From a virus, in IMG/VR virus record IMGVR_UViG_3300037313_000882: a DNA stretch of 57,270 nt; one strand, written 5' to 3'. The position numbers and the translations under genes were made by a program. The notes below the pieces were generated by a model, which was given only the letters and a program-made list of their open reading frames with translations, ran no database searches and was not told where the DNA came from. The first letter of the stretch is position 1. The number at the start of each line of letters is the position of its first letter. Below are positions 1 through 57,270 of the stretch, piece by piece.

Positions 1-127
1 TCCCCATTCAGGCCGGACATAGAGGTAACCGAACAAGCAGTCCACGCGGTCCACGAACTGGTCGGTCGCCACGTTGTAGAAGTTCCGGATGACCCGGATC
101 GCCAGGCCATCGCTTTCCGCGCGGGCG
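1..127. repeat. Terminal direct repeat copy 1 (identical to 57144..57270); circular-closure overlap
   Basis: The first 127 nt (tccccattcaggccggacat...ttccgcgcgggcg) recur exactly as the last 127 nt of the window. Confidence 0.95.
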
Positions 128-1200
128 GCGTTGCCGTTGCCGGTCGGAAGCTTCAGGTCGGCGGTCGCCATGGTGACCATCTGCGGCACGTAGACGAAGT
201 TCTTCCGGTAGGTCTCGGAAGCGGTGTTCATCAGCGTGATCGCGGCGCCGTTGGCGGGAGAGCTGGCGCAGGTCTGGTACTGGACCTCGGCCCCGGCGGA
301 CGGACCCGAGGTGGCCGGCGCGATGATCGCCGGATAGATCGGGATCGAGGTCGCGCCCGAAGCCACGTCGGCGGTCACCACGAACATCTGAAGGACGCCG
401 TCGTCCTGCTTGGTCACGCGGTTGACGCTGTTGACGCCGGCGATGTGGATGAAATCGCCCTTCTTCAGCGTGCCGGTGATGGCGTTGGTGGTGAGCGTGG
501 TGCCCGATTGGCCGGCGCCGTTCACGGTCCCGGCGGAGAAGGTGCCGGTCGTGTGCATCAGCACGGTCTGGTCGCGGAACCAGCGGAAGTTCAGGGCTTG
601 GTAGACCTGGCCGGTGCGGTATTGGCGGCTGATGTCGGTCTGCGGATTGAACAGGCCCTGCATGGTGCCCACGGCGCGGGCCATGGTGCTGGGGCTGGTC
701 ATGGCGTTGCGGTCCATCTCCTGGGCCGAACGGGTGGTCAGCAGCGCGTCGGCGTCCAGGAAGGTCTGGGCGGTCGGGCTGATGATGGCGCCGTTGGAGT
801 CGGTGTTGGCGATGTAGTTCGAGATCCCGCCTTCCACACCGCTCATGACGGTCTTGGCCACGTTGCCGGCGAGGTTGTTCATCATCGGGGCGGCGACGCG
901 CTCCGAGAAGTCCTGCATGGACAGCGAGAGCTGGGCCGCGGTGAAGGTGGTGTCGACGTGGCGCTGGTACTGCACGACCAGGCTGGTGGACTGTTCGTTG
1001 GTGTCCTGAGCGCTCAGGGCCGGGCCGTCAGCGACGGTATAGTCGTTCGGCAGGCGGATGCGCAGGGTGTCGCCGATCTTCGCGCCTTCGACCGCGAACA
1101 TGCTGTCGTACTGCGTGTCGATGTTCTTGATGAAGTTGTTGCTGTTCTTGAACAGGCGAACAGCGAGGCGGGTGATCGCCAGGGTCGTCAGAAGGGCCAT
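1..1200 (-). CDS. Major capsid protein, P22 coat-protein-like; first 400 codons, continues across the circular junction to stop at 57120
   Basis: Manual translation from ATG at 1200: MALLTTLAITRLAVRLFKNSNNFIKNIDTQYDSMFAVEGAKIGDTLRIRLPNDY...NFYNVATDQFVDRVDCLFGYLYVRPEWG. It is absent from the ORF track because it runs off the window edge. It lies downstream of the scaffold gene. Confidence 0.8.
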   Translation of the reverse strand, partial: MALLTTLAITRLAVRLFKNSNNFIKNIDTQYDSMFAVEGAKIGDTLRIRLPNDYTVADGPALSAQDTNEQSTSLVVQYQRHVDTTFTAAQLSLSMQDFSERVAAPMMNNLAGNVAKTVMSGVEGGISNYIANTDSNGAIISPTAQTFLDADALLTTRSAQEMDRNAMTSPSTMARAVGTMQGLFNPQTDISRQYRTGQVYQALNFRWFRDQTVLMHTTGTFSAGTVNGAGQSGTTLTTNAITGTLKKGDFIHIAGVNSVNRVTKQDDGVLQMFVVTADVASGATSIPIYPAIIAPATSGPSAGAEVQYQTCASSPANGAAITLMNTASETYRKNFVYVPQMVTMATADLKLPTGNGNAARAESDGLAIRVIRNFYNVATDQFVDRVDCLFGYLYVRPEWG

Positions 1201-1250
1201 GGGTGCGGGCTCCAAAGCGGCCCGCGCGGTCGTGTGTTGGCAGGCCTCAA

Positions 1251-1301
1251 GCTGATGGGGTTTGGGTCCGACTGCCCGCGTCGGGTGTTAGGGCCATCAG
1301 C
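1251..1301 (-). promoter_or_regulatory. Structured element in the capsid 5' leader
   Basis: GCTGATGG (1251-1258) pairs with CCATCAGC (1294-1301), enclosing an inner CCGAC/GTCGG stem. A second GCGGGC/GCCCGC stem sits just 5' of the start codon. Confidence 0.35.
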
Positions 1302-1371
1302 GGTTTTAGGAGTCCGCAGGAACTCACCAGGGACTGTCGCGCCCAGAGCGGAAGCGTTGGCTTCGGGTACT

Positions 1372-1399
1372 ATAGTACCGTAAGTGGACTAATCGTCAA
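1372..1399 (-). promoter_or_regulatory. Sigma70-like promoter for the capsid gene (TTGACG-N16-TACTAT)
   Basis: The minus strand reads TTGACG (1399-1394), a 16-nt spacer, then TACTAT (1377-1372). It lies immediately downstream of a terminator. Confidence 0.45.
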
Positions 1400-1415
1400 G
1401 GCTGGGCCTGAGCAT

Positions 1416-1445
1416 GAAAAAGGGCGCCCCGCGAGGAGCGCCCGA
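1416..1445 (-). terminator. Rho-independent terminator between the scaffold region and the capsid gene
   Basis: The minus strand reads GGGCGCTCC-TCGC-GGGGCGCCC followed by TTTTT. Confidence 0.7.
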
Positions 1446-1494
1446 AGTCAATGCATCTTGGAGGAGCGCAGAGTCGCCCAGACCAGACGGCGCG

Positions 1495-1608
1495 TCAATG
1501 GTGGAACATGGCCCACAGCGTCAGGGCGACCACAACAGCCCCGCGCGCCTCGTTGAGCAGCACGAACGCCAATCCAACCTTGCCGATGGTGGGGAGGCGC
1601 AGGTTCAC
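1495..1608 (-). CDS. Small hydrophobic protein (37 aa, GTG start)
   Basis: GGAGGTGA junction gives an RBS plus a GTGA overlap with the upstream ORF. Translation: VNLRLPTIGKVGLAFVLLNEARGAVVVALTLWAMFHH. Confidence 0.3.
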   Translation of the reverse strand: MNLRLPTIGKVGLAFVLLNEARGAVVVALTLWAMFHH

Positions 1609-1751
1609 CTCCAACGCCCCTCGAATAGCCGCCGCGAGATGATCCGCTCCCGGTGATCGCGGGCCAATCGGCGCTTCACGATGATCCAGAACGCGACAAC
1701 CGAGGCCGTCAGCAGCGCTAAGCTTGCGAAGCCCCATACCAGCAGTTCCAT
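1605..1751 (-). CDS. Small membrane protein (48 aa)
   Basis: Manual translation MELLVWGFASLALLTASVVAFWIIVKRRLARDHRERIISRRLFEGRWR, with GGGGGA upstream of the ATG. Confidence 0.35.
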   Translation of the reverse strand: MELLVWGFASLALLTASVVAFWIIVKRRLARDHRERIISRRLFEGRWR

Positions 1752-1765
1752 GGTTCGTCCCCCAT

Positions 1766-1835
1766 CAAGGGTTGAATCGAACCATAACCTGACTCTGAGG
1801 TGAATCGGGAAGTGTTAAGGAATTATCAACCCTTG
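1766..1835. repeat. 10-bp inverted repeat CAAGGGTTGA/TCAACCCTTG in an AT-richer spacer
   Basis: Arms at 1766-1775 and 1826-1835. Two TGAATCG copies lie between them. Confidence 0.6.
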
Positions 1836-1840
1836 GGCGA

Positions 1841-2758
1841 TCAGCGCCGTGCGCCGTAGCGCTTCTCCTCCTCGCGGGCCATGCGGCGATCGAACTCGCG
1901 GAAGGCCTTGTCGCTGGGATCGTTGAGGAGCTGGTCCAGCGGCATTTCCTCGACGGTGTTGTGGCCGAGCGGCTTGATCGGGGCCGGCGCCTTGGAAATC
2001 ACCGGGGCCTTGGGCTTGGCGAGCTTGTCGGACAGGCCCTTAAGCTCCATGCCCAGCTCGACCGGCGTCAGTTCGAGGACGTGGGCCATCTGGTCCAGAT
2101 CCGCGCCGAGGGCGTAGTAGACGTCCGCAGCGTTCGGCAGGCGGGTGATGGCGTCGAAGATGTCCGGGCGCTGCTGGAGGTCGGTTCCGAAATTCTCGTT
2201 CACCTCGGCGAGCTTGGCGGTCCAGTCCTTGTACTTCGCGGCGCCATCGTCGAAGAGCTTGTCGGCGCGGGCGTTCAGATCGTTCTGTCGGGCGAGTTGC
2301 TGGGCGCGCTGGAGGACTTCGGCCTCGGTGTAGAGCTTGGGGGCGGTCTTGCCGTCTTCGCCCTCCTGGTTGCCGTAGAGAGCTTCCAGGGCCGCCGCAC
2401 GCTCTTCGGCCGCCTTGGCGCGCTCTTCGGCCGCCTTCTTCTCGGCGGTCACCTTGTCGATGCGCGCCTGGCGCCAGTCCTTACGGGGTTTGGGGGCTTC
2501 TTCGGTCGGGTCGGGCTCGCCCTCGCCTTCCGCAGCCGCTTCGGCGGCCGGCTCCGGCTCTGCGGCGGCTTCCTCGCGCTCCTCGTGGGCCTCCGGCTCG
2601 GGGTCGTGACTCTCGGGAGGTGCGGTCTCCTCGCGTTCGTCCAGGTCGGCGGTCAGCGGGGCCTCGCCGTAGCTGTTGGGGGCCTCGGCCGCGCCTTCGT
2701 CGGCGTCAGGAGCGTGGAAGGGCGTGCGGAGGACGAATTGGCCAGCGAAGGGCTTCAT
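1841..2758 (-). CDS. Scaffolding protein (putative)
   Basis: 305 aa, acidic and Ala/Glu-rich with a helical repeat (AEKKAAEERAKAAEERAAALEAL). It sits between portal and capsid and has an ATGA overlap with the upstream ORF. Confidence 0.6.
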   Translation of the reverse strand: MKPFAGQFVLRTPFHAPDADEGAAEAPNSYGEAPLTADLDEREETAPPESHDPEPEAHEEREEAAAEPEPAAEAAAEGEGEPDPTEEAPKPRKDWRQARIDKVTAEKKAAEERAKAAEERAAALEALYGNQEGEDGKTAPKLYTEAEVLQRAQQLARQNDLNARADKLFDDGAAKYKDWTAKLAEVNENFGTDLQQRPDIFDAITRLPNAADVYYALGADLDQMAHVLELTPVELGMELKGLSDKLAKPKAPVISKAPAPIKPLGHNTVEEMPLDQLLNDPSDKAFREFDRRMAREEEKRYGARR

Positions 2759-3078
2759 GCGGAAGTCTCATCATTAGGTTGGCGGGTCGGTCCCGCAGAG
2801 AGGAATGCGTAGAAGGCCTGGGCGCCATCCACGATCTCGACTCGGTTTCCCGCCTGACCCCAGACGCTCACAGCGAGTTGGAGCGCGGTCGCGCGCTGCA
2901 AGCCAGAAACCCCCGCCGATCTGCGCAACTCTTCGCGGGCTTCATAGCGTTCCTGCTCGGCGCGCTGCTCAGCTTGGATTTTCTCGTAATCCACGGCTGG
3001 TCCGCTCAGAACTTGGCCGCCGAGCAGGCGATCTCGGGCGGCACGAAGCCCGGCAATGGCGTCTTCCTCAAGCGTCAT
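2755..3078 (-). CDS. Hypothetical head-module protein (107 aa)
   Basis: ORF track. Translationally coupled within the head operon. Confidence 0.55.
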   Translation of the reverse strand: MTLEEDAIAGLRAARDRLLGGQVLSGPAVDYEKIQAEQRAEQERYEAREELRRSAGVSGLQRATALQLAVSVWGQAGNRVEIVDGAQAFYAFLSAGPTRQPNDETSA

Positions 3079-3080
3079 GG

Positions 3081-3434
3081 CTAATGCACTCTCCCTTCGA
3101 TCACGTCATCGACAAGATTGGCCGCCGGGTTGGACGCGGCGTTGAGCAGCAGGGCCTGGTAGATCTCCGCCTTCATGTGCGGCGAAACCACGCTGTCCGG
3201 CATTCCGAGCATGGCTGACAACTGCTCGCGCGCGGGTTGGATGAAAGAGGTCCAGCGCTTGCGGATGAAGGCGTTGATGTCCGGGTATCGGCGATAGAAG
3301 TCGTCATCGTGGGCGGCCTCTTCGTAGACCATTCCGGCGAACTCTTTCGCCAGGTCCGCCACCTGCTGATGGACGACGCCCTTGGCCTTTACAGGTGCAG
3401 GCTCGCCGGTGCGGAGACGGTGGAAGCGGCTCAT
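3081..3434 (-). CDS. Hypothetical head-module protein (117 aa)
   Basis: ORF track, with an ATGA overlap with the upstream small ORF. Confidence 0.6.
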   Translation of the reverse strand: MSRFHRLRTGEPAPVKAKGVVHQQVADLAKEFAGMVYEEAAHDDDFYRRYPDINAFIRKRWTSFIQPAREQLSAMLGMPDSVVSPHMKAEIYQALLLNAASNPAANLVDDVIEGRVH

Positions 3435-3565
3435 TTGATGATTTCACGCAAGATAGCGAGTGCGATGGCGGCGCGCTGCGGATCGGCTAGAATCACCACA
3501 AGGATCGCCGCCGCGGTCGACGTGGCGCCCCGCGCGAACCAGAAATGCGAAGATTGTTGGCTCAC
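3431..3565 (-). CDS. Small hydrophobic ORF (44 aa, GTG start)
   Basis: GTGA and ATGA overlaps with both neighbours. Translation: VSQQSSHFWFARGATSTAAAILVVILADPQRAAIALAILREIIK. Confidence 0.25.
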   Translation of the reverse strand: MSQQSSHFWFARGATSTAAAILVVILADPQRAAIALAILREIIK

Positions 3566-3735
3566 CCGTAAATCCCCTGGCGAAGGGCCTTGAGCTTGTC
3601 CACGAACACGGCAAACGCCAGAGACGCCTGAGCTTTGGCTAGCTGCATTGTGAGATCATCCGCCTGCATAGGGGTCTCAGACATCGCGTCGCGTACGTCT
3701 TCCGCAGCCTGGATGATGGCGTCTAGGTCGGTCAT
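3562..3735 (-). CDS. Small hypothetical protein (57 aa)
   Basis: ATGA overlap with the ORF at 3732..3944. Translation: MTDLDAIIQAAEDVRDAMSETPMQADDLTMQLAKAQASLAFAVFVDKLKALRQGIYG. Confidence 0.35.
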   Translation of the reverse strand: MTDLDAIIQAAEDVRDAMSETPMQADDLTMQLAKAQASLAFAVFVDKLKALRQGIYG

Positions 3736-3944
3736 GCGGCTTGCCCGATCAGCGCGATCCGAACCAGATTACCGTCGATATATTCGTAGACGGTTAGGTT
3801 CGTCGCCACGAACACCCGGTTGTCGTAGAGCAGCATGTTGACGACGCTCTCCCCCTTGGGGAAGGCATGCACCAACGTCAGACCTGGGTACGGAGCTGGT
3901 CCGCGCCGGACCATGGCATCCATCTGCTTTTCGGTCATCTCCAA
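3732..3944 (-). CDS. Hypothetical protein (70 aa)
   Basis: ORF track. Confidence 0.5.
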   Translation of the reverse strand: MEMTEKQMDAMVRRGPAPYPGLTLVHAFPKGESVVNMLLYDNRVFVATNLTVYEYIDGNLVRIALIGQAA

Positions 3945-3980
3945 GAGTCTAAACCTTGTTGAATCAAGCGTCTAGCGACT

Positions 3981-4592
3981 TCAGTACGGCTGCGACGGCA
4001 TGGCGTTGGCGTAGAAGCCCGGCGTCAGCATGGCGTTCTGTGTCGCGTACAGGCTCGCGGGCGAGAAGTCGGGGTGATAGGGCGTGCGATAGGCCTCGGG
4101 AAGCTGGCTTGCATAGTTCGGCTGGCCGTAGAGCTGGCTCGCCACCTGCCAGCCCAGGTCCCGCCATAGGCCGCGCGTGTCATAGGCCGGGGTTTGGCTG
4201 TTCGGGTCGGTCGGAATGTTCGAGGCCCGCACCCAATTGCGGAACTGCTGTTCCAGGCCGTAGGGGAGCTGGGTCATGTAGGGGCCGGGAACGGCATTGG
4301 CCGCGTTCTGCTGGTAGATCTGTTCCGGCTGGGCGACACGACGGTCACCCTCGGTCGCCATGACGGCGGCCTGCTCCGCTGGCGCGGGAGCGGGTGTCGG
4401 GGCAGGCGCTGGCGCTGGGGTCGCCGGGGCCGGTGTTTGCTGCACGCCGTTCACTTGTTCCCACTTGCTCTTGTAGTTCGGGGACTTGCCGTAATAGTTC
4501 CACGGATAGGGCTGCGTCGTCGCGGCCGAGGTCACGGGTTGCGAGGCCGTGGCCGGCGGAAGCATCTTGGTCGAAAGCATCGCGTCGGCCAT
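3981..4592 (-). CDS. Pro/Gln/Tyr-rich protein following the portal (203 aa)
   Basis: ORF track. Contains a PAPAPAPTPAPAP linker, and its start overlaps the portal stop. Confidence 0.55.
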   Translation of the reverse strand: MADAMLSTKMLPPATASQPVTSAATTQPYPWNYYGKSPNYKSKWEQVNGVQQTPAPATPAPAPAPTPAPAPAEQAAVMATEGDRRVAQPEQIYQQNAANAVPGPYMTQLPYGLEQQFRNWVRASNIPTDPNSQTPAYDTRGLWRDLGWQVASQLYGQPNYASQLPEAYRTPYHPDFSPASLYATQNAMLTPGFYANAMPSQPY

Positions 4593-6868
4593 CAGGCGTT
4601 CACTCCAAGCGGGGCGGTCGGGTCAGGAGACGGTTGCGGCTGGGCGAGAGCGGAGAGGTCCACCGGCGGCGCGCCTTGGGGTCCCTGCGGCATCGGAGCG
4701 CCCTCCCCTTCGCTCAGGGCGGCGTTCTGGCCGGGGCCTTCGGGAAGAACCGCGGCGGTCGTGTCGAGCGCAGGATCGAGCGCGCTTTCCGTCTGGACGG
4801 CCGATGTCAGGATTTCGCGGACCAGATTGAGCAGGTCTTGCGGGTCCATCGGCAGCGCGTCTTTCAGGGCCGCGAGACGACGCGTCTGGGCCTCGTAGCC
4901 CTTCACGGCGTTGGCCTCCTGGTCGTTGATGTGATCGGCGATCTTCGACGCCAGCTTGTCCTGCAAGCCCTGAACGACCGTGTTCATCTGCTGGACCTGC
5001 TGCTGAAGGGCCTGCACGTCCGGCGGCGTTCCATCTTCCAGGGCCTGCTGCGGGACCATGCGACGCAGGCGCTCGGCGGCTTCCTCCGCACCCGGGAAGT
5101 CCGCGAACCGCAGGGCGATGTCGCCGATAAGGCTCGTCAGTTCCTTGTTCTGCGTCAGGATTTGCGTATAGGCCGCAAAGGCTTCCTGGCGCCGGGTGGC
5201 GTAGGCCGCGCCCACGTCGGCGATGACATCGTACTTGCCCTTGTTCGGGTTGAAGATCACGATCTCAGTGTCCGGCCCCGTCTTCTCACGCACCAGGGCT
5301 TCCGGCGCGTTGGGGTCGATACGCACGTCGGATTCCAGTCCGGCCTCGTCGCGGATCGGGATCGTACGCGGGGTGTCGTAAACCTTGCCGATCAGGTCGA
5401 TGATCTGCTTGCCGCAGTAACGGATCATCGAGGCCTGGTGGTCCAGGTAGTGATAAGTCGCGTTGTCGCCCTGCCGCTGGCGCTGCATGATCGCGACGCC
5501 CGAGCGTTCGTTGGACGGGGCGCCCATGTCGGCTTGGTACTGGCCCGACGCCATGCGCATCCACTCGGCCGAGTCCTGCATGAGCTGGACATAGGCCGGC
5601 GCGCTCATCGGAGGAGCCTGGCGCTCTGGTCTGTCGAGCTTTGTGCCGTTTTCGGAAACCGCTTTATAGGCGAGCACGGCTTTGTTGACCGTATTCGCGT
5701 TTTCCCAATCAGTCTCGTAGCCTTCGATAGCCTCGGCGGCGGCGATATAGGGAATTTTACTCTGCAATCCGCCGTACTCGACAATGGAACTAGCAGACCA
5801 GTTGAACATCCGCTGAGGGTCGATCAGGGCGCGGGTGTGGCCCTTGCGGTCCATCTGGCCGTCGATCACCGTCTCTTCGCCCACGCAGCGCAGGAGCGGG
5901 ATGTAGCGGCCGGGCCAGACCTTCTCTTCGGCCAGCATGTCGCCGACGATCAGGAAGTGCTCGACGGTCGTGTCCTCGATGCTGCGGACCTTGGTGTCCG
6001 GCGCGTCGATGACCTGTTCCATCAGCTTCTTGTCGATCTCGTCTTCGTTGAGCACCTTGGGCTCGCCGGTGTTAGGATCGACAAAGGCGATGCGGCGCTT
6101 TTCCGACTTCACGCACCGGAAATACTCGGCCACCTTGACGTGATCGTCGTCGGCCCAGCTTTCCTCGGGCTTCAGCTCGGTGCTGCGCGCAATGTCCTTC
6201 AGCTTCGGATAGGTCCGGTCGAACTCGTCCTTCGGCATGTCGGTGAAGACGAAGCCGAACCGCGCATCCGAGCCGTCGAACTCGTTGATGTCGGGGTCGA
6301 GATAGACGCTCATCGGGTCCTTCACCCGACGAATGAAAATCTCCTGGTCGAAGCTGTCATCGTCCGCGTAGTCGGTCGCCAGGCGAATGAACCCGATCCC
6401 GCCTCTGACAGCGAAGGCCAGAGCGTGCTGATAGGCGCTGTCGGCGTTGGAGATGTACTCGATGTGGCGGATGATGCCGTCGTAGATCTGGGCGCTGTCG
6501 TAGCTCGCCCCATCCCGCAACGCGCGGACCTTGATGCTGACCTTGGACTGGCGCGCATCGTTCAGGACGTCGAGGTTGTGCTGTCTGATCTTGTTGATGG
6601 TCAGGCACGGCTGGCCGGAGCGCGACGACAGGACGTCGGTCGGCCATTGCCACTGATTGTAGGCGTCGGCGGCGTCGAGGCGGATGTCTTCCTTGAAGCG
6701 GCCCCGGAAGGTCGCCTCCCACGATTCCGCACGCCGAAACCTTTCGCGCGCTTCGGTAAGGATCTTTTGCTTTTCGGCCTCACTGCGCTTGCCGAGCATT
6801 CCAAACGCGCGCGGCGCATCGTCCTCGCGCTCTTCGGGCGGCTCGGTGTCGTCGCGCTCAGTCGCCAT
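4592..6868 (-). CDS. Portal protein (P22-like family)
   Basis: 758 aa. N-terminal region ...RFRRAESWEATFRGRFKEDIRLDAADAYNQWQWP...CLTINKIRQH... is typical of P22/Sf6-type portals. It lies downstream of terL. Confidence 0.85.
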   Translation of the reverse strand: MATERDDTEPPEEREDDAPRAFGMLGKRSEAEKQKILTEARERFRRAESWEATFRGRFKEDIRLDAADAYNQWQWPTDVLSSRSGQPCLTINKIRQHNLDVLNDARQSKVSIKVRALRDGASYDSAQIYDGIIRHIEYISNADSAYQHALAFAVRGGIGFIRLATDYADDDSFDQEIFIRRVKDPMSVYLDPDINEFDGSDARFGFVFTDMPKDEFDRTYPKLKDIARSTELKPEESWADDDHVKVAEYFRCVKSEKRRIAFVDPNTGEPKVLNEDEIDKKLMEQVIDAPDTKVRSIEDTTVEHFLIVGDMLAEEKVWPGRYIPLLRCVGEETVIDGQMDRKGHTRALIDPQRMFNWSASSIVEYGGLQSKIPYIAAAEAIEGYETDWENANTVNKAVLAYKAVSENGTKLDRPERQAPPMSAPAYVQLMQDSAEWMRMASGQYQADMGAPSNERSGVAIMQRQRQGDNATYHYLDHQASMIRYCGKQIIDLIGKVYDTPRTIPIRDEAGLESDVRIDPNAPEALVREKTGPDTEIVIFNPNKGKYDVIADVGAAYATRRQEAFAAYTQILTQNKELTSLIGDIALRFADFPGAEEAAERLRRMVPQQALEDGTPPDVQALQQQVQQMNTVVQGLQDKLASKIADHINDQEANAVKGYEAQTRRLAALKDALPMDPQDLLNLVREILTSAVQTESALDPALDTTAAVLPEGPGQNAALSEGEGAPMPQGPQGAPPVDLSALAQPQPSPDPTAPLGVNA

Positions 6869-6928
6869 TCTAATCCCTACCGATTTGGTAGAGTATATCG
6901 ATGTGACGGAAAACGTCCACTGTTTGGA

Positions 6929-7303
6929 CTAGTTAACCGGCCACGTTCTCCTCAAGGGCATAGAGGACATCAAACCGGTGGACGTGCTGGTCCTGGCGAG
7001 CTGAGCGCCCTTCCAGGTAGCGTACCTGAATATCCCCTTTTTCGCGAGCGCCGCAGGACATTGCTGGGGCAATCGCAGAGCGCGCAAGAATCGCGCGTTG
7101 GCCGGTATCGCTAGCGCTAACTCCCTCATTGCCTCTTCAATGCAGCCTTTCGTTAGGGCTGGCGCTTCCATGTACGACTGACGTAGGCAAGGGACTTCCT
7201 CATTGTCGTCGGCCACGAGAAACTCTATCGGCGCGGCCAAGCCTCTGGCTCGCGCCTCCGCGAAACAAAGGACAGCGAAGCGTGCGGCGGCGTGCGGTGT
7301 CAT
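6929..7303 (-). CDS. Hypothetical protein inserted between terL and portal (124 aa)
   Basis: ORF track. No recognisable motifs, and the region is locally AT-richer. Confidence 0.45.
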   Translation of the reverse strand: MTPHAAARFAVLCFAEARARGLAAPIEFLVADDNEEVPCLRQSYMEAPALTKGCIEEAMRELALAIPANARFLRALRLPQQCPAALAKKGIFRYATWKGAQLARTSTSTGLMSSMPLRRTWPVN

Positions 7304-7323
7304 GGCAGCGATTCTACCACGTT

Positions 7324-8628
7324 CTAGTTCCCCATCCAGGCCGTTGCGCCGGCCGCGAGGGGGCGTTTGGGCGGCGCAGGCTTCGCTGTGGCTTTGGGCT
7401 CTTCATAGGCCACGCACATCAGCCCGAAGGCGTCGGCGCCGTGTGACGCCCAGTCGTGCTCAGGCCCAAGCCCGATCTCGCGCTTGTCGTCGCGCTTCTC
7501 GTGGTAGGCAGCCAGCGCCTCGACCCCAGCCTCTGTCGTCGCCTGGTTGATCCAGATGCGCGGGAACAGCCGGCGAGCCGCCTCCACGCGTTGCATGGCT
7601 GCCCCCCTCCCCTGGTTCTTCACCGTGCGCACCTCGAACCCTGCTTTGCGCAAGGCGTCCTCGTAGCGCGTGGAGAAGATCGTATCTGGATGGCTCGCGT
7701 CGTGCGGCAGCGTGCAGAGCGCCGAGCCATAGCCGCTCTCGCGCAGCCAATTGACGTAGTATGCCAAGGGCTGCCCCTGCGCCTCGTGATAGTCCAGCAC
7801 AGCGATCTTGTGACCGACGAACTGCGCGACCCAGATGGCCGTTGAGTCGGTCTGACCAAGGTCCCAGAAGGTCCGCAGCCGCATCAGCTCATCCTTGGGC
7901 ACGAAGCCTAGGCGCTTCTCGGCCTTCATCTGCGCGATCTGGGTCGCGAAATAGGCGCCCTCGAACACGGCCTTGAACCCTCCTTCCCAGATGTGGTCGT
8001 ATTGGTCCGGGCGCTCGGCTAGGTCTTTGAGCCGCTTGCGCTCCAGGATCGCGGGGAACCACGGATTGTCGCGCCAGTTCATCTCGGCGACACGGGTTCG
8101 CGGGTCCTTGGTTTCCCTGAACCGCTTGTGTGTGGCGCTGCGCTTGCTCTCCGGGTTCCACGTCACCCAAAGCTCGCTGTCTTCCTCACGAAGGGTCGGG
8201 TCCAGCTTCGCCCAGGCCTCTTCGGTGACGGGCTCGGCTTCGTCCACCCAGGCGAGCTTGATGCGTGACTTGGACTTCACGCTGTCGATGTTCCGATCGA
8301 GGCCCGTGAACGTGTAGCTGATGCGCCCGCAGGCCGTGCGTACGTACTTCTCGCCGATATCGAAGTGAGGTTTCAGCCATTCCGTTTCGCGGATCGCGGC
8401 CTTGATCTCTTCAAGAGAGCTGTCGGCCAAGGAGTTCATGAACTGGCGACCGCAGAGGATGATCCCTTCATCTCCGGCTTCGGCCCACATGTGAGCACGC
8501 ACGGCCGTCATCTTGGCGAAGGTGCGGCTCTTGGCTGAGCCCCGGCCGCCGTATGCGCCTCGGGTGTCGGCTTGGCCTTCGAACACCCATAGGAGCTTTT
8601 CGGGGATCTGAAGCCTAGCGACCTCCAT
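7324..8628 (-). CDS. terL: Terminase large subunit (PBSX/Terminase_3-like)
   Basis: 434 aa with Walker A GGRGSAKS and a KLAWVDEAE Walker B-like motif. The C-terminal nuclease region ends ...HGADAFG. Confidence 0.9.
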   Translation of the reverse strand: MEVARLQIPEKLLWVFEGQADTRGAYGGRGSAKSRTFAKMTAVRAHMWAEAGDEGIILCGRQFMNSLADSSLEEIKAAIRETEWLKPHFDIGEKYVRTACGRISYTFTGLDRNIDSVKSKSRIKLAWVDEAEPVTEEAWAKLDPTLREEDSELWVTWNPESKRSATHKRFRETKDPRTRVAEMNWRDNPWFPAILERKRLKDLAERPDQYDHIWEGGFKAVFEGAYFATQIAQMKAEKRLGFVPKDELMRLRTFWDLGQTDSTAIWVAQFVGHKIAVLDYHEAQGQPLAYYVNWLRESGYGSALCTLPHDASHPDTIFSTRYEDALRKAGFEVRTVKNQGRGAAMQRVEAARRLFPRIWINQATTEAGVEALAAYHEKRDDKREIGLGPEHDWASHGADAFGLMCVAYEEPKATAKPAPPKRPLAAGATAWMGN

Positions 8629-8902
8629 CCGGCCTCACGCCAACCAGTTCGATGCGACGGACGCTGGCGACCACGTTGGCCTCGACGTCGACAGCTTGCT
8701 TAGGCTTGCCGTGAGCGCGATCAAGAATGGCGTTCGCGGCAGCAACGCGTGCCGCTTCACTCTCCCCTTCCGTGGCGACCTGCACGAGGACTTGAAGCGC
8801 TTGTTCGCTGAAGACCTGGGCGGCCTCGCGAATATCAGCGGTCGCTCGATTCACCGCGCCTTGGGGGCGGCCTGATCCTTCTCGTTTTCCGCCGCGCGCC
8901 AT
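8615..8902 (-). CDS. terS: Terminase small subunit (putative)
   Basis: 95 aa with an N-terminal MARGGKREGSGRPQG DNA-binding-type motif. It lies directly upstream of terL and overlaps it. Confidence 0.55.
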   Translation of the reverse strand: MARGGKREGSGRPQGAVNRATADIREAAQVFSEQALQVLVQVATEGESEAARVAAANAILDRAHGKPKQAVDVEANVVASVRRIELVGVRPDGGR

Positions 8903-8944
8903 GTTTGATTTCTTCGATATTTATTCAAACAGTTGTTTGAGGCG

Positions 8945-9064
8945 TTACGCCTTCACCGGCTTCAGCTTGGCGCTCCCACACTTGGGGCAGCGATGGCGGG
9001 GGTCGAGGCTTTCATGGCGGCTGTTGAGGGTGTGGCCGCAGTCCTCGCAGGTGTAGCGGGCCAT
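8945..9064 (-). CDS. Zinc-ribbon protein (39 aa)
   Basis: MARYTCEDCGHTLNSRHESLDPRHRCPKCGSAKLKPVKA has CxxC...CxxC. ATGA overlap with the upstream ORF. Confidence 0.5.
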   Translation of the reverse strand: MARYTCEDCGHTLNSRHESLDPRHRCPKCGSAKLKPVKA

Positions 9065-9549
9065 CAGGCAGCTTCCTTGGCGCGCCGGCCGCTTTCCAAG
9101 GAGCGCCAATAGTCGATCCAAGGCGCGAGGGCGTTCTGAATCTCGGACATGTCGGGCTCTTTGGCGATCTGCGCGCGGACAAGTTCTGGCAGCGGCGATA
9201 GGTCGGCCGAGACAAGGCAATCGGACATCCCTCGGCGCTCTAGTTGCTCGGGATTGGGAAGGACCACGTCGCGCCACTTCGAAAGGAATGCGGCCATCTC
9301 ATCCGGCTCAAAGCCTTCGTTGACGGCGCGGCGGATGTGTCGCGATCGGGATGCAACGAACGGCGCGCCGAGGGCCGCGCTGACACAGCGAGCGATCAGT
9401 GTTTCCCGGCAATCCAACTGGAAGGAAAATTCGTCATTGACGACGGCATAAGCCCAATGCCGAAACAAGGGTGACGCGCCGCAGGTGCATGGCTCCGGCG
9501 CTTGTGCGGGCGCATTGTGCAGGGCGCAATCTGAAGCGTGTTCAGCCAT
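9064..9549 (-). CDS. Hypothetical protein (161 aa)
   Basis: ORF track. Confidence 0.55.
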   Translation of the reverse strand: MAEHASDCALHNAPAQAPEPCTCGASPLFRHWAYAVVNDEFSFQLDCRETLIARCVSAALGAPFVASRSRHIRRAVNEGFEPDEMAAFLSKWRDVVLPNPEQLERRGMSDCLVSADLSPLPELVRAQIAKEPDMSEIQNALAPWIDYWRSLESGRRAKEAA

Positions 9550-9554
9550 GGGTC

Positions 9555-9671
9555 TCAGCTCTGCCGGATGGGCTTGCCGTTCATCGTCTGCTGCGGGGCG
9601 TTGGGCTTTCCGGCAGGCGAGGTCTTGAAGTGGGTGACCGGGATCGGCTGGGGCTTGTTTGGGGATTTCAT
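9555..9671 (-). CDS. Small ORF (38 aa)
   Basis: ATGA overlap with the ORF at 9668..9883. Translation: MKSPNKPQPIPVTHFKTSPAGKPNAPQQTMNGKPIRQS. Confidence 0.25.
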   Translation of the reverse strand: MKSPNKPQPIPVTHFKTSPAGKPNAPQQTMNGKPIRQS

Positions 9672-9883
9672 TTCGTCTTGCCTTTCCCGAGAATCTTGTT
9701 GGCCTTCTGATCGATCTTGGACTTGGCCGAGGGCGATAGCTTTCCGGCCTTCTCCATCTGAGACGCGCGAGCCTTGGCGTTGGCGGCGTGAGACTCGTCG
9801 GGCATCGGATACGCCCGCTTGCCAGGCTCTCCGAACTTGCTCGCGGGCATCTGGCCGCGCTGCTTGGTGGTCAGCTTCGCCAT
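9668..9883 (-). CDS. Small basic protein (71 aa) with a KRAYPMPDESHAANAKARASQ motif
   Basis: Internal ATG of the track ORF 9668..9937. This motif type recurs in small phage and bacterial proteins. Confidence 0.5.
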   Translation of the reverse strand: MAKLTTKQRGQMPASKFGEPGKRAYPMPDESHAANAKARASQMEKAGKLSPSAKSKIDQKANKILGKGKTK

Positions 9884-10008
9884 CACTTGCCTCGCGGATG
9901 CTTGGGGACCTTGGACAGCCGAAGCTTGTCGCCGCACCGCTTCATGTCGTCGGTCGGCGTGCTGCCCGGAAACCTGTAGGGCGGCAGGGCTTTGGGCTTA
10001 TCGGCCAT
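9883..10008 (-). CDS. Small ORF (41 aa)
   Basis: MADKPKALPPYRFPGSTPTDDMKRCGDKLRLSKVPKHPRGK, with a TGATG junction to the next ORF. Confidence 0.25.
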   Translation of the reverse strand: MADKPKALPPYRFPGSTPTDDMKRCGDKLRLSKVPKHPRGK

Positions 10009-10050
10009 GCGCAAGACGGTAACATAGTACCGCTGCGGAGCCAAGGGGGC

Positions 10051-10077
10051 GGGGCGCTCCGGGAGGGGGAGCGCCCC
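10051..10077 (-). terminator. 10-bp GC-rich hairpin downstream of the ORF at 10111..10596
   Basis: GGGGCGCTCC, a 7-nt loop, then GGAGCGCCCC. There is no clear U tract. Confidence 0.35.
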
Positions 10078-10110
10078 GCGTTCAGCGCGTACTGTTGCGC
10101 CGTGGGAAAC

Positions 10111-10596
10111 CTAGGCGCTCAGCAGGCGCACCCAGGCACCGGCGACATCATCGCCAGTGCCGGAAACACAGTAGAAGAGACCCGACAGGCCGGCAGCCTG
10201 CGCGACCCCAGTGCCGTAAGCCACCCCATTGATTGTCGAGGTGCCGCCCCCGAAAATCTGAATCGACTGGGCCGAGTCCTGGTTCGAGATGAAGCACCAC
10301 TTGCCAGCGATGGCAGCGGGCAGCTTCACGCTGTCGGCGTTGGTGCCCACGATGGTCACGTTTGAGACGCCGTAGTCGAGCTGATAAGCGCTCGCCGCGC
10401 CGCCGCCGGCATGGGCCGTAATGCCAGTCGCCACGTCCGCAGCCTGGCCGATGAGGCCCAGCGGCACCGCAAGCGATTGAGGGGTCGCCCCGTTGGGGTT
10501 CTGCGTGTCCGCGGGGAGCAGCGTGCTCGAATCAATGTCGGCAGCGGTCGCAATCGTGACGCCATTGGTCCAGAAGCCGCCTTGTCCGGTAGCCAT
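10111..10596 (-). CDS. Fibre-knob-like structural protein (161 aa)
   Basis: Its C-terminus (VKLPAAIAGKWCFISNQ...GAWVRLLSA) resembles the C-termini of the ORF at 11371..11931 and the fibre at 49966..51552. Confidence 0.55.
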   Translation of the reverse strand: MATGQGGFWTNGVTIATAADIDSSTLLPADTQNPNGATPQSLAVPLGLIGQAADVATGITAHAGGGAASAYQLDYGVSNVTIVGTNADSVKLPAAIAGKWCFISNQDSAQSIQIFGGGTSTINGVAYGTGVAQAAGLSGLFYCVSGTGDDVAGAWVRLLSA

Positions 10597-10607
10597 GTTC
10601 AGTTCTC

Positions 10608-11369
10608 CTAGCTTCCGGTCTTGCCGGGGTTGAAACGGGAGGGGTCCATAAGGACTTCGGGGGCGAGCGCTTTCAGGACGGCCCCAATCATTCCCGGACC
10701 CTCCACGCTCACGAAATAGTCGCCCAGACGGAGCTGGTGGACGGCGTCCTGGGCCTCAAGCGCCCAAGTGCCCGTCGTGCGGAACGGCTGATCGCCCACC
10801 CACACCGTCACCGGATCGCCGTGATGCGGCTGCGGGTTCGCGTGGTCCTTGCCGTCGAGATAGCAGCCGTCCCAGCCCCATAGCCGGAAGTGCTGATAGC
10901 CCATCCGTCGGAAAAGGCTCATGGCGGTGAGCGTGATGCTCGTGGCCGTGGGGACCGCCCAGGGATGGCCATCCGTGTCGTCAATGTGCCATAGGCGCAC
11001 GTCCCGGCGCTTCAGGGCGTTGAACACGGACTTGTGGCACTTGGAGGCCACCAGATAGACCGTCTCGGCGGGGGCCTGCTTGACGAAATTCACCATCAGG
11101 GGCTGAGGATCGCAGCCGGCCCAGAACGTGGGCGCAAGCCCCTTCTCGGTGAAGACCTTCAGGGCGCCGTTCAGGGCGCAGGTCAGGCCTTCCAGGGGCG
11201 CATCCAGGGCGCTCGGACCGTTGGCGATGATGTTGACCACATCGTCGCGCAGACGGCCCTCGTGGACCTCCACGAGCCCTTGACGGGTCGACCAGGCAAC
11301 GTGCGAGCGCAGGCCTCGCTGATCCAGCGGGGTCTTGACCTCGAACTCGATGGTCGGGAGGTCGGTCAC
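10608..11369 (-). CDS. DUF115 / Maf (MptE-like) family protein, putative glycosyl-transfer enzyme
   Basis: 253 aa (GTG start). IANGPSAL...ALNGA...FWAGCDPQP...VYLVASKCH matches the GxGPS(L) and D-P-Q pattern of MAF_flag10/DUF115 proteins, recalled from memory. Confidence 0.5.
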   Translation of the reverse strand: MTDLPTIEFEVKTPLDQRGLRSHVAWSTRQGLVEVHEGRLRDDVVNIIANGPSALDAPLEGLTCALNGALKVFTEKGLAPTFWAGCDPQPLMVNFVKQAPAETVYLVASKCHKSVFNALKRRDVRLWHIDDTDGHPWAVPTATSITLTAMSLFRRMGYQHFRLWGWDGCYLDGKDHANPQPHHGDPVTVWVGDQPFRTTGTWALEAQDAVHQLRLGDYFVSVEGPGMIGAVLKALAPEVLMDPSRFNPGKTGS

Positions 11370-11370
11370 G

Positions 11371-11931
11371 CTACGCCCCGATAATCACGCGCCACGTTGT
11401 CGCGTCCTGCGCAACGTAGATTGCCCCCTTGTTGGTCGCGATGGCCGCGCCAACAGCGTTGGTGGAGGCGGCTCCGATCTTGTCGTTGGTCGCAGGGTAG
11501 ACCTTTGCGGCCGTCCCGGCGCCGTTGTTGATCTGCACGGTTTTCCCCGTGGCGGCGGTCGGCAGACGCACAGCACGCGTGGTCGCCGACACCGTCGTGA
11601 TGATGACGAGCGAATTGGTGATCGGCGTGGCGTTCGCCTGGCTGTTGGAGCCGGCCGCCGCCGCGATCTGCACGCCCTGGGTCAGCACGCCCGAGCGCGT
11701 GAGAGTGGTGACCGAGGTCGCGGCCAGAGTCGAAGTGCTGGAGGCGTTGAGGGTAGTGACGGAGGCCGTTGAGGGGGTCGTGGCCCCGACCGTGCCGTTG
11801 AACGCGCCCGTATAGGCGCCAGTCGTTCCGCCAGCCGCCTGGCTGATCAGGGTGTTCACCGCATTGATGAGCGGATTGAACCATTCCCCGGCCATCAGCC
11901 GGAAACCAGTCTGGAAGAGGCTAACGGCCAT
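11371..11931 (-). CDS. Ser/Thr/Ala-rich fibre-like protein (186 aa)
   Basis: Start chosen at MAVSLFQTGF with a GGAGA RBS. It has an S/T-rich middle and a C-terminal knob motif VRLPTAATGKTVQINN...TTWRVIIGA. Confidence 0.55.
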   Translation of the reverse strand: MAVSLFQTGFRLMAGEWFNPLINAVNTLISQAAGGTTGAYTGAFNGTVGATTPSTASVTTLNASSTSTLAATSVTTLTRSGVLTQGVQIAAAAGSNSQANATPITNSLVIITTVSATTRAVRLPTAATGKTVQINNGAGTAAKVYPATNDKIGAASTNAVGAAIATNKGAIYVAQDATTWRVIIGA

Positions 11932-12032
11932 CGTTTCAATCTCCACGGGGAGCATCCCCGCTGGACGCCTCGCGCCCTAGGATTGGCTCCGATGTGGTAT
12001 CACAGTACCAAAAGTGGACGGCTTTTCAATTC

Positions 12033-12323
12033 CTATTTGACAGATAGGTTTTGAACTATCGCACGATTTCCATGGCGAAGGCCGACGGTATCGTCCGGAT
12101 CGACCGATAGCGCATCCACGATGATGTTCGTCACCCCCGCGACGTCTCCAGAAGGGACGCGGTACTCCGTTACCGTCTGCGCCGAGGCGTTCTGGTTGTT
12201 CACCGTGGCCTTGAGGATCAGCCATACGCCGCTCGTGGGCGCCATGACGTCGCTACCCGTGGTGAGGATCTGGGTGTCTGCTGTTCCGAAAGCGCTTACA
12301 TTCATGTCCGCAAATCCTGACAA
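12033..12323 (-). CDS. Hypothetical protein in the fibre cluster (96 aa)
   Basis: ORF track. Confidence 0.45.
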   Translation of the reverse strand: MSGFADMNVSAFGTADTQILTTGSDVMAPTSGVWLILKATVNNQNASAQTVTEYRVPSGDVAGVTNIIVDALSVDPDDTVGLRHGNRAIVQNLSVK

Positions 12324-12341
12324 TTGGCCCTTGCTTTTACC

Positions 12342-13820
12342 TTAGCCGTATCCATACAGACTGGCGATTGAACCATTTACCCATAGTCCAACAGACGGAA
12401 AAATCAATATATCGGTTACTGCTGCCGTATTCTTCCAAAACCCCGAACACACTTGCTGTGTGGACACTACAGCGCCGCTGTCCCATATCATCCCCGTCGA
12501 GGAGAACGATTTAAAGAACGTCGTATTGGTGTAATCGTATATGGTGATGTCGTTGGAGCTAGGGTAATTTGCAGTTGCTGTGCTGGCGGTGACGGAGCCA
12601 ACTTCCAAGGAATTCGCCGGGCCGGCCGCGACGCCGAAGCGATTCTGCCGCTGGGACGTGTAGTTGTTGCCTGTGTCGGAATTGAATTGCACTTCTACAT
12701 TGGCTGTGGTCGCGGCGGTGTTGCTCTTCCCCGAGATAATTAGAAGGAGATGCTTGTACGATCCCGGGATGCTGGTGAATGCCATTGATGCCGGCGTTCC
12801 AGACGCGATCACCTCGCCAATTTTGGTCACCCCGGCGCCGCTGCTCGGCGTGGCCCAGGTTCCATCCCCCCTCCAGAAGGTGGAGGAGGACGCGCTCGTC
12901 CCACTATTGAGGTTGGTGACCGGGAGATTTCCGGTCACGTCGGCCGAGAGACTCACCGCAGCCCAGGACGGATTTCCGGACGCATTCCCGTGGAGAAGCG
13001 TCGTCGTCGTGCCTTGGTTGGCGAAATCCGAGGACGCCAAGACCGCTGCCGCACCGGCCGTCACCTGCCCCTTGGCGTTGTAAGTGATCTTGAGGTTGGT
13101 GGCGGCCGTTACGATGTTGGGAAGCGTGAGCGCGGTCGCCACGTTGGCGGACCCATCTACCGAGCCGCTTCCCGTCGCATCGCCCGTGAAGCTCAACGTT
13201 CGCGCCGTTGTCCATTTGGGAGCCGAGGCGATAGCGACGCTGCTGGCCGCAGTGACGAGCCCCTTAGCGTTGACGGTAAAGGCGCCGACATGGGTTCCGT
13301 CACCGAACGATCCCACATTGGCGTTCACGGTCGCGAGGGTGGTGGCCAATCCGCCGGATGTGGTGATGTCCCCGGAGAGGTCGCCATTGGTAATGGACGC
13401 GGCGCCGCTGAATTTCGTTAGGTTCCCCGAGGCTGGCGATCCGGTCGTCGTGACAGTTCCGCTCCCTCCGCCGTTCGCGGCAGCCGTGATGCGGCCCTGG
13501 GGATCTATCGTGAGGTTCGCGCTCGTATAGGACCCTGGCGTGACGGTCGTATCCGCGAGATCGATCGTACCGGAGCTGGTGATAGTTCCGCCATTCAGGC
13601 CCGTTCCGGCTGTGATCGATGTGACTGTGCCTCCGCCTCCAGGCGTCGCCCACGTCCCGTCCCCGCGCCAGAAGGTCGATGCGCTGGCCCCCGCACCTCC
13701 ATCGAGGTTGGTGGTCGGCAGGTTCCCGGTAACCTCGGAGGTCGACAGATCGACAGGGCCGAGATTCGTCCAACCTTCGGTGTTTGTGTGGGGGATGAGG
13801 TGAGTGGAGGGAATTGACAC
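12342..13820 (-). CDS. Tail fibre protein (492 aa)
   Basis: Two copies of GNLP(T/V)TNL..G..AS.STFWRGDGTWATP, a motif typical of phage fibres. Gly/Thr/Ser-rich shaft. Confidence 0.7.
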   Translation of the reverse strand: MSIPSTHLIPHTNTEGWTNLGPVDLSTSEVTGNLPTTNLDGGAGASASTFWRGDGTWATPGGGGTVTSITAGTGLNGGTITSSGTIDLADTTVTPGSYTSANLTIDPQGRITAAANGGGSGTVTTTGSPASGNLTKFSGAASITNGDLSGDITTSGGLATTLATVNANVGSFGDGTHVGAFTVNAKGLVTAASSVAIASAPKWTTARTLSFTGDATGSGSVDGSANVATALTLPNIVTAATNLKITYNAKGQVTAGAAAVLASSDFANQGTTTTLLHGNASGNPSWAAVSLSADVTGNLPVTNLNSGTSASSSTFWRGDGTWATPSSGAGVTKIGEVIASGTPASMAFTSIPGSYKHLLLIISGKSNTAATTANVEVQFNSDTGNNYTSQRQNRFGVAAGPANSLEVGSVTASTATANYPSSNDITIYDYTNTTFFKSFSSTGMIWDSGAVVSTQQVCSGFWKNTAAVTDILIFPSVGLWVNGSIASLYGYG

Positions 13821-13830
13821 GCGTCTTCGG

Positions 13831-14544
13831 CTATGGGGAGCCGCTCGAAATGGTCAGAATGCCAAGATTGGACCAGACTTGACCCGCGACGCCCGGATCA
13901 GAGGTGGGGATGTTTTCAATCGTCCAAGGGCCGGTTCCTTGATCAAACACCAAGCCGCCCGAGCCACCTTGAAGTCTGACCTTCTTTCCTGGCGACGTAA
14001 CGGCGGTCGTGAGAGTAATGTCCCGGGTATCGTAAGTCCCCGAGAAATTATTGCCGGCATAGTACAAATCAAGCGCAAATTGGGTGCCGTCCCACACGAG
14101 GGAGACGGAGGCGCTCAAGAAATCCAAGATGATCGTGTCATATCCATAGACACCATAGTAGGACAGGGCTTCCTGGAAGAATGGCGCGCCATCACTCCCA
14201 TTAATGGTGACCCGAACGCTATCTCCTGGATCGGTGAGCGCCACGAGAACGAAAGTCACGCGCTGGGCGATATTCTCGGCGTTGTAGTACGTCCCGATGT
14301 TGAACGGCGGGATGGTGAGATTGATCACCTCCTCCGCCCCCGTGCCTCCAGTCGTGATGTAGACCAGTTTGGCGTCGTAGTTGACGTCCACGGGAGAGGC
14401 GCCGGTCGTGACCGCGGTTGCGGCAGTTCCCCGAACGGCCGCCATCGTCTGCCGGACGCTTGTGGCGGACTGGACGCTCTCGAAAGGATCGCTCAGCGTC
14501 GGCGTGACGCCGGGGGGAAGATTTGGAATCGTGACATTGGCCAT
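13831..14544 (-). CDS. Fibre or receptor-binding-like protein (237 aa)
   Basis: ORF track. The C-terminal PGVAGQVWSNLGILTISSG resembles fibre C-terminal motifs. Confidence 0.6.
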   Translation of the reverse strand: MANVTIPNLPPGVTPTLSDPFESVQSATSVRQTMAAVRGTAATAVTTGASPVDVNYDAKLVYITTGGTGAEEVINLTIPPFNIGTYYNAENIAQRVTFVLVALTDPGDSVRVTINGSDGAPFFQEALSYYGVYGYDTIILDFLSASVSLVWDGTQFALDLYYAGNNFSGTYDTRDITLTTAVTSPGKKVRLQGGSGGLVFDQGTGPWTIENIPTSDPGVAGQVWSNLGILTISSGSP

Positions 14545-14691
14545 CTAGCTCTCCGTTACCCGAGTGTCGCCGGCCATGGTCGTGCGCGTATCTCCACCCT
14601 CAGTCACTCGGGTCCCCGACGCAGGCGGCTCTGGCGCGGGTGCGCTCAAGGCAGACGCGACAGGAGACAGCGCTGTATGAAGTAGCGCCAT
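14545..14691 (-). CDS. Small ORF with TRVTE/GDTR repeats (48 aa)
   Basis: MALLHTALSPVASALSAPAPEPPASGTRVTEGGDTRTTMAGDTRVTES. Only its own TAG separates it from the fibre-like ORF at 13831..14544. Confidence 0.3.
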   Translation of the reverse strand: MALLHTALSPVASALSAPAPEPPASGTRVTEGGDTRTTMAGDTRVTES

Positions 14692-15218
14692 CAGGTGAAG
14701 TTCCCGATGCCGATAGCCGATACGTTCGCGCCCGTCGTCAGCTTCCAGGCGCCGGAAGCGGACTTCGCCCCGATCTGAACGAAGAACGGGATCAGCGTGG
14801 AAACGGACGAAGCGCCGCCGACGAAGATCGGAATGCTCGTGGCGTTGTCGAGGAGCGTTACAGCGCCTGGCGACGTCGTCGCCGGAATGATCAGGACACC
14901 AGAGAGATAGTCGCCCGTAGCGCCGGTTCCTCCCAGAACCTGTGCCGTCTGGCTTGCGGCGACCGTCTCGTACTCGGCGTTGACGAGAGACAGGAGGCCT
15001 TTGAAAAGGGCGATCAGGGTAGCCGTGGCGGCGGGATTGAAAACCGCTGTGTCGGCCCTCGCGCCCAGCGCCACGTCCGCGCCATCCGCGACACTGACCG
15101 GGCCGCCATCGCCAGCTCCCCCGACGATGTTGATGGAACCGTCAGCATTCGGCTTGATCACGTGAGCGGGACTGCCGGGGTCAGCAACCGCGACCTTGGT
15201 GGAAACGCCCTGCGTCAT
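14691..15218 (-). CDS. Ala/Gly/Ser-rich structural protein (175 aa)
   Basis: ORF track. It is the first gene after the promoter at 15248..15275. Confidence 0.55.
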   Translation of the reverse strand: MTQGVSTKVAVADPGSPAHVIKPNADGSINIVGGAGDGGPVSVADGADVALGARADTAVFNPAATATLIALFKGLLSLVNAEYETVAASQTAQVLGGTGATGDYLSGVLIIPATTSPGAVTLLDNATSIPIFVGGASSVSTLIPFFVQIGAKSASGAWKLTTGANVSAIGIGNFT

Positions 15219-15247
15219 GCGGTTTAATCCCTATCCATCTTGTATGG

Positions 15248-15275
15248 ATTATGGACGAAGCATCGCTTTTATCAA
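15248..15275 (-). promoter_or_regulatory. Sigma70-like promoter (TTGATA-N16-CATAAT) for the fibre cluster
   Basis: The minus strand reads TTGATA (15275-15270), a 16-nt spacer, then CATAAT (15253-15248). Small hairpins flank it. Confidence 0.4.
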
Positions 15276-15289
15276 GCGGCGAGTTAGGG

Positions 15290-15574
15290 CTAGGCCGTCT
15301 CCAGCATCTTGCGGATCATGGCGTGGAAGGCGTCGACGAGACCGTTGATGCGCGGATTTGTTGCCCAGCCCGCGTCGATCACCTCTTCCGGCCATGGGGT
15401 GGTGAGGAGGGCTTGGAGGGCGTCAGTGGCGAGTGCAATGAACTCGTCGCGATGCTTGAACCATTCGCTCTCGCGAAACTGCTCGTCGGTCGCCAGCGCC
15501 TTCGTATGTTCGAACCATCTGTCGAACATCGCCCTTGCCATGGCTTCCAGGGGATCGGGGGTCTCAGGCATCAT
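15290..15574 (-). CDS. Hypothetical protein (94 aa)
   Basis: ORF track. Confidence 0.55.
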   Translation of the reverse strand: MMPETPDPLEAMARAMFDRWFEHTKALATDEQFRESEWFKHRDEFIALATDALQALLTTPWPEEVIDAGWATNPRINGLVDAFHAMIRKMLETA

Positions 15575-15794
15575 CCCCTCCTTCGATCTGGGTGGTGGGG
15601 GCGGTCGGAAGCGGCATCCAGTGAGTGGGCTCGCAGATGTCGAAGTCCTCGACGCCCTGGTCTGCTAGGCAGAAGCCATAGAGCGGCACATGCGAGGTCT
15701 TGCCCCACGCGACCACGCGCACGTCACCGTCCACGGAGGCCAGGAAGTGCGTCCCATCCTTCGGCGCGGTCTCGATAGGCTGCCATTCGCTCAC
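15564..15794 (-). CDS. DUF551-like protein (76 aa, GTG start)
   Basis: VSEWQPIETAPKDGTHFLASVDGDVRVVAWGK...THWMPLP fits the W..I...P.DG pattern of DUF551. GTGA overlap with the upstream ORF. Confidence 0.45.
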   Translation of the reverse strand: MSEWQPIETAPKDGTHFLASVDGDVRVVAWGKTSHVPLYGFCLADQGVEDFDICEPTHWMPLPTAPTTQIEGGDDA

Positions 15795-16411
15795 GGGTGG
15801 TCTCCTTCCGGGTTGGCGAGAGCACGAAGAGCTGTCGCCGAGATCATTTCGGCCCCGCCGTCCCATAAGTCTTCCGAGTACAGGTGCGGCGGCGAGATTA
15901 GGGTCTGCACCTGACCGCTGCGCTGGGCGATCTCAGCGGCCTCCAAGCGGTCCACATAGCGGCCTGCGGAGGTCACAAAACCCTGGTCGTGAGTGAGCTG
16001 AGAGGGAACGCTGAGGACGCTCAGCCACCACAGGATGTTGTGATGCCGGTTCGGCCTCGGGAGCGTGAACACAGCCTCGCCGATGCGGATCGCCGCTTGC
16101 CCAACACGCTCGGCCTCGGGGATGGCGTGGGCTACTGCACCACGTCCACTCGCTGAACGGTCCTGAGAGCCCTGGGATGAACCATCTTTCTTCGGCATCG
16201 AGTGCGACCGCACGTCGATGTCCTCCTCCCCTCCCCTATCAAGGGAGGCTGGAAGGAGGGCGAGCACGGCGTTCGCACCTGCGATGGCGCGCTCCCATAC
16301 CCACGATCGGTTCCGGCGGGCTGCTGCGATCGCAGCCTCGGTTTCCTGCAGCGTGACGCGCATGATTTCAGCCGCCGCCTTCTCCCTTAGCTCTTGATCG
16401 GTGTCGCTCAT
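15791..16411 (-). CDS. Hypothetical protein (206 aa)
   Basis: Start at MSDTDQ with an ATGA overlap. The C-terminal RHHNILWWL...GFVTSAGRYVDRLEAAEIA...LYSEDLW looks like a conserved phage module. Confidence 0.55.
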   Translation of the reverse strand: MSDTDQELREKAAAEIMRVTLQETEAAIAAARRNRSWVWERAIAGANAVLALLPASLDRGGEEDIDVRSHSMPKKDGSSQGSQDRSASGRGAVAHAIPEAERVGQAAIRIGEAVFTLPRPNRHHNILWWLSVLSVPSQLTHDQGFVTSAGRYVDRLEAAEIAQRSGQVQTLISPPHLYSEDLWDGGAEMISATALRALANPEGDHP

Positions 16412-16584
16412 GCTGTCTGGTCCCATCGCTCGTTCAGAGCCTCGCAGGCCTCAAGAGCCGTCAGAGCATCGACGCCCTTGCTAAACACGCAGATGCCGTT
16501 GGGCTTTCTGATGTTGTGCTTTCCGGGCGTGACCGCGTTGTCCGGCGGCACGACCGCGAAGGGCCACGTCCTGGCGTGTTTCAC
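16408..16584 (-). CDS. Small protein (58 aa, GTG start)
   Basis: GGAGAGG RBS and a GTGA overlap. Translation: VKHARTWPFAVVPPDNAVTPGKHNIRKPNGICVFSKGVDALTALEACEALNERWDQTA. Confidence 0.4.
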   Translation of the reverse strand: MKHARTWPFAVVPPDNAVTPGKHNIRKPNGICVFSKGVDALTALEACEALNERWDQTA

Positions 16585-16727
16585 GAAGTCCTCTCCCTCT
16601 GCCAGAAGGCCACGAACAGAAGCTGGTTCGGGTCGTAGACGACCGCGACAAGCCGCCAGTTCGAGTCGTCCGGACGATGGATCTTGTCGGCGTAGCGGCC
16701 GGTCGTGGTGGTGGTTTCGTAGGTCAT
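16581..16727 (-). CDS. Small protein (48 aa)
   Basis: ATGA overlap. Translation: MTYETTTTTGRYADKIHRPDDSNWRLVAVVYDPNQLLFVAFWQRERTS. Confidence 0.35.
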   Translation of the reverse strand: MTYETTTTTGRYADKIHRPDDSNWRLVAVVYDPNQLLFVAFWQRERTS

Positions 16728-16927
16728 GCGGCATCCTTCGAAGGCTTGCCAGGACGCGTCTGAAGGACTTCCAAGACCAAGCGCGCCGTCTCGATTTCGC
16801 CGACTTCCGCTACGCAGAGCCGCAAGGCATTCGTAAGCAAAAGCCGCGACGCGCAATCTCGATTTTGCGTCTCTGCCGTGTAGCGTCTAAGTCCGATGGA
16901 CGCGAGGCGAACATATCCGTCGATCAT
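16724..16927 (-). CDS. Small protein (67 aa)
   Basis: ORF track. It is the first gene after the iteron spacer. Confidence 0.4.
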   Translation of the reverse strand: MIDGYVRLASIGLRRYTAETQNRDCASRLLLTNALRLCVAEVGEIETARLVLEVLQTRPGKPSKDAA

Positions 16928-16959
16928 TGGACAGTCTCGCGCGCGGGTTTAGCACCGAT

Positions 16960-17120
16960 GGCTGTTATGGTGTTACACCCTTGATGGGTGTAACACCTAC
17001 TGAAACTCAGAGAATATACCATCAAATAACTACACGAGCACGCGCCTATACGCGCGCGAGATGGTTTTCCACAGGCGTTACACGAGGCGTCACGAGCATC
17101 ACGGACGACATGTAACAGCA
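16960..17120. promoter_or_regulatory. Iteron-rich, AT-richer spacer; candidate replication origin and/or middle promoter
   Basis: Perfect 12-bp inverted repeat GGTGTTACACCC (16969-16980) / GGGTGTAACACC (16986-16997). Further GTTACA copies at 17077-17083 and 17111-17117. AT-rich run at 17010-17035. It lies directly downstream of the primase/helicase gene. Confidence 0.4.
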
Positions 17121-17135
17121 GCATCGGAGGCCAGG

Positions 17136-19025
17136 TCATAGGCGCCGCTCCCCCTTTGCCGTGATCCAAAGCCAGTGGTCATCTCGGCCGATCAGATCAT
17201 CGAGCCACAGCTCGTTTCCGTCCCGGCTGATCGCTGTACGGATTGCACCGGGCTCCATTCCGGCCCCGCAAATGGCTACGTACAGATCGCGGAACTTGCC
17301 GTAGGAGACCCCGACCTGATCGGGATCGCAGGAGGGATTTGGAGGCACGATACCGCCGTACCGATGGATCGCTTCTTCCAAGACCTTGAGGAACCGTCGC
17401 TGGCCGGCTGCCAATCGGGGGCGCTTACTGGTCCGTTCGTCTCCATCCTGGGCGGGGACCACCACACATGAAGTGATGGGCTTGCCGTCGTCATAGGACC
17501 CGATCTGAAGGGGTTGCAGGTCGAAACCGATCTTGAGGCCGTCCTCGCCGTCCTTGAGCTTGGTCAGGCGCAGGCTTCTGAAATTCGTGTCTTCGTCTCG
17601 CGTCACCTCTATGGCTGTGCTGATGTTGGCGCGCAGGCTGGTGTGACCGCGCTCGCGGTCGCCGGCTGCGTTCTTGTGGTGGACGTAGATCAGCGCGGCG
17701 CCCGTGGCCTTGTTGATCCGCTCGCCGGCCTGAAGGGCGCGGCTCATGTCTTCCGACGCGTTCTCGTTCGCGCCCGGCGTAGCTGTCGAGAATGTGTCGA
17801 TCACGACCAGGGACAGCGGCTCCGTCAGGACCGCCGACCACGCCAAGCATTCGTCCACGAATGCATCGACGTTCCCGTCCTTGCCGAACAAGTCGACGCG
17901 CTCTGGGAGCAGGATGAACGGCACGTCTTCCAGAACGCGGTTGTGTAGGCGATACGCCTTGAGGCGCTTGACGAGCCCTGAGCCGCCCTCACCCGCCTGA
18001 TAGATCACAGAACCTTGGCGCGTCTTCTTGCCGAGGAATGGAACGCCCCTGGCGACCGAGAGCCCCATGTCGACGGCCAGGAATGATTTTCCACACCCCG
18101 ACGCGCCGTAGATCATCCCCACGTCGCATGTGAACAGGAGGTCCTCGACCAGGAAATCCTGCTTGATCTCGACGCTATCCAGATCCGCCCACGCAATGGC
18201 GCCGAAGCGGCTTGGGGGGCGCTCTGCAGCGCACGGCAGCGCATGGTCCACGAGCGCGCGTAGGACGTCCACGGACTCCCTCATCAAGAAATCGGAAACG
18301 TCGCCTTTGGGGGGCAGGCCCGGTAGCTCCAGGCTCCGCACCGAAGCCGCCACGCCCCGCAGGGAAGCCGCAACCGCATCACGATGCGCATGGCCGGCAT
18401 CGTCGTTGTCGGGCAGAATAACTACGTCAGCGCCGGCAAAAAGGGGCGCAAAGGCTGCTGACCATTTCCCGGCGCCGCCTGCGTTGCAGGTCGCAGGAAG
18501 ATTCGCGCGCCACAAGGCGTCAGCGTCCTTCTCGCCCTCGACCACGAACACCGTCTTGCCGTCTGCGATGGCCTCCAGAAGCTCAGGAAGGCGATAGGGG
18601 ACCTGGCGCACACCCTTGACGCTCCACGACCATCCCCGACCATCCGGGCGGCGCTGACGAAACGTCTTCGGGTCGTAGCGGACGACTTGGAACAGAACTT
18701 CCCCGGCCTCGTCCACATAGTCATACGTCGCGACAATCCGCGCTTGTTGCCGGGGCTCGCCCAAGTCCGCGCCCAGCTCGTCGCGAAGCCAATTCGCCGC
18801 CGCTTGTCCTTTCAGGCCCGTCTCGCGGCCGATCAGATCCAGAACGCCGCCGCCTTTTTCTGCTTCATGATCGAAATAGGTCCCCTTCTCCAAATCAACG
18901 GACAGGGAACCGTGCGACCCGAACCGCAGTTCAGAGCTGGTGGAAAGCTGCCTGTTGGGCTGCCCGAGCAAACGAACAGCCACGGCCTCGATATGTTGGG
19001 CGAGAGGATCGGCGGCCATGATCAT
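17136..19025 (-). CDS. Bifunctional DNA primase (TOPRIM) / RepA-like helicase (AAA_25)
   Basis: 629 aa with TOPRIM motifs VFVVEGEKDADAL and ILPDNDDAGHAH, Walker A GASGCGKS and a VVIDTFS Walker B-like motif. Confidence 0.85.
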   Translation of the reverse strand: MIMAADPLAQHIEAVAVRLLGQPNRQLSTSSELRFGSHGSLSVDLEKGTYFDHEAEKGGGVLDLIGRETGLKGQAAANWLRDELGADLGEPRQQARIVATYDYVDEAGEVLFQVVRYDPKTFRQRRPDGRGWSWSVKGVRQVPYRLPELLEAIADGKTVFVVEGEKDADALWRANLPATCNAGGAGKWSAAFAPLFAGADVVILPDNDDAGHAHRDAVAASLRGVAASVRSLELPGLPPKGDVSDFLMRESVDVLRALVDHALPCAAERPPSRFGAIAWADLDSVEIKQDFLVEDLLFTCDVGMIYGASGCGKSFLAVDMGLSVARGVPFLGKKTRQGSVIYQAGEGGSGLVKRLKAYRLHNRVLEDVPFILLPERVDLFGKDGNVDAFVDECLAWSAVLTEPLSLVVIDTFSTATPGANENASEDMSRALQAGERINKATGAALIYVHHKNAAGDRERGHTSLRANISTAIEVTRDEDTNFRSLRLTKLKDGEDGLKIGFDLQPLQIGSYDDGKPITSCVVVPAQDGDERTSKRPRLAAGQRRFLKVLEEAIHRYGGIVPPNPSCDPDQVGVSYGKFRDLYVAICGAGMEPGAIRTAISRDGNELWLDDLIGRDDHWLWITAKGERRL

Positions 19026-19420
19026 TGGAGAACCGTAGGCGACGGCGCCGAAGACGCAGTTAACGCCTTGGAAACCATTTTCAGGTTGGCGCCATTGTCG
19101 CTGGCGATCGCGTCAACGCGCGCTTTGAGGTCTTGAAGGGCGCCATCGCATTCCACCCGGCATTCTGGCGTTAACCGGTAGCCCGTGCGGGGAAAGTGCT
19201 GGAACGAACCTTGCGGCAGGCCGCGCCGCAAATAGGTCAGGTAGACCTCCGTCGAGCCATGGGTCAGACTGGCGCGGTCGGCCAGTTCATGCAGAGTCAG
19301 AAATGCTGGCCAGGGCTCGGACCGCAGCGCAGCGACTATCCGTCCCCCGCCAAGCGGAAGGCCAAACCATTCAGCCAATGCGCGGGCCTCCAGGGTCTCA
19401 CACTCGGCTGGACGCCTCAT
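19022..19420 (-). CDS. Winged-helix DNA-binding protein (132 aa)
   Basis: Start at MRRPAECE with an ATGA overlap. LTLHELA...EVYLTYLRRGLP...GYRL resembles an OmpR/PhoB-type winged helix. Confidence 0.5.
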   Translation of the reverse strand: MRRPAECETLEARALAEWFGLPLGGGRIVAALRSEPWPAFLTLHELADRASLTHGSTEVYLTYLRRGLPQGSFQHFPRTGYRLTPECRVECDGALQDLKARVDAIASDNGANLKMVSKALTASSAPSPTVLQ

Positions 19421-19833
19421 GCCGCGCTCCTGCGACCGAGGGCGTCCCAATGGGCCAGGTCAGCGTTGCTCCGCGCATCAGATCCAGCGAGAATTGCGTC
19501 GGCGCGGTCCGGGTATTGCCAGCGGATGCAGGCCTCATAGTGCTTGCGATAGGGCGGCTTCACGTCGTCATTGCCGGTCGAGCGCGTGCGCACATCGTGG
19601 CCGGCGGCCTTCAGCGCTCGGTATATCGCGCTCGGATCAGTCCCCCAGGCCTTGGCGACGCCGATAGGGGAATATCCGGCGTCAATCACCAGGCGGCGCC
19701 AGACCTCGACGCGGGCGCGAGTGATGAGCTTCGTCCGCCGAAACGCCACGACATCGGGTAGCACGCCTAGCTGTTCAGCCGTCTCGACGATGACGCGCTG
19801 GACCAGCTCGCGGGAGGGCCAGGGCGCAGTCAT
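19417..19833 (-). CDS. DnaA C-terminal-domain-like HTH protein (138 aa)
   Basis: RTKLITRARVEVWRRLVIDAGYSPIGVAKAWGTDPSAIYRAL resembles the DnaA domain IV HTH. It sits in the replication module. Confidence 0.5.
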   Translation of the reverse strand: MTAPWPSRELVQRVIVETAEQLGVLPDVVAFRRTKLITRARVEVWRRLVIDAGYSPIGVAKAWGTDPSAIYRALKAAGHDVRTRSTGNDDVKPPYRKHYEACIRWQYPDRADAILAGSDARSNADLAHWDALGRRSAA

Positions 19834-20081
19834 GCCGAACCCCTCATCGAAAGGACTTCGGCCACCCGGCGCTCAAAGCGCGCCCGCTGATCGTCGGAGA
19901 CGGAGAGCAGCAGGCCATTGATCGTGGCGCGCTGCTTCAGGGTCGCTCGGGCTTCACGGACGGCCTGGGCTCGCTGGGACAGCAGATGCGCGGCCTCCGC
20001 CACCACATCCGCATCTTCCTTCGCCTTCCTGGCCTTCATCGCCTTGAAGGGGTGGAACAAGACCGAAAACGGCGGAGTCAT
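19830..20081 (-). CDS. Hypothetical protein (83 aa)
   Basis: Internal ATG (MTPPFSVLF...) with an ATGA overlap with the methylase stop. Confidence 0.45.
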   Translation of the reverse strand: MTPPFSVLFHPFKAMKARKAKEDADVVAEAAHLLSQRAQAVREARATLKQRATINGLLLSVSDDQRARFERRVAEVLSMRGSA

Positions 20082-20896
20082 GCAGCCTCCTGATCGAATA
20101 GAGTGGGCTGGGCAGCGGCGGGATTGATCCAGAGGACCTCCGTCCGCTCTTTGGCGCCGTCCGCTAGCGCCTTGCGTTCGACGCGCTTCCAATCGCTGAG
20201 CGCGTCGTCATAGAGCTTCGACGGATAGCCAGAGAGGACGACCTTGCCGGCGAGCCCCCGCAGGAAGATCAATAGCTTGGCGTGATCGTCGCGGGTGAGC
20301 TCGTGCGCGTAGTCCTTGCCGAGGTCGGACCTCGTTTCCGGCAAATAGGGAGGGTCGACATAGTGCAGCGTTTCGGCGCTATCGTGCGCGGCCATCAATT
20401 CGCAGGCGTCGCGGCTCTCGATGACCACGCCGCGTAAACGCTCGATGACCCGGACGAGCGCATCGGGATAATTGGCCCAATCATGCGCCGGCGTCGTGCC
20501 CGACCGGTTCGAGTTGGCGCGAAAACCTGTCGAGCGATTATGGCCGTTTGAGCCAAACCCCATGAAACTGCGCATGACCAAGCATCTCGCCCGCTCGCGC
20601 GGCTCATCGGATCCGATGTAGGCTTCGTCAAACTCCGACCGTGCGAACGGCGTAAGACGCAGGGCCTCAACAAGCGCGCAGGCTTCCTCTGACCGCAGCA
20701 CGCGGAACAGGTTGACGACTTCACCGTCTAGGTCGTTGTAAACTTCCGCGTACGAGCGAGGCTTGCGCAGGAGCACGGACGCTGCGCCGCCAAAAGGTTC
20801 GACATAGACCCGATGGGGCGGAAAGTGGCCGATCACCCAAGGGGCGAGAACCCACTTGCCGCCATGCCACCGCAAGACAGGCCGCGTCGGTTTCAT
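20078..20896 (-). CDS. N6-adenine DNA methyltransferase, D12 (Dam) class
   Basis: Start at MKPTRPVLRWHGGK. Motif I is YVEPFGGAASVLL and motif IV is VDPPYLPE. The N-terminal 74 codons of the track ORF are rejected. Confidence 0.85.
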   Translation of the reverse strand: MKPTRPVLRWHGGKWVLAPWVIGHFPPHRVYVEPFGGAASVLLRKPRSYAEVYNDLDGEVVNLFRVLRSEEACALVEALRLTPFARSEFDEAYIGSDEPRERARCLVMRSFMGFGSNGHNRSTGFRANSNRSGTTPAHDWANYPDALVRVIERLRGVVIESRDACELMAAHDSAETLHYVDPPYLPETRSDLGKDYAHELTRDDHAKLLIFLRGLAGKVVLSGYPSKLYDDALSDWKRVERKALADGAKERTEVLWINPAAAQPTLFDQEAA

Positions 20897-20984
20897 CGCG
20901 CAGTTCCCAAGGGGAACAAGACCGAAAGGAACCGGGTTGGGGGTTGGTCTGGGTGTAGGCGTGTGTCTGGCTTGGCTGTAAAAA

Positions 20985-21158
20985 TCACCGGTCCTCTCCC
21001 TTGATCTTGGCGCGCTGTTCCGCCGCCCAATCAGCGATGCCGAGCGCCACGCTCTCGATGGCTCCGCCCAGCATCGACACCAGGATCGCCAGCCCCAGGA
21101 CCAGCCAGAGGCCACCAATCGCCGACCAGCGCCCCAAGGCGCTCAGCGCGCTCCGCAT
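20985..21158 (-). CDS. Small membrane protein (57 aa)
   Basis: MRSALSALGRWSAIGGLWLVLGLAILVSMLGGAIESVALGIADWAAEQRAKIKGEDR. GC3 is very high in this frame where it overlaps the tail of the ORF at 21031..21471. Confidence 0.4.
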   Translation of the reverse strand: MRSALSALGRWSAIGGLWLVLGLAILVSMLGGAIESVALGIADWAAEQRAKIKGEDR

Positions 21159-21471
21159 GGGCTTGCCTTTCCCGGATGAGGTATTGCTCAGCGGTCTGGT
21201 CCAGGAGCGCCCCAAAGATCGGGAACAGAACCGTCCAGCCGCCTCGCTTATGTGAGACGATCTTGTCGAAGGTCGCCCAGGACGCCCGCCCCGTGCAGAC
21301 CGAACGGGCCTCGTCGTCGTTGAGGTCCCATTCCTTCATCACAGCCTTGCGCCGGCTGTAGGGCCAGCGAAGCTCGACGTATTTCGAGAGCGCGTCGCGA
21401 GTGCGCTGAAGGTCAAAGCCGGGAAGATTTTCCCCAAACCCATCGCGTATTTCCATGTGCGTCACCGACAT
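21031..21471 (-). CDS. Hypothetical protein (146 aa); 3' end uncertain
   Basis: Start at MSVTHMEIRDGF with a GAGG RBS. The last ~40 codons have poor GC3 and overlap the ORF at 20985..21158. Confidence 0.45.
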   Translation of the reverse strand: MSVTHMEIRDGFGENLPGFDLQRTRDALSKYVELRWPYSRRKAVMKEWDLNDDEARSVCTGRASWATFDKIVSHKRGGWTVLFPIFGALLDQTAEQYLIRERQAHAERAERLGALVGDWWPLAGPGAGDPGVDAGRSHRERGARHR

Positions 21472-21503
21472 AGTGGCCTCGCACAAGCGGGGAGTTCAGC
21501 GAC

Positions 21504-21761
21504 ATGGAGGGGTTCAACAGCGCACAGTTCGAGGCCGCGCAGCGAGCCTGGCAGGCAGGCGCGGACCATCAGGACCCAGACACGCGCAAGGCGCTGGAAC
21601 GCCTCAGCGCGACCTACTTCTGGGCAAGCATCGGAATGGGGAGAGCGGCGGGGCTCAGTGCCGCCCTCCCCTCCGTCCGGGTCTTCCCGGACTGCACGCA
21701 GAGCCGACAGACTGGGGGATGCGGCTTGCGTGATGGGATTGGGGATCTGGGCCACGGTTAG
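21504..21761 (+). CDS. Possible small + strand gene (85 aa)
   Basis: High GC3 over the first ~60 codons and a GGGGAG RBS. Only 32 nt separate it from the divergent neighbour, which counts against it. Confidence 0.3.
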   Translation: MEGFNSAQFEAAQRAWQAGADHQDPDTRKALERLSATYFWASIGMGRAAGLSAALPSVRVFPDCTQSRQTGGCGLRDGIGDLGHG

Positions 21762-22099
21762 GCGCCCCACGTCTTGCGATGGATGACATTCCACACGGTC
21801 ATGGGCGTCACTCCAAAGCGGACCGCTAGCGCCACCTGACTGCGATTAGGGTCGCGAGGCTTCCACTCCCGACGAATGATCTCGACGGCCTCCTGCGTCA
21901 GCGCAGCGTTTGGCGCGTCTTCCCCCTTGAGGCATTCCTTGTGACCATCTGGACCCGAAAGCCCGGCGCGGTTACAGACGCCAATGACCACATTGTGGGA
22001 CAGGCCAAGCTCGCGGGCGATTGCGCGGGGCCACATACCGGCTTTCCGCATTGCAACGATCTTGGAGTTACGCTCGGGATATTGCTCGCGGGCGGCCAT
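21758..22099 (-). CDS. GcrA-like N-terminal domain protein with a C-terminal HTH (113 aa)
   Basis: KIVAMRKAGMWPRAIARELGLSHNVVIGVCNRAGLSGP parallels the GcrA N-terminus (L...G.S..QIA..LG...RNAVIGK.HRLGLSGR). The C-terminal SQVALAVRFGVTPMTVWNVI is HTH-like. Confidence 0.6.
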   Translation of the reverse strand: MAAREQYPERNSKIVAMRKAGMWPRAIARELGLSHNVVIGVCNRAGLSGPDGHKECLKGEDAPNAALTQEAVEIIRREWKPRDPNRSQVALAVRFGVTPMTVWNVIHRKTWGA

Positions 22100-22225
22100 C
22101 TATCTCTTCCCAATCACGGTCGCGAGGAGACGCCACGCCGACCACAAGGACCCGGCCGCCAGCGCTATTGCGGCAATCCAGGCTGCAAGACGGTCCCAGT
22201 TGATGAACGAACCCCGGTTGCGCAT
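22100..22225 (-). CDS. Small membrane protein (41 aa)
   Basis: MRNRGSFINWDRLAAWIAAIALAAGSLWSAWRLLATVIGKR. Its stop abuts the start of the GcrA-like gene. Confidence 0.3.
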   Translation of the reverse strand: MRNRGSFINWDRLAAWIAAIALAAGSLWSAWRLLATVIGKR

Positions 22226-22249
22226 CAGGCGAAACCCTTCGCTCTACAC

Positions 22250-22278
22250 GCGACAATTGCACGCAATTCGGGTATATT
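22250..22278 (+). promoter_or_regulatory. Candidate promoter (GCGACA-N17-TATATT) with an embedded 14-bp palindrome AATTGCACGCAATT
   Basis: The palindrome at 22255-22268 lies in the spacer. The element is upstream of the + ORF at 22403..22687. Confidence 0.35.
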
Positions 22279-22402
22279 GATCTTGGGGGCAACGATGTGG
22301 TGAGCTTGACCGTCAGCCCGGAAGTCTCTCCCCCCTACACGGGCGCTTTGTTTACGGTGTGCGCTCATGCGGGATTCACCAGGGGGAAGCGACATTGGCC
22401 GG

Positions 22403-22687
22403 ATGGCCGACGCTTCGAAATCCGGCGACCCGATGGCTTCGGTCACGCCCGAGGCTGTGTTGATCCGTGTCGGGATCAGCGCTTTGCTGGAGGTGCTGGG
22501 GCCGAAGAAGGGCTCCCAGTTCCTCCGCGTCATGGCCAGGACACTCGCCGACGAGCAGGCGCTGTCCTCCGTCCTGCCGATCAACCGGCCGATCAAGGCC
22601 AATGCGGACCACGCACGAGCCCGGCAGCAGGCCGCCGCCGTGTTCGAGCAGATGCTGCCGATGTTGCTGGCCAAGGTGACGCGGTAG
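22403..22687 (+). CDS. Hypothetical helical protein (94 aa); mutually exclusive with antisense ORF 22225..22692
   Basis: Translation: MADASKSGDPMASVTPEAVLIRVGISALLEVLGPKKGSQFLRVMARTLADEQ... Both strands share the codon third position, so GC3 cannot discriminate. G-rich first positions and composition favour the + frame. Confidence 0.4.
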   Translation: MADASKSGDPMASVTPEAVLIRVGISALLEVLGPKKGSQFLRVMARTLADEQALSSVLPINRPIKANADHARARQQAAAVFEQMLPMLLAKVTR

Positions 22688-22691
22688 GGCA

Positions 22692-22889
22692 TCAGGCGCG
22701 CTCAACAAGCAGGAGCTTCGCGGCCGGTATCTTCGTCACCTCCTCCAGAGCGCGAGCCGCCTCGACGGAGGGAATGCTCTTGCGGCGTCGGATGCGCGAA
22801 ATCTGGGACCTGGATAGACGTCCGCGAAGCCGCCGCTCAAGCTCGGCATCCTTGATCCCCTTGCGGGTCATCCAATCTTCGAGAGTCAT
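22692..22889 (-). CDS. Cro-like HTH regulator (65 aa)
   Basis: MTLEDWMTRKGIKDAELERRLRGRLSRSQISRIRRRKSIPSVEAARALEEVT. It is divergent from the CI-like gene and is the first gene of the leftward (lytic) arm. Confidence 0.65.
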   Translation of the reverse strand: MTLEDWMTRKGIKDAELERRLRGRLSRSQISRIRRRKSIPSVEAARALEEVTKIPAAKLLLVERA

Positions 22890-22897
22890 ACGATGCA

Positions 22898-22984
22898 ATG
22901 TGCACTAGGTGCGCATCAGGGTCAAGGTCGATGTGCATTCGGTGACGTGGCGAGCGTTTCCGTCGCGGCGCACAATGTGCACAT
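22898..22984. promoter_or_regulatory. Immunity operator/promoter region with three ATGTGCA(C/T)-type sites
   Basis: ATGTGCACTAGGTGCGCAT (22898-22916, imperfect dyad), ATGTGCAT (22931-22938), and the palindrome ATGTGCACAT (22975-22984) overlapping the CI-like start codon. Confidence 0.6.
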
Positions 22985-23303
22985 GGCCCAGAAGAATCAG
23001 CCTCGGCACTATCTGCGCGCCTGGCGCAAGTTCCGGGGCTACACCCTGGAGCACGTCGCCGAGCATGTGGGCATGACCCACCAGAACCTCGGCAAGATCG
23101 AGCGCGGCCGAGTTCCCTACAACGAGACGCTGCTGGACATCCTAGCGGACTTCTACCGCACGGATCGCGGCAGCCTGATCATGCGCGATCCCTCGCGCCC
23201 AGATCCGATCTGGTCGATCTACGACACGTTGCCAGCGCCTAAGCGCGTCGAGCTGGAACGGGAATTGGCCCCCACCATTGAGCGGCTGAAGAAGACCGGC
23301 TAG
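22983..23303 (+). CDS. CI-like XRE-family repressor (106 aa)
   Basis: MAQKNQPRHYLRAWRKFRGYTLEHVAEHVGMTHQNLGKIERGRVPYNETLLDILADFY is a classic HTH_3 sequence. Confidence 0.75.
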   Translation: MAQKNQPRHYLRAWRKFRGYTLEHVAEHVGMTHQNLGKIERGRVPYNETLLDILADFYRTDRGSLIMRDPSRPDPIWSIYDTLPAPKRVELERELAPTIERLKKTG

Positions 23304-23497
23304 TGGGCCTTCTCGCGCGGCTCGGCTATGTGATCTGGCTGGCGGCCGCCGCTTTCGGGGGATTGCTCCTATTTCTGGTCACTGTCGGCGCCGTCCAGAG
23401 CGGTGAGCTGATGGGAACCCATATCTTCGTCGGCATCTTTGCGCTGATCGTCATCGCGATTGGTCGCGCGATCCGCTTCGTCCTCGCAGGCGACTAA
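23303..23497 (+). CDS. Two-TM membrane protein co-transcribed with the repressor (64 aa, GTG start)
   Basis: ORF track. Two hydrophobic helices. It occupies the rexB-like position. Confidence 0.55.
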   Translation: MGLLARLGYVIWLAAAAFGGLLLFLVTVGAVQSGELMGTHIFVGIFALIVIAIGRAIRFVLAGD

Positions 23498-23563
23498 ACC
23501 CTTACTGTAGCTGAGTTTACGCGCTCCAGGCGCGCAACGGCGCTTGGCCGCGTCTGAGAAAAA

Positions 23564-23614
23564 TGCGCACCACACGCACTTTTCGCTTGCTGCGTCTGCG
23601 CACGTCATGCACAT
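23564..23614. promoter_or_regulatory. Second operator region (OL/PL-like) ahead of the rightward early operon
   Basis: ATGCGCAC (23564-23571) and ATGCACAT (23607-23614) are reverse-complement matches to the half-sites at 22898-22984. TTGCTG-N17-CACATT overlaps the second site. Confidence 0.45.
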
Positions 23615-23650
23615 TCTCTCCATCGGCCCACGCCGAATGGAGACAGAGCG

Positions 23651-23833
23651 ATGATCCTCAAGGAATACCGCACCGGCCTCGAATTTCCGGCTGAGCCGCG
23701 CGAGATCTTCTACGTCCGCGATGGCCAGGGCCGCGTTGTCGAGAGCTGGCAAGTGGTCAGCTCCGAAAAAGGCAAGCGCCACCAGTTCGTGAGCTTCGCC
23801 ATCGACGGCTACCGCAACGTCGGCGATCTGTGA
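23651..23833 (+). CDS. Hypothetical early protein (60 aa)
   Basis: ORF track, with a GGAGA RBS. Confidence 0.5.
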   Translation: MILKEYRTGLEFPAEPREIFYVRDGQGRVVESWQVVSSEKGKRHQFVSFAIDGYRNVGDL

Positions 23834-24066
23834 TGAACGCCCAATCCCAAGACCGCCAGACCTACCGCGAAGTCCACGACGCCCTGACCGCTGGAAAGCC
23901 GGTCGTGCGCGACTTCCAGACGGGCCAGGTCGTGCCGGAAAGCCTGCGCGGCAAGCTCTACTCGGCCGCAGACCTTCACGCCTCGGCGTTCGCGGCCATC
24001 GACGTGGCGTTCAAGAAGCCGCTTCCGAAGCCTGCCTCCCCCTCCCTCATGCAAGCGGCTGAATAG
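23830..24066 (+). CDS. Hypothetical early protein (78 aa)
   Basis: ORF track, with an ATGA overlap. Confidence 0.5.
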   Translation: MMNAQSQDRQTYREVHDALTAGKPVVRDFQTGQVVPESLRGKLYSAADLHASAFAAIDVAFKKPLPKPASPSLMQAAE

Positions 24067-24068
24067 AG

Positions 24069-24731
24069 ATGGTCGAGCTTTCCTATCGCGATCGCCTTGT
24101 GGCGGCCGTCGGCGGAGCCGAACGGTTTGAGCGCTCCTTCGATCAGCGCACCCACTACCCCGACCGATCCGCGCGAGTGAACCTCGATGAGGGCGTGGCA
24201 TGGTGGACCGCTGGCGCTGAAGCTGTCCGGTCCGCCGGCGGCGACGAAGCGCTGGTCACCGAGTGGAGCGAACGCTTTCTCCGCAAGTGGGTCGCCTATC
24301 AGCAAGCCGGCGCTCGAACCGTCAACTGGTTCATCACCGGCCGCGCCCGCTTTCCGGTCGAGCGCAACAACAAGCGCATGGAGACCGAGCGCAAGCGCTG
24401 TGACGAGGTCCTGGCGCACGTGAATGGCGCGGGGTCTTGGGCGGCTCGCCGGCTTCGGTCGGCCGCCACGGCTGCGGCCTCTCAGGCCGCCCAGGAGGCA
24501 GGCGTGGAGCACAAGGAGAAGGCATTCGAGGGCGGCAAGATCGTTCTGAACAAGGCCATCGACCGTGTGCAATTGGTCTTCGACGGCAAGCCTGCCCCCG
24601 AGATCATCTCCGAACTCAAGAGCCGCGCTTTCCGCTGGTCTCCGCGCGAGGGCGCTTGGCAGCGCCAACTCACTCAGAATGGCGTCTGGGCCGCTGAGGC
24701 AGTCGCACGCTCTGTCGGAGCCGCCCAATGA
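24069..24731 (+). CDS. Hypothetical protein with a C-terminal F.GKP......LK...FRWSP module (220 aa)
   Basis: The C-terminal VFDGKPAPEIISELKSRAFRWSPREGAWQR is a module seen at the ends of DUF3560-type plasmid and phage proteins, recalled from memory. Confidence 0.55.
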   Translation: MVELSYRDRLVAAVGGAERFERSFDQRTHYPDRSARVNLDEGVAWWTAGAEAVRSAGGDEALVTEWSERFLRKWVAYQQAGARTVNWFITGRARFPVERNNKRMETERKRCDEVLAHVNGAGSWAARRLRSAATAAASQAAQEAGVEHKEKAFEGGKIVLNKAIDRVQLVFDGKPAPEIISELKSRAFRWSPREGAWQRQLTQNGVWAAEAVARSVGAAQ

Positions 24732-24931
24732 CCCAAGCCTCCTCCTCGAAGCCCTGGACGGCTGGACACAAGATCAAGGTCACAACCTTCACCGGATCGC
24801 TCCGCATGGTGGAGTGCTCGTGTGGCTGGGCGGTTGGGTGTCACAGCGACCGAAAAGCTCTGCGGCTGATTGATGAGCACCACGACGCAAACCGAGCCGC
24901 CCTCCTTCTCGCAAGAGGGGGTGGGGAATGA
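24728..24931 (+). CDS. Hypothetical protein (67 aa)
   Basis: ORF track, with an ATGA overlap. Confidence 0.5.
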   Translation: MTQASSSKPWTAGHKIKVTTFTGSLRMVECSCGWAVGCHSDRKALRLIDEHHDANRAALLLARGGGE

Positions 24932-25161
24932 AGTGCCCTCACTGCAACGGAACCGGGGAGCTAGAGGGCGTCTCTGTGGGTGCGCTGGTCCTCACCATGC
25001 GAAAGGCCAGGGGCCTGACCCAGCAGGAGCTTTCCGAGGCCTGCGGGCTCTCGCGGGGGCAGATCGCCAACCTCGAAACTGACCGCACCGACCTTTCAAT
25101 CAAAGCGCTCTTCCGCGTCGCCAAGGCGCTGGAATGTGCACCACGGGACCTCATGCCATGA
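24928..25161 (+). CDS. XRE-type HTH protein with an N-terminal CxxC knuckle (77 aa)
   Basis: MKCPHCNGTG...RKARGLTQQELSEACGLSRGQIANLETDRTDLSIKALFRVAKAL. Confidence 0.65.
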   Translation: MKCPHCNGTGELEGVSVGALVLTMRKARGLTQQELSEACGLSRGQIANLETDRTDLSIKALFRVAKALECAPRDLMP

Positions 25162-25643
25162 CCAACCCCAACCCCGCATCATGCAGCACATGCGGTGGCG
25201 TCGGCTACATCGAGCGCGCCAGTGGCCCTGAGGCCCGTTGGCCGTGTCCCGAATGTGGCTCGAAAGGCCGGACCACCTCCCCAACCCTAATGGAAGAGCG
25301 GCGGGAGAGGATCGCGCTCGGGCGAACCACGCTGCGGGTGCTCCGCTATCTGGAGGACAACGGCCCGACCACGCTCAGCCATGGTGCGCGCCACGCCTCC
25401 TTTTCGCCCAACGGCATCTGGGTGATGGCGAGCACGAACTACCTGTTGCGCAGCAGCGGCATGGTCGAGTGGGCCGGCGGAAACTACGGCCGATGGGACG
25501 TGCGGATCACCGACTATGGCCGGGAGTGCCTGAAGCGCGGCTCGCGCGATCCTCGCCGCGTGGTCAGGTTCTCCGACAGCTATGGGCCAAAGCCCGATGA
25601 AGGGCCTCTCGCCGCCCTCGCTCGCGGGGAGGCTGGCCAATGA
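25158..25643 (+). CDS. Zinc-ribbon plus winged-helix-like protein (161 aa)
   Basis: Start at MTNPNPASCSTCGG...CPECGS with an ATGA overlap. TLRVLRYLEDNGPTT is wHTH-like. Confidence 0.55.
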   Translation: MTNPNPASCSTCGGVGYIERASGPEARWPCPECGSKGRTTSPTLMEERRERIALGRTTLRVLRYLEDNGPTTLSHGARHASFSPNGIWVMASTNYLLRSSGMVEWAGGNYGRWDVRITDYGRECLKRGSRDPRRVVRFSDSYGPKPDEGPLAALARGEAGQ

Positions 25644-25885
25644 CCCAGCTTCCTTCCGAAGTCCTAGACGCTGCGGCTGACGAGCAGTTGCTTCGGCAAG
25701 CGTGGGGCGCGCTGAACTTCATTCTGGCGTTCTACGAGCCCGGCCAGCGCTACCTCGACACAGAGGCGTGGAAGCAAGCCGAGGCTGGTGGCCATCGAGC
25801 CCACGCGGCCCTGAGCGAACGCCTCGGCAACCCACACCTGAGCTGGGGCCCCAACGCCGCCCTGGCCCGTTCGGAGGGGCGGTGA
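25640..25885 (+). CDS. Hypothetical protein (81 aa)
   Basis: ORF track. Confidence 0.5.
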   Translation: MTQLPSEVLDAAADEQLLRQAWGALNFILAFYEPGQRYLDTEAWKQAEAGGHRAHAALSERLGNPHLSWGPNAALARSEGR

Positions 25886-25886
25886 G

Positions 25887-26075
25887 ATGGGCGACGTGAC
25901 CAAAGTCTATCCGATCAACGACCTGCCGTGGCGGATGGAAGCCGAAGATCACATGGGCGATCCCGCCTGGTCGATCTTCGACAGCGGCGGCGCGCGTGTC
26001 GCAGTCGGCCTCATCCGTCTCGACGCCGAACTGGTCGTTCAGGCGGTCAACGCCCTGCATGAGCAACGCCAATGA
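25887..26075 (+). CDS. Hypothetical protein (62 aa)
   Basis: ORF track. Confidence 0.5.
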   Translation: MGDVTKVYPINDLPWRMEAEDHMGDPAWSIFDSGGARVAVGLIRLDAELVVQAVNALHEQRQ

Positions 26076-26299
26076 CCTCCTTCACCGTTCAAGGCGGCTC
26101 CATCCTCTGGAACGCCAAGGTTCCTCTGACAGAGGAGGACCTGATCCATTTCCACGGCCTGTTCCGGGACGAAGCCGATGCGGCTTGGAAGGCTGGGGAT
26201 CTGACCTTCTACACCAAATGCGCCGAGCTGGTGGCTGAGGTTGTTCACGCTCGTGACGCCTTCAAGCGCTGGGCGAAGGCTTCTGGAGGAGCCGCCTGA
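26072..26299 (+). CDS. Hypothetical protein (75 aa)
   Basis: ORF track. Confidence 0.5.
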   Translation: MTSFTVQGGSILWNAKVPLTEEDLIHFHGLFRDEADAAWKAGDLTFYTKCAELVAEVVHARDAFKRWAKASGGAA

Positions 26300-26340
26300 T
26301 GCTCTCCTTTCCTGAACAACCTAGCACGGGAGCTGCCTAA

Positions 26341-26922
26341 ATGGCCAAGACGCGTCTCACGAAATATGACCGCGAACAGATTTGCGCGGCCATCATCGCC
26401 CACAAGTTCGACCCCATCGAAGCCTCTTTGGTGGCCGAAGAAAACGCGCTCGCCATCCAGGCCCGCGCCAAGGCCTATGGCGACTATCTGAGCGTCATCG
26501 ACGCCGCTCCAAAGGGCGCGTTCTGCGAGGATGATTCCATCGACCTCAACGTGGGCGGCCGGCGCATTCGACTGCGGTTTGGGGCCTCGTACGAAGTCAG
26601 AGCCCGTATCTTCGCAGAGCACCGCAACGGCTACATCCTAAGCCTGCCCGAAACGGACAAATTCGGGGCCAAGGCGCTGTCCCTCGCTGAGCGCAAGGAG
26701 GCGTCCCGCTCAGAACGCGCCGAACTCAAGCGCACGCTGATGGCGACGCTTGGTGGCTTCAACAGCTTCGATGACCTCCAAGCCGGTTGGCCAGAAGCCG
26801 ACCGCTTCATCGTGGCGCGCTGGCAGGCTCGCGGTGAATACGCACCGGCTGTCCCGGCAATTGCGATCCGCGACCTTTCGGTAGCTCTGGATCTTCCGCC
26901 GGATGCTGCCGAGGCCGCCTGA
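26341..26922 (+). CDS. Hypothetical protein (193 aa), possibly Nmad5-type
   Basis: ORF track. The overall pattern (N-terminal helical region, ...LKRTLMATLGGFNSFDDLQAGWPEADRF) recalls Nmad5-family phage proteins; this assignment is tentative. Confidence 0.55.
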   Translation: MAKTRLTKYDREQICAAIIAHKFDPIEASLVAEENALAIQARAKAYGDYLSVIDAAPKGAFCEDDSIDLNVGGRRIRLRFGASYEVRARIFAEHRNGYILSLPETDKFGAKALSLAERKEASRSERAELKRTLMATLGGFNSFDDLQAGWPEADRFIVARWQARGEYAPAVPAIAIRDLSVALDLPPDAAEAA

Positions 26923-27026
26923 TGCTCTCCGCCCTCATCATCGGCGTCGGCTTCGTCGCCTTCCTGTCCCAGCTCTGGCCTCGCACGGCTGACGGTCGGA
27001 TCGACATGTGGAGGGCTGAGCCGTGA
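26922..27026 (+). CDS. Small membrane ORF (34 aa)
   Basis: MLSALIIGVGFVAFLSQLWPRTADGRIDMWRAEP, with a TGATG junction. Confidence 0.3.
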   Translation: MLSALIIGVGFVAFLSQLWPRTADGRIDMWRAEP

Positions 27027-27054
27027 AGCCCTCAAACGATCACGAGACCAACCC

Positions 27055-27291
27055 ATGACCGATAAGAAAACCTGGGAAGTCACCATCCCCATCGCCGGAC
27101 ACGCGCTCCTCACGGTCCAAGCGGACACCGAGGAAGAGGCCATCCAAAAGGGGATTATGGAAGCGGCCCTCCTTCACGTCGAGGAGTGGGAGGCGCTTGA
27201 ACGATTCCACGAAGGAAATGTCGCCTACGTCCCACGACCCTGGTCGGCAGAAGCTGTTTGCGTCGATGACGACGAGGATGTGGACGAATGA
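27055..27291 (+). CDS. Hypothetical acidic protein (78 aa)
   Basis: ORF track. Confidence 0.5.
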   Translation: MTDKKTWEVTIPIAGHALLTVQADTEEEAIQKGIMEAALLHVEEWEALERFHEGNVAYVPRPWSAEAVCVDDDEDVDE

Positions 27292-27554
27292 CCGCCCCCC
27301 TCCGCATCGTCCAAGACCGGACGCCCACCCTCTCCGAGCGGATCAAGGCCCTTCAAGCCGAAGCCCGAGGCCTCGCGCGAGAACACGTCGGAGCCCTGCA
27401 AGCGATCCTGTCCGAAGTGGAGCGCCTGGCGAAGGAGATCGCCGAGGGCGGGGAAGCCTATCCGGCAGGGGTCAGAGACCTCGCCCGTCGCCTCGCCGAG
27501 GACACCGCCAACAAGGCCCAGACCATCGAAGCCATCAGTGGGAGGAACGCATGA
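27288..27554 (+). CDS. Hypothetical protein (88 aa)
   Basis: ORF track. Confidence 0.5.
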   Translation: MTAPLRIVQDRTPTLSERIKALQAEARGLAREHVGALQAILSEVERLAKEIAEGGEAYPAGVRDLARRLAEDTANKAQTIEAISGRNA

Positions 27555-27757
27555 CCCCTCCCACCTTCTTCGCAAGGGATGGCGAGGTCTACTACCGTCA
27601 TGGCCTGTGGGTTCCTCAGGAGAGCGCCGAGCGGCTTCTGGCCCTGTTCCGCGCCGAGGCCAAGGACACCCCCTACAACGCCCCGGAACGCAAGCTGGTC
27701 GAGGAACTGACCGCTGCGATGACCGAGGCTTACCTTAGCACGGAGATCGCCGCGTGA
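27551..27757 (+). CDS. Hypothetical protein (68 aa)
   Basis: GGAGG RBS and an ATGA overlap. Translation starts MTPPTFFARDGEVYYRHGLWVPQESAERLL... Confidence 0.45.
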   Translation: MTPPTFFARDGEVYYRHGLWVPQESAERLLALFRAEAKDTPYNAPERKLVEELTAAMTEAYLSTEIAA

Positions 27758-28530
27758 CCTTCAAGCCTGAGCAGATCAAATCCCTGCAAGCTCCACTCTC
27801 CACGGCCAACGTGCTGGAGCGCGAGCAGGGCGGCAAGAGGCTCTCCTATATCGAGGCTTGGCACGCCATCGCCGAGGCCAATCGGATCTTTGGGTTCGAC
27901 GCCTGGACGAGCGAGACCGTCATGCTGACCGAGACCAACCGCGAGTTGGTCGAACTGAAAGGCCAGAATGGCCCCTACAAGCAATGGCGGGTCGGCTACC
28001 TCGCCAAGGTCCGCATCACCGTGGCCGGCGTCACCCGCGAAGGGACCGGGTTCGGTTCCGGCATGGGCAAGCCCGAAGCCCTTGGCGACGCTATCGAGAG
28101 CGCGGCGAAGGAGGCTGAGAGCGACGCTAGAAAGCGGGCGCTGATGACCTTCGGCAACCCCTTCGGGCTGGCGCTCTACGACAAGTCCCGCTCCATGGTC
28201 ACGACCGACGCGCCGCCGCCTCGCAGCGGCCAGCGCAAGACCGCAGCCCAGGCAAAGCGCGACGGCGACCACGAGAAATACACCAAAGAGATCGACAACC
28301 TCGACAAGGGCGGCGTGCTCGACTGGCTGGAGCACTTTGACGAGTACACCGCGGACGCCCCGCTTTCGTGGCTCGACCCGCTCCGCGACCGCCTGGAGCT
28401 ACGTCGCGAAGAACTCATGAACCCCCACGTCGACGCCGAGGCCGAACTCGACGCCGGATTTCGCGGAGCTGTTGGCCCAAGTGAAGTCGGCATGGCCCGG
28501 AACGGTCGTCACGCTGAGGCGCCGGTCTAA
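27754..28530 (+). CDS. Rad52/Rad22-family single-strand annealing protein
   Basis: 258 aa (GTG start). GGKRLSYIEAWHAIAEANRIFGFDAWTSE...GFGSG...AIESAAKEAESDARKRALMTFGNPFGLALYD matches Rad52-type SSAPs. Confidence 0.8.
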   Translation: MTFKPEQIKSLQAPLSTANVLEREQGGKRLSYIEAWHAIAEANRIFGFDAWTSETVMLTETNRELVELKGQNGPYKQWRVGYLAKVRITVAGVTREGTGFGSGMGKPEALGDAIESAAKEAESDARKRALMTFGNPFGLALYDKSRSMVTTDAPPPRSGQRKTAAQAKRDGDHEKYTKEIDNLDKGGVLDWLEHFDEYTADAPLSWLDPLRDRLELRREELMNPHVDAEAELDAGFRGAVGPSEVGMARNGRHAEAPV

Positions 28531-28982
28531 TGCGCAAAGCGTACACGCTTCACACAAAGGAGCAGCGGAAGAAGGTGGCTGAGACAGTCGCCACGCTTCC
28601 CAAGTTCTCGCGCGTCGAGATCAAGGGGCCGGTGCGCACGCTGAAGCAAAACAGCAAGCTTTGGCCGATGCTCACCGACGTTGCCGACCAAGCGACCTGG
28701 AACGGCGAGAAGCTGACCGAGGAAGAGTGGAAGGACATGTTCACTGGGGCCGTTAAGGTCGCCGGGGGAGGCGTCCGCGCGGTTCCCGGTCTTGAGGGAG
28801 GCATCATGCTTCTCGGCCTGCACACTTCGGACATGTCCGTCGAAGAGATGGCCGACCTGATCACCTACATGCTCAAGTGGGGTGACGAGCACGGCGTCGT
28901 CTGGAGCGACCCGTCAGAACAGATTTCAGAGAGCGGCCAGGGCGCGGGCGGGGCCAAGAACCCCGCTCGCGAGGCCGCCTGA
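28530..28982 (+). CDS. ninB: NinB/Orf-family recombination mediator
   Basis: 150 aa. RTLKQNSKLWPMLTDVADQATWNGEKLTEEEWKDMFTGA...TSDMSVEEMADLI...GVVWSD parallels lambda NinB. Confidence 0.8.
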   Translation: MRKAYTLHTKEQRKKVAETVATLPKFSRVEIKGPVRTLKQNSKLWPMLTDVADQATWNGEKLTEEEWKDMFTGAVKVAGGGVRAVPGLEGGIMLLGLHTSDMSVEEMADLITYMLKWGDEHGVVWSDPSEQISESGQGAGGAKNPAREAA

Positions 28983-29392
28983 TGCGGAACCTCACCAAGG
29001 AAGAGCGCGTCGCCGCCGCCAAGCAGGAGATCGCGGAACTGAGCGCTGGCCGCTCCGTAGCAGAATGGATTGGCGCGACGCCTGACACCCCTATCCCGGC
29101 CCGCGTGAAGCTGCGCGTGTTCGAACGGCATGGAGGCATCTGCTACCTGTCGGGCCGGAAGATCAAGGCTGGCGAGCCGTGGGACTGCGACCACGTGACC
29201 GCTCTCTGCAACGGCGGGGAGAACCGGGAAAGCAACTTGGCCCCGTCGCTCCGCGACAAGCACCGTGAGAAGACGGCCGACGATGTCGAGGAGAAGTCCA
29301 GAATCCGCCGCAAGCGCCTGAAGCACCTGGGCCAGTGGAAGGGTTCGGGCCGCAAGATCGCCGCCCACGTCAACCCATGGGGCAAGCGATGA
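28982..29392 (+). CDS. HNH endonuclease
   Basis: 136 aa with CYLSGRKI...WDCDHVTALCNGGENRESNLAP...HREKT. Confidence 0.8.
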   Translation: MRNLTKEERVAAAKQEIAELSAGRSVAEWIGATPDTPIPARVKLRVFERHGGICYLSGRKIKAGEPWDCDHVTALCNGGENRESNLAPSLRDKHREKTADDVEEKSRIRRKRLKHLGQWKGSGRKIAAHVNPWGKR

Positions 29393-29505
29393 TCGACCCA
29401 GCGCCGGACAGCTCAGAGCCCCTGACCAATGAGGCGCGCAGCGCCCATGCCGCACAGGTCGAACGTGAAGGTTCCCGGGATGATCAATAAATACAAGGCC
29501 CTGAC

Positions 29506-29817
29506 ATGACCCCAGACCGAGAAGCCCTGAGAGCGGCGGCGCTAGCCCGCAAGGCGGCGTGCGAACGGGACGCCAAACGAGATGCGCGGGTGAATGGCGA
29601 CTATGCGGCGGCCTTGGAGGATCAACTAGATTTCGCCACGCTCTCCATCCCACTACGCCCCTTGCTAGCCCTGCTGGACGAGCACGACGCACTGGTGGGG
29701 GCGTTGGAAGAGATGATCGGCATGGCGGAACTATTCGTTCCCGCGCCGCTCGACGCACCAGGCTTCAAGCGAGCCCGCTCCCTGCTCTCCACCAACCGCC
29801 AGGAGGCGAAGGGATGA
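29506..29817 (+). CDS. Hypothetical protein (103 aa)
   Basis: ORF track. Confidence 0.5.
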   Translation: MTPDREALRAAALARKAACERDAKRDARVNGDYAAALEDQLDFATLSIPLRPLLALLDEHDALVGALEEMIGMAELFVPAPLDAPGFKRARSLLSTNRQEAKG

Positions 29818-30056
29818 GACCGCTTCGGCAATTCTTCGCGGGCATGGCCGTTGCCTACGCGTTGGTCGGTACCTTCCTCGGGTTCGGGATGGCCTCAGTG
29901 ATCCCGGCGATGAACGGCATGGGCGTGGCCTATTACGCCATGACGTGGCCACTCTGGATCAGCGCGGGGACATACGGAACCCCCGCACCGCCTATCCCCA
30001 ATTGGTGCTTCACGTTCCGCGCCCAGGAGGCGAAGGGCCAGGAGACCCAGCCATGA
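29814..30056 (+). CDS. Membrane protein (80 aa)
   Basis: Internal ATG with an ATGA overlap. Translation starts MRPLRQFFAGMAVAYALVGTFLGFGMASVIPAMNGMGVAYYAMTWPLWI... Confidence 0.45.
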   Translation: MRPLRQFFAGMAVAYALVGTFLGFGMASVIPAMNGMGVAYYAMTWPLWISAGTYGTPAPPIPNWCFTFRAQEAKGQETQP

Positions 30057-30265
30057 GCGGGGTGAAGCTGACCAAGGCGCAGCGGTCGCTGCTGGAGATT
30101 GTCGAACAGTGGCATGGGCTGACCAAGAGCGCGCTGCCCGGCAGGGATTGGGGGCGGCTAGACCGCCTGGTTGAGATGGGTCTAGTGCGCCGCGCCGAAC
30201 GGGCACGGTATGTCGCGACCGACGCCGGCCGCCTCGCCCTCCAAGGCCAATCCCATGACGTCTGA
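30053..30265 (+). CDS. Winged-helix-like small protein (70 aa)
   Basis: ATGA overlap. Translation: MSGVKLTKAQRSLLEIVEQWHGLTKSAL...LVEMGLVRRAERARYVATDAGRLAL. Confidence 0.45.
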   Translation: MSGVKLTKAQRSLLEIVEQWHGLTKSALPGRDWGRLDRLVEMGLVRRAERARYVATDAGRLALQGQSHDV

Positions 30266-30638
30266 CACCCCCAACGCAAAGCCCGAGCCCATGGTGGAAC
30301 GGAGAGAACGGATCGCGCGCAAACTGCACGAGCGGGCTGAAGTCCGCGCCGCCCGGCGCGACACCTACAGCCCGTGGCATCCCGAGCGGTTTGAAGACCT
30401 TTCGCCTGGCCGCAAGCGCGACTTCTACGAAGACGCAGACGCCATCCTCGCCGAAGACCCGTCTCCGGGCCTGGTGGAGGCGCTGGAGAAGATCGTTGAA
30501 GTTGGCGTGAGGGCCGAAGTGATGCGGGTCGGTGATATGTACTCTAGTTCTGGCTACGACGAAATCGAGACCGTCAGCGAAGAAGCTCAGATCGCACGCG
30601 AAGCCCTCGCCGCCCTCTCCAAGGCCGAAAGCCAATGA
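30255..30638 (+). CDS. Hypothetical protein (127 aa)
   Basis: Internal ATG of the track ORF 30210..30638. Confidence 0.45.
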   Translation: MTSDTPNAKPEPMVERRERIARKLHERAEVRAARRDTYSPWHPERFEDLSPGRKRDFYEDADAILAEDPSPGLVEALEKIVEVGVRAEVMRVGDMYSSSGYDEIETVSEEAQIAREALAALSKAESQ

Positions 30639-30841
30639 GCAGCGAACCCGAAAGCCTGCCGACCGTCGAGCTGGTCGAGGGCGATTTCTACTGGATCAGG
30701 GACGCCTATGAGACCCCCGCTCCTTGGCAGATCGCCAAGTGGGTGCATAGCGCTTTCTGGGACGTGAACGGCCGCGAGGTCACGGCCCGCACGATCTGCG
30801 GCCCGATCCCCCGTCCTGCTGCTGGGGAGGGGGACAGATGA
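30635..30841 (+). CDS. Hypothetical protein (68 aa)
   Basis: ORF track. Confidence 0.45.
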   Translation: MSSEPESLPTVELVEGDFYWIRDAYETPAPWQIAKWVHSAFWDVNGREVTARTICGPIPRPAAGEGDR

Positions 30842-30924
30842 GCGTCCTGCGCGTCGCTCTCTGGCTCTCCTTCGTCGCCGTCGCCCTGGCTTCGGCTCTG
30901 TTCGTTTTGTGGAGGCATGTTTGA
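30838..30924 (+). CDS. Tiny membrane ORF (28 aa)
   Basis: MSVLRVALWLSFVAVALASALFVLWRHV, with an ATGA overlap. Confidence 0.25.
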   Translation: MSVLRVALWLSFVAVALASALFVLWRHV

Positions 30925-31166
30925 CCCAACCCGACCTTGAAGGGCTGAAGGCTGCGGCTGAGTGGCTGGATTCCCGCACCCTCAAGGCCGTGAAGGACGC
31001 GGCGTCTTGCTGTCGGGTGGCGGCGCAGGCATTCGAGACTGCTCTGGAGGGGGGCAGCGACTTCGAATGCCTCTTCCTCCAAGGCCTGGAAAACCTCAAG
31101 GCCGGTCAGACCCGAGCGGCGGCTGTCCTCCAGAAACATCGGCGAGCCGCGCGGAGGCGCAAATGA
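30921..31166 (+). CDS. Hypothetical protein (81 aa, TTG start)
   Basis: A GGAGG RBS lies 5 nt upstream, and there is a TTGA overlap. Confidence 0.4.
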   Translation: MTQPDLEGLKAAAEWLDSRTLKAVKDAASCCRVAAQAFETALEGGSDFECLFLQGLENLKAGQTRAAAVLQKHRRAARRRK

Positions 31167-31615
31167 CCGAGAACCCCTATCCGCTCAGCGGCGTGCTTCA
31201 GGTCGGCGATCTCCGCGTCGGCCCGTACATGTGGCTGGAGGCGTGCGCCCGCGCCGACCGCGCCGAGTTCCTGCTGGCGTTGATCTTCGCTGCCAACGAT
31301 CCTCGCCTCACGACCAAGGATGGCTCCCGCTGGGTTCGCGCAGATAGACGCGATGAAGCCGAAGTCCGCGCCCAAGCCGCCGAAGCCGCTCTCTCCGCCT
31401 TACGGACGGAAGTGGGAGAAGTGCTGGGCGCGCTGAAGGTTGAGCCGCGGGTCAACCTTCAATTGCTGAAGGATCATTGCAGCGCGGGCCTGCCCCAATC
31501 GCAAGTCGCTTCGCTCCAGAACCTAGCCTTCCGCGCCGCAAACGAGCTGGCCAACTTCCGCGCCCTCGCTCAACTCCATGCAGAGCTTACGGAGGGGAGA
31601 GGTGGTGAAAGCTGA
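31163..31615 (+). CDS. Hypothetical protein (150 aa)
   Basis: ATGA overlap. Translation starts MTENPYPLSGVLQVGDLRVGPYMWLEACARADRAEF... Confidence 0.5.
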   Translation: MTENPYPLSGVLQVGDLRVGPYMWLEACARADRAEFLLALIFAANDPRLTTKDGSRWVRADRRDEAEVRAQAAEAALSALRTEVGEVLGALKVEPRVNLQLLKDHCSAGLPQSQVASLQNLAFRAANELANFRALAQLHAELTEGRGGES

Positions 31616-31717
31616 TCAGGGTTCCTCCCGGGAACCTTCCCACACGCACAACGCGGCATCGGTCGCAAGCGACCTGATTGGCCAGCAGCTCAGCGTGTCC
31701 GGTGCTGGGGGTGATGG

Positions 31718-31996
31718 ATGAGTTACGCCTACACCCCCGAAACGCTCGCCGGCCATTGGGGCGTCTCGGCTGCCACCATCCGCAACCTCGTTCGCGAAGG
31801 GACCTTGCGTGCTTTCCGCGTCGGGCGGCAAATCCGCATCCGTCCTTCCGACGTGACAGCCTATGAGGAAGCCCAGTGCCAGAATGGCGGATCAAGCTCT
31901 ATCGGGGAGCTTACTACGGGGTCTCAAGCCATGAGGGGAAGACTAAGCGCTTCGCTCTCCGCACCAAGGATCTTGGCGAGGCCCGTCAGAGGCTAG
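31718..31996 (+). CDS. xis: Excisionase-type HTH (HTH_17/MerR-like)
   Basis: TPETLAGHWGVSAATIRNLVREGTLRAFRVGRQIRIRPSDVTAYEE. The reading frame overlaps the int start by ~120 nt. Confidence 0.6.
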   Translation: MSYAYTPETLAGHWGVSAATIRNLVREGTLRAFRVGRQIRIRPSDVTAYEEAQCQNGGSSSIGELTTGSQAMRGRLSASLSAPRILARPVRG

Positions 31997-32844
31997 CCGA
32001 TCATCTGCGCAAGCCAGTCGGCCACACGGTAGGCGAGCTGGTATCGGCGTATCTGGACGACAAGGACAAGACCGCCATTCGCGCCGTCGATCTGCGGGGG
32101 GCATGGAAACAGGCAGAGGCCACCTTCGGCCACCTAAGACCAGACCAGATCACTCGCGATCTCTGCCGGTCCTACCGTGACACGCGCTATGCGGCCGGCC
32201 GCAAGCCCAACACCGTGCGCAAGGAACTGGAGGTTGTCCGCGCCGCGCTGAACTTCCACAAGAAGGGCGCCGATGCGGTTTTTGAGTTGCCGGCCCCTCC
32301 CCCGCCCAAGGAACGCTATCTCAGCCGAGATGAGGCCAGGGCGCTCTTGAAGGGCGCCAGGCGGTTTCCCCACGTCCGCGCGTTCATCGCCCTGTCGCTG
32401 GCCACAGGAGCCCGGCAATCAGCCCTCCTTGAGCTGACCTGGGACCGCGTGGATATGGAACGCAGACGCATCACCTTGGCGCTGGGAGACGCCGCAGACG
32501 ACGCGCGCAAGCGGCGCGCAACGGTCCCGATGAACCGGCGCGCCTACCGCTATCTGCGCGTGCTGCGCGAGGCCCGGACCTGCAACCACGTCATTGAGTG
32601 GGGCGGTCATCGCGTGCTGTCGATCAAGAAGGGATTCAGGGCCGCCAGCGAGCGCGCCGGGCTCGATGGGATCACCCCACACATCCTGCGCCATACGGCG
32701 GCTTCGTGGATGGCGGAAAGCGGCGTCGATATGTTCAGGATCAGCCGCTACCTGGGGCACTCGGACACCAAGGTCACAGAGCGCCGCTACGCCAAGCTGC
32801 ACCCCGACTTCCTCGCGGATGCCGCGGATGCGTTGGACTTCTAA
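31876..32844 (+). CDS. int: Tyrosine integrase
   Basis: 322 aa (GTG start). ALSLATGARQSALLELTW..., HILRHTAASWMAESG and RISRYLGHSDTKVTERRYAKL carry the R-H-R-Y catalytic pattern. Confidence 0.9.
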   Translation: MPEWRIKLYRGAYYGVSSHEGKTKRFALRTKDLGEARQRLADHLRKPVGHTVGELVSAYLDDKDKTAIRAVDLRGAWKQAEATFGHLRPDQITRDLCRSYRDTRYAAGRKPNTVRKELEVVRAALNFHKKGADAVFELPAPPPPKERYLSRDEARALLKGARRFPHVRAFIALSLATGARQSALLELTWDRVDMERRRITLALGDAADDARKRRATVPMNRRAYRYLRVLREARTCNHVIEWGGHRVLSIKKGFRAASERAGLDGITPHILRHTAASWMAESGVDMFRISRYLGHSDTKVTERRYAKLHPDFLADAADALDF

Positions 32845-33041
32845 GCCCTAGTTGCTCTTTTAGCCCAAAAGAACCAGAATCGTTGTCGCTCGCTGTCGTG
32901 TTCGACGCTTGTTCGCGGGCGCTCTTACGGGAAAATACAAGGATTTCATGGCTCGCGCACCCGCCCCTCTCGTTCACACGGATGAGGCCGCTCCTGTTGA
33001 ATCAACGGGCTCACCGGTCGATATTGGACCAATGGCTCCAA
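32845..33041. other. Probable attP arm region between int and the tRNA
   Basis: Non-coding, with short TGT(T)CG direct repeats (gttgtcgctcgctgtcgtgttcgacgcttgttcgcg). It is adjacent to the integrase. Confidence 0.35.
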
Positions 33042-33116
33042 GGACGCATAGCTCAGCGGGAGAGCATTCGCTTCACACGCGAAGGGTCGCAGGTTCAATC
33101 CCTGCTGCGTCCACCA
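33042..33116 (+). tRNA. tRNA-Val (anticodon CAC), full length with encoded CCA
   Basis: Cloverleaf folded by hand: acceptor GGACGCA/TGCGTCC, D arm GCTC..GAGC, anticodon stem TTCGC/GCGAA with loop TTCACAC, T arm GCAGG-TTCAATC-CCTGC, then discriminator A and CCA. Confidence 0.9.
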
Positions 33117-33439
33117 TTCCTCGGCGACGGCCGAGTTGCATCTACTTCATCCATGCGAAGGAAAGCGGTCGGGTGAAGATCGGGGTTTCGTGCGACCCAA
33201 TCGGACGCCTTGGCGTCCTTCAGACTGGAAGCGGCGAACCGCTGATCCTGATTGGTTGGGCGGACTTCAGCGATTGCCACCCGGCCGAAGTCCGCGCCAT
33301 GGAGCGCGACCTACATCGCTGCTTTGAACCTTGGCGCCTGTCTGGCGAATGGTTCAGCGCTATCCCGGAAATTTTACAATTCGCGCAGGAGACGTCTCAC
33401 ATGGAAACCCTGCATTCAGTGCGTTTGGCGCGAACCTAA
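33116..33439 (+). CDS. T5orf172 (GIY-YIG superfamily, MUG113-like) domain protein; start codon unresolved
   Basis: CIYFIHAKESGRVKIGVSCDPIGRLGVLQTGSGEPLILIG...ERDLHRCFEPWRLSGEWF matches T5orf172. No ATG, GTG or TTG lies between the tRNA 3' end and the first domain strand. The in-frame ATG at 33033 would overlap the whole tRNA. Confidence 0.55.
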   Translation: MPRRRPSCIYFIHAKESGRVKIGVSCDPIGRLGVLQTGSGEPLILIGWADFSDCHPAEVRAMERDLHRCFEPWRLSGEWFSAIPEILQFAQETSHMETLHSVRLART

Positions 33440-33510
33440 CATTGCCAATCTGGGCGCGATGTGGGACTCTCTCCCTTGCACGGGTCAAGGTGATCCGCCG
33501 TTAAACGGAG

Positions 33511-34029
33511 ATGATGCAGATGTCGGCCCTACGAAACATTCCAGATAGTTGGTTCCGCGCCACCACGCACCTAACCACGATGGTCTTCCTCAAGGAGCGT
33601 TCAGCGAAGCGGATGGCGCCCCTATCGGAAGGTGAGCGCCAGCTTGGCTGGTTCGTGCTGCCGCCGTTTCAGCGGCCGCCGGTTTGGACCTTGGCGCAGA
33701 AGGTGCGCTTCATCGAAAGTTGCTGGATGGCGCTTCCGATCGGGGTGTTCATCTACAACCGCACCGACGACATGAACAGCCCGTACGACACATGGCTGCT
33801 GGACGGCCAGCAGCGCGTGACGGCAGTTCTGGAATACATGAATGATGCGTTCCCTGTGATGGACTATCGCTTCTCGGAACTCACCGAGGTCGATCATCGC
33901 CGGTGGCATATGACGACGAACTTCTCATGCATGGAAACCAACCTCACCGACGAGGCTCAGCTTCGCGACGTCTACGACCGCCTCGCCTATGGCGGTACGC
34001 CGCACGACTTGGCCGCACGGGTCTCTTGA
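33511..34029 (+). CDS. Stand-alone DUF262 (ParB/Srx-like, GmrSD N-terminal type) protein, 172 aa
   Basis: WFVLPPFQRPPVWTLAQKVRFIESCWMALPIGVF...WLLDGQQRVTAVLEY shows the FQR and DGQQR motifs. The start may be the third ATG (33520). Confidence 0.7.
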   Translation: MMQMSALRNIPDSWFRATTHLTTMVFLKERSAKRMAPLSEGERQLGWFVLPPFQRPPVWTLAQKVRFIESCWMALPIGVFIYNRTDDMNSPYDTWLLDGQQRVTAVLEYMNDAFPVMDYRFSELTEVDHRRWHMTTNFSCMETNLTDEAQLRDVYDRLAYGGTPHDLAARVS

Positions 34030-34052
34030 TCCGCCCATTGGGAGATGATGCG

Positions 34053-34419
34053 ATGGTTCGTTTATACAAGCCGATCGATTGGCAGCGGAGGATTGGCTAC
34101 CAGGTCGCCCTGACGCTTCGAAACGGGAAGCCCCGTTGCAGCGCTAGCGTTCCTAAGCCTCGGGGGGTTCCACCAATGCGAAAAGCCCGGCGTCGTAGAA
34201 ATCGACGGAGCGTGGCTCTGCAAGGTCCACGACCCCGAGGCGGTTGCGCGTCGGGAAGCGTCCGCCAAAGCGAAGAGCGACGCAGTCTGGCAGGCTCGGC
34301 GTCTGGAGTTCAACGGCGCGCGCTTCGCCAAGGCTCTGAAGCTGATTGCGGACGGTCACAACGATCCGCGAGAGCTGGCCCGCGAGACCTTGGGTGACAT
34401 CTACGACAAGCTGCCATGA
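34053..34419 (+). pseudogene. Gene split by a frameshift at a G6 tract (34162-34167)
   Basis: Frame 0 gives MVRLYKPIDWQRRIGYQVALTLRNGKPRCSASVPKPRG with a good GGGAG RBS. Frame +1 continues GFHQCEKPGVVEIDGAWLCKVHDPEAV...ALKLIADGHNDPRELARETLGDIYDKLP but has no start codon of its own. Confidence 0.45.
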
Positions 34420-34589
34420 CCCCGGACACCTTCCGCCTCGCCCAATCCAATCTCGGCCTATCAGACGCCGAAATGGCTAAGGCTGTCGGAAGGTCTCAGA
34501 ACATGATCCGGCGGTACAAGTCGGATGGATCTAGAGGACGGCCAATCCCAGACGAGGTCGCGGAGAAGGTGCGCGAGCTGCTGCGCTAG
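34416..34589 (+). CDS. Small HTH protein (57 aa)
   Basis: ATGA overlap. Translation: MTPDTFRLAQSNLGLSDAEMAKAVGRSQNMIRRYKSDGSRGRPIPDEVAEKVRELLR. Confidence 0.5.
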   Translation: MTPDTFRLAQSNLGLSDAEMAKAVGRSQNMIRRYKSDGSRGRPIPDEVAEKVRELLR

Positions 34590-34804
34590 TGCCTCGGAAG
34601 TTCGCCCTCCCCTGGTCCATCCGCGAGTTGGACTCCGCCTATGTCGTAGAGGACGCGGAAGGAATGAGGCTGGCCTACGTGTACTTTGGAGAGAGCTTTA
34701 CAGGGACAGGGGGAGATAAGCGGTATTATGTAGCAAACACACCAAGGACGTTTCGTCCGTCGCCGGATCAGGCGGCATGTGTCATCGGAAACGGTGACGC
34801 ATGA
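34589..34804 (+). CDS. Small protein (71 aa, GTG start), apparently interrupted at codon 44 by the IR cassette
   Basis: The N-terminal PRKFALPWSIRELDSAYVVEDAEGMRLAYVYFGE resembles a small alphaproteobacterial protein family. The sequence after 34720 is read from the inverted repeat. Confidence 0.4.
   Translation: MPRKFALPWSIRELDSAYVVEDAEGMRLAYVYFGESFTGTGGDKRYYVANTPRTFRPSPDQAACVIGNGDA
34720..34739. repeat. Left inverted repeat GCGGTATTATGTAGCAAACA
   Basis: It is the exact reverse complement of 37021-37040. Imperfect similarity continues ~30 bp inward. Confidence 0.95.
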
Positions 34805-34818
34805 TCGCTGGAGGTCTG

Positions 34819-36006
34819 CTAACGCTCTGTCTCATTTCCGGGTGTTGCCCGGCTGAGAATGCTCTCCCAACCCGCCATCGGGCTGAAAACGACGGTATCG
34901 CCTACGGCTTGCGACATCTCTGGGACGAGAGTTCCGCCGCGCTTGAAGAAGACGAACCGGGTTTCGTAGGCCATGCCGAATATGTCGCCATAGATGATGC
35001 GCCCCACCACCCGAAGATATCGGGTGCCTTCACGGTCAAGGCGCATCGGATAAAAGCCAGCATCGGTACGAGGGGAGATAGCGGCGGTCTTGGCGGCGCT
35101 TCCTCCCAAGGCAGTCCACACTACGTATTCGAGATCGTCGGGTATCGTGTCGGCGGCTGGATCGCCCGTTTTGGCGACTTCGGCGTACGCCCCAACCGCG
35201 AAGAACGTGGCCGGTGTCTGGCCGGCGTTGAAGCATTCAAGGATGATACCGAGGGGCTCCCAATGGCGAACGCTTGCAGATTTGGCGTACACATAGGGTG
35301 CCAGGGTTGCGCGCGCGCTCTTTTCAGAGGCCTCGATCCCGGCGCGCGTGGCGTTTGCAAGGCCGCGCATAGCGACGGCGCTGTGATCCATCGCGTATGC
35401 GGTCTTGGCGGTAAATTCGACCAATTCTTGGGATTTTTCGAGCTGAGCTTCCGAATGCTCTTGTTGCCGGAGAGCATCTTCGCGAGCGGCAGCGGCGGCA
35501 GTTCGGGCTTCCTCCAAAGCCGCATTGTCGGCGTCGGCGCTACGCTTGGCATGCCAAGCGGCGAAGCCGGCAAAGACGGCGGCAAGGGCGGCGGCGCCAA
35601 ACGCCAAGGCAGTCGCGATGGTCTGAGCGAACGCGGACCTGGATTGCTGGGCCGCGAGGATCAGATTCTGTTCGGCAAGGTCGTTCGCACGAACCGCTTC
35701 TCCGAGTGTGCTTTGATCTTTGCGATGGTCCTCAGCGGCTACGGCGCAGCGTGCGCGCTCGGCTGGGGCCTTTTTGGCGGACAGCGCATTCAGCCGCTTT
35801 GGATCGCAGCCAGCGCCGCCGGGCCGATAATCTTGCTGTGGGCCGCTATCGGCTTGGCGAGTGGGAACTTGTGGGTCCCGTGGTGAAACATATAACCAAG
35901 CCCAAGAAGTAAGGGCGGCTGTCACGAGGGCGATCACGGCAGCCACCGCGCCCACCGCGACAACCGCCTGGGGATCAGTCATCCCAAAGGAGATATCGAA
36001 GGCCAT
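34819..36006 (-). CDS. Two-TM protein with a coiled-coil-like linker and an unassigned C-terminal domain (395 aa)
   Basis: Start taken at MAFDISFGMTDPQ. TM1 is AVVAVGAVAAVIALVTAALTSWAWLYV and TM2 is AFAQTIATALAFGAAALAAVFAGFAAW. Codon usage supports the minus frame over the antisense ORF 34801..35886. Confidence 0.65.
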   Translation of the reverse strand: MAFDISFGMTDPQAVVAVGAVAAVIALVTAALTSWAWLYVSPRDPQVPTRQADSGPQQDYRPGGAGCDPKRLNALSAKKAPAERARCAVAAEDHRKDQSTLGEAVRANDLAEQNLILAAQQSRSAFAQTIATALAFGAAALAAVFAGFAAWHAKRSADADNAALEEARTAAAAAREDALRQQEHSEAQLEKSQELVEFTAKTAYAMDHSAVAMRGLANATRAGIEASEKSARATLAPYVYAKSASVRHWEPLGIILECFNAGQTPATFFAVGAYAEVAKTGDPAADTIPDDLEYVVWTALGGSAAKTAAISPRTDAGFYPMRLDREGTRYLRVVGRIIYGDIFGMAYETRFVFFKRGGTLVPEMSQAVGDTVVFSPMAGWESILSRATPGNETER

Positions 36007-36014
36007 AAATGCAG

Positions 36015-36042
36015 TTGGCCCCAACCATCCGGTTGGGGCCAA
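36015..36042 (-). terminator. Perfect 12-bp stem hairpin 8 nt upstream of the 395-aa ORF start
   Basis: The minus strand reads TTGGCCCCAACC-GGAT-GGTTGGGGCCAA, then CTGCATTT, then ATG. No SD is visible for the ORF. Confidence 0.45.
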
Positions 36043-36543
36043 CGAAATCGTGTGCTGGTTGATTTAGGAAAGGCGGCGCGTCACCCGAGACCGCCGTCAC
36101 CTTCTTTCGCCACGTAAGCCATGCTTGAACTCCTTCACACCTCGAACGGCTAGCGTAAGACTACGTTCCCCTCGGGGCTTTCGCTGCCTTATATGGGGAT
36201 CGCCTGGATTAACGCCAACCTAAGGTCTCTCCAGTTTGCGTCACTTGGGGCCGAGACCACGGGGCCGATCACTGGCAGGTGAGCGGCTCCGACGGTCCGC
36301 TTCCTGCGCCATAACATGGTCGTGGCGAAGGTTAAACGAGCCCGATGGAAGGCGTAACGGAACCGCCGAAAATGCGCAACTCACAACGCCTGTCAGGGGT
36401 GTTACAAATTGCCAAGATTCCCCGAAACGACACCGCCTCGGACCAATTTTGATAACATTATCAATGGGGCCTACAGGCTACCTCCCAATCTGTCGAAGTT
36501 ACTTCCGAGCCGCCAAGACTGCCGCCGCGCATCCCAACATCAT
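36043..36543 (-). other. ~0.5-kb non-coding leader or candidate structured RNA inside the cassette
   Basis: No credible ORF. It contains the palindrome TTGATAA-CA-TTATCAA (36449-36464), a TATAAG -10-like box, a 13-codon uORF (36081..36122) with an AAGGAG RBS, and a GGCGG/CCGCC hairpin followed by TTTCC. Confidence 0.3.
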
Positions 36544-36957
36544 CTAACGAGCACTCCTGACCTCCCTTGCCCACCTCCTGGGCGCCTCCGAGACTCGCTC
36601 AATACCGCGCCCCTCCAACCGCCCCAAGACGACGTAGAGGGAGCACTGGATGCGCTGGACGTTCCGGTAGGTGTGAGCAACGCCACGAGCCGTCAGGAGC
36701 CGCAAGGCGATTTCCTTGGCTGTCATCGGCTCGCTCGCTTCCCGAAGGACCGCCAGCGCCTCCCGCATCCAGCGGTCGCGGTTCGATGGGTAGGGCCGGA
36801 TCGGCTGGATGGCCGATAGGTCTTCGTCTGGGCTGAACATCAGGAGCACGGCGCCCAGGTGCTCTAGGTCGGTCGCTGCATCAGGTTCGCCGGCCTTCAC
36901 GCGGCCCAAGGCCTGAGCGTATTTCCGGCGGAGACCGGAGATCGCGTAGGTGTTCAT
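36544..36957 (-). CDS. Small regulator-like protein with a C-terminal winged-helix-like segment (137 aa)
   Basis: ORF track. ...EPMTAKEIALRLLTARGVAHTYRNVQRIQCSLYVVLGRLEGRGIERV. Confidence 0.55.
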   Translation of the reverse strand: MNTYAISGLRRKYAQALGRVKAGEPDAATDLEHLGAVLLMFSPDEDLSAIQPIRPYPSNRDRWMREALAVLREASEPMTAKEIALRLLTARGVAHTYRNVQRIQCSLYVVLGRLEGRGIERVSEAPRRWAREVRSAR

Positions 36958-36962
36958 TGAGT

Positions 36963-37001
36963 GTCACCGGATGTGCAATTTGCATCATCGCATCCGGTGA
37001 C
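36963..37001. promoter_or_regulatory. 11-bp inverted repeat GTCACCGGATG/CATCCGGTGAC with a nested TGCAA-T-TTGCA palindrome
   Basis: It lies between the right IR and the start of the 137-aa gene, so it is operator- or leader-like. Confidence 0.4.
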
Positions 37002-37020
37002 GTTCGCCCGGTTCTAGGTA

Positions 37021-37040
37021 TGTTTGCTACATAATACCGC
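37021..37040. repeat. Right inverted repeat TGTTTGCTACATAATACCGC
   Basis: It is the exact reverse complement of 34720-34739. Confidence 0.95.
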
Positions 37041-37218
37041 GCTTTTGCGGCGTTGGGCGGACCCCTTCGACTTGGACGCTGTCGATCTGACTGGAGAGGA
37101 CGGTGACGTGGTGCCAATCGTTCTTAACGACCTGGAAAGCGAAAACTTTCGTTTCAAGCACATCAAGGAACCGGGCGCCTAGCCCCTCACGCGCTTACCT
37201 ATCGTGGACGAGAAGAGC

Positions 37219-37749
37219 CTAACGACGGTCCCAGAGCGCCTTTTCCCTCACATACCAGTCCCGCCAGCCTTGAGCCTCGGCCCGCCACTGGAGGGCTTCT
37301 CCGTAGTTGACGGAGACGGTTTCGGCGACGGCAGAGAGCGCAAGGCCGGAAGGGGCATCGATAGATCCACTGGAGGTGCCGGAAAGGCCTGCCGGACTTC
37401 CTGATGCGGCGGCGTCGTGCAGGCGCACAAACCCAACAGGAAGCACGCACCCAGCATCAGCTTTCGCGGTGACATAGGTTGGAACCTTCTCGATCAGGGT
37501 TCGGGTGACGGTCTGGATTTGGACCTGTCGATCGGAGAGGGCGCTTCTCGCGTCCGCTGCGATCTGGTCAGCCGCCTTCTCACGCTTGGCGACGCGGTCC
37601 AAAGCGGCGGCATAGGCCTTTTCTTCCGCCTTTCGCTCGTGCTTCACCCCGGCGGAAAAGCCCGCATGGTGAATGCCGAACAGAAGGGCGACAACCCCCG
37701 TAGCGCCTATGAGGTAGCCGCCTAGGGGGTTGAAGGGAAACTGGCTCAT
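37219..37749 (-). CDS. Rz: i-spanin (Rz-like)
   Basis: 176 aa with an N-terminal TM (LGGYLIGATGVVALLFGI) and a coiled-coil periplasmic part. It contains an embedded lipoprotein ORF. Confidence 0.7.
   Translation of the reverse strand: MSQFPFNPLGGYLIGATGVVALLFGIHHAGFSAGVKHERKAEEKAYAAALDRVAKREKAADQIAADARSALSDRQVQIQTVTRTLIEKVPTYVTAKADAGCVLPVGFVRLHDAAASGSPAGLSGTSSGSIDAPSGLALSAVAETVSVNYGEALQWRAEAQGWRDWYVREKALWDRR
37248..37475 (-). CDS. Rz1: o-spanin (Rz1-like), embedded in the Rz gene in another frame
   Basis: MSPRKLMLGACFLLGLCACTTPP... has a signal peptide with a lipobox-like LGLC/LCAC. The mature part is Pro-rich. Confidence 0.6.
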   Translation of the reverse strand: MSPRKLMLGACFLLGLCACTTPPHQEVRQAFPAPPVDLSMPLPALRSLPSPKPSPSTTEKPSSGGPRLKAGGTGM

Positions 37750-37916
37750 TCAGCCGGCGGGTTGAGTTCGTTGGCCAACGCCTGCACGGCGGCGGCGTCT
37801 TCGGTCTGCGCAGCATCGACCGCAGGGGCGGTTGCATCGGAGACGGCCTTGGCGATCTTGGCGTCGATGGCGGCGCGCAGATTGCTCATGGCGGAGTCAA
37901 AGGCGGGGGAGGACAT
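37746..37916 (-). CDS. Small protein (56 aa) sharing a C-terminal motif with the ORF at 37929..38360
   Basis: MSSPAFDSAMSNLRAAIDAKIAKAVSDATAPAVDAAQTEDAAAVQALANELNPPAE, with an ATGA overlap with Rz. Confidence 0.35.
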   Translation of the reverse strand: MSSPAFDSAMSNLRAAIDAKIAKAVSDATAPAVDAAQTEDAAAVQALANELNPPAE

Positions 37917-37928
37917 GGGGAGTTCCTT

Positions 37929-38360
37929 TCAGGCGGGGTTCAGTTGAGCCGCGAGAGCTTGGACGGCGGCGGCGTCCTCGGCTTGGGCCGCAGCGACAGC
38001 CGGGGCCACGAGATCGGTTGCGGGCTTGGCGTTGATGCCGGCGATCACGTCGGCGACCTGTTGCTGCACAGCGGCGAGACGTATCTGGGAGGCGCTGAGT
38101 TCGGCTTGAAGGGCTGCTTCGGCCTTCTGCGCGCGGGTTTCCGTCGCGGCCAGCTCGGCTTTGAGCTGAGAGATTTCAGCTGAGACGATCTCAGGGAGGT
38201 CTCGCTTGATGGCTTCCCAGGCATCCGCAGCGCTCACGGCAAGCGTGCTGGCAAGGTCGCTGACCTTCGGCTGCATATGGAGCGGCGGATGCTTGTAGAT
38301 CCACCAGGCGCCCCCGCCAAAGGCCAGAACGCCAAGTCCGATGAGAATGTCCCAGAACAT
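37929..38360 (-). CDS. N-terminal-TM coiled-coil protein in the lysis cassette (143 aa)
   Basis: ORF track. It begins MFWDILIGLGVLAFGGGAWWIY, is followed by a heptad-like region, and ends ...AAAVQALAAQLNPA. Confidence 0.5.
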   Translation of the reverse strand: MFWDILIGLGVLAFGGGAWWIYKHPPLHMQPKVSDLASTLAVSAADAWEAIKRDLPEIVSAEISQLKAELAATETRAQKAEAALQAELSASQIRLAAVQQQVADVIAGINAKPATDLVAPAVAAAQAEDAAAVQALAAQLNPA

Positions 38361-39025
38361 CAGGCGGCTCGCTGCTTAAGGATTTGAGAGGCGATCCCGA
38401 CCATGACAAGCCCACCCGCAATGGTAAGCAGCACGGTCGAAACATGGGAGATAATCGGAGAGCCCGAGAAGTCGCCGAGCTGATCAGCCCACCCTTTGAC
38501 CACGGGGGCATATTCAGCGGCCTTCGCGCCAGCCGCAGCAACGCCTAAGCTCGCCGCGCCGACCTGGGCTTGAAACGACGTCTTCTGGGCCAAGGGCGGC
38601 GGCTTGGCGTCCGCGACGCCGGCCATCCGGATGCCCTCGGCGATCACCGCGTCGCTATAGGGCTGGGAGCCGTTTTCGTGTAGGATGATGGCCTTGATGA
38701 GCCCGGTCATGACCTGGGCGCTGTCCACGTCGATCTCGTCATCGGGACCCACGCCGACGCTCTTCGCGACCGCTTGGATATAGGCCTCGGTCTTATTCTC
38801 GTTCGGGGGCGCCCAGCGGTTGATCAGGCCTCGAATCGTGTTGAGGTGGTACTGGTTCTGATAGGTCAGCATCAGCCGCGCGATGGCTCGGATGCCATAT
38901 TGCGGGCTCTTGAAGACCACGAAGCGCGGATCGGACGACTGATCATCCGCCATGCCCTGCCACTTGGTTCCGGCGTGGCGGTCGATATTGCCGGGGTTAT
39001 TGTTCCGGATGCCACGAGACGTCAT
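38360..39025 (-). CDS. Putative peptidoglycan hydrolase (RNNNPGNI-motif family) with a C-terminal TM segment
   Basis: 221 aa. The N-terminal SRGIRNNNPGNIDRHAGTKWQG is typical of proteins annotated as structural protein P5-like or endolysin. The C-terminal ISHVSTVLLTIAGGLVMVGIASQIL is hydrophobic. Confidence 0.5.
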   Translation of the reverse strand: MTSRGIRNNNPGNIDRHAGTKWQGMADDQSSDPRFVVFKSPQYGIRAIARLMLTYQNQYHLNTIRGLINRWAPPNENKTEAYIQAVAKSVGVGPDDEIDVDSAQVMTGLIKAIILHENGSQPYSDAVIAEGIRMAGVADAKPPPLAQKTSFQAQVGAASLGVAAAGAKAAEYAPVVKGWADQLGDFSGSPIISHVSTVLLTIAGGLVMVGIASQILKQRAA

Positions 39026-39433
39026 CTAGTGCCCCCTGAACGTGATCTTGCCGTACATGGCTAGGAAAGCGGCCCCCAGACCCATGAACCAGGCGCCGTA
39101 CTCCTTGATGAGGCGGACCAACAGAAGGCCGCCCTCCCGGCGCTCCTTGTCCTGCTCCAGGGTATGGACGCGTCCCTCTACGGCCTTGACATCGCCCTTG
39201 ACGTTGTTGATCCCGAGCACGACGTCCTGGCGCAGAGCGGCGTGTTGGACGCGCATGTCCTCGGCGAGCCCGTCGATGCGCTTGGTGACGTTCTGGGCTT
39301 CAACGGCCGTGGTCAGCTTCATCATTCCGTCGCGGGCCTCGCGGGCATCCTGCCGGATGAGGTCGATCTGATCCTTGATCGGCTCGATGATCTGGCGGGC
39401 GATGGCCTGAACCATTTCGGAGTCAGGCCCCAT
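39026..39433 (-). CDS. Coiled-coil protein with a C-terminal TM (135 aa)
   Basis: ORF track. The C-terminus is ...LIKEYGAWFMGLGAAFLAMYGKI. Confidence 0.5.
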   Translation of the reverse strand: MGPDSEMVQAIARQIIEPIKDQIDLIRQDAREARDGMMKLTTAVEAQNVTKRIDGLAEDMRVQHAALRQDVVLGINNVKGDVKAVEGRVHTLEQDKERREGGLLLVRLIKEYGAWFMGLGAAFLAMYGKITFRGH

Positions 39434-39974
39434 TGCCTACTCCTTTCGCGGCTTGGCGCGACGCTTGTCGTCGGCCCGCAGCGTGAATCCCACGACCCCC
39501 AGCCCGATCAGGAGCCACCCTAGAGCCCACCAGAGTTCCAATGGTCCACACCCCCGCTGAGAGCACGCACAGAATCGCAAGTGCGTACAAGATATTCAAC
39601 GCCAAAGCGTAGTTGTGGAGTTCTCGCGCGTCGTGTGTGGTCGCCACGCCATTGCGCCAAAAGATCGCATGGATGAAAAGCTTGGTGAGATAGGCATACA
39701 TGATGCCCAGCTTCCATTGCCGGGGGTCGAGGTACCACGCGAAGGAGGTGAGGCAGAGCGCCAGAACATCCCCCATCGGGGCTACGTGACGTGCGGTCTC
39801 CCATCCCCACAGATAGGCAATGACCTTGCTGTAGAGCCACAGGCCCATCAGCAGGACTGAGAGTTCAAGCCCATGACGCAAACGCCGCCCGAGCAACCCG
39901 CAAAGCACAAACGCGATCAGGGCGCCGAGGCCCAGCATGCCGGATGGACTGTCGATGAGCGTGGCGGGAACCAT
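39423..39974 (-). CDS. Multi-pass membrane protein (possible holin), 183 aa
   Basis: ORF track. It has about five hydrophobic helices and heads the lysis cassette. Confidence 0.45.
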   Translation of the reverse strand: MVPATLIDSPSGMLGLGALIAFVLCGLLGRRLRHGLELSVLLMGLWLYSKVIAYLWGWETARHVAPMGDVLALCLTSFAWYLDPRQWKLGIMYAYLTKLFIHAIFWRNGVATTHDARELHNYALALNILYALAILCVLSAGVWTIGTLVGSRVAPDRAGGRGIHAAGRRQASRQAAKGVGNGA

Positions 39975-39975
39975 T

Positions 39976-40170
39976 CTAGCCAGGCGGCTTCGGATCGCCG
40001 TCGTACGGCCGGATGACGCCCGGATGGTCGGCGATGTACAGCTCCATGGCCTCGTTCAGTCGAGCGTGCAGGAGCTTGAGCGCGATTGAGCCCGGATGTC
40101 GCTGCTCGGCGTAGATCAGCGCCGCATAGAGGCCCGCGATTTGAAGCGTGGCGTTGTCGTCAGACAGCAT
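39976..40170 (-). CDS. Hypothetical protein (64 aa)
   Basis: Start at MLSDDNATLQ with an AGGAGAG RBS. Confidence 0.4.
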   Translation of the reverse strand: MLSDDNATLQIAGLYAALIYAEQRHPGSIALKLLHARLNEAMELYIADHPGVIRPYDGDPKPPG

Positions 40171-40359
40171 GGGTCTCTCCTGCGATGAAACGAGCGTGAG
40201 GGACATGTTCGATCAGAGGTCTCATGCCCTCTCCTTTCCGGGTTGAGAATCGCTCCAGCCTGAGGGCGCCGGTACCGGCCGGCTCTTGGCTCTCATGGGC
40301 TGCGGGCTGGGTCCTGGGGGGATGGTTGGGCCGTCCCTCCAGGACTGAGGTCGAGAGGA

Positions 40360-40644
40360 TCATGGGCGCACGGTCGGCGTGACCTTGGTCACCCGATCCC
40401 AGAGCTGCGTCCCGTCCGCGCGCTTGACGATCTGCCGATAGAGGCCCGTTCCCCAGATCGAGCATTGTCCGAAGTCGTTCAGGACAACGGGATTGTCGTT
40501 CAAGGTCTGGCCTGTCGGCTCCCGATAGGTCGCCTTGTCGGTGAACGTCCAGGGCACGTACAACTCGACGGTCCCATTGGCGAGCGGCTCGCCGTTGAGC
40601 GGATCGACAAAGGTCTGGAGGCCTGAATAGATGTAGCTGACCAT
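40360..40644 (-). CDS. Stand-alone tailspike-N-terminal-like domain protein (94 aa)
   Basis: QTFVDPLNGEPLANGTVELYVP...NPVVLNDFGQCSIWGTGLYRQIVKRADGTQLWDRVT closely parallels the C-terminus of the ORF at 40645..41745. Confidence 0.55.
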   Translation of the reverse strand: MVSYIYSGLQTFVDPLNGEPLANGTVELYVPWTFTDKATYREPTGQTLNDNPVVLNDFGQCSIWGTGLYRQIVKRADGTQLWDRVTKVTPTVRP

Positions 40645-41745
40645 CTATCCCCCCGTGACCTTGTCCCAGACGGACGTTCCGTCCGCGCGTTTGAAAATCT
40701 GGCGATAGAGACCGTCGCCCCAGATGATGCACTGGCCGCCCCCGTCGAGCGGGATAGGGTTGATATTCAGCTCGGTCTGGGCTTCGTTGGACCACGTATC
40801 CTTCGGCGTCATCGTGCCGACTTCGTACATGCCTACCGTGCCGAGCGCGGCGACGTGGCCGGTGTCCGGATCGAAGAACGTCTGCTTTCCGGGGGGGATG
40901 AAATAGACCATGAGTTCGACTACCCCCTCTAGGAAGAGGTCCTGGCTGAAGGTGCTTTCGGGAGGGACCGAGGTGTTGACGGCGCGGAGCGCGTTGAAGT
41001 CGTAGGGCGCGTCGGGATTGACGCTTGAAGGATAGGGACTGACCGGCCCCCCACCCCCGAAACCGACCCACACATCCGTGATCGGAATCTCGACGGACGT
41101 GCCCTTATAGGTCGCCGTGATGCTTTGCAGCGCCGCCCAGGCCGTACGATCGGGAAAGGTGTCGTTGTCCACCGAGCCATAGAGGGAAAGGCCCAGCGTC
41201 ACGGTCTGCCCGGCTTGGAGCTTGGGACCCGTCGAAGCTCCAGCGTTGATGATCGACGGCGCCCAACCGATCGGGCCTTGGATCGGCGAGATGGCCGCAT
41301 TATCCACGAACCCGTCGCCCGGAAAGCCATAGGCCGTTCCGTCGATCAGGGTGGCGTTCTGCGAGCTGGCCTGGGTCGGATCGAAGGACAACGTGCCGGT
41401 CTGATCAAGCCCAGCCGTTTCCCACGTCTCCAGCATGGAAAACGTGCCCCAGTAGCGCACGACCGCGCCGGGCAGATAGCCCAGCCCGTCGCTGCTGACA
41501 TCGGCCGTGATCGCCGATCCGCCGTCGACCGTGACGAACGACATCTGTATGAACGCGTAGAGACCGTCTGGAGCCTCGTCGCCCAGCACCCAGCCACCCG
41601 TCACGGAGAAGGTCCACGGATCGAAAGAACTTGTATTGTCCCAATCCGCCGGCACGGTGATGTCGACCTGGCCGACCGCCGTGTAGAGATTGAAGTCGCC
41701 GTTCTGGATATTGTAGCTGACGGTCGGGCCGCGCAGGTAAGCCAT
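40645..41745 (-). CDS. Virion protein (366 aa) ending in a tailspike-N-terminal-like domain
   Basis: The C-terminus is QTFFDPDTGHVAALGTVGMYEVGT...NPIPLDGGGQCIIWGDGLYRQIFKRADGTSVWDKVT. Confidence 0.6.
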   Translation of the reverse strand: MAYLRGPTVSYNIQNGDFNLYTAVGQVDITVPADWDNTSSFDPWTFSVTGGWVLGDEAPDGLYAFIQMSFVTVDGGSAITADVSSDGLGYLPGAVVRYWGTFSMLETWETAGLDQTGTLSFDPTQASSQNATLIDGTAYGFPGDGFVDNAAISPIQGPIGWAPSIINAGASTGPKLQAGQTVTLGLSLYGSVDNDTFPDRTAWAALQSITATYKGTSVEIPITDVWVGFGGGGPVSPYPSSVNPDAPYDFNALRAVNTSVPPESTFSQDLFLEGVVELMVYFIPPGKQTFFDPDTGHVAALGTVGMYEVGTMTPKDTWSNEAQTELNINPIPLDGGGQCIIWGDGLYRQIFKRADGTSVWDKVTGG

Positions 41746-41912
41746 CAGAGGCCCCCCGCTCTGCGCTTGCCCGTCGCCAAGAAAAGGCCCATGCTAGAGC
41801 CCTCCCGAAATCAGGACACATGCACGGAATGACCATCCTTGGCGTCCACATCTCGCAGCATCAGCTCGCGGGCGCCGGTCTCTATCTCGTTGGATGTGCG
41901 GCGTGGGGCGCA

Positions 41913-44672
41913 TTACTGGGCCTCCGTGACCGCTGGCTTCTGTGGCGCGGTCAGCATCCGGGTTCCCCCGATCACAGCGGCGGTGGAAGCGGGGTTCGGG
42001 AGGAGCTTCGTGACGAGATTCGGGTTGTCGCTGACCTTGGGCGCCCGCGGTGAAATAGCCCGCTGGGCCTTCAAGATCGCCCCGATGTCCTTCATGAAGG
42101 TGTCGAAGGTGCGCCCGATGCCGGCTCCGACAGCGCCCCCCGCCGGGCCACCGACCGAGCCGATCGCGCCGCCCGTCATGGTGCCGACGTTCTCCAGCGC
42201 CTTCTTGATCAGCACGGCTCCCGCAAACGCCGAGTTGGAGGCGTTGTCGCCCCCCCTGACCGGCGTCGTGACCCGCTGGGCGACTTCGGCGAACTTGTCG
42301 ATCAGCTCGCGCTCCTGCGGGGAGAACACCGTATTGACGATCTGTGGGCTCTCGCGTTTGGCCTTTTCCCAGGCCTTCATGAAGTTCTGGCCGGAGAATT
42401 GCGGCTTTCCCGCCTCGATTGGGCCTTCGCCGGCGCGAGCGATGCGCCCGAACACTTCCGAGCGCAGGCCATTCCACTCGTCGCTTTCCGGCCCCAGCAC
42501 CTCGCGCAGCCTGGCGAGGTCCCGAGGCAAATCCTTCTTGCCGATCAGTCCCAGGGACGAGCGACCGAAGATATAGTTCGCAGCCTCTTCCGGATCGACC
42601 TTGTTGGCCATCCCTTCGCCGTGGCGGACCTGTTCCACGAGGCCTTGGATCAGATCCTTGCCTTCGAACAGCTTTCCATATGCAGCGCGGCTCTTCAGCG
42701 CATTGCGCCACGCGTCGACGGCCTTGGGGTCGCCCAGGATCAAGTCATGCTCAAGCGCTTGGCTGATATGGTCGTCAAGCACCCGAACCGCCTTCCCAGC
42801 CGCGCTGGCCTCAACCCCATCATTGGAACCGCGCAGACCCGAAAGCCTCGCCCGGGCATCCAGCAGATTCCCAACCGTGGGCGCGCCACCTTCGCCGAGG
42901 CGCTCGACTTCCTTGGCGACCGAACCGATGCGATCCAGATCGTAGTCCTTGCTAAGCGCGCCCAGCATGTCGTCCCGCAGTCCCTTCGCGGAGGCCAGCA
43001 TCGCGTCGGAGCCCGAGGCCCTGGCTGCATCATAGGCCGCATCCACGCCGGACTTGGCCTCACCCTTCATCGCATTGAGTTTTTCGGAAACCGCCGTGGC
43101 CGCTTCCCCGGGCTGGAGGCTGCGCCCCGCCATCTTGGAGCCGATGGCCTCGACATTGCCCCTCAAGGCCTGCTGCGCAGCTTCCTGCTGACCCTTCATG
43201 ATGGTCTGAGCGGCTTGCCCGTTGACGCCCTTCAGCATGGCGTTTTCCAGGAGTTGCTGGCCGGGCGATCCGGTCATCTGGCCGACCGTGATCGGCACCG
43301 GCACCGGAAGTTCGCCGGCCATCGCCAGGCGGGCGGCCTGCTCGGCGCTGGGCGCGGCGCCCTTCACGCTTGGGGACACGAAGCGGCGCACGCCAGCCGC
43401 CACGCCGCTGCCCACAGGAGCCAGAGCACCGCCCAGAAGCGCGCCCGTCTTGATCTGATCCCCGACAGACCCTTCCCCGGCCGATGAGGTGAGCGCCGAA
43501 GCCAAGGCCCCCTCCCGCGCGCCAACAGCGGCTTTGGAGCCCGTGCGCACGCCGAGATCGAAGAGCCTAGAGGTAAGCGGCGCGCCTTCCGCCAAGCCGC
43601 CTCCCGCGGTGCCTCCGAGGAATTCCCCGACAGCTCCCATGCGCCCCAGGAGCGGAGCCGCGACCGCTTCCCCGCCAGCCATGGCCGGAAGCGTCGCCGT
43701 CATCTGGCCGCCGAACCGCGCAAGCCCGGTCGGAATGTCGCCCTTGAAGCGCGCGTCGTAGCCCATCTGGCGCGCACCAAGGGTGTTCAGCATCTCCGAA
43801 TCTTGCGAGCCCGGCGCAAACCGCCCGGCACTCAGGATCACATCGCTGATGCCTTGGCCGAAACCCTTGGCCAGATCGGATCTGTCTCCTGGCGCTTCTC
43901 GACGCGACAGCTTGCCGCCCAGATCGATATAGTAGGCGCCCTCGGGGACATCGGTTTCCGTCTGCCCGTGCGCCATCATGTAGGGATGCTTCTCGGACCC
44001 CTCTGGCGCGGCGTTGTCCCACAGCTTGCCCTTGACCATGGCCTCCACGGTCGGCTGCTGGAGATCGTTGATTCGCTTGTTGGATTGCTGGTAGCGATAG
44101 TTCTTGGCTCCCGCGATCGGCTCGCCGGCGGCCAGCTTCAGGATGTCCTCGTCGCTCGTCGGCGCGAGTTGATCGGCGCCCTTCTCGTAGGCGGGAGCCT
44201 CGGGCGCGGGGGCTCCGGAAGCCGCCGACGCGGGAGCCTTTGCGCCACTCGCCAAGGCCAGGATGTCGCTGTCGCTGGGTTCCGTAGAGGGCGCGGGCGA
44301 AGAAGCCGGCGCAGCGCCCTGATAGCGCGCTAGAACTTCTTCCCGGTAGCGCCGGGTCTTCGGTCCCCAGAACTTCTGATCTGGACCGCCATGGTATTCC
44401 AGAAGCGCGGTCCCGACATCCCCGTGACGGTCAAGGCTGTCGGCCACGAGACGGGCAGCTCCATCCACGGCCTGGGGGGGATCGTAGGCGTCCACCCCGA
44501 GGGACTTTGCCGTCCGGGGCATGATCTGCATGAGGCCGCCGGCCCCGACCGGGGAAACGGCCTTGGGATTGCCGCCGCTCTCCTGCGTGGCGATGGCCGC
44601 CAGCAACGCTGGATCGACGTTGTACTTTCGCCCCGCGTTCTCGAAGAGGTCGCTATAGTCGGAGACGGCCAC
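41913..44672 (-). CDS. Internal virion / ejection protein with an N-terminal lytic transglycosylase (SLT) domain
   Basis: 919 aa with IATQESGGNPKAVSPVGAGGLMQIMPRTAKSLGVD. The remainder is a long Ala/Gly-rich region. Confidence 0.8.
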   Translation of the reverse strand: MAVSDYSDLFENAGRKYNVDPALLAAIATQESGGNPKAVSPVGAGGLMQIMPRTAKSLGVDAYDPPQAVDGAARLVADSLDRHGDVGTALLEYHGGPDQKFWGPKTRRYREEVLARYQGAAPASSPAPSTEPSDSDILALASGAKAPASAASGAPAPEAPAYEKGADQLAPTSDEDILKLAAGEPIAGAKNYRYQQSNKRINDLQQPTVEAMVKGKLWDNAAPEGSEKHPYMMAHGQTETDVPEGAYYIDLGGKLSRREAPGDRSDLAKGFGQGISDVILSAGRFAPGSQDSEMLNTLGARQMGYDARFKGDIPTGLARFGGQMTATLPAMAGGEAVAAPLLGRMGAVGEFLGGTAGGGLAEGAPLTSRLFDLGVRTGSKAAVGAREGALASALTSSAGEGSVGDQIKTGALLGGALAPVGSGVAAGVRRFVSPSVKGAAPSAEQAARLAMAGELPVPVPITVGQMTGSPGQQLLENAMLKGVNGQAAQTIMKGQQEAAQQALRGNVEAIGSKMAGRSLQPGEAATAVSEKLNAMKGEAKSGVDAAYDAARASGSDAMLASAKGLRDDMLGALSKDYDLDRIGSVAKEVERLGEGGAPTVGNLLDARARLSGLRGSNDGVEASAAGKAVRVLDDHISQALEHDLILGDPKAVDAWRNALKSRAAYGKLFEGKDLIQGLVEQVRHGEGMANKVDPEEAANYIFGRSSLGLIGKKDLPRDLARLREVLGPESDEWNGLRSEVFGRIARAGEGPIEAGKPQFSGQNFMKAWEKAKRESPQIVNTVFSPQERELIDKFAEVAQRVTTPVRGGDNASNSAFAGAVLIKKALENVGTMTGGAIGSVGGPAGGAVGAGIGRTFDTFMKDIGAILKAQRAISPRAPKVSDNPNLVTKLLPNPASTAAVIGGTRMLTAPQKPAVTEAQ

Positions 44673-44674
44673 GC

Positions 44675-46237
44675 CTAGCCGCCCTTCAGGTCATCATAGG
44701 TGAAGAGACCCGCGTTAACGGCCGATTTGATGCCTTTGATGTAGCGGGCCTTCTCGTCCGGCGACATCTTGTCGATCAACGCCTTGCGTTGGGATGCCGG
44801 CATAAGCGGCGCGCCGAAGGCCAGCGGATCGACGCTGTTCGCCCAGTTGGCGCGCCACTGGACGTACTGCTGCGGCGAGACGCCTTCCTTCTGGGCCAGC
44901 AGTGGCGCGGCGACGTCCATCGCCTTCAGGCCCTTCAAGATCGGGATCATGGCGATAGCCGCGTCCCGGACCGTCTTGACGCCCGGCTGGGCCTCCTGTT
45001 GAAGCGCGCGGGCCTGATCGGTGCCGAGTCCCAGGCGATGGGCCTCGGAGGTCAACGCCGACGTCAGCCACTTGTTGGCCTCGGCGTAGGCGACCGTCTG
45101 GTCCTTGTTGCTCACCCCAGGCGGCAGCGGAGCGCCATAGGTGTCGGCGATGCCGCGCAGGTTCTGGAGCCATTCGGAGCCTGGACCGGTCTTGGCCTGC
45201 TTGATCGCGGCATAGGCCTGATCGAAGGTTGTCAGCACCTTGCGCAGGTCGGGAACCGCTTGCTGGTCCGCCTGGAATGTCTTGTAGCTCTCCGCCATGG
45301 CCTCAGGGGCGCCAGGCGCCAGGGCGGAGACCCCAACTGCTCCGGGGACGCCACCAGCACCTGCGCGAGCCCCGGGATAACGCCCATCGCCGCCACCTGC
45401 GCCCCCAGGCGCGGGAGGAGCGGCTCCCCCGATAAGCGACGCCTTGGGGACCTTGACGTGCTCGCCCGTCGCCGGGTTAACCAGATCCACCAACTCGGCG
45501 CCGGCTTCGGGCGTAAGGCCCTTGACGAGACCTCCGTTGATCCGTTGTTCCCCCGTCAAGGGGCTGACTTGCTGGCTTACGATCTTGGAGCCGGTGTCCA
45601 CAGTCTGCGGGGAACCCAGCAGCGTGTTCACGTGCTCAAGCGCGTTGTTCGCCTGGATCGACCACTGCTGCAGATAGGCTCGCGTCGCCTTGTCGTCCGC
45701 CACGGGGTTGCCGGTCGGTTGCGGAAGGCCCTGCACGAAGTTCACGACCTGGGAGATGCTGTCCTTGTCGTTGAAGTGGCCGAGCGGGATCATCTGGGTC
45801 TTGACCGCCGCGACCACGTCGTCCGGGGTTACCGGACCCTGCTTGGACAGCAGGCCATCCATCACCCCGGCCGCGACGCCCCAGCGCTGCTGGGACAGCT
45901 TCAACTGGTCGGCGGAAAGCTCCGTCTGGGTCTTCAGGTTGCCGAGCTGGCCCGTGCGCAGGCCCTGGGCCTTCTCGATGGCTTCGGCGCCGTATTGCGC
46001 TTCGTCCGGGTGGTCGACAAAATACTGGCCCACCTTGGCGGGATCGGGCAGCCCGGTCTCCGGGTCGATGGCGCCCGCGATCGCCCGGCCGCCACTGATC
46101 GCGCTGCCGTACTTCTGCTGAAGTAACTTGTTGTTCAGGAGAAGTTGCTGGACCTGGGAGACCTTGCCCACGGTCTCCAGGGGATTGTAGGCCTGCGGCG
46201 CAGCTTGCAGGGCGATGGCGTTGTTGATCTCAGCCAT
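44675..46237 (-). CDS. Internal virion protein (520 aa)
   Basis: ORF track. It lies between other ejection-protein-like genes. Confidence 0.55.
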   Translation of the reverse strand: MAEINNAIALQAAPQAYNPLETVGKVSQVQQLLLNNKLLQQKYGSAISGGRAIAGAIDPETGLPDPAKVGQYFVDHPDEAQYGAEAIEKAQGLRTGQLGNLKTQTELSADQLKLSQQRWGVAAGVMDGLLSKQGPVTPDDVVAAVKTQMIPLGHFNDKDSISQVVNFVQGLPQPTGNPVADDKATRAYLQQWSIQANNALEHVNTLLGSPQTVDTGSKIVSQQVSPLTGEQRINGGLVKGLTPEAGAELVDLVNPATGEHVKVPKASLIGGAAPPAPGGAGGGDGRYPGARAGAGGVPGAVGVSALAPGAPEAMAESYKTFQADQQAVPDLRKVLTTFDQAYAAIKQAKTGPGSEWLQNLRGIADTYGAPLPPGVSNKDQTVAYAEANKWLTSALTSEAHRLGLGTDQARALQQEAQPGVKTVRDAAIAMIPILKGLKAMDVAAPLLAQKEGVSPQQYVQWRANWANSVDPLAFGAPLMPASQRKALIDKMSPDEKARYIKGIKSAVNAGLFTYDDLKGG

Positions 46238-47093
46238 AATAGCCGCCGTCGCCGAAGAAGCCGCCAGATCCGACGTTCACCGATGGAGGCGACGCGGACC
46301 CTGCCGCTGGAGTCCCTCCGGCCCCGCTTCCGAAAAGCTTGCTCGTCAGGTAGCTATTCGAAAGCCCGTAGAGGCCCTGTTGAAGCGCATTGGCGGTGCC
46401 GACCTGGCCTGCGGCCTGGGCTTGCCCGGCTGCCTGATAGGCGTTGCCGACGTTCTGGCCAGTCTGGATCGCCGCGTTCCCGACGCCGGCCGCCGCGTTT
46501 TCTCCAAGCCCGGCGGCATTGGCCAGCCGGGCGATCTGATCGCCATAGGTCGTGTTGGCGAGACCCGTGACGAAGCGGGAGACGCCCTTGGCCTGGGCGC
46601 CCGAAAGCCCCCGACCACCCATGGCGTTGTTGACGCTCTTGATCCCCTGGTCGCGGACGAACTGATAGCCTGGGATGTTCTCCAGCGCCGTCTGCATGGC
46701 CTGCGCCTGCGACGTCGGCTGTGTCATCGCAAGCTTGCGGCCCTCTTTGGCTCCGAACATCTGATAGTGGGTCTGGGCGTACTGGAGCGGGTCGACGCCC
46801 TCTTTCAGCGCCTCCTGCATGACATCGGGGTTCATCCGCAGGTAGGACGCCCAGTCGGGCTGCGGGACGTTCGTTCCGATCCCCAGGAGCTGGGCGTAAG
46901 GGCTCAGCGCCTGCGTGCCGAAATTCATGTACGGCGACAGGTTCTGCTGGGTCTTGTTGAACATCTGGAGCTGGATGTTCGCGGCGTCGCGGGCGGCGTT
47001 CGCCTGCGTCTTGGCGGCCTTCCCGGCGGCGCTGGCCCCAATGGCCGCGCTTCCGACTGTGGCGACCGCAGAGGCGATGGCAGCGACAGGCAT
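46230..47093 (-). CDS. Internal virion protein (287 aa), Gly/Ala/Gln-rich
   Basis: ORF track. Confidence 0.55.
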   Translation of the reverse strand: MPVAAIASAVATVGSAAIGASAAGKAAKTQANAARDAANIQLQMFNKTQQNLSPYMNFGTQALSPYAQLLGIGTNVPQPDWASYLRMNPDVMQEALKEGVDPLQYAQTHYQMFGAKEGRKLAMTQPTSQAQAMQTALENIPGYQFVRDQGIKSVNNAMGGRGLSGAQAKGVSRFVTGLANTTYGDQIARLANAAGLGENAAAGVGNAAIQTGQNVGNAYQAAGQAQAAGQVGTANALQQGLYGLSNSYLTSKLFGSGAGGTPAAGSASPPSVNVGSGGFFGDGGYYG

Positions 47094-47138
47094 GGCCTAC
47101 TCCGATAGTGCGATTAAACCCTACATGGTTTGTAGGAA

Positions 47139-47891
47139 TTAGGCTAGGGGCACACTACCGCTTGTGGGTTCAACTTCGTCGCGCACTATAAGGACGTTGA
47201 CGGCGTCATTTCCGATCTCGACCAAGGCGTCTCGGATGTCGATGATGCGCTCGCCGACCTGCTCGATTTCGGCGTACCCGGCGAACCGCGCCCAGCGGTT
47301 ATAAAAGGCCACGCCTTTTCCGATCTGGCCCGCATAGGCCATCATCAGGGCTGCGCCGACCGCCTGATCGTGGGCTGCGTCCTCGGGGTGCTGGTGGATG
47401 TGCGCCCCCTTGGCGGCTTCCAAGGCCTCGTGGAAGGCGTGCCCCACGCCTTGTGCCTCCGGATCTCGGACGTACCAGTCATCAATCGTCAGGGCTTGGA
47501 AGGAAATCCCCACGCCAGGTTTCCAGGCGTCCGTCCGATGGAACCGCTCGCGAAAGCCCAACCAGCTCGCCGCCATTCGGGCGCCTGGGTTGTCGTCGGG
47601 GCATTTGGTGAGGATTTCCACGGCGTCGGTGCGCGTGAACATCCAGCGCAGCATGTCGAATGCAGCACGTCTGAAGGACGCGCCCCTACCGGCTTTGCCG
47701 AACAGGGTGTGGATTTCGTAGGCGCCCCCTCCCCGGCCTTCCAGAACCCATCCCCCGTGGTCGCAGACGATGGCGTAGTTGCCGGGGTCGAGTAGCGCAG
47801 ACGTCAGGTCGATGGGATCATCGGAATTTCCGCCCAGCCAGGGGCGAACGCAGGGATCATTGGCGATGGCGTTGAGGAACGCCGCATCCAT
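47139..47891 (-). CDS. Hypothetical protein (250 aa), N-terminal part possibly GNAT-like
   Basis: Start at MDAAFLNAIANDP. YEIHTLFGKAGRG...MLRWMFTRTDAVEILTKCPDDNPGARMAASWLGFRE resembles an acetyltransferase fold; this is tentative. The 177-codon N-terminal extension in the track is rejected. Confidence 0.45.
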   Translation of the reverse strand: MDAAFLNAIANDPCVRPWLGGNSDDPIDLTSALLDPGNYAIVCDHGGWVLEGRGGGAYEIHTLFGKAGRGASFRRAAFDMLRWMFTRTDAVEILTKCPDDNPGARMAASWLGFRERFHRTDAWKPGVGISFQALTIDDWYVRDPEAQGVGHAFHEALEAAKGAHIHQHPEDAAHDQAVGAALMMAYAGQIGKGVAFYNRWARFAGYAEIEQVGERIIDIRDALVEIGNDAVNVLIVRDEVEPTSGSVPLA

Positions 47892-47905
47892 CGTGCGCCG
47901 GACGG

Positions 47906-49969
47906 TCAAACCCCCTGCTCCGCACCGCTTGCCGTATAGCGCCCCGCATAACTCAGGTCCGTCAGCCGAAGAGGCGTCAGCGGCGTGAAGTTCGGCGGGT
48001 TGCTGGCCGGGTTGGTGTAGAGCGTCGCCTGATCGGTCGAAACGACCTTGGAATTTGCGTCGGATCCTGAAGGCAGTGCGTTCGGGCACGCCAGCGACGT
48101 AAGCTGCTGATTGGCGAGCGTTCCGTCTGCTATGGTGATTACACCCGCAGAATGGTCGACATCGCAATAGGCGTCCGAGGTCGAGCCGGCCAGGAAGCGA
48201 CACCCGGACGGGTTGGTGTTGCTGAGATACTGGACGACCACATGCTTCCTGTCGCCGCCCCAATAGCCCGGCTGCGTGGCCTGCCCGAGGCTTTGCGAGA
48301 TGTCCTGATTGGACAGGTTGCGCGAGCCCCAATCCAGCATGGGCTGGTCCCCGTTGACGGAGATGAAGGCCGTCCCCACGGAGCGCCGGTTCTCGAAGAA
48401 CCGCTCGCTTCCGTTCTTCCACTGATAGGTGTGGTGGACGATCACGTCGGCGTGGATGTCGGCGATGCGCTTGAGGTTGACCGTCCCCGTCAGGGTGGTC
48501 TTGCTGATGCCGCTGGAGGGTGCGTTGCCGGACTTGTTGAGGAAGACGTCGGCCAAGAGGTTCGAAGGCGTCGAAAGCGTCGCCGAGAGCCCCGAGACCC
48601 CCAGCCCATTGATCCAGGCGACCAGGGCCGCCATCGTGCCGCCCGTCAGCGCCTTGGTGTAGGTGGGCGTCGGCGAGCTGGCCGGGATGTAGAGATTGAA
48701 CGCGCCATTGTTGCCGTTCGCCCCGGTCTTCTCGTAGGCGCAGGTCGAGCCGCCCGAATAGGTCAGGTCAAAGGCCGGCGTGAAGGTGCCGAGCCCCGAA
48801 TAGTAGCCGCCGATCCGGTCGGCGTAGCCTCCATGCACGCATTGGCCGTTTTCGCAGTCAGAGCCCGAGACGTTCACCGTGGAGCAGTTGCGCCGCAGCT
48901 TGAAGAAGCTGAGTCCGTAGGCCGGCAGATCGTGCGCCGTGCATTCGGTGAAATACACGTTCCAGCTTGGCGAGGCGTCGTTACCGCCGATCCAGAATTG
49001 GCCAGGCTGATAGCCATTGATCAGCGCTGCGGCCCCTGACCCTGAGCCGCCATGCGCGGGGTTCATCGCCCCGCAGAAGATGTCCACGCCATTCAGCCAC
49101 AAGCGATCCGCCGACCCGTTGGAGAACCGCCACGCCGAGGCCAGATTGTAGCCGAGCTGGGCGATGTCCCATTTGATCCCGGAGCCGCGGAACTGGATGC
49201 CGTCGTAGGCGCACTGGGTCATACTGGTGGACCCGTCGCCGATCGTCGCCGACACCCCGGCCGCCGCCGAGATGACTGTCCACCAGCCGGCGTTGAGGAA
49301 GCTGGAGGCAAGGCCGTCGATCTTGTAGTTGGCGGTATTGAGCAGGATCAGGTTCACCCGCTCTGGCGTCAGGGAGGCCGGACCATGGGTCGCGCAATAG
49401 GTCAGGGCGTCCTTCAGGTTCGTATAGTCGCCCCCGACCCCGACCGTCTTGGTCTGAGAGAACTCCGTGGACCTGGCGTAGAACGTATAAGGCCCGATCA
49501 CCTGTTGCTGCATGGTGACGTCGTTGGCCGTGACCACCACGTACATCTGCGCGGTCCCGGCGCCGTTCTGGGCGAGCCACGAGGAGACATCCAGCGGGCA
49601 TTGAAACCCATAGGTGGTCTGGAGTGTGCCATTGACGTCAAGGAAGGGCGACGCCGATTGGGTCGTGACCGTGTAGGTCGAGCCCTCCAGGATGAACTGC
49701 ACGCTGGCGATGCCGCCTTGAGGCGTCCTGTCCGCCCCTGCATCCACACCCCAGAACATATCCGACGTGATGGTAAGCCAATTGGGCCAGAGCGGCTGAC
49801 ACCAGGGCTGCGCCGTGGTCCGCGTGGGTTGGGATGGAACCGGCGCGAAGGCGCCTCCAAACCCACTCCCCGCCACGCCCGTCCATTGGCTTGACGGCGC
49901 GAGGCCGAGAACTGGAGGGGCCGGCGAGCCGCTATTGCGCCCCATGCGCTGGAGGAAGGCTCCCGTCAC
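47906..49969 (-). CDS. Tailspike-like protein (687 aa), probable beta-helix depolymerase
   Basis: ORF track. It is rich in Gly/Asn/Ser/Thr, with repetitive short strands, and follows the fibre genes. Confidence 0.55.
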   Translation of the reverse strand: MTGAFLQRMGRNSGSPAPPVLGLAPSSQWTGVAGSGFGGAFAPVPSQPTRTTAQPWCQPLWPNWLTITSDMFWGVDAGADRTPQGGIASVQFILEGSTYTVTTQSASPFLDVNGTLQTTYGFQCPLDVSSWLAQNGAGTAQMYVVVTANDVTMQQQVIGPYTFYARSTEFSQTKTVGVGGDYTNLKDALTYCATHGPASLTPERVNLILLNTANYKIDGLASSFLNAGWWTVISAAAGVSATIGDGSTSMTQCAYDGIQFRGSGIKWDIAQLGYNLASAWRFSNGSADRLWLNGVDIFCGAMNPAHGGSGSGAAALINGYQPGQFWIGGNDASPSWNVYFTECTAHDLPAYGLSFFKLRRNCSTVNVSGSDCENGQCVHGGYADRIGGYYSGLGTFTPAFDLTYSGGSTCAYEKTGANGNNGAFNLYIPASSPTPTYTKALTGGTMAALVAWINGLGVSGLSATLSTPSNLLADVFLNKSGNAPSSGISKTTLTGTVNLKRIADIHADVIVHHTYQWKNGSERFFENRRSVGTAFISVNGDQPMLDWGSRNLSNQDISQSLGQATQPGYWGGDRKHVVVQYLSNTNPSGCRFLAGSTSDAYCDVDHSAGVITIADGTLANQQLTSLACPNALPSGSDANSKVVSTDQATLYTNPASNPPNFTPLTPLRLTDLSYAGRYTASGAEQGV

Positions 49970-51552
49970 GAGATGCCGTCACCGGTCAGGCGCCAGACCG
50001 TGGCGGCCACCTTCAGGAGCGAGAAGGTTCCGTTGGCCGCGATTGTCCGCGAGCCCGTGGACGATCCCCAGCGCAGAGTGTCCGACGTGCAGGCCAGTGT
50101 AAGATTGCCCGCGCCGTTCTCATTGACCCCGGCCATGACCGTCCCGATGGGAAAGGCCACGGAAGCATTCGCCGGGATGGTCAGGACATGGGCGGTGCCC
50201 GAGGTATGATAGAACGACTTGCCAGCGTCGCTCATGACCATGGTGTAGGAACCCGAAATCAGGTTCTGAGGCGCGCCCAGATAGCCCACGGCCGTTGTCG
50301 AGGGCGTAGAGGCCGGCGTGACGTCGGCCCCCGCAGACAGGGTCTGAAGGCCGCTCCAGGAATTGGCCCCGTTGAGCAGCGGGACATTGCCCCCGGACGT
50401 CCCGGTGTTCTGGGTCGAGGCGGTCCCAAGGCCTAGGCCCGCCGAGCGCATCAGGGCTTGGGTGGACTGGCCGATCAGGGTCCGAGCGACGCTCGTCAGG
50501 TCGGTGACGGTCCCGGCGCCCGACCCCGTGAAATAGAACAGCTTGTCCGCCGCCGAGCTGGACGCCGCAATGGCTGCAAGATTGGCGTTATAGGCTTGGA
50601 CGTCGGTTCCGATAGCCAGACCGAGGTTGGTCCTGGAGGCCGAGGCTGAGGCCACGTCCGACAGGTTGTTGGCCGCAACCAAGCCCCCGGCCGTCCCCGC
50701 CGCTGTCAGCACGCCGCCCGAGAACGACACGCCCGAGCCAATCGTCACAGGCGACCAAGTGTTGGCGGCCGAAAGGTAGTAGAACTTGTCCGTGGTCGAC
50801 GCGGACGCGAAACTCGCCAAGGAGGCGCTGTAAGCCTGGACATTCGTGCCGATCGCCAAGCCGAGATTGGTCCGGGCCGTCGAGGCGCTGGCGAGATCCG
50901 AAAGGTTATTGGCGATCAGTAGGGCGCCGGCCGCGGCCGAGGCGCTAAGCGTGCCCCCTGAGAAGGTCAGGTTGGACCCAATCGTAACGGCGGTCCACGT
51001 CGCTGCGCCCGAGCGATAATAGATCGTGTTCGTGCCCGACAGCGCCGCCAGCGCCGACAGGTCCGCATCGAAGGCCTGCACGTCGGTTCCGATCACGACA
51101 CCCATGGCGGTGCGCTGGGCCGACGCATCAGCGGCGCCTACAATCGCACGCCCCGCCGCCGTGAAGTCGGCCGTCGCCGCTGTGCCCGATCCGGTGAAAT
51201 ACGGGACCTTGTTCGCCGCCGAGGTCAGACCCGCAATGGCTTGCAGCTCGGCGTCGTAGGCCTGGACATTGGTCCCGATCGCAAGTCCGAGATTTGCGCG
51301 ACTTGTGGCGGCGTTGGCGACATCGGAGAGATTGTTGGCGGCCAGCAGCGCGCCCGAAGCCGAGGCGAACGAGATCCAGGACGCCGTCCCGTTGTTCCAC
51401 CAGTAAGCGGCGCTCGTGTCCGTCGTGGTCCAGAACACCGCCGTCGCCGATCCCGGCCCACTCGCAGGAACGCTGGGAACGGGCGTGAACGCCAGGCGCT
51501 CGGCGTCGGTGCCCTGGCCGAGATAGTATTGCAGCGCAGACGGTTGGGTCAT
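49966..51552 (-). CDS. Tail fibre (528 aa) with four NNLSD.A.A...R.NLGLAIGT.VQAY repeats
   Basis: Start at MTQPSALQYY with an ATGA overlap with the ORF at 51549..52253. The upstream 259 codons of track ORF 49966..52329 are rejected. Confidence 0.7.
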   Translation of the reverse strand: MTQPSALQYYLGQGTDAERLAFTPVPSVPASGPGSATAVFWTTTDTSAAYWWNNGTASWISFASASGALLAANNLSDVANAATSRANLGLAIGTNVQAYDAELQAIAGLTSAANKVPYFTGSGTAATADFTAAGRAIVGAADASAQRTAMGVVIGTDVQAFDADLSALAALSGTNTIYYRSGAATWTAVTIGSNLTFSGGTLSASAAAGALLIANNLSDLASASTARTNLGLAIGTNVQAYSASLASFASASTTDKFYYLSAANTWSPVTIGSGVSFSGGVLTAAGTAGGLVAANNLSDVASASASRTNLGLAIGTDVQAYNANLAAIAASSSAADKLFYFTGSGAGTVTDLTSVARTLIGQSTQALMRSAGLGLGTASTQNTGTSGGNVPLLNGANSWSGLQTLSAGADVTPASTPSTTAVGYLGAPQNLISGSYTMVMSDAGKSFYHTSGTAHVLTIPANASVAFPIGTVMAGVNENGAGNLTLACTSDTLRWGSSTGSRTIAANGTFSLLKVAATVWRLTGDGIS

Positions 51553-52253
51553 GGATCGAAGGCCACCATCACGGGGTTGCCCAGGCCGTCCGACAAGAAG
51601 ACCATGGGTTCGGAGCCCGTCGTCATGGGCTGGTAGGCTTGGCCCTTGAGCACGGTCCCGCTCATCGAGAGCGCCCCGGCCAGGGTGATTTCCTGAAGGG
51701 TCCCGGCGCCCGCGCCTTCGCCCCGCCCCACGAGGATTTCGGCCTGCGAGGACGCCTGCATCTTGGCGTAGGTCACGGCGCCGTTCTGGATGGTCGCCGG
51801 GACGCTCCCCGGCCCCGTGGCGACCACATCTCCGGTCAAGGCCGTGATACCGCTCCCGGCCCCGGAGATGGCGATATTGGCCGCCGCCGTCACCCGGCCC
51901 TTGGCGTCCAAGGTGACTTGGGCCACATGGGTCGCGTCGCCGAAGGTGCCGACATTGGGATTGACGTTGGCGAGCCGGGCGTCCGGGACAGTGCCCTTGA
52001 CCAGATCGCTCGCTGATCCCGTGGTGGCGATCTTGGCGAGGTTGTTGTAGTTCTGGCCCTGCTGATCGACCTTGGCCGACAGCGCTTCCAGTTCCAGCAC
52101 GTTGGCCGTGATCTGGTTGAGCGCCGTCTTCAGCGTGTTCAACAGACTGTTGAACCAGCCGATGAATGTGAAGGTGGGCTTGCCGTTCTTGTCGGCGATG
52201 GGTGAGTTCGCCGAGAGGCCGGGAAAGTTGAAGGGGTCGATCTGCGTCGGCAT
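51549..52253 (-). CDS. Tail fibre / adaptor protein (234 aa)
   Basis: ORF track. MPTQIDPFNFPGLSANSPIADKNGKPTFTFIGWFNSLL is followed by a coiled-coil segment and a GDATHVAQVTLDAKGRVTAAANI fibre motif. Confidence 0.6.
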   Translation of the reverse strand: MPTQIDPFNFPGLSANSPIADKNGKPTFTFIGWFNSLLNTLKTALNQITANVLELEALSAKVDQQGQNYNNLAKIATTGSASDLVKGTVPDARLANVNPNVGTFGDATHVAQVTLDAKGRVTAAANIAISGAGSGITALTGDVVATGPGSVPATIQNGAVTYAKMQASSQAEILVGRGEGAGAGTLQEITLAGALSMSGTVLKGQAYQPMTTGSEPMVFLSDGLGNPVMVAFDP

Positions 52254-54235
52254 CAGGTTTCCGCCGGCTGCGCGTCGATAAAGGCGCTTTGGACGGCGTA
52301 GCCGCCTGGCGCATCCCAGAAGAGTTCAAAGACCCGATCCCGCGCCATGCCGAGGCGAGGCCAGGTGGGCTGCGTGAGATACTGGCCCGTAGCCCCCAGG
52401 CTTTGGCGCACCGGATCGCCCCAGGTCTGCCCTCGCGTGTCAGACCAGCGCAGGGAAATCAGCGGCGCCTCATCCACGGAGAGGCCGGCTTGCTGGGCGA
52501 CGGAAATGTCCGCCGTGAACCGGCTGTAGCTCAGCCGCTTGCCATCGTTCACCAGATGCGGAAAGCCCCTGCGACGAACGATGGGGTCGCCATCATCGGT
52601 GTAGGTGTCGAGGCTCCAATTGTAGAGCCGCCCGTCTTCCCAGTCCCCGGCCACCATGACGCCATAGACGAAGGTCGCGTCCGACACCCGATGGCGCCAT
52701 TCGCGTCCGTCGCTGTCCGTCCAGGTGCGCTCATGCCAGAGCTGGGTTGCGAGGTCGAAGGCCCACGTCGCGCCCCGGAACGTATCGGTGATCACCGGGA
52801 AGTTCAGGACATAGAAGGTATGGCCTTCCTGCTGGTAGACGAAGGCCGAGGCGTTCAGGATGGCGGCGTTGGGATAGGCCGAGATCGCGAACTCCAGGGC
52901 ATGGGTCGAGATCCGATTGACGGCATAGGAGGCCGCCTGGAGGACCAGGCAATGGCCCTGGCTGTTGCGCCCCAGCCAGATCGCGTCGATGTCCGTGGAA
53001 GCCACGCTATAGGGCGCGTTGCAGCCGTACTGGACGAAGACGCTGTCCACCCGCGCGAAAGGGAAAACGGGATCGGCATTGTAGGACCAGACTTCCGAGG
53101 TCTGTCGTCCCAGGAGCCAGACTTCCCCTCGGCTCACGATCATGTTGACGATGGAGTCGGCGCCGTCGACCTTGGTCGCGAAGTCCAACGGATCAAAACC
53201 CGTCAGGCCGACATCCGAGACGATCCAGCTAAAGCCCGACCCAGACCCGGAAATCGTGTCGACCGTGTAGGTGAACCCTATCCCGGTTCCCATGAGGTCC
53301 GAGGTCAAGACATCGCCCACGGCATAGCCCGCCCCCGGCGATACCGGCGTGACGAGAGTGACAGCGCCCCCATCGACCGTGATGTCCGCCGTGAACCCGG
53401 CCCCGGAGCCTCCCGTCAGCGGAACCTCGGCATAGAAGCCGTTGACGTAGCCTGCGCCGCCCGCCAGGGTCGCCGTCGCCACATGGCCGTTCAGGTTGGT
53501 GGTGAGGACGTCCCCGACCTTGTAGGGGCCACCTCCGTCGACAATCGTGACGGCGGTGACGACGCCTCCGCTCACCGTCACGTCCGCCGTCATTGGCGTC
53601 GTGGGCGAGCCGCCCGTAAAGCTTAGACCCGCATAGGTCCCATCGGCATAGCCCGAACCCACTCCTGAAATCACGCCATCCTGAGCCGGGCCGCCCGTCA
53701 GGTCCGCAAACGTCACGTTGGGGAGCGAAATATACCACTGCGCGCTGATCGTGGTGACGAACGCGGTCGGGTCGGGCCTGTTCAGCAGGAAATAGGTGTC
53801 GAGGTACCAGACCGACGTTCCGCCATAGAACGACTCCCCGACGATCTGGGCGAAATCGTTGTTGGACAGATCGATGGCCCAGCCATTGTTCGGCGTGCCG
53901 TCCACCAAGATCAGCACGAGGCCATTGTCCGACATCACCACGGGGTCATCGCCGGGCGGTATGGTGCCCAGGAGCGTGCGGTTGAAGGAGCTGTCCAGCA
54001 CGAAGACCTGACCGCCCTCCACCACGTAGAGGACACCGTTCGAGGCCTTGTAGATGCATCGGCAGTTGCTGGAAGTGGCGGCGGCGATGCGCGTGAGGCC
54101 CGGCGTGGGATAGTGGGTCGCAAGCGCGGGCGCGTCCGGCGCCCCAACCTCGGGATAGAGGTTGACGCAGCGCTGGGCGTTGCTGATCAGGCTGCGCGCC
54201 GTATAAGCGCCCGATGTGAGTTGGATGCGGGCCAT
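52253..54235 (-). CDS. Tail tubular protein B / tail hub-like (660 aa)
   Basis: The N-terminal MARIQLTSGAYTARSLISNAQRCVNLYPE is typical of podovirus nozzle/hub proteins. It carries an internal tandem repeat of ~55 aa. Confidence 0.5.
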   Translation of the reverse strand: MARIQLTSGAYTARSLISNAQRCVNLYPEVGAPDAPALATHYPTPGLTRIAAATSSNCRCIYKASNGVLYVVEGGQVFVLDSSFNRTLLGTIPPGDDPVVMSDNGLVLILVDGTPNNGWAIDLSNNDFAQIVGESFYGGTSVWYLDTYFLLNRPDPTAFVTTISAQWYISLPNVTFADLTGGPAQDGVISGVGSGYADGTYAGLSFTGGSPTTPMTADVTVSGGVVTAVTIVDGGGPYKVGDVLTTNLNGHVATATLAGGAGYVNGFYAEVPLTGGSGAGFTADITVDGGAVTLVTPVSPGAGYAVGDVLTSDLMGTGIGFTYTVDTISGSGSGFSWIVSDVGLTGFDPLDFATKVDGADSIVNMIVSRGEVWLLGRQTSEVWSYNADPVFPFARVDSVFVQYGCNAPYSVASTDIDAIWLGRNSQGHCLVLQAASYAVNRISTHALEFAISAYPNAAILNASAFVYQQEGHTFYVLNFPVITDTFRGATWAFDLATQLWHERTWTDSDGREWRHRVSDATFVYGVMVAGDWEDGRLYNWSLDTYTDDGDPIVRRRGFPHLVNDGKRLSYSRFTADISVAQQAGLSVDEAPLISLRWSDTRGQTWGDPVRQSLGATGQYLTQPTWPRLGMARDRVFELFWDAPGGYAVQSAFIDAQPAET

Positions 54236-54269
54236 CGGACGTCTTGGTTTTCGCTAAGTCCTTGATTTC

Positions 54270-54995
54270 CTAGATGAACTGGTCGCTCTGGATGATGTAG
54301 TTCGCCGGGCTGCGATTGGCCGCGCCCCGCGGCATACCGAGCGTCGCGATCTGGAAGTTGGAGGACCGAAGCGTCTCTCGGGCGCCCTTGGCGTTGCCCC
54401 CCAAGATCGGGTCCGGCGGGAGCTGATAGGCCATGCGGTTGCGTTCCATCAGGCTCAGATAGATCGCGTCCTGGTATTCGGGCGGCAGATTGACTTCTTG
54501 GTCGAGGTCGGCCGGGACGCTGTCCAGCGTGTCCTTGACGAGGATGTGCAGGGTGTAGCCGTTGCCCGGCAGCGGCCACGGATAGGCCTTCCCGGTCGGA
54601 TAGCCGCTGTCGTAGAAGATCGCGACTGGGGGAGAGGCCTGGAGCGTCGGGGTCGAGATGCGGACGTATTCCTCATAGGAGGAGATGATCCGCAGCGGAT
54701 AGTTCACCGGCAGGTTCGGGACGTTGAGCTGCCGCGAATAGGCCCCCTCGATCTTGTCGGGACGGGTGACGTCCAGATCCAGTCCCGGACCCACCTCGTA
54801 AAACAGCGAGCCGTCGCAATTGCAGGAGATGTCCACCAGATGGTAGACGAGCCAGCGGCGACGTCTCCACTGGCCCAGCATCATGTTGCAGCGGAGCGCG
54901 GTGTCGGCCGTGTCTTCCGGCAGGGCGGATTGGCCGACACCGAGCACGCCGGAGTCCTTGAGCGTCAACTGGAGGAGTTGCGCCCAGGTCGTCAT
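54270..54995 (-). CDS. Tail tubular protein A / adaptor-like (241 aa)
   Basis: The N-terminal LTLKDSGVLGVGQSALPEDTADTALRCNMMLGQWRRRRW pattern is seen in podovirus adaptor proteins. It lies upstream of the hub gene. Confidence 0.45.
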   Translation of the reverse strand: MTTWAQLLQLTLKDSGVLGVGQSALPEDTADTALRCNMMLGQWRRRRWLVYHLVDISCNCDGSLFYEVGPGLDLDVTRPDKIEGAYSRQLNVPNLPVNYPLRIISSYEEYVRISTPTLQASPPVAIFYDSGYPTGKAYPWPLPGNGYTLHILVKDTLDSVPADLDQEVNLPPEYQDAIYLSLMERNRMAYQLPPDPILGGNAKGARETLRSSNFQIATLGMPRGAANRSPANYIIQSDQFI

Positions 54996-55339
54996 CAGGA
55001 GGCCGCCAGGCGCTTCTTGTGGGCCTCGATCTCCGAGGCGATGCGCTCCACCTTCCAGCGCTTGTCGATCGTCGCGCCCACCCGGTCGGCCTCGATGTAG
55101 AGCGCGGCCCGGTCGTCGTCCTCGGTGCGCATCCGGCCGTCGACCATGGCGACCTCGGAGCCCATCAGGAGGTCGAATTCCTCCTGGGTCTGCACTTCCA
55201 CGACAGGCAGGAGCTTCCGCAGCTTGCCCACCTGTTCATAGGGCGTCTCGCTAGGCGTCCCATCAGGTTTGATGGGTACGGCGCGGGGGAACTCGCGGTA
55301 CTCCCACGGCGGAAATTCCATGGCGCTATACAAAGTCAT
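54995..55339 (-). CDS. Hypothetical protein (114 aa)
   Basis: ORF track. Confidence 0.5.
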   Translation of the reverse strand: MTLYSAMEFPPWEYREFPRAVPIKPDGTPSETPYEQVGKLRKLLPVVEVQTQEEFDLLMGSEVAMVDGRMRTEDDDRAALYIEADRVGATIDKRWKVERIASEIEAHKKRLAAS

Positions 55340-55862
55340 AGGCGACCTCTGCTTGGTGAGCGATGGGTTTGCGGCCCCAGCGGCGCGGGCGCCGATTGGC
55401 GGCCTGTTCTTTTGGCGTCGCCCAGCGACAGTTGCCGGGCTCGTAATCGCCGTCGTTGTCGATGCGGTCGAGCGTCAGGTTGTCGGCGTATCCGGGGGCC
55501 ATGTCGGCGTGGAAATTGGCGAACTCCAGCCACCGATCACAGACCCGAATGCCCCTTGCGCCATAGCGCTCAAAGCACGAGACATTCGGGTTTCGGCAGC
55601 GCGAAAGCATGTTCGCCCAGCAGCGATAGATCCGCGTGCCGAAGAGGCCATGTCTTTTAACGGCAGCGCGGGCCCGGTCCCTCTGAAGGCATCCGCAACT
55701 CTTGACGTCCCCCTTCAGAAGATCGCGGCTCGGCCGAGAAACGATAGCGCCGCATTCACAGCGGCAGCTCCACACCATTCCTCTGTTTGGATCGCGCCCT
55801 TCAAGCGATTGAACATAGAGCCGCCCGAACGTCTGGCCTTCGATATTTCGGAAGCGCGTCAC
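55326..55862 (-). CDS. HNH-type (HNH_3-like) free-standing endonuclease (178 aa, GTG start)
   Basis: GQTFGRLYV...WSCRCECG...SCGC zinc module plus YRCWANMLSRC...YGARGIRVCDRW...LTLDRIDNDGDYEPGNCRWATPKEQAANR. Confidence 0.6.
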   Translation of the reverse strand: MTRFRNIEGQTFGRLYVQSLEGRDPNRGMVWSCRCECGAIVSRPSRDLLKGDVKSCGCLQRDRARAAVKRHGLFGTRIYRCWANMLSRCRNPNVSCFERYGARGIRVCDRWLEFANFHADMAPGYADNLTLDRIDNDGDYEPGNCRWATPKEQAANRRPRRWGRKPIAHQAEVAYDFV

Positions 55863-55941
55863 GGGCAGGCCTCTCGGGCTGTTTGTCCACTCTTGGGACT
55901 ATCGCCCGAAACGGCCGTCTAAACAATACTAGATTGGTAGG

Positions 55942-55971
55942 AATTGAAGGCTGATGGTGCAGCCTTCAATT
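55942..55971 (-). terminator. 12-bp perfect hairpin between the two nuclease genes
   Basis: AATTGAAGGCTG, loop atggtg, then CAGCCTTCAATT. Confidence 0.5.
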
Positions 55972-55980
55972 GGCCGCTAT

Positions 55981-56964
55981 CTACCTTTGGCGCGCAATCA
56001 GTACCCTATGGAGGGGCCAGCCTCGGCGGATGCGCCCAAGAACCGTGTGAGGCGCCAAACCGACGCGCCGGGCTGCGTCCGACGCGCACATGGTTCCCCA
56101 TTCCGTTTCAAGCATGATCTCGTGCGGGCGAGGCTCGACCTTTTCAGGGCGACCGGCTGCCTTCGCCGCAGCGTGTGGATCTTCCCACTTTTCGAGGTAG
56201 GAAATCATTGCTTCCAGCCACGTTTTAGACTCTTGGATTTTTCCGAGAGTAGAATTGCAGGTCCAGCACAGTAGGTCTCGGACGACGCCAGTCTTGTGGC
56301 AATGATCGACGGACAAGCTCTTAGGGGCTTTCCTTTTGTGGTCAATTGCCGACTCCTCCCGCCCGCAGATCGCACATTTCCCATCTTGTGCCGCAAACAT
56401 CGCCTCGTAAATTTCTTCGGTAATTCCGAAATCCCGGACGAGATGGCGACGCTTGTCAAAGTCTGGTCGCCGAGCTTTTTGCGCCTGCCACTTTCGGGCG
56501 TAAAAGGCCTTGTCTGTTTCATCCGGCTCGCGCCGAATATGCTCTTTCCACACCCAGTTGTCCGGGCTGTAAGCTTCGTGCGGTACCCGTCTGGCCAGAT
56601 AGTGGCGCGAGCTAGGACGTTCGCCGATATCTGCGGCAAATTGCCGAAAATCGTTCCAGGCCTCGCACAGGCCGCCGCGGCATTTCCGCTCCCACCAAAT
56701 CCTGTAGAGCGGGTGCCCTTGAACGCCGCTGAGAGGAAGTCCTTGATCGGCGCGCTTTGCGATCCACTGCAACCGATAGTGACGGGCGCAGAGGCCCTTT
56801 GCCGTCGCCTTCCTGTCGCAGTCCGACACACTACACGGAAGCCCCAGTTTTCGCTGAGGCTTTCCTTCCTCTCGGCGCTTTAGATGCTCCCACTCGCGAT
56901 GATACCGGCGCCGAAATTCGGCTTCGCTTTCGTCTGGGCGGCGGGTGATATTGGGGGAAGCCAT
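55981..56964 (-). CDS. Endonuclease VII-family (His-Me finger) free-standing nuclease with a C-terminal HTH (327 aa)
   Basis: DGKCAICGREE...LSVDHCHKTGVVRDLLCWTCNSTLGKI matches the recombination endonuclease VII motif. Start at MASPNITRRP with a GAGAAGG RBS. Confidence 0.7.
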   Translation of the reverse strand: MASPNITRRPDESEAEFRRRYHREWEHLKRREEGKPQRKLGLPCSVSDCDRKATAKGLCARHYRLQWIAKRADQGLPLSGVQGHPLYRIWWERKCRGGLCEAWNDFRQFAADIGERPSSRHYLARRVPHEAYSPDNWVWKEHIRREPDETDKAFYARKWQAQKARRPDFDKRRHLVRDFGITEEIYEAMFAAQDGKCAICGREESAIDHKRKAPKSLSVDHCHKTGVVRDLLCWTCNSTLGKIQESKTWLEAMISYLEKWEDPHAAAKAAGRPEKVEPRPHEIMLETEWGTMCASDAARRVGLAPHTVLGRIRRGWPLHRVLIARQR

Positions 56965-57049
56965 GCTGAGCCTTCTCATTCAAGGTTCGTGTGGTTAGGG
57001 GGTGATTGGCGCTGCGAACGTCGATCACCCCCGCAATCTATTTCATTGA

Positions 57050-57092
57050 ATCAACAAGAGAAAGGGGCCAACTCGTTTCCGAGCGGCCCCTC
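57050..57092 (-). terminator. Rho-independent terminator after the capsid gene
   Basis: The minus strand reads AGGGGCC..CTCG-loop-CGAG..GGCCCCT followed by TTTCTCTTGTTG. Confidence 0.65.
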
Positions 57093-57119
57093 CAGATCAC
57101 TTTACTGTGTCTTGTGATG

Positions 57120-57270
57120 TCAGGCGAGATCGCCTACGACACATCCCCATTCAGGCCGGACATAGAGGTAACCGAACAAGCAGTCCACGCGGTCCACGAA
57201 CTGGTCGGTCGCCACGTTGTAGAAGTTCCGGATGACCCGGATCGCCAGGCCATCGCTTTCCGCGCGGGCG
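57120..57270 (-). CDS. 3' end of the major capsid gene (stop at 57120); 57144..57270 duplicates 1..127
   Basis: Reading through the junction gives ...YLYVRPEWGCVVGDLA followed by a stop. The total is 407 aa. Confidence 0.8.
   Translation of the reverse strand, partial: ARAESDGLAIRVIRNFYNVATDQFVDRVDCLFGYLYVRPEWGCVVGDLA
57144..57270. repeat. Terminal direct repeat copy 2
   Basis: Identical to 1..127. Confidence 0.95.

Follow-up and report, generated by a model that had tools for sequence, protein, structure and literature searches.

A 2.3-kb cassette with the ends of an IS1595-type lineage, and without a transposase, in a phage genome

The window analysed here is a whole circular phage contig of 57,270 nucleotides (IMG/VR record IMGVR_UViG_3300037313_000882). 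It contains, at positions 34720-37040, a 2.3-kb cassette bounded by a perfect 20-bp inverted repeat (IR), with GCGGTATTATGTAGCAAACA at 34720-34739 recurring as its exact reverse complement at 37021-37040. The original prediction had held that such a pair is not expected by chance and that it continues imperfectly inward, and both points were borne out: in 100 dinucleotide-preserving shuffles no such pair turned up, even with up to 3 mismatches tolerated, and the repeat reaches 49 nt at 80% complementarity (34720-34768 versus 36992-37040). The contents were likewise as described, namely a 137-aa protein, a 537-bp spacer, a 395-aa protein with two transmembrane (TM) helices and nothing else, with no signal of a transposase, integrase or invertase inside 34720-37040. 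The cassette had also been called AT-richer than its surroundings, which is correct in direction (60.7% GC versus 63.6% for the remainder, the 4.5th percentile among windows of the same size) but marginal, the difference arising mostly because the spacer has 57% GC; the left flank is also about 60% GC. Since the arrangement recurs in independent assemblies, the cassette is not an assembly artefact. One of the loci recovered (L051) is identical to the window across 12.5 kb. The cassette is present in every assembly of this phage that extends across the site; its short contigs end at 34653, 34704, 34705, 36790, 36811 and 37016.

On the left, the cassette opens with a 23-nt terminal repeat core, CGGTATTATGTAGCAAACACACC (34721..34743, plus strand), within an end region (34721..34799, plus strand) that also includes a subterminal imperfect palindrome, CGTCGCCGGAT (34758-34768) ... 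CGGTGACG (34792-34799). The gene of the 395-aa membrane protein follows on the minus strand (34819..36006) and becomes 407 aa long if read from an upstream TTG. This alternative start is overlapped by a perfect 13-bp G+C-rich hairpin, GTTGGCCCCAACC/GGTTGGGGCCAAC (36014..36043, minus strand), just upstream of the start codon of the 395-aa frame. The spacer (36007..36543) has no called gene, and beyond it lies the gene of the 137-aa protein (36544..36957, minus strand), which is transcribed inward, its start codon lying 59 nt in from the right IR. Between this start codon and the right IR stands a subterminal perfect 11-bp palindrome, GTCACCGGATG-N17-CATCCGGTGAC (36963..37001), and the right terminal core (37017..37039, minus strand) closes the cassette. 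Outside it, the left flank (34589..34719, plus strand) is the 5' part of an ORF running into the element, and the right flank (37041..37182, plus strand) is an open frame bordered by the element on one side and the end of the spanin gene on the other, where a called ORF of 52 aa starts inside the IR. The neighbouring lysis genes on the minus strand are an endolysin (38360-39025) and a gene at 37219-37749 that matches Rz-like spanin families; the cassette is directly downstream of them in the same orientation.

Other copies of the repeat, which the original prediction had proposed to look for, were found: an 18/19-mer of the IR is present in 5 viral contigs and at 40 loci of bacterial genomes, and all 40 of these loci, with at least four viral contigs, share an invariant 23-nt core, at 33-70% GC. 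The left core of the window agrees with the family consensus at 23/23 positions and the right core at 22/23, AACATACC replacing AACACACC. The similarity extends beyond the core. Over 76-77 nt the left end is 78-80% identical to the cargo-side ends of elements L064/L066/L067 and L071 and 79% identical to L023, and the right end region (36569-37040, about 470 nt) shows 78% identity with L061 and 73% with L064. The layout of IR plus subterminal palindrome is common to 8 sibling elements: a palindrome equivalent to 36963..37001 occupies the same position in L061, L064, L071 and L023, and the cargo-side ends carry a degenerate form of it. This palindrome is a putative operator or protein-binding site. 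The IR consensus of the ISNha5 group is CGGnnTT, which the end CGGTATT would fit. The lineage occurs in Alphaproteobacteria, Rodentibacter and several viral contigs. A further 18-mer match (L002) was set aside as probably chance or partial, having 5 mismatches in the 23-nt core outside that 18-mer.

Two perfect 20-bp repeats in inverted orientation, with palindromes adjoining the gene of a putative DNA-binding protein, could also suggest crossover sites of an invertible switch or paired operators of a phage regulator and not transposon ends. We regard this as highly improbable: there is no invertase or recombinase gene in 33500-38500, the nearest recombinase being the phage integrase at 31876-32844, and in dozens of unrelated genomes the same 23-nt ends accompany an IS1595 transposase and 8-bp duplications.

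Ten siblings with paired ends (L004, L006, L010, L012, L023, L024, L029, L031, L038 and L044; 1.7-4.3 kb long) are flanked by perfect 8-bp target duplications, and L064 has the duplication TTCATGTG. Nine of the ten are full length, and each of these encodes an IS1595 DDE transposase and DUF6471, has a homologue of the 137-aa protein next to one of its ends and carries cargo that varies; the transposase is about 320 aa long in nine and truncated in L004. It matches NF033547 at 153-155 bits (cutoff 75) and contains the domains DDE_Tnp_IS1595 (PF12762) and Zn_ribbon_IS1595 (PF12760), both absent from the window; these transposase-bearing elements share the terminal inverted repeats of the cassette. 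Transposases of the IS1595 family have the former domain and, in most subgroups, the latter at the N-terminus. The full-length order is IR, inward winged-helix-like gene, slot A, opposite-strand transposase, divergent DUF6471, slot B and IR, while the minimal element (L074) consists of the transposase and the accessory gene only. Among the 11 IR-bounded elements compared, the 137-aa family is present in all (as a 63-aa fragment in L004) and DUF6471 in nine, and the cargo includes PemK toxin and SocA/Panacea-domain genes. One and the same element, with an identical P0015 protein, occurs in at least three genomic contexts, a sign of recent activity. As a control, removing L044 together with one copy of its duplication restores an intact Mg-chelatase-type ORF. 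In a comM/yifB-type gene, four sibling elements have inserted exactly, each at the same codon region. Among annotated plasmid transposases, the nearest reach no more than 56% identity and bear just the label 'IS1595 family transposase'. These comparisons delimit a coherent and widespread IS1595 lineage with an invariant 23-nt end, two conserved accessory genes (for DUF6471 and the winged-helix-like protein) and two cargo slots, frequently occupied by genes of the toxin-antitoxin type.

The original prediction had taken the 137-aa protein for a regulator belonging to the cargo, which does not agree with its distribution. Its homologues adjoin one IR and read inward in 11/11 of the compared elements and at further loci, and the minimal element retains this gene; it is a core accessory gene of the element family, not cargo. 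The nearest relatives of the window protein, at 71-76% identity, belong to the full-length elements L061 and L064-L069. For the winged-helix-like C-terminus seen earlier there are Pfam hits to HARE-HTH and HTH_12, all of them sub-threshold (E-values 0.03-0.07), and a PDB sequence search with the accessory-protein profile gave nothing below E=0.2. On these sub-threshold hits only, the 137-aa protein is named here a putative DNA-binding protein of the winged-helix type. Its probable binding sites are the subterminal palindromes, where it would serve autoregulation or end recognition.

At the window copy, the 8-bp target duplication of the IS1595 family is absent (GAGATAAG, the 8 bp adjoining the left IR, versus CGCTTTTG), and it has been lost from the orthologous insertion L061 too. 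The cassette had been thought to interrupt a pre-existing small gene, given that its deletion leaves a 91-codon frame. The arithmetic was right, the join from 34589 to 37182 being in frame with 90 codons and a stop; it is weak evidence, however, because 41.5% of random frames in the contig stay open for 47 codons or more. The joined 90-aa ORF matched only the window's own 52-aa ORF among 5.8 billion proteins and had no homologue in phages, plasmids or viral contigs, so that, with the duplication missing as well, insertion into such a gene is not upheld. No second copy of the exact cassette was found, and phages, plasmids, viral contigs and the same 5.8 billion proteins yielded no empty site; the original prediction had proposed to look for relatives with one. 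A search with the spanin for such relatives returned no close viral relatives, and a 28-mer of the left flank had no match in a metagenome collection that did not include the source sample. The missing duplication would reflect a later rearrangement beside the element or entry by recombination instead of simple insertion.

The spacer occupies the place of the transposase and DUF6471 genes of the full-length elements. Neither tblastn nor the DUF6471 profile revealed a remnant of either gene in it, the scores being below those of shuffles, and it has no similarity to any sibling element. The original prediction had read it as a long leader, which is not supported: there is no Rfam match (E<=1), the fold z-score is -1.87, promoter and terminator scans of the spacer found nothing, and it is not conserved in any relative. 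The hairpin at 36014..36043 was not called by the terminator scan because it lacks a T-run, and it is not conserved in relatives; it may act as a terminator, or as an insulator separating the two genes.

An element of the same layout was found in another context. L071, 2.56 kb long, reads IR, wHTH gene, spacer, TM375, IR, has no transposase and is flanked by a 7/8 target duplication; it keeps a 22-codon DUF6471 remnant, whereas the window spacer keeps none. A truncated copy of the L071-type cassette lies in a second context (L070/L072), on a contig unrelated to the window phage outside the element.

These observations bear on whether the cassette ever moved as a unit. A full-length element might have lost its transposase in place inside the phage, in which case the cassette never moved as such and cannot do so now, and we give this a substantial chance, though below even. 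It would account for the lack of a duplication, of a second copy and of an empty site, and for the one mismatch of the right IR from the consensus; the relatives L001, L004, L070/72, L075 and L082 are decayed, and the orthologous insertion without a duplication fits as well. However, decay in place should leave gene debris, of which the spacer has none; both ends of about 80 bp are intact (23/23 and 22/23) with both subterminal palindromes there; and the 7/8 duplication of L071 belongs to a cassette of identical layout elsewhere.

Overall, the cassette very probably derives from an IS1595-family transporter insertion sequence, with the transposase missing, and is in the ISfinder vocabulary a mobile insertion cassette (MIC). 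Because the transposase is missing from the window and present in siblings with the same IR, it is a derivative of the family and not an autonomous member, and because both the transposase and DUF6471 are missing it is MIC-like. The idea of a non-autonomous mobile element was therefore well founded, given IRs that are termini of the IS1595 lineage, full-length members with transposase and 8-bp duplications, and L071 as an analogue. The suggestion of an undescribed system was not: the cassette is a known kind of element, a mobile-element relic, and not a new kind of system. In the descriptions given in PMC8101967, the IS1595 family makes 8-bp TSDs and has Zn-ribbon and DDE domains. Transporter IS with passengers, of the ISNha5/ISNwi1 type, go back to Siguier, Gagnevin & Chandler 2009 (as cited in PMC11891212, PMC8101967 and PMC3129680), and PMC11891212 mentions transcription-regulator passengers in ISNha5. 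The siblings resemble these in their Zn-ribbon/DDE transposase, 8-bp duplications and passengers that include putative transcription regulators, while the window copy differs in having neither transposase nor target duplication. A MIC, in the account of PMC3129680, consists of the repeats of a known IS around one or more passenger genes without a transposase and is presumably moved in trans by the cognate transposase; the example there is MIC231, derived from IS231 of Bacillus cereus (De Palmenaer et al. 2004, via PMC3129680). The window cassette has this structure, although it keeps one core accessory gene of its parent and so is not pure cargo, and the signs of transposition (duplication, copies, empty site) are missing from the window copy. 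With MITEs it shares the character of a non-autonomous IS derivative that keeps the ends needed for transposition in trans, but MITEs are short and non-coding, whereas the cassette is 2.3 kb long with two genes.

The window copy retains both ends of about 80 bp, the end-proximal accessory gene and one cargo gene of the slot-B type; the transposase and DUF6471 are missing, and an unrelated 537-bp spacer stands in their place. It may have entered the phage by transposition or by recombination with another copy, the likely setting being a temperate phage whose alphaproteobacterial (Caulobacterales-like) host had active copies. As its ends are intact, the cassette could still move in trans under a cognate transposase. 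IS derivatives are seldom annotated in phage genomes, and this one would be a concrete route for bacterial-transposon cargo into a temperate phage.

The 395-aa cargo protein belongs to a large family. For both cassette proteins, nothing above threshold was found in Pfam, PHROG, NCBIfam or PADLOC (no PADLOC match at E<=0.01), and tblastn against phage records gave no match. With the family profile, 2,023 cluster representatives were recovered at E<=1e-10; a scan of 51 of them showed no Pfam domain in any. Members directly follow and overlap DUF6471 in L029, L081, L075/76, L082 and the P0005 contig. The family recurs on mobile DNA of different kinds, including transporter-IS elements, an island with RhuM and a DUF927 primase, and a phage-like contig (L072), and some sit in ordinary chromosomal contexts. 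A Pfam-less family of at least 2,000 cluster representatives is hereby flagged as recurrent IS cargo, which offers functional work on it a starting point in the genome.

The AlphaFold model of the 395-aa protein (mean pLDDT 67) has a helix at 12-40, a long helix at 80-167 that includes TM2, a coiled helix at 171-235 and a beta-sandwich at 239-356; the C-terminal domain modelled alone was poor (pLDDT 54) and was left unused. The probable topology is an N-terminus inside, a periplasmic loop of about 85 aa with conserved Cys67 and Cys87, TM2, a cytoplasmic coiled coil and the C-terminal beta-sandwich, which bears the motifs RPYV...NxGxTPA...YxDxxG. Fold matches were weak (TM-scores 0.2-0.4), the top PDB Foldseek matches being chains of Kir and KirBac. 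The protein resembles these in the order of its parts, with two TM helices, a conserved Cys pair in the extracytoplasmic loop and, on the cytoplasmic side, an Ig-like beta-sandwich, but the TM-scores are 0.2-0.37 and sequence identity is 10-15%. An inward-rectifier K+ channel was rejected on these low scores and on the selectivity filter, which in such channels stands with a pore helix between the two TM helices, as no T-x-G-Y-G was found in the 39-125 loop of any family member. The resemblance may be just a generic arrangement in which helices precede a beta-sandwich.

The location of the gene raises the possibility of a holin, antiholin or spanin-like factor, with the repeats incidental. The cassette adjoins the lysis genes in co-orientation, and the relative in L072 likewise follows a Peptidase_M15 gene; the contig of that relative is, however, the one unrelated to the window phage outside the element. 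Moreover, the gene is part of a unit derived from a transposon, with ends that unrelated genomes have in common, and its relatives are found in transposons and in chromosomes without lysis genes. The original prediction had staked its case on the absence of matches to ordinary lysis families, and no PHROG lysis family matched either protein, the sole match being phrog_9090 'membrane protein' at E=0.04. A lysis accessory is thus very unlikely.

A role in conflict (exclusion, addiction or defence) is the likeliest guess for the cargo, and merely a guess, made because the sibling slots hold toxin-antitoxin-type genes. In a stronger form, superinfection exclusion, abortive infection or addiction would be the task of the 395-aa protein, and the phage would keep the cassette for this benefit. 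We consider this form possible but doubtful. PemK and SocA/Panacea genes in sibling slots and the recurrence of the cargo family on mobile DNA are in line with it, and among viral proteins the best match in fold comes from a Rhizobium phage, an uncharacterised transmembrane protein; yet PADLOC, Pfam and PHROG assign the protein to nothing, chromosomal family members sit in ordinary surroundings, and the window gene is without its usual upstream DUF6471 partner. Still more speculative, and in our judgement improbable, is that DUF6471 and the two-TM/beta-sandwich protein form a hitherto unrecognised conflict module carried by transposons, for example an effector of exclusion or abortive infection that acts at the membrane beneath a small HTH repressor, a module which the IS1595 lineage shuttles among chromosomes, plasmids and phages. 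The phage copy, its repressor lost, would then be a constitutive exclusion effector, and the winged-helix protein would perhaps be a target-selection or end-recognition factor, a function that would explain the exact insertions into comM/yifB-type genes. In the other elements, a 211-aa TM cargo protein of L001 was rejected as a homologue of the 395-aa protein (hhalign probability 0.2%), and a weaker cargo-family match (E 4.9e-16) lies beside the cargo-side IR of L006.

The 20-mer GCGGTATTATGTAGCAAACA at 34720–34739 has an exact reverse-complement copy at 37021–37040, and no such pair appeared in any of 100 shuffled controls, even with three mismatches permitted. The inverted repeat (IR) extends to 49 nt with 80% complementarity. 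The IR-bounded cassette is a real feature. It has two minus-strand ORFs, of 137 aa (36544–36957) and 395 aa (34819–36006), separated by a spacer of 537 bp with no called gene. A subterminal palindrome with perfect 11-bp arms (36963–37001) is located between the right-hand IR and the 137-aa start codon. The cassette is indeed AT-richer than its surroundings (60.7% GC against 63.6% for the contig, the 4.5th percentile), but only slightly, and mostly because of the spacer. The latter, originally described as a long leader, matched nothing in Rfam, showed no significant structure and is not conserved, and that description was dropped; the spacer holds a perfect 13-bp hairpin directly upstream of the cargo start codon.

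The repeat was scanned through public collections as an 18-mer among viral contigs and as a 19-mer among bacterial genomes. Other copies, proposed as a check in the original prediction, were found in 5 viral contigs and 40 bacterial genome loci, the latter mostly of Alphaproteobacteria (Caulobacter, Phenylobacterium, Terasakiella, Methylocystaceae, Rickettsiales and Defluviicoccus), with Rodentibacter also present. The alignment of all genuine instances revealed a common 23-nt core, CGGTATTATGTAGCAAACACACC, whose invariance across genomes of 33% to 70% GC indicates a protein-recognition site rather than drifting sequence. Ten loci contained two facing copies 1.7–4.3 kb apart, each pair bordered by perfect 8-bp direct repeats: AATAATTT (L004), AAAATTTC (L006), GATCATTC (L010), CCGAACTC (L012, L023 and L031), AGCATTAC (L024), CGAATACG (L029), CGGAAGTG (L038) and GGGAACTC (L044). 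Between the repeats, 9 of the 10 encode a protein of about 320 aa matching the NCBIfam model 'IS1595 family transposase' at 153–155 bits (cutoff 75), with both Pfam domains DDE_Tnp_IS1595 and Zn_ribbon_IS1595. The published hallmarks of the IS1595 family are an 8-bp duplication, a zinc ribbon and a DDE domain (PMC8101967). The window copy has neither transposase nor 8-bp duplication but shares the terminal repeat; very probably, it is an IS1595-lineage derivative whose repeats are the transposase-binding ends.

All-against-all clustering of the ORFs of the IR-bounded elements gave three conserved genes: the transposase, a DUF6471 gene transcribed divergently from the latter and a homologue of the window 137-aa protein. 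The last was present in 11 of 11 elements (in L004 only as a 63-aa fragment), always adjoining one IR and oriented inward. Moreover, plasmid pTT6-1 of Skermanella sp. TT6 (NZ_CP067421.1) carries a diverged minimal element of 1.7 kb (L074:3331-5028), whose ends are a diverged form of the repeat (CGCTCTTATGTAGCAGACACCAC) and whose only genes are those for the transposase and the winged-helix-like protein. Accordingly, the 137-aa protein is encoded by a core accessory gene of this lineage and is not a regulator that arrived together with the cargo. The cargo itself varies and occupies two slots: A, flanked by the accessory gene and the transposase, and B, beyond DUF6471. The closest relatives of the 137-aa protein (71–76% identity) belong to the full-length elements L061 and L064–L069, among whose cargo genes are those for a PemK toxin and a SocA/Panacea-domain protein. 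The occurrence of one such element in at least three genomic contexts shows that it has moved recently. Ends of the subgroup consist of the 23-nt terminal repeat, a short spacer and then a palindrome of about 40 nt of the type GTCACCGGAT...ATCCGGTGAC; we infer that the accessory protein may bind these subterminal palindromes.

The window copy resembles this group at both extremities: its right end (36569–37040) is 78% identical to L061 and its left end (34721–34797) is 78% identical to the slot-B end of L064, with an unrelated interior. Neither tblastn nor a shuffle-calibrated DUF6471 profile detected a transposase or DUF6471 gene, or a remnant of either, in the cassette. The unit thus comprises a single cargo gene and the core gene near one end, with a functional-looking end on each side. 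ISfinder usage would class it as a mobile insertion cassette, here one that derives from a transporter IS (terms as defined in PMC3129680); ISNha5 is an IS1595-family transporter IS with regulator passengers (PMC11891212). The original prediction of a non-autonomous mobile element thus holds, given the presence of IS1595-lineage ends and the absence of the transposase. In comparison, the suggestion of an undescribed system does not: since the cassette belongs to a known kind of element, it adds a member rather than a new system. Whether it can still be mobilised in trans or is a fixed relic we consider about equally probable.

A second transposase-less cassette, L071, has the same layout (IR, accessory gene, a spacer of about 560 bp, the cargo relative TM375, IR), with a DUF6471 remnant of 22 codons at the expected place and a target duplication conserved at 7 of 8 positions (CAATTTTC against CAGTTTTC). 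A truncated copy of it adjoins a Peptidase_M15 gene in a phage-like contig. The transmembrane genes and cargo-side ends of the window and L071 cassettes are about 76–80% identical at the DNA level, whereas the accessory proteins share only 24%. Both cassettes are mosaic, which points to modular recombination among elements.

No 8-bp target duplication was present at the window copy (GAGATAAG against CGCTTTTG). The cassette could have entered either by simple transposition followed by rearrangement of the flank or by recombination with another copy of the element. The proposal that it splits a pre-existing small gene was arithmetically right in that the flanks join in frame, but 41.5% of random frames in the window contig remain open over 47 codons or more, and the joined protein had no homologue in any collection searched. 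By contrast, in the true insertion L044, removal of the element and one duplication copy produced an intact Mg-chelatase/ComM-type ORF (318 bits). The empty site anticipated in relatives was not found in a viral collection devoid of close phage relatives or in a metagenome collection without the source sample.

The ORF restored in L044 is a Mg_chelatase of the YifB/ComM type (PF01078), split at ...VLFLDELPEF. Four full-length siblings (L012:20-4134, L023:1221-5108, L031:1321-5380 and L044:1124-4781) occupy exactly the same position of this conserved host gene in a Caulobacter MAG, Phenylobacterium sp. J426, an uncultured Phenylobacterium and a Rhodospirillales MAG. Their target duplications are CCGAACTC or GGGAACTC, and their flanks are 70–83% identical between genomes, which suggests that part of the lineage targets the comM/yifB-type gene site-specifically. 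The main value of these results lies in this apparent site-specific insertion, together with a well-delimited transposon lineage and its recurrent unannotated cargo family.

The 395-aa cargo had only 12 relatives in a word-indexed search of 5.8 billion proteins, none with a Pfam domain or informative name. A full profile search returned 2,023 cluster representatives at E ≤ 1e-10, with no Pfam domain in the 51 scanned, and the protein belongs to a large unannotated family. According to the alignment and the structural model, a positively charged N-terminus is followed by TM1, a loop of about 85 residues, TM2, a coiled coil of variable length and a C-terminal beta-sandwich with the motifs RPYV, NxGxTPA and YxDxxG. 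Two invariant cysteines in the loop and the charge pattern imply that it is periplasmic. Fold searches gave only weak matches: Kir-channel chains ranked highest in the PDB (TM-scores 0.2–0.37), and among viral models the best was a transmembrane protein from Rhizobium phage RHEph01 that is itself uncharacterised (E 8e-6, TM 0.38). Kir channels have a K+ selectivity filter, whereas the loop has none, so the resemblance does not amount to membership, which was ruled out.

Genomic context is more informative on this family than the fold matches. In slot B, family members directly follow and overlap DUF6471, both in full-length elements (L029, with an hhalign probability of 99.4%, L081 and the P0005 contig) and in the decayed elements L075/76 and L082; in L006, also full length, a weaker match adjoins the cargo-side IR (hmmsearch E 4.9e-16). 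The DUF6471 and transmembrane genes (1977-2225/976-2034 in L029, 3065-3421/3376-4374 in L075 and 3078-3251/3206-4339 in L082) overlap by 46–58 nt at the start of the latter, with 46 nt also in the P0005 contig, which suggests that the two form an operon with coupled translation. In the window copy, the DUF6471 partner has been lost. Other relatives belong to an island that also encodes RhuM and a DUF927 primase, or lie in ordinary chromosomal surroundings that have no IRs. Toxin–antitoxin cargo in sibling slots and the recurrent carriage on mobile DNA make a conflict-related membrane function the leading guess for the cargo, albeit one of low probability.

The window corresponds to a whole metagenome contig (JGI 3300037420, Ga0395906_0000435) with a 127-bp terminal direct repeat (1–127 and 57144–57270). 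Because of this overlap, it is the complete, circularly closed genome (about 57.1 kb) of a temperate phage rather than a prophage with host flanks, and it encodes portal, terminase, primase and integrase. The cassette arrangement was found again in independent assemblies. On its left is a plus-strand accessory region with the integrase (31876–32844), a tRNA-Val gene (33042–33116), a MUG113-domain gene (within 31876–34029), a GmrSD_N/DUF262 gene (33511–34029) and an Xre-like HTH gene; the genes at 31876–34029 resemble accessory genes of the defence type carried by phages. Between the DUF262 gene and one in Caulobacter phage CcrColossus, DNA identity is about 70%. On the other side, the minus-strand lysis cassette (endolysin and Rz-like spanin) ends. 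Two of its neighbouring small genes contain a 65-nt direct repeat (37759–37823 and 37936–38000, 72% identity) and both encode the motif A(V/A)AAQ(T/A)EDAAAVQALA..LNP, which suggests that a gene segment was duplicated. In sibling samples, short contigs of this phage (L047–L049, L052–L054) stop near both cassette borders, at 34653–34705 and 36790–37016; the ends at 34704 and 34705 come from two independent assemblies, and one contig stops at 37016, just inside the IR. Either branching of the assembly graph at the repeat or variation within the population at this site could account for these breaks.

Several odd arrangements of the ends were also seen in other genomes: the 23-nt end twice in tandem (L007:2694-2739), back-to-back ends with 37 bp between them (L078:5942-6023), closely spaced direct copies (L008:357-414) and, in the flanks of L013, L020 and L033, a full end adjoined by partial duplicates of itself. 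Nested insertions or junction products could explain all of these. A lone end, with the transposase and accessory gene absent within the 8-kb locus, was seen in about half of the 40 genome loci. Solo repeats lie inside ORFs of two viral contigs, L003:4548-4570 and L005:9754-9776 (translated in the latter as ...CVCYIIP...), and a 52-aa window ORF (37024–37182) begins within the right IR; lone ends can thus create or extend small ORFs.
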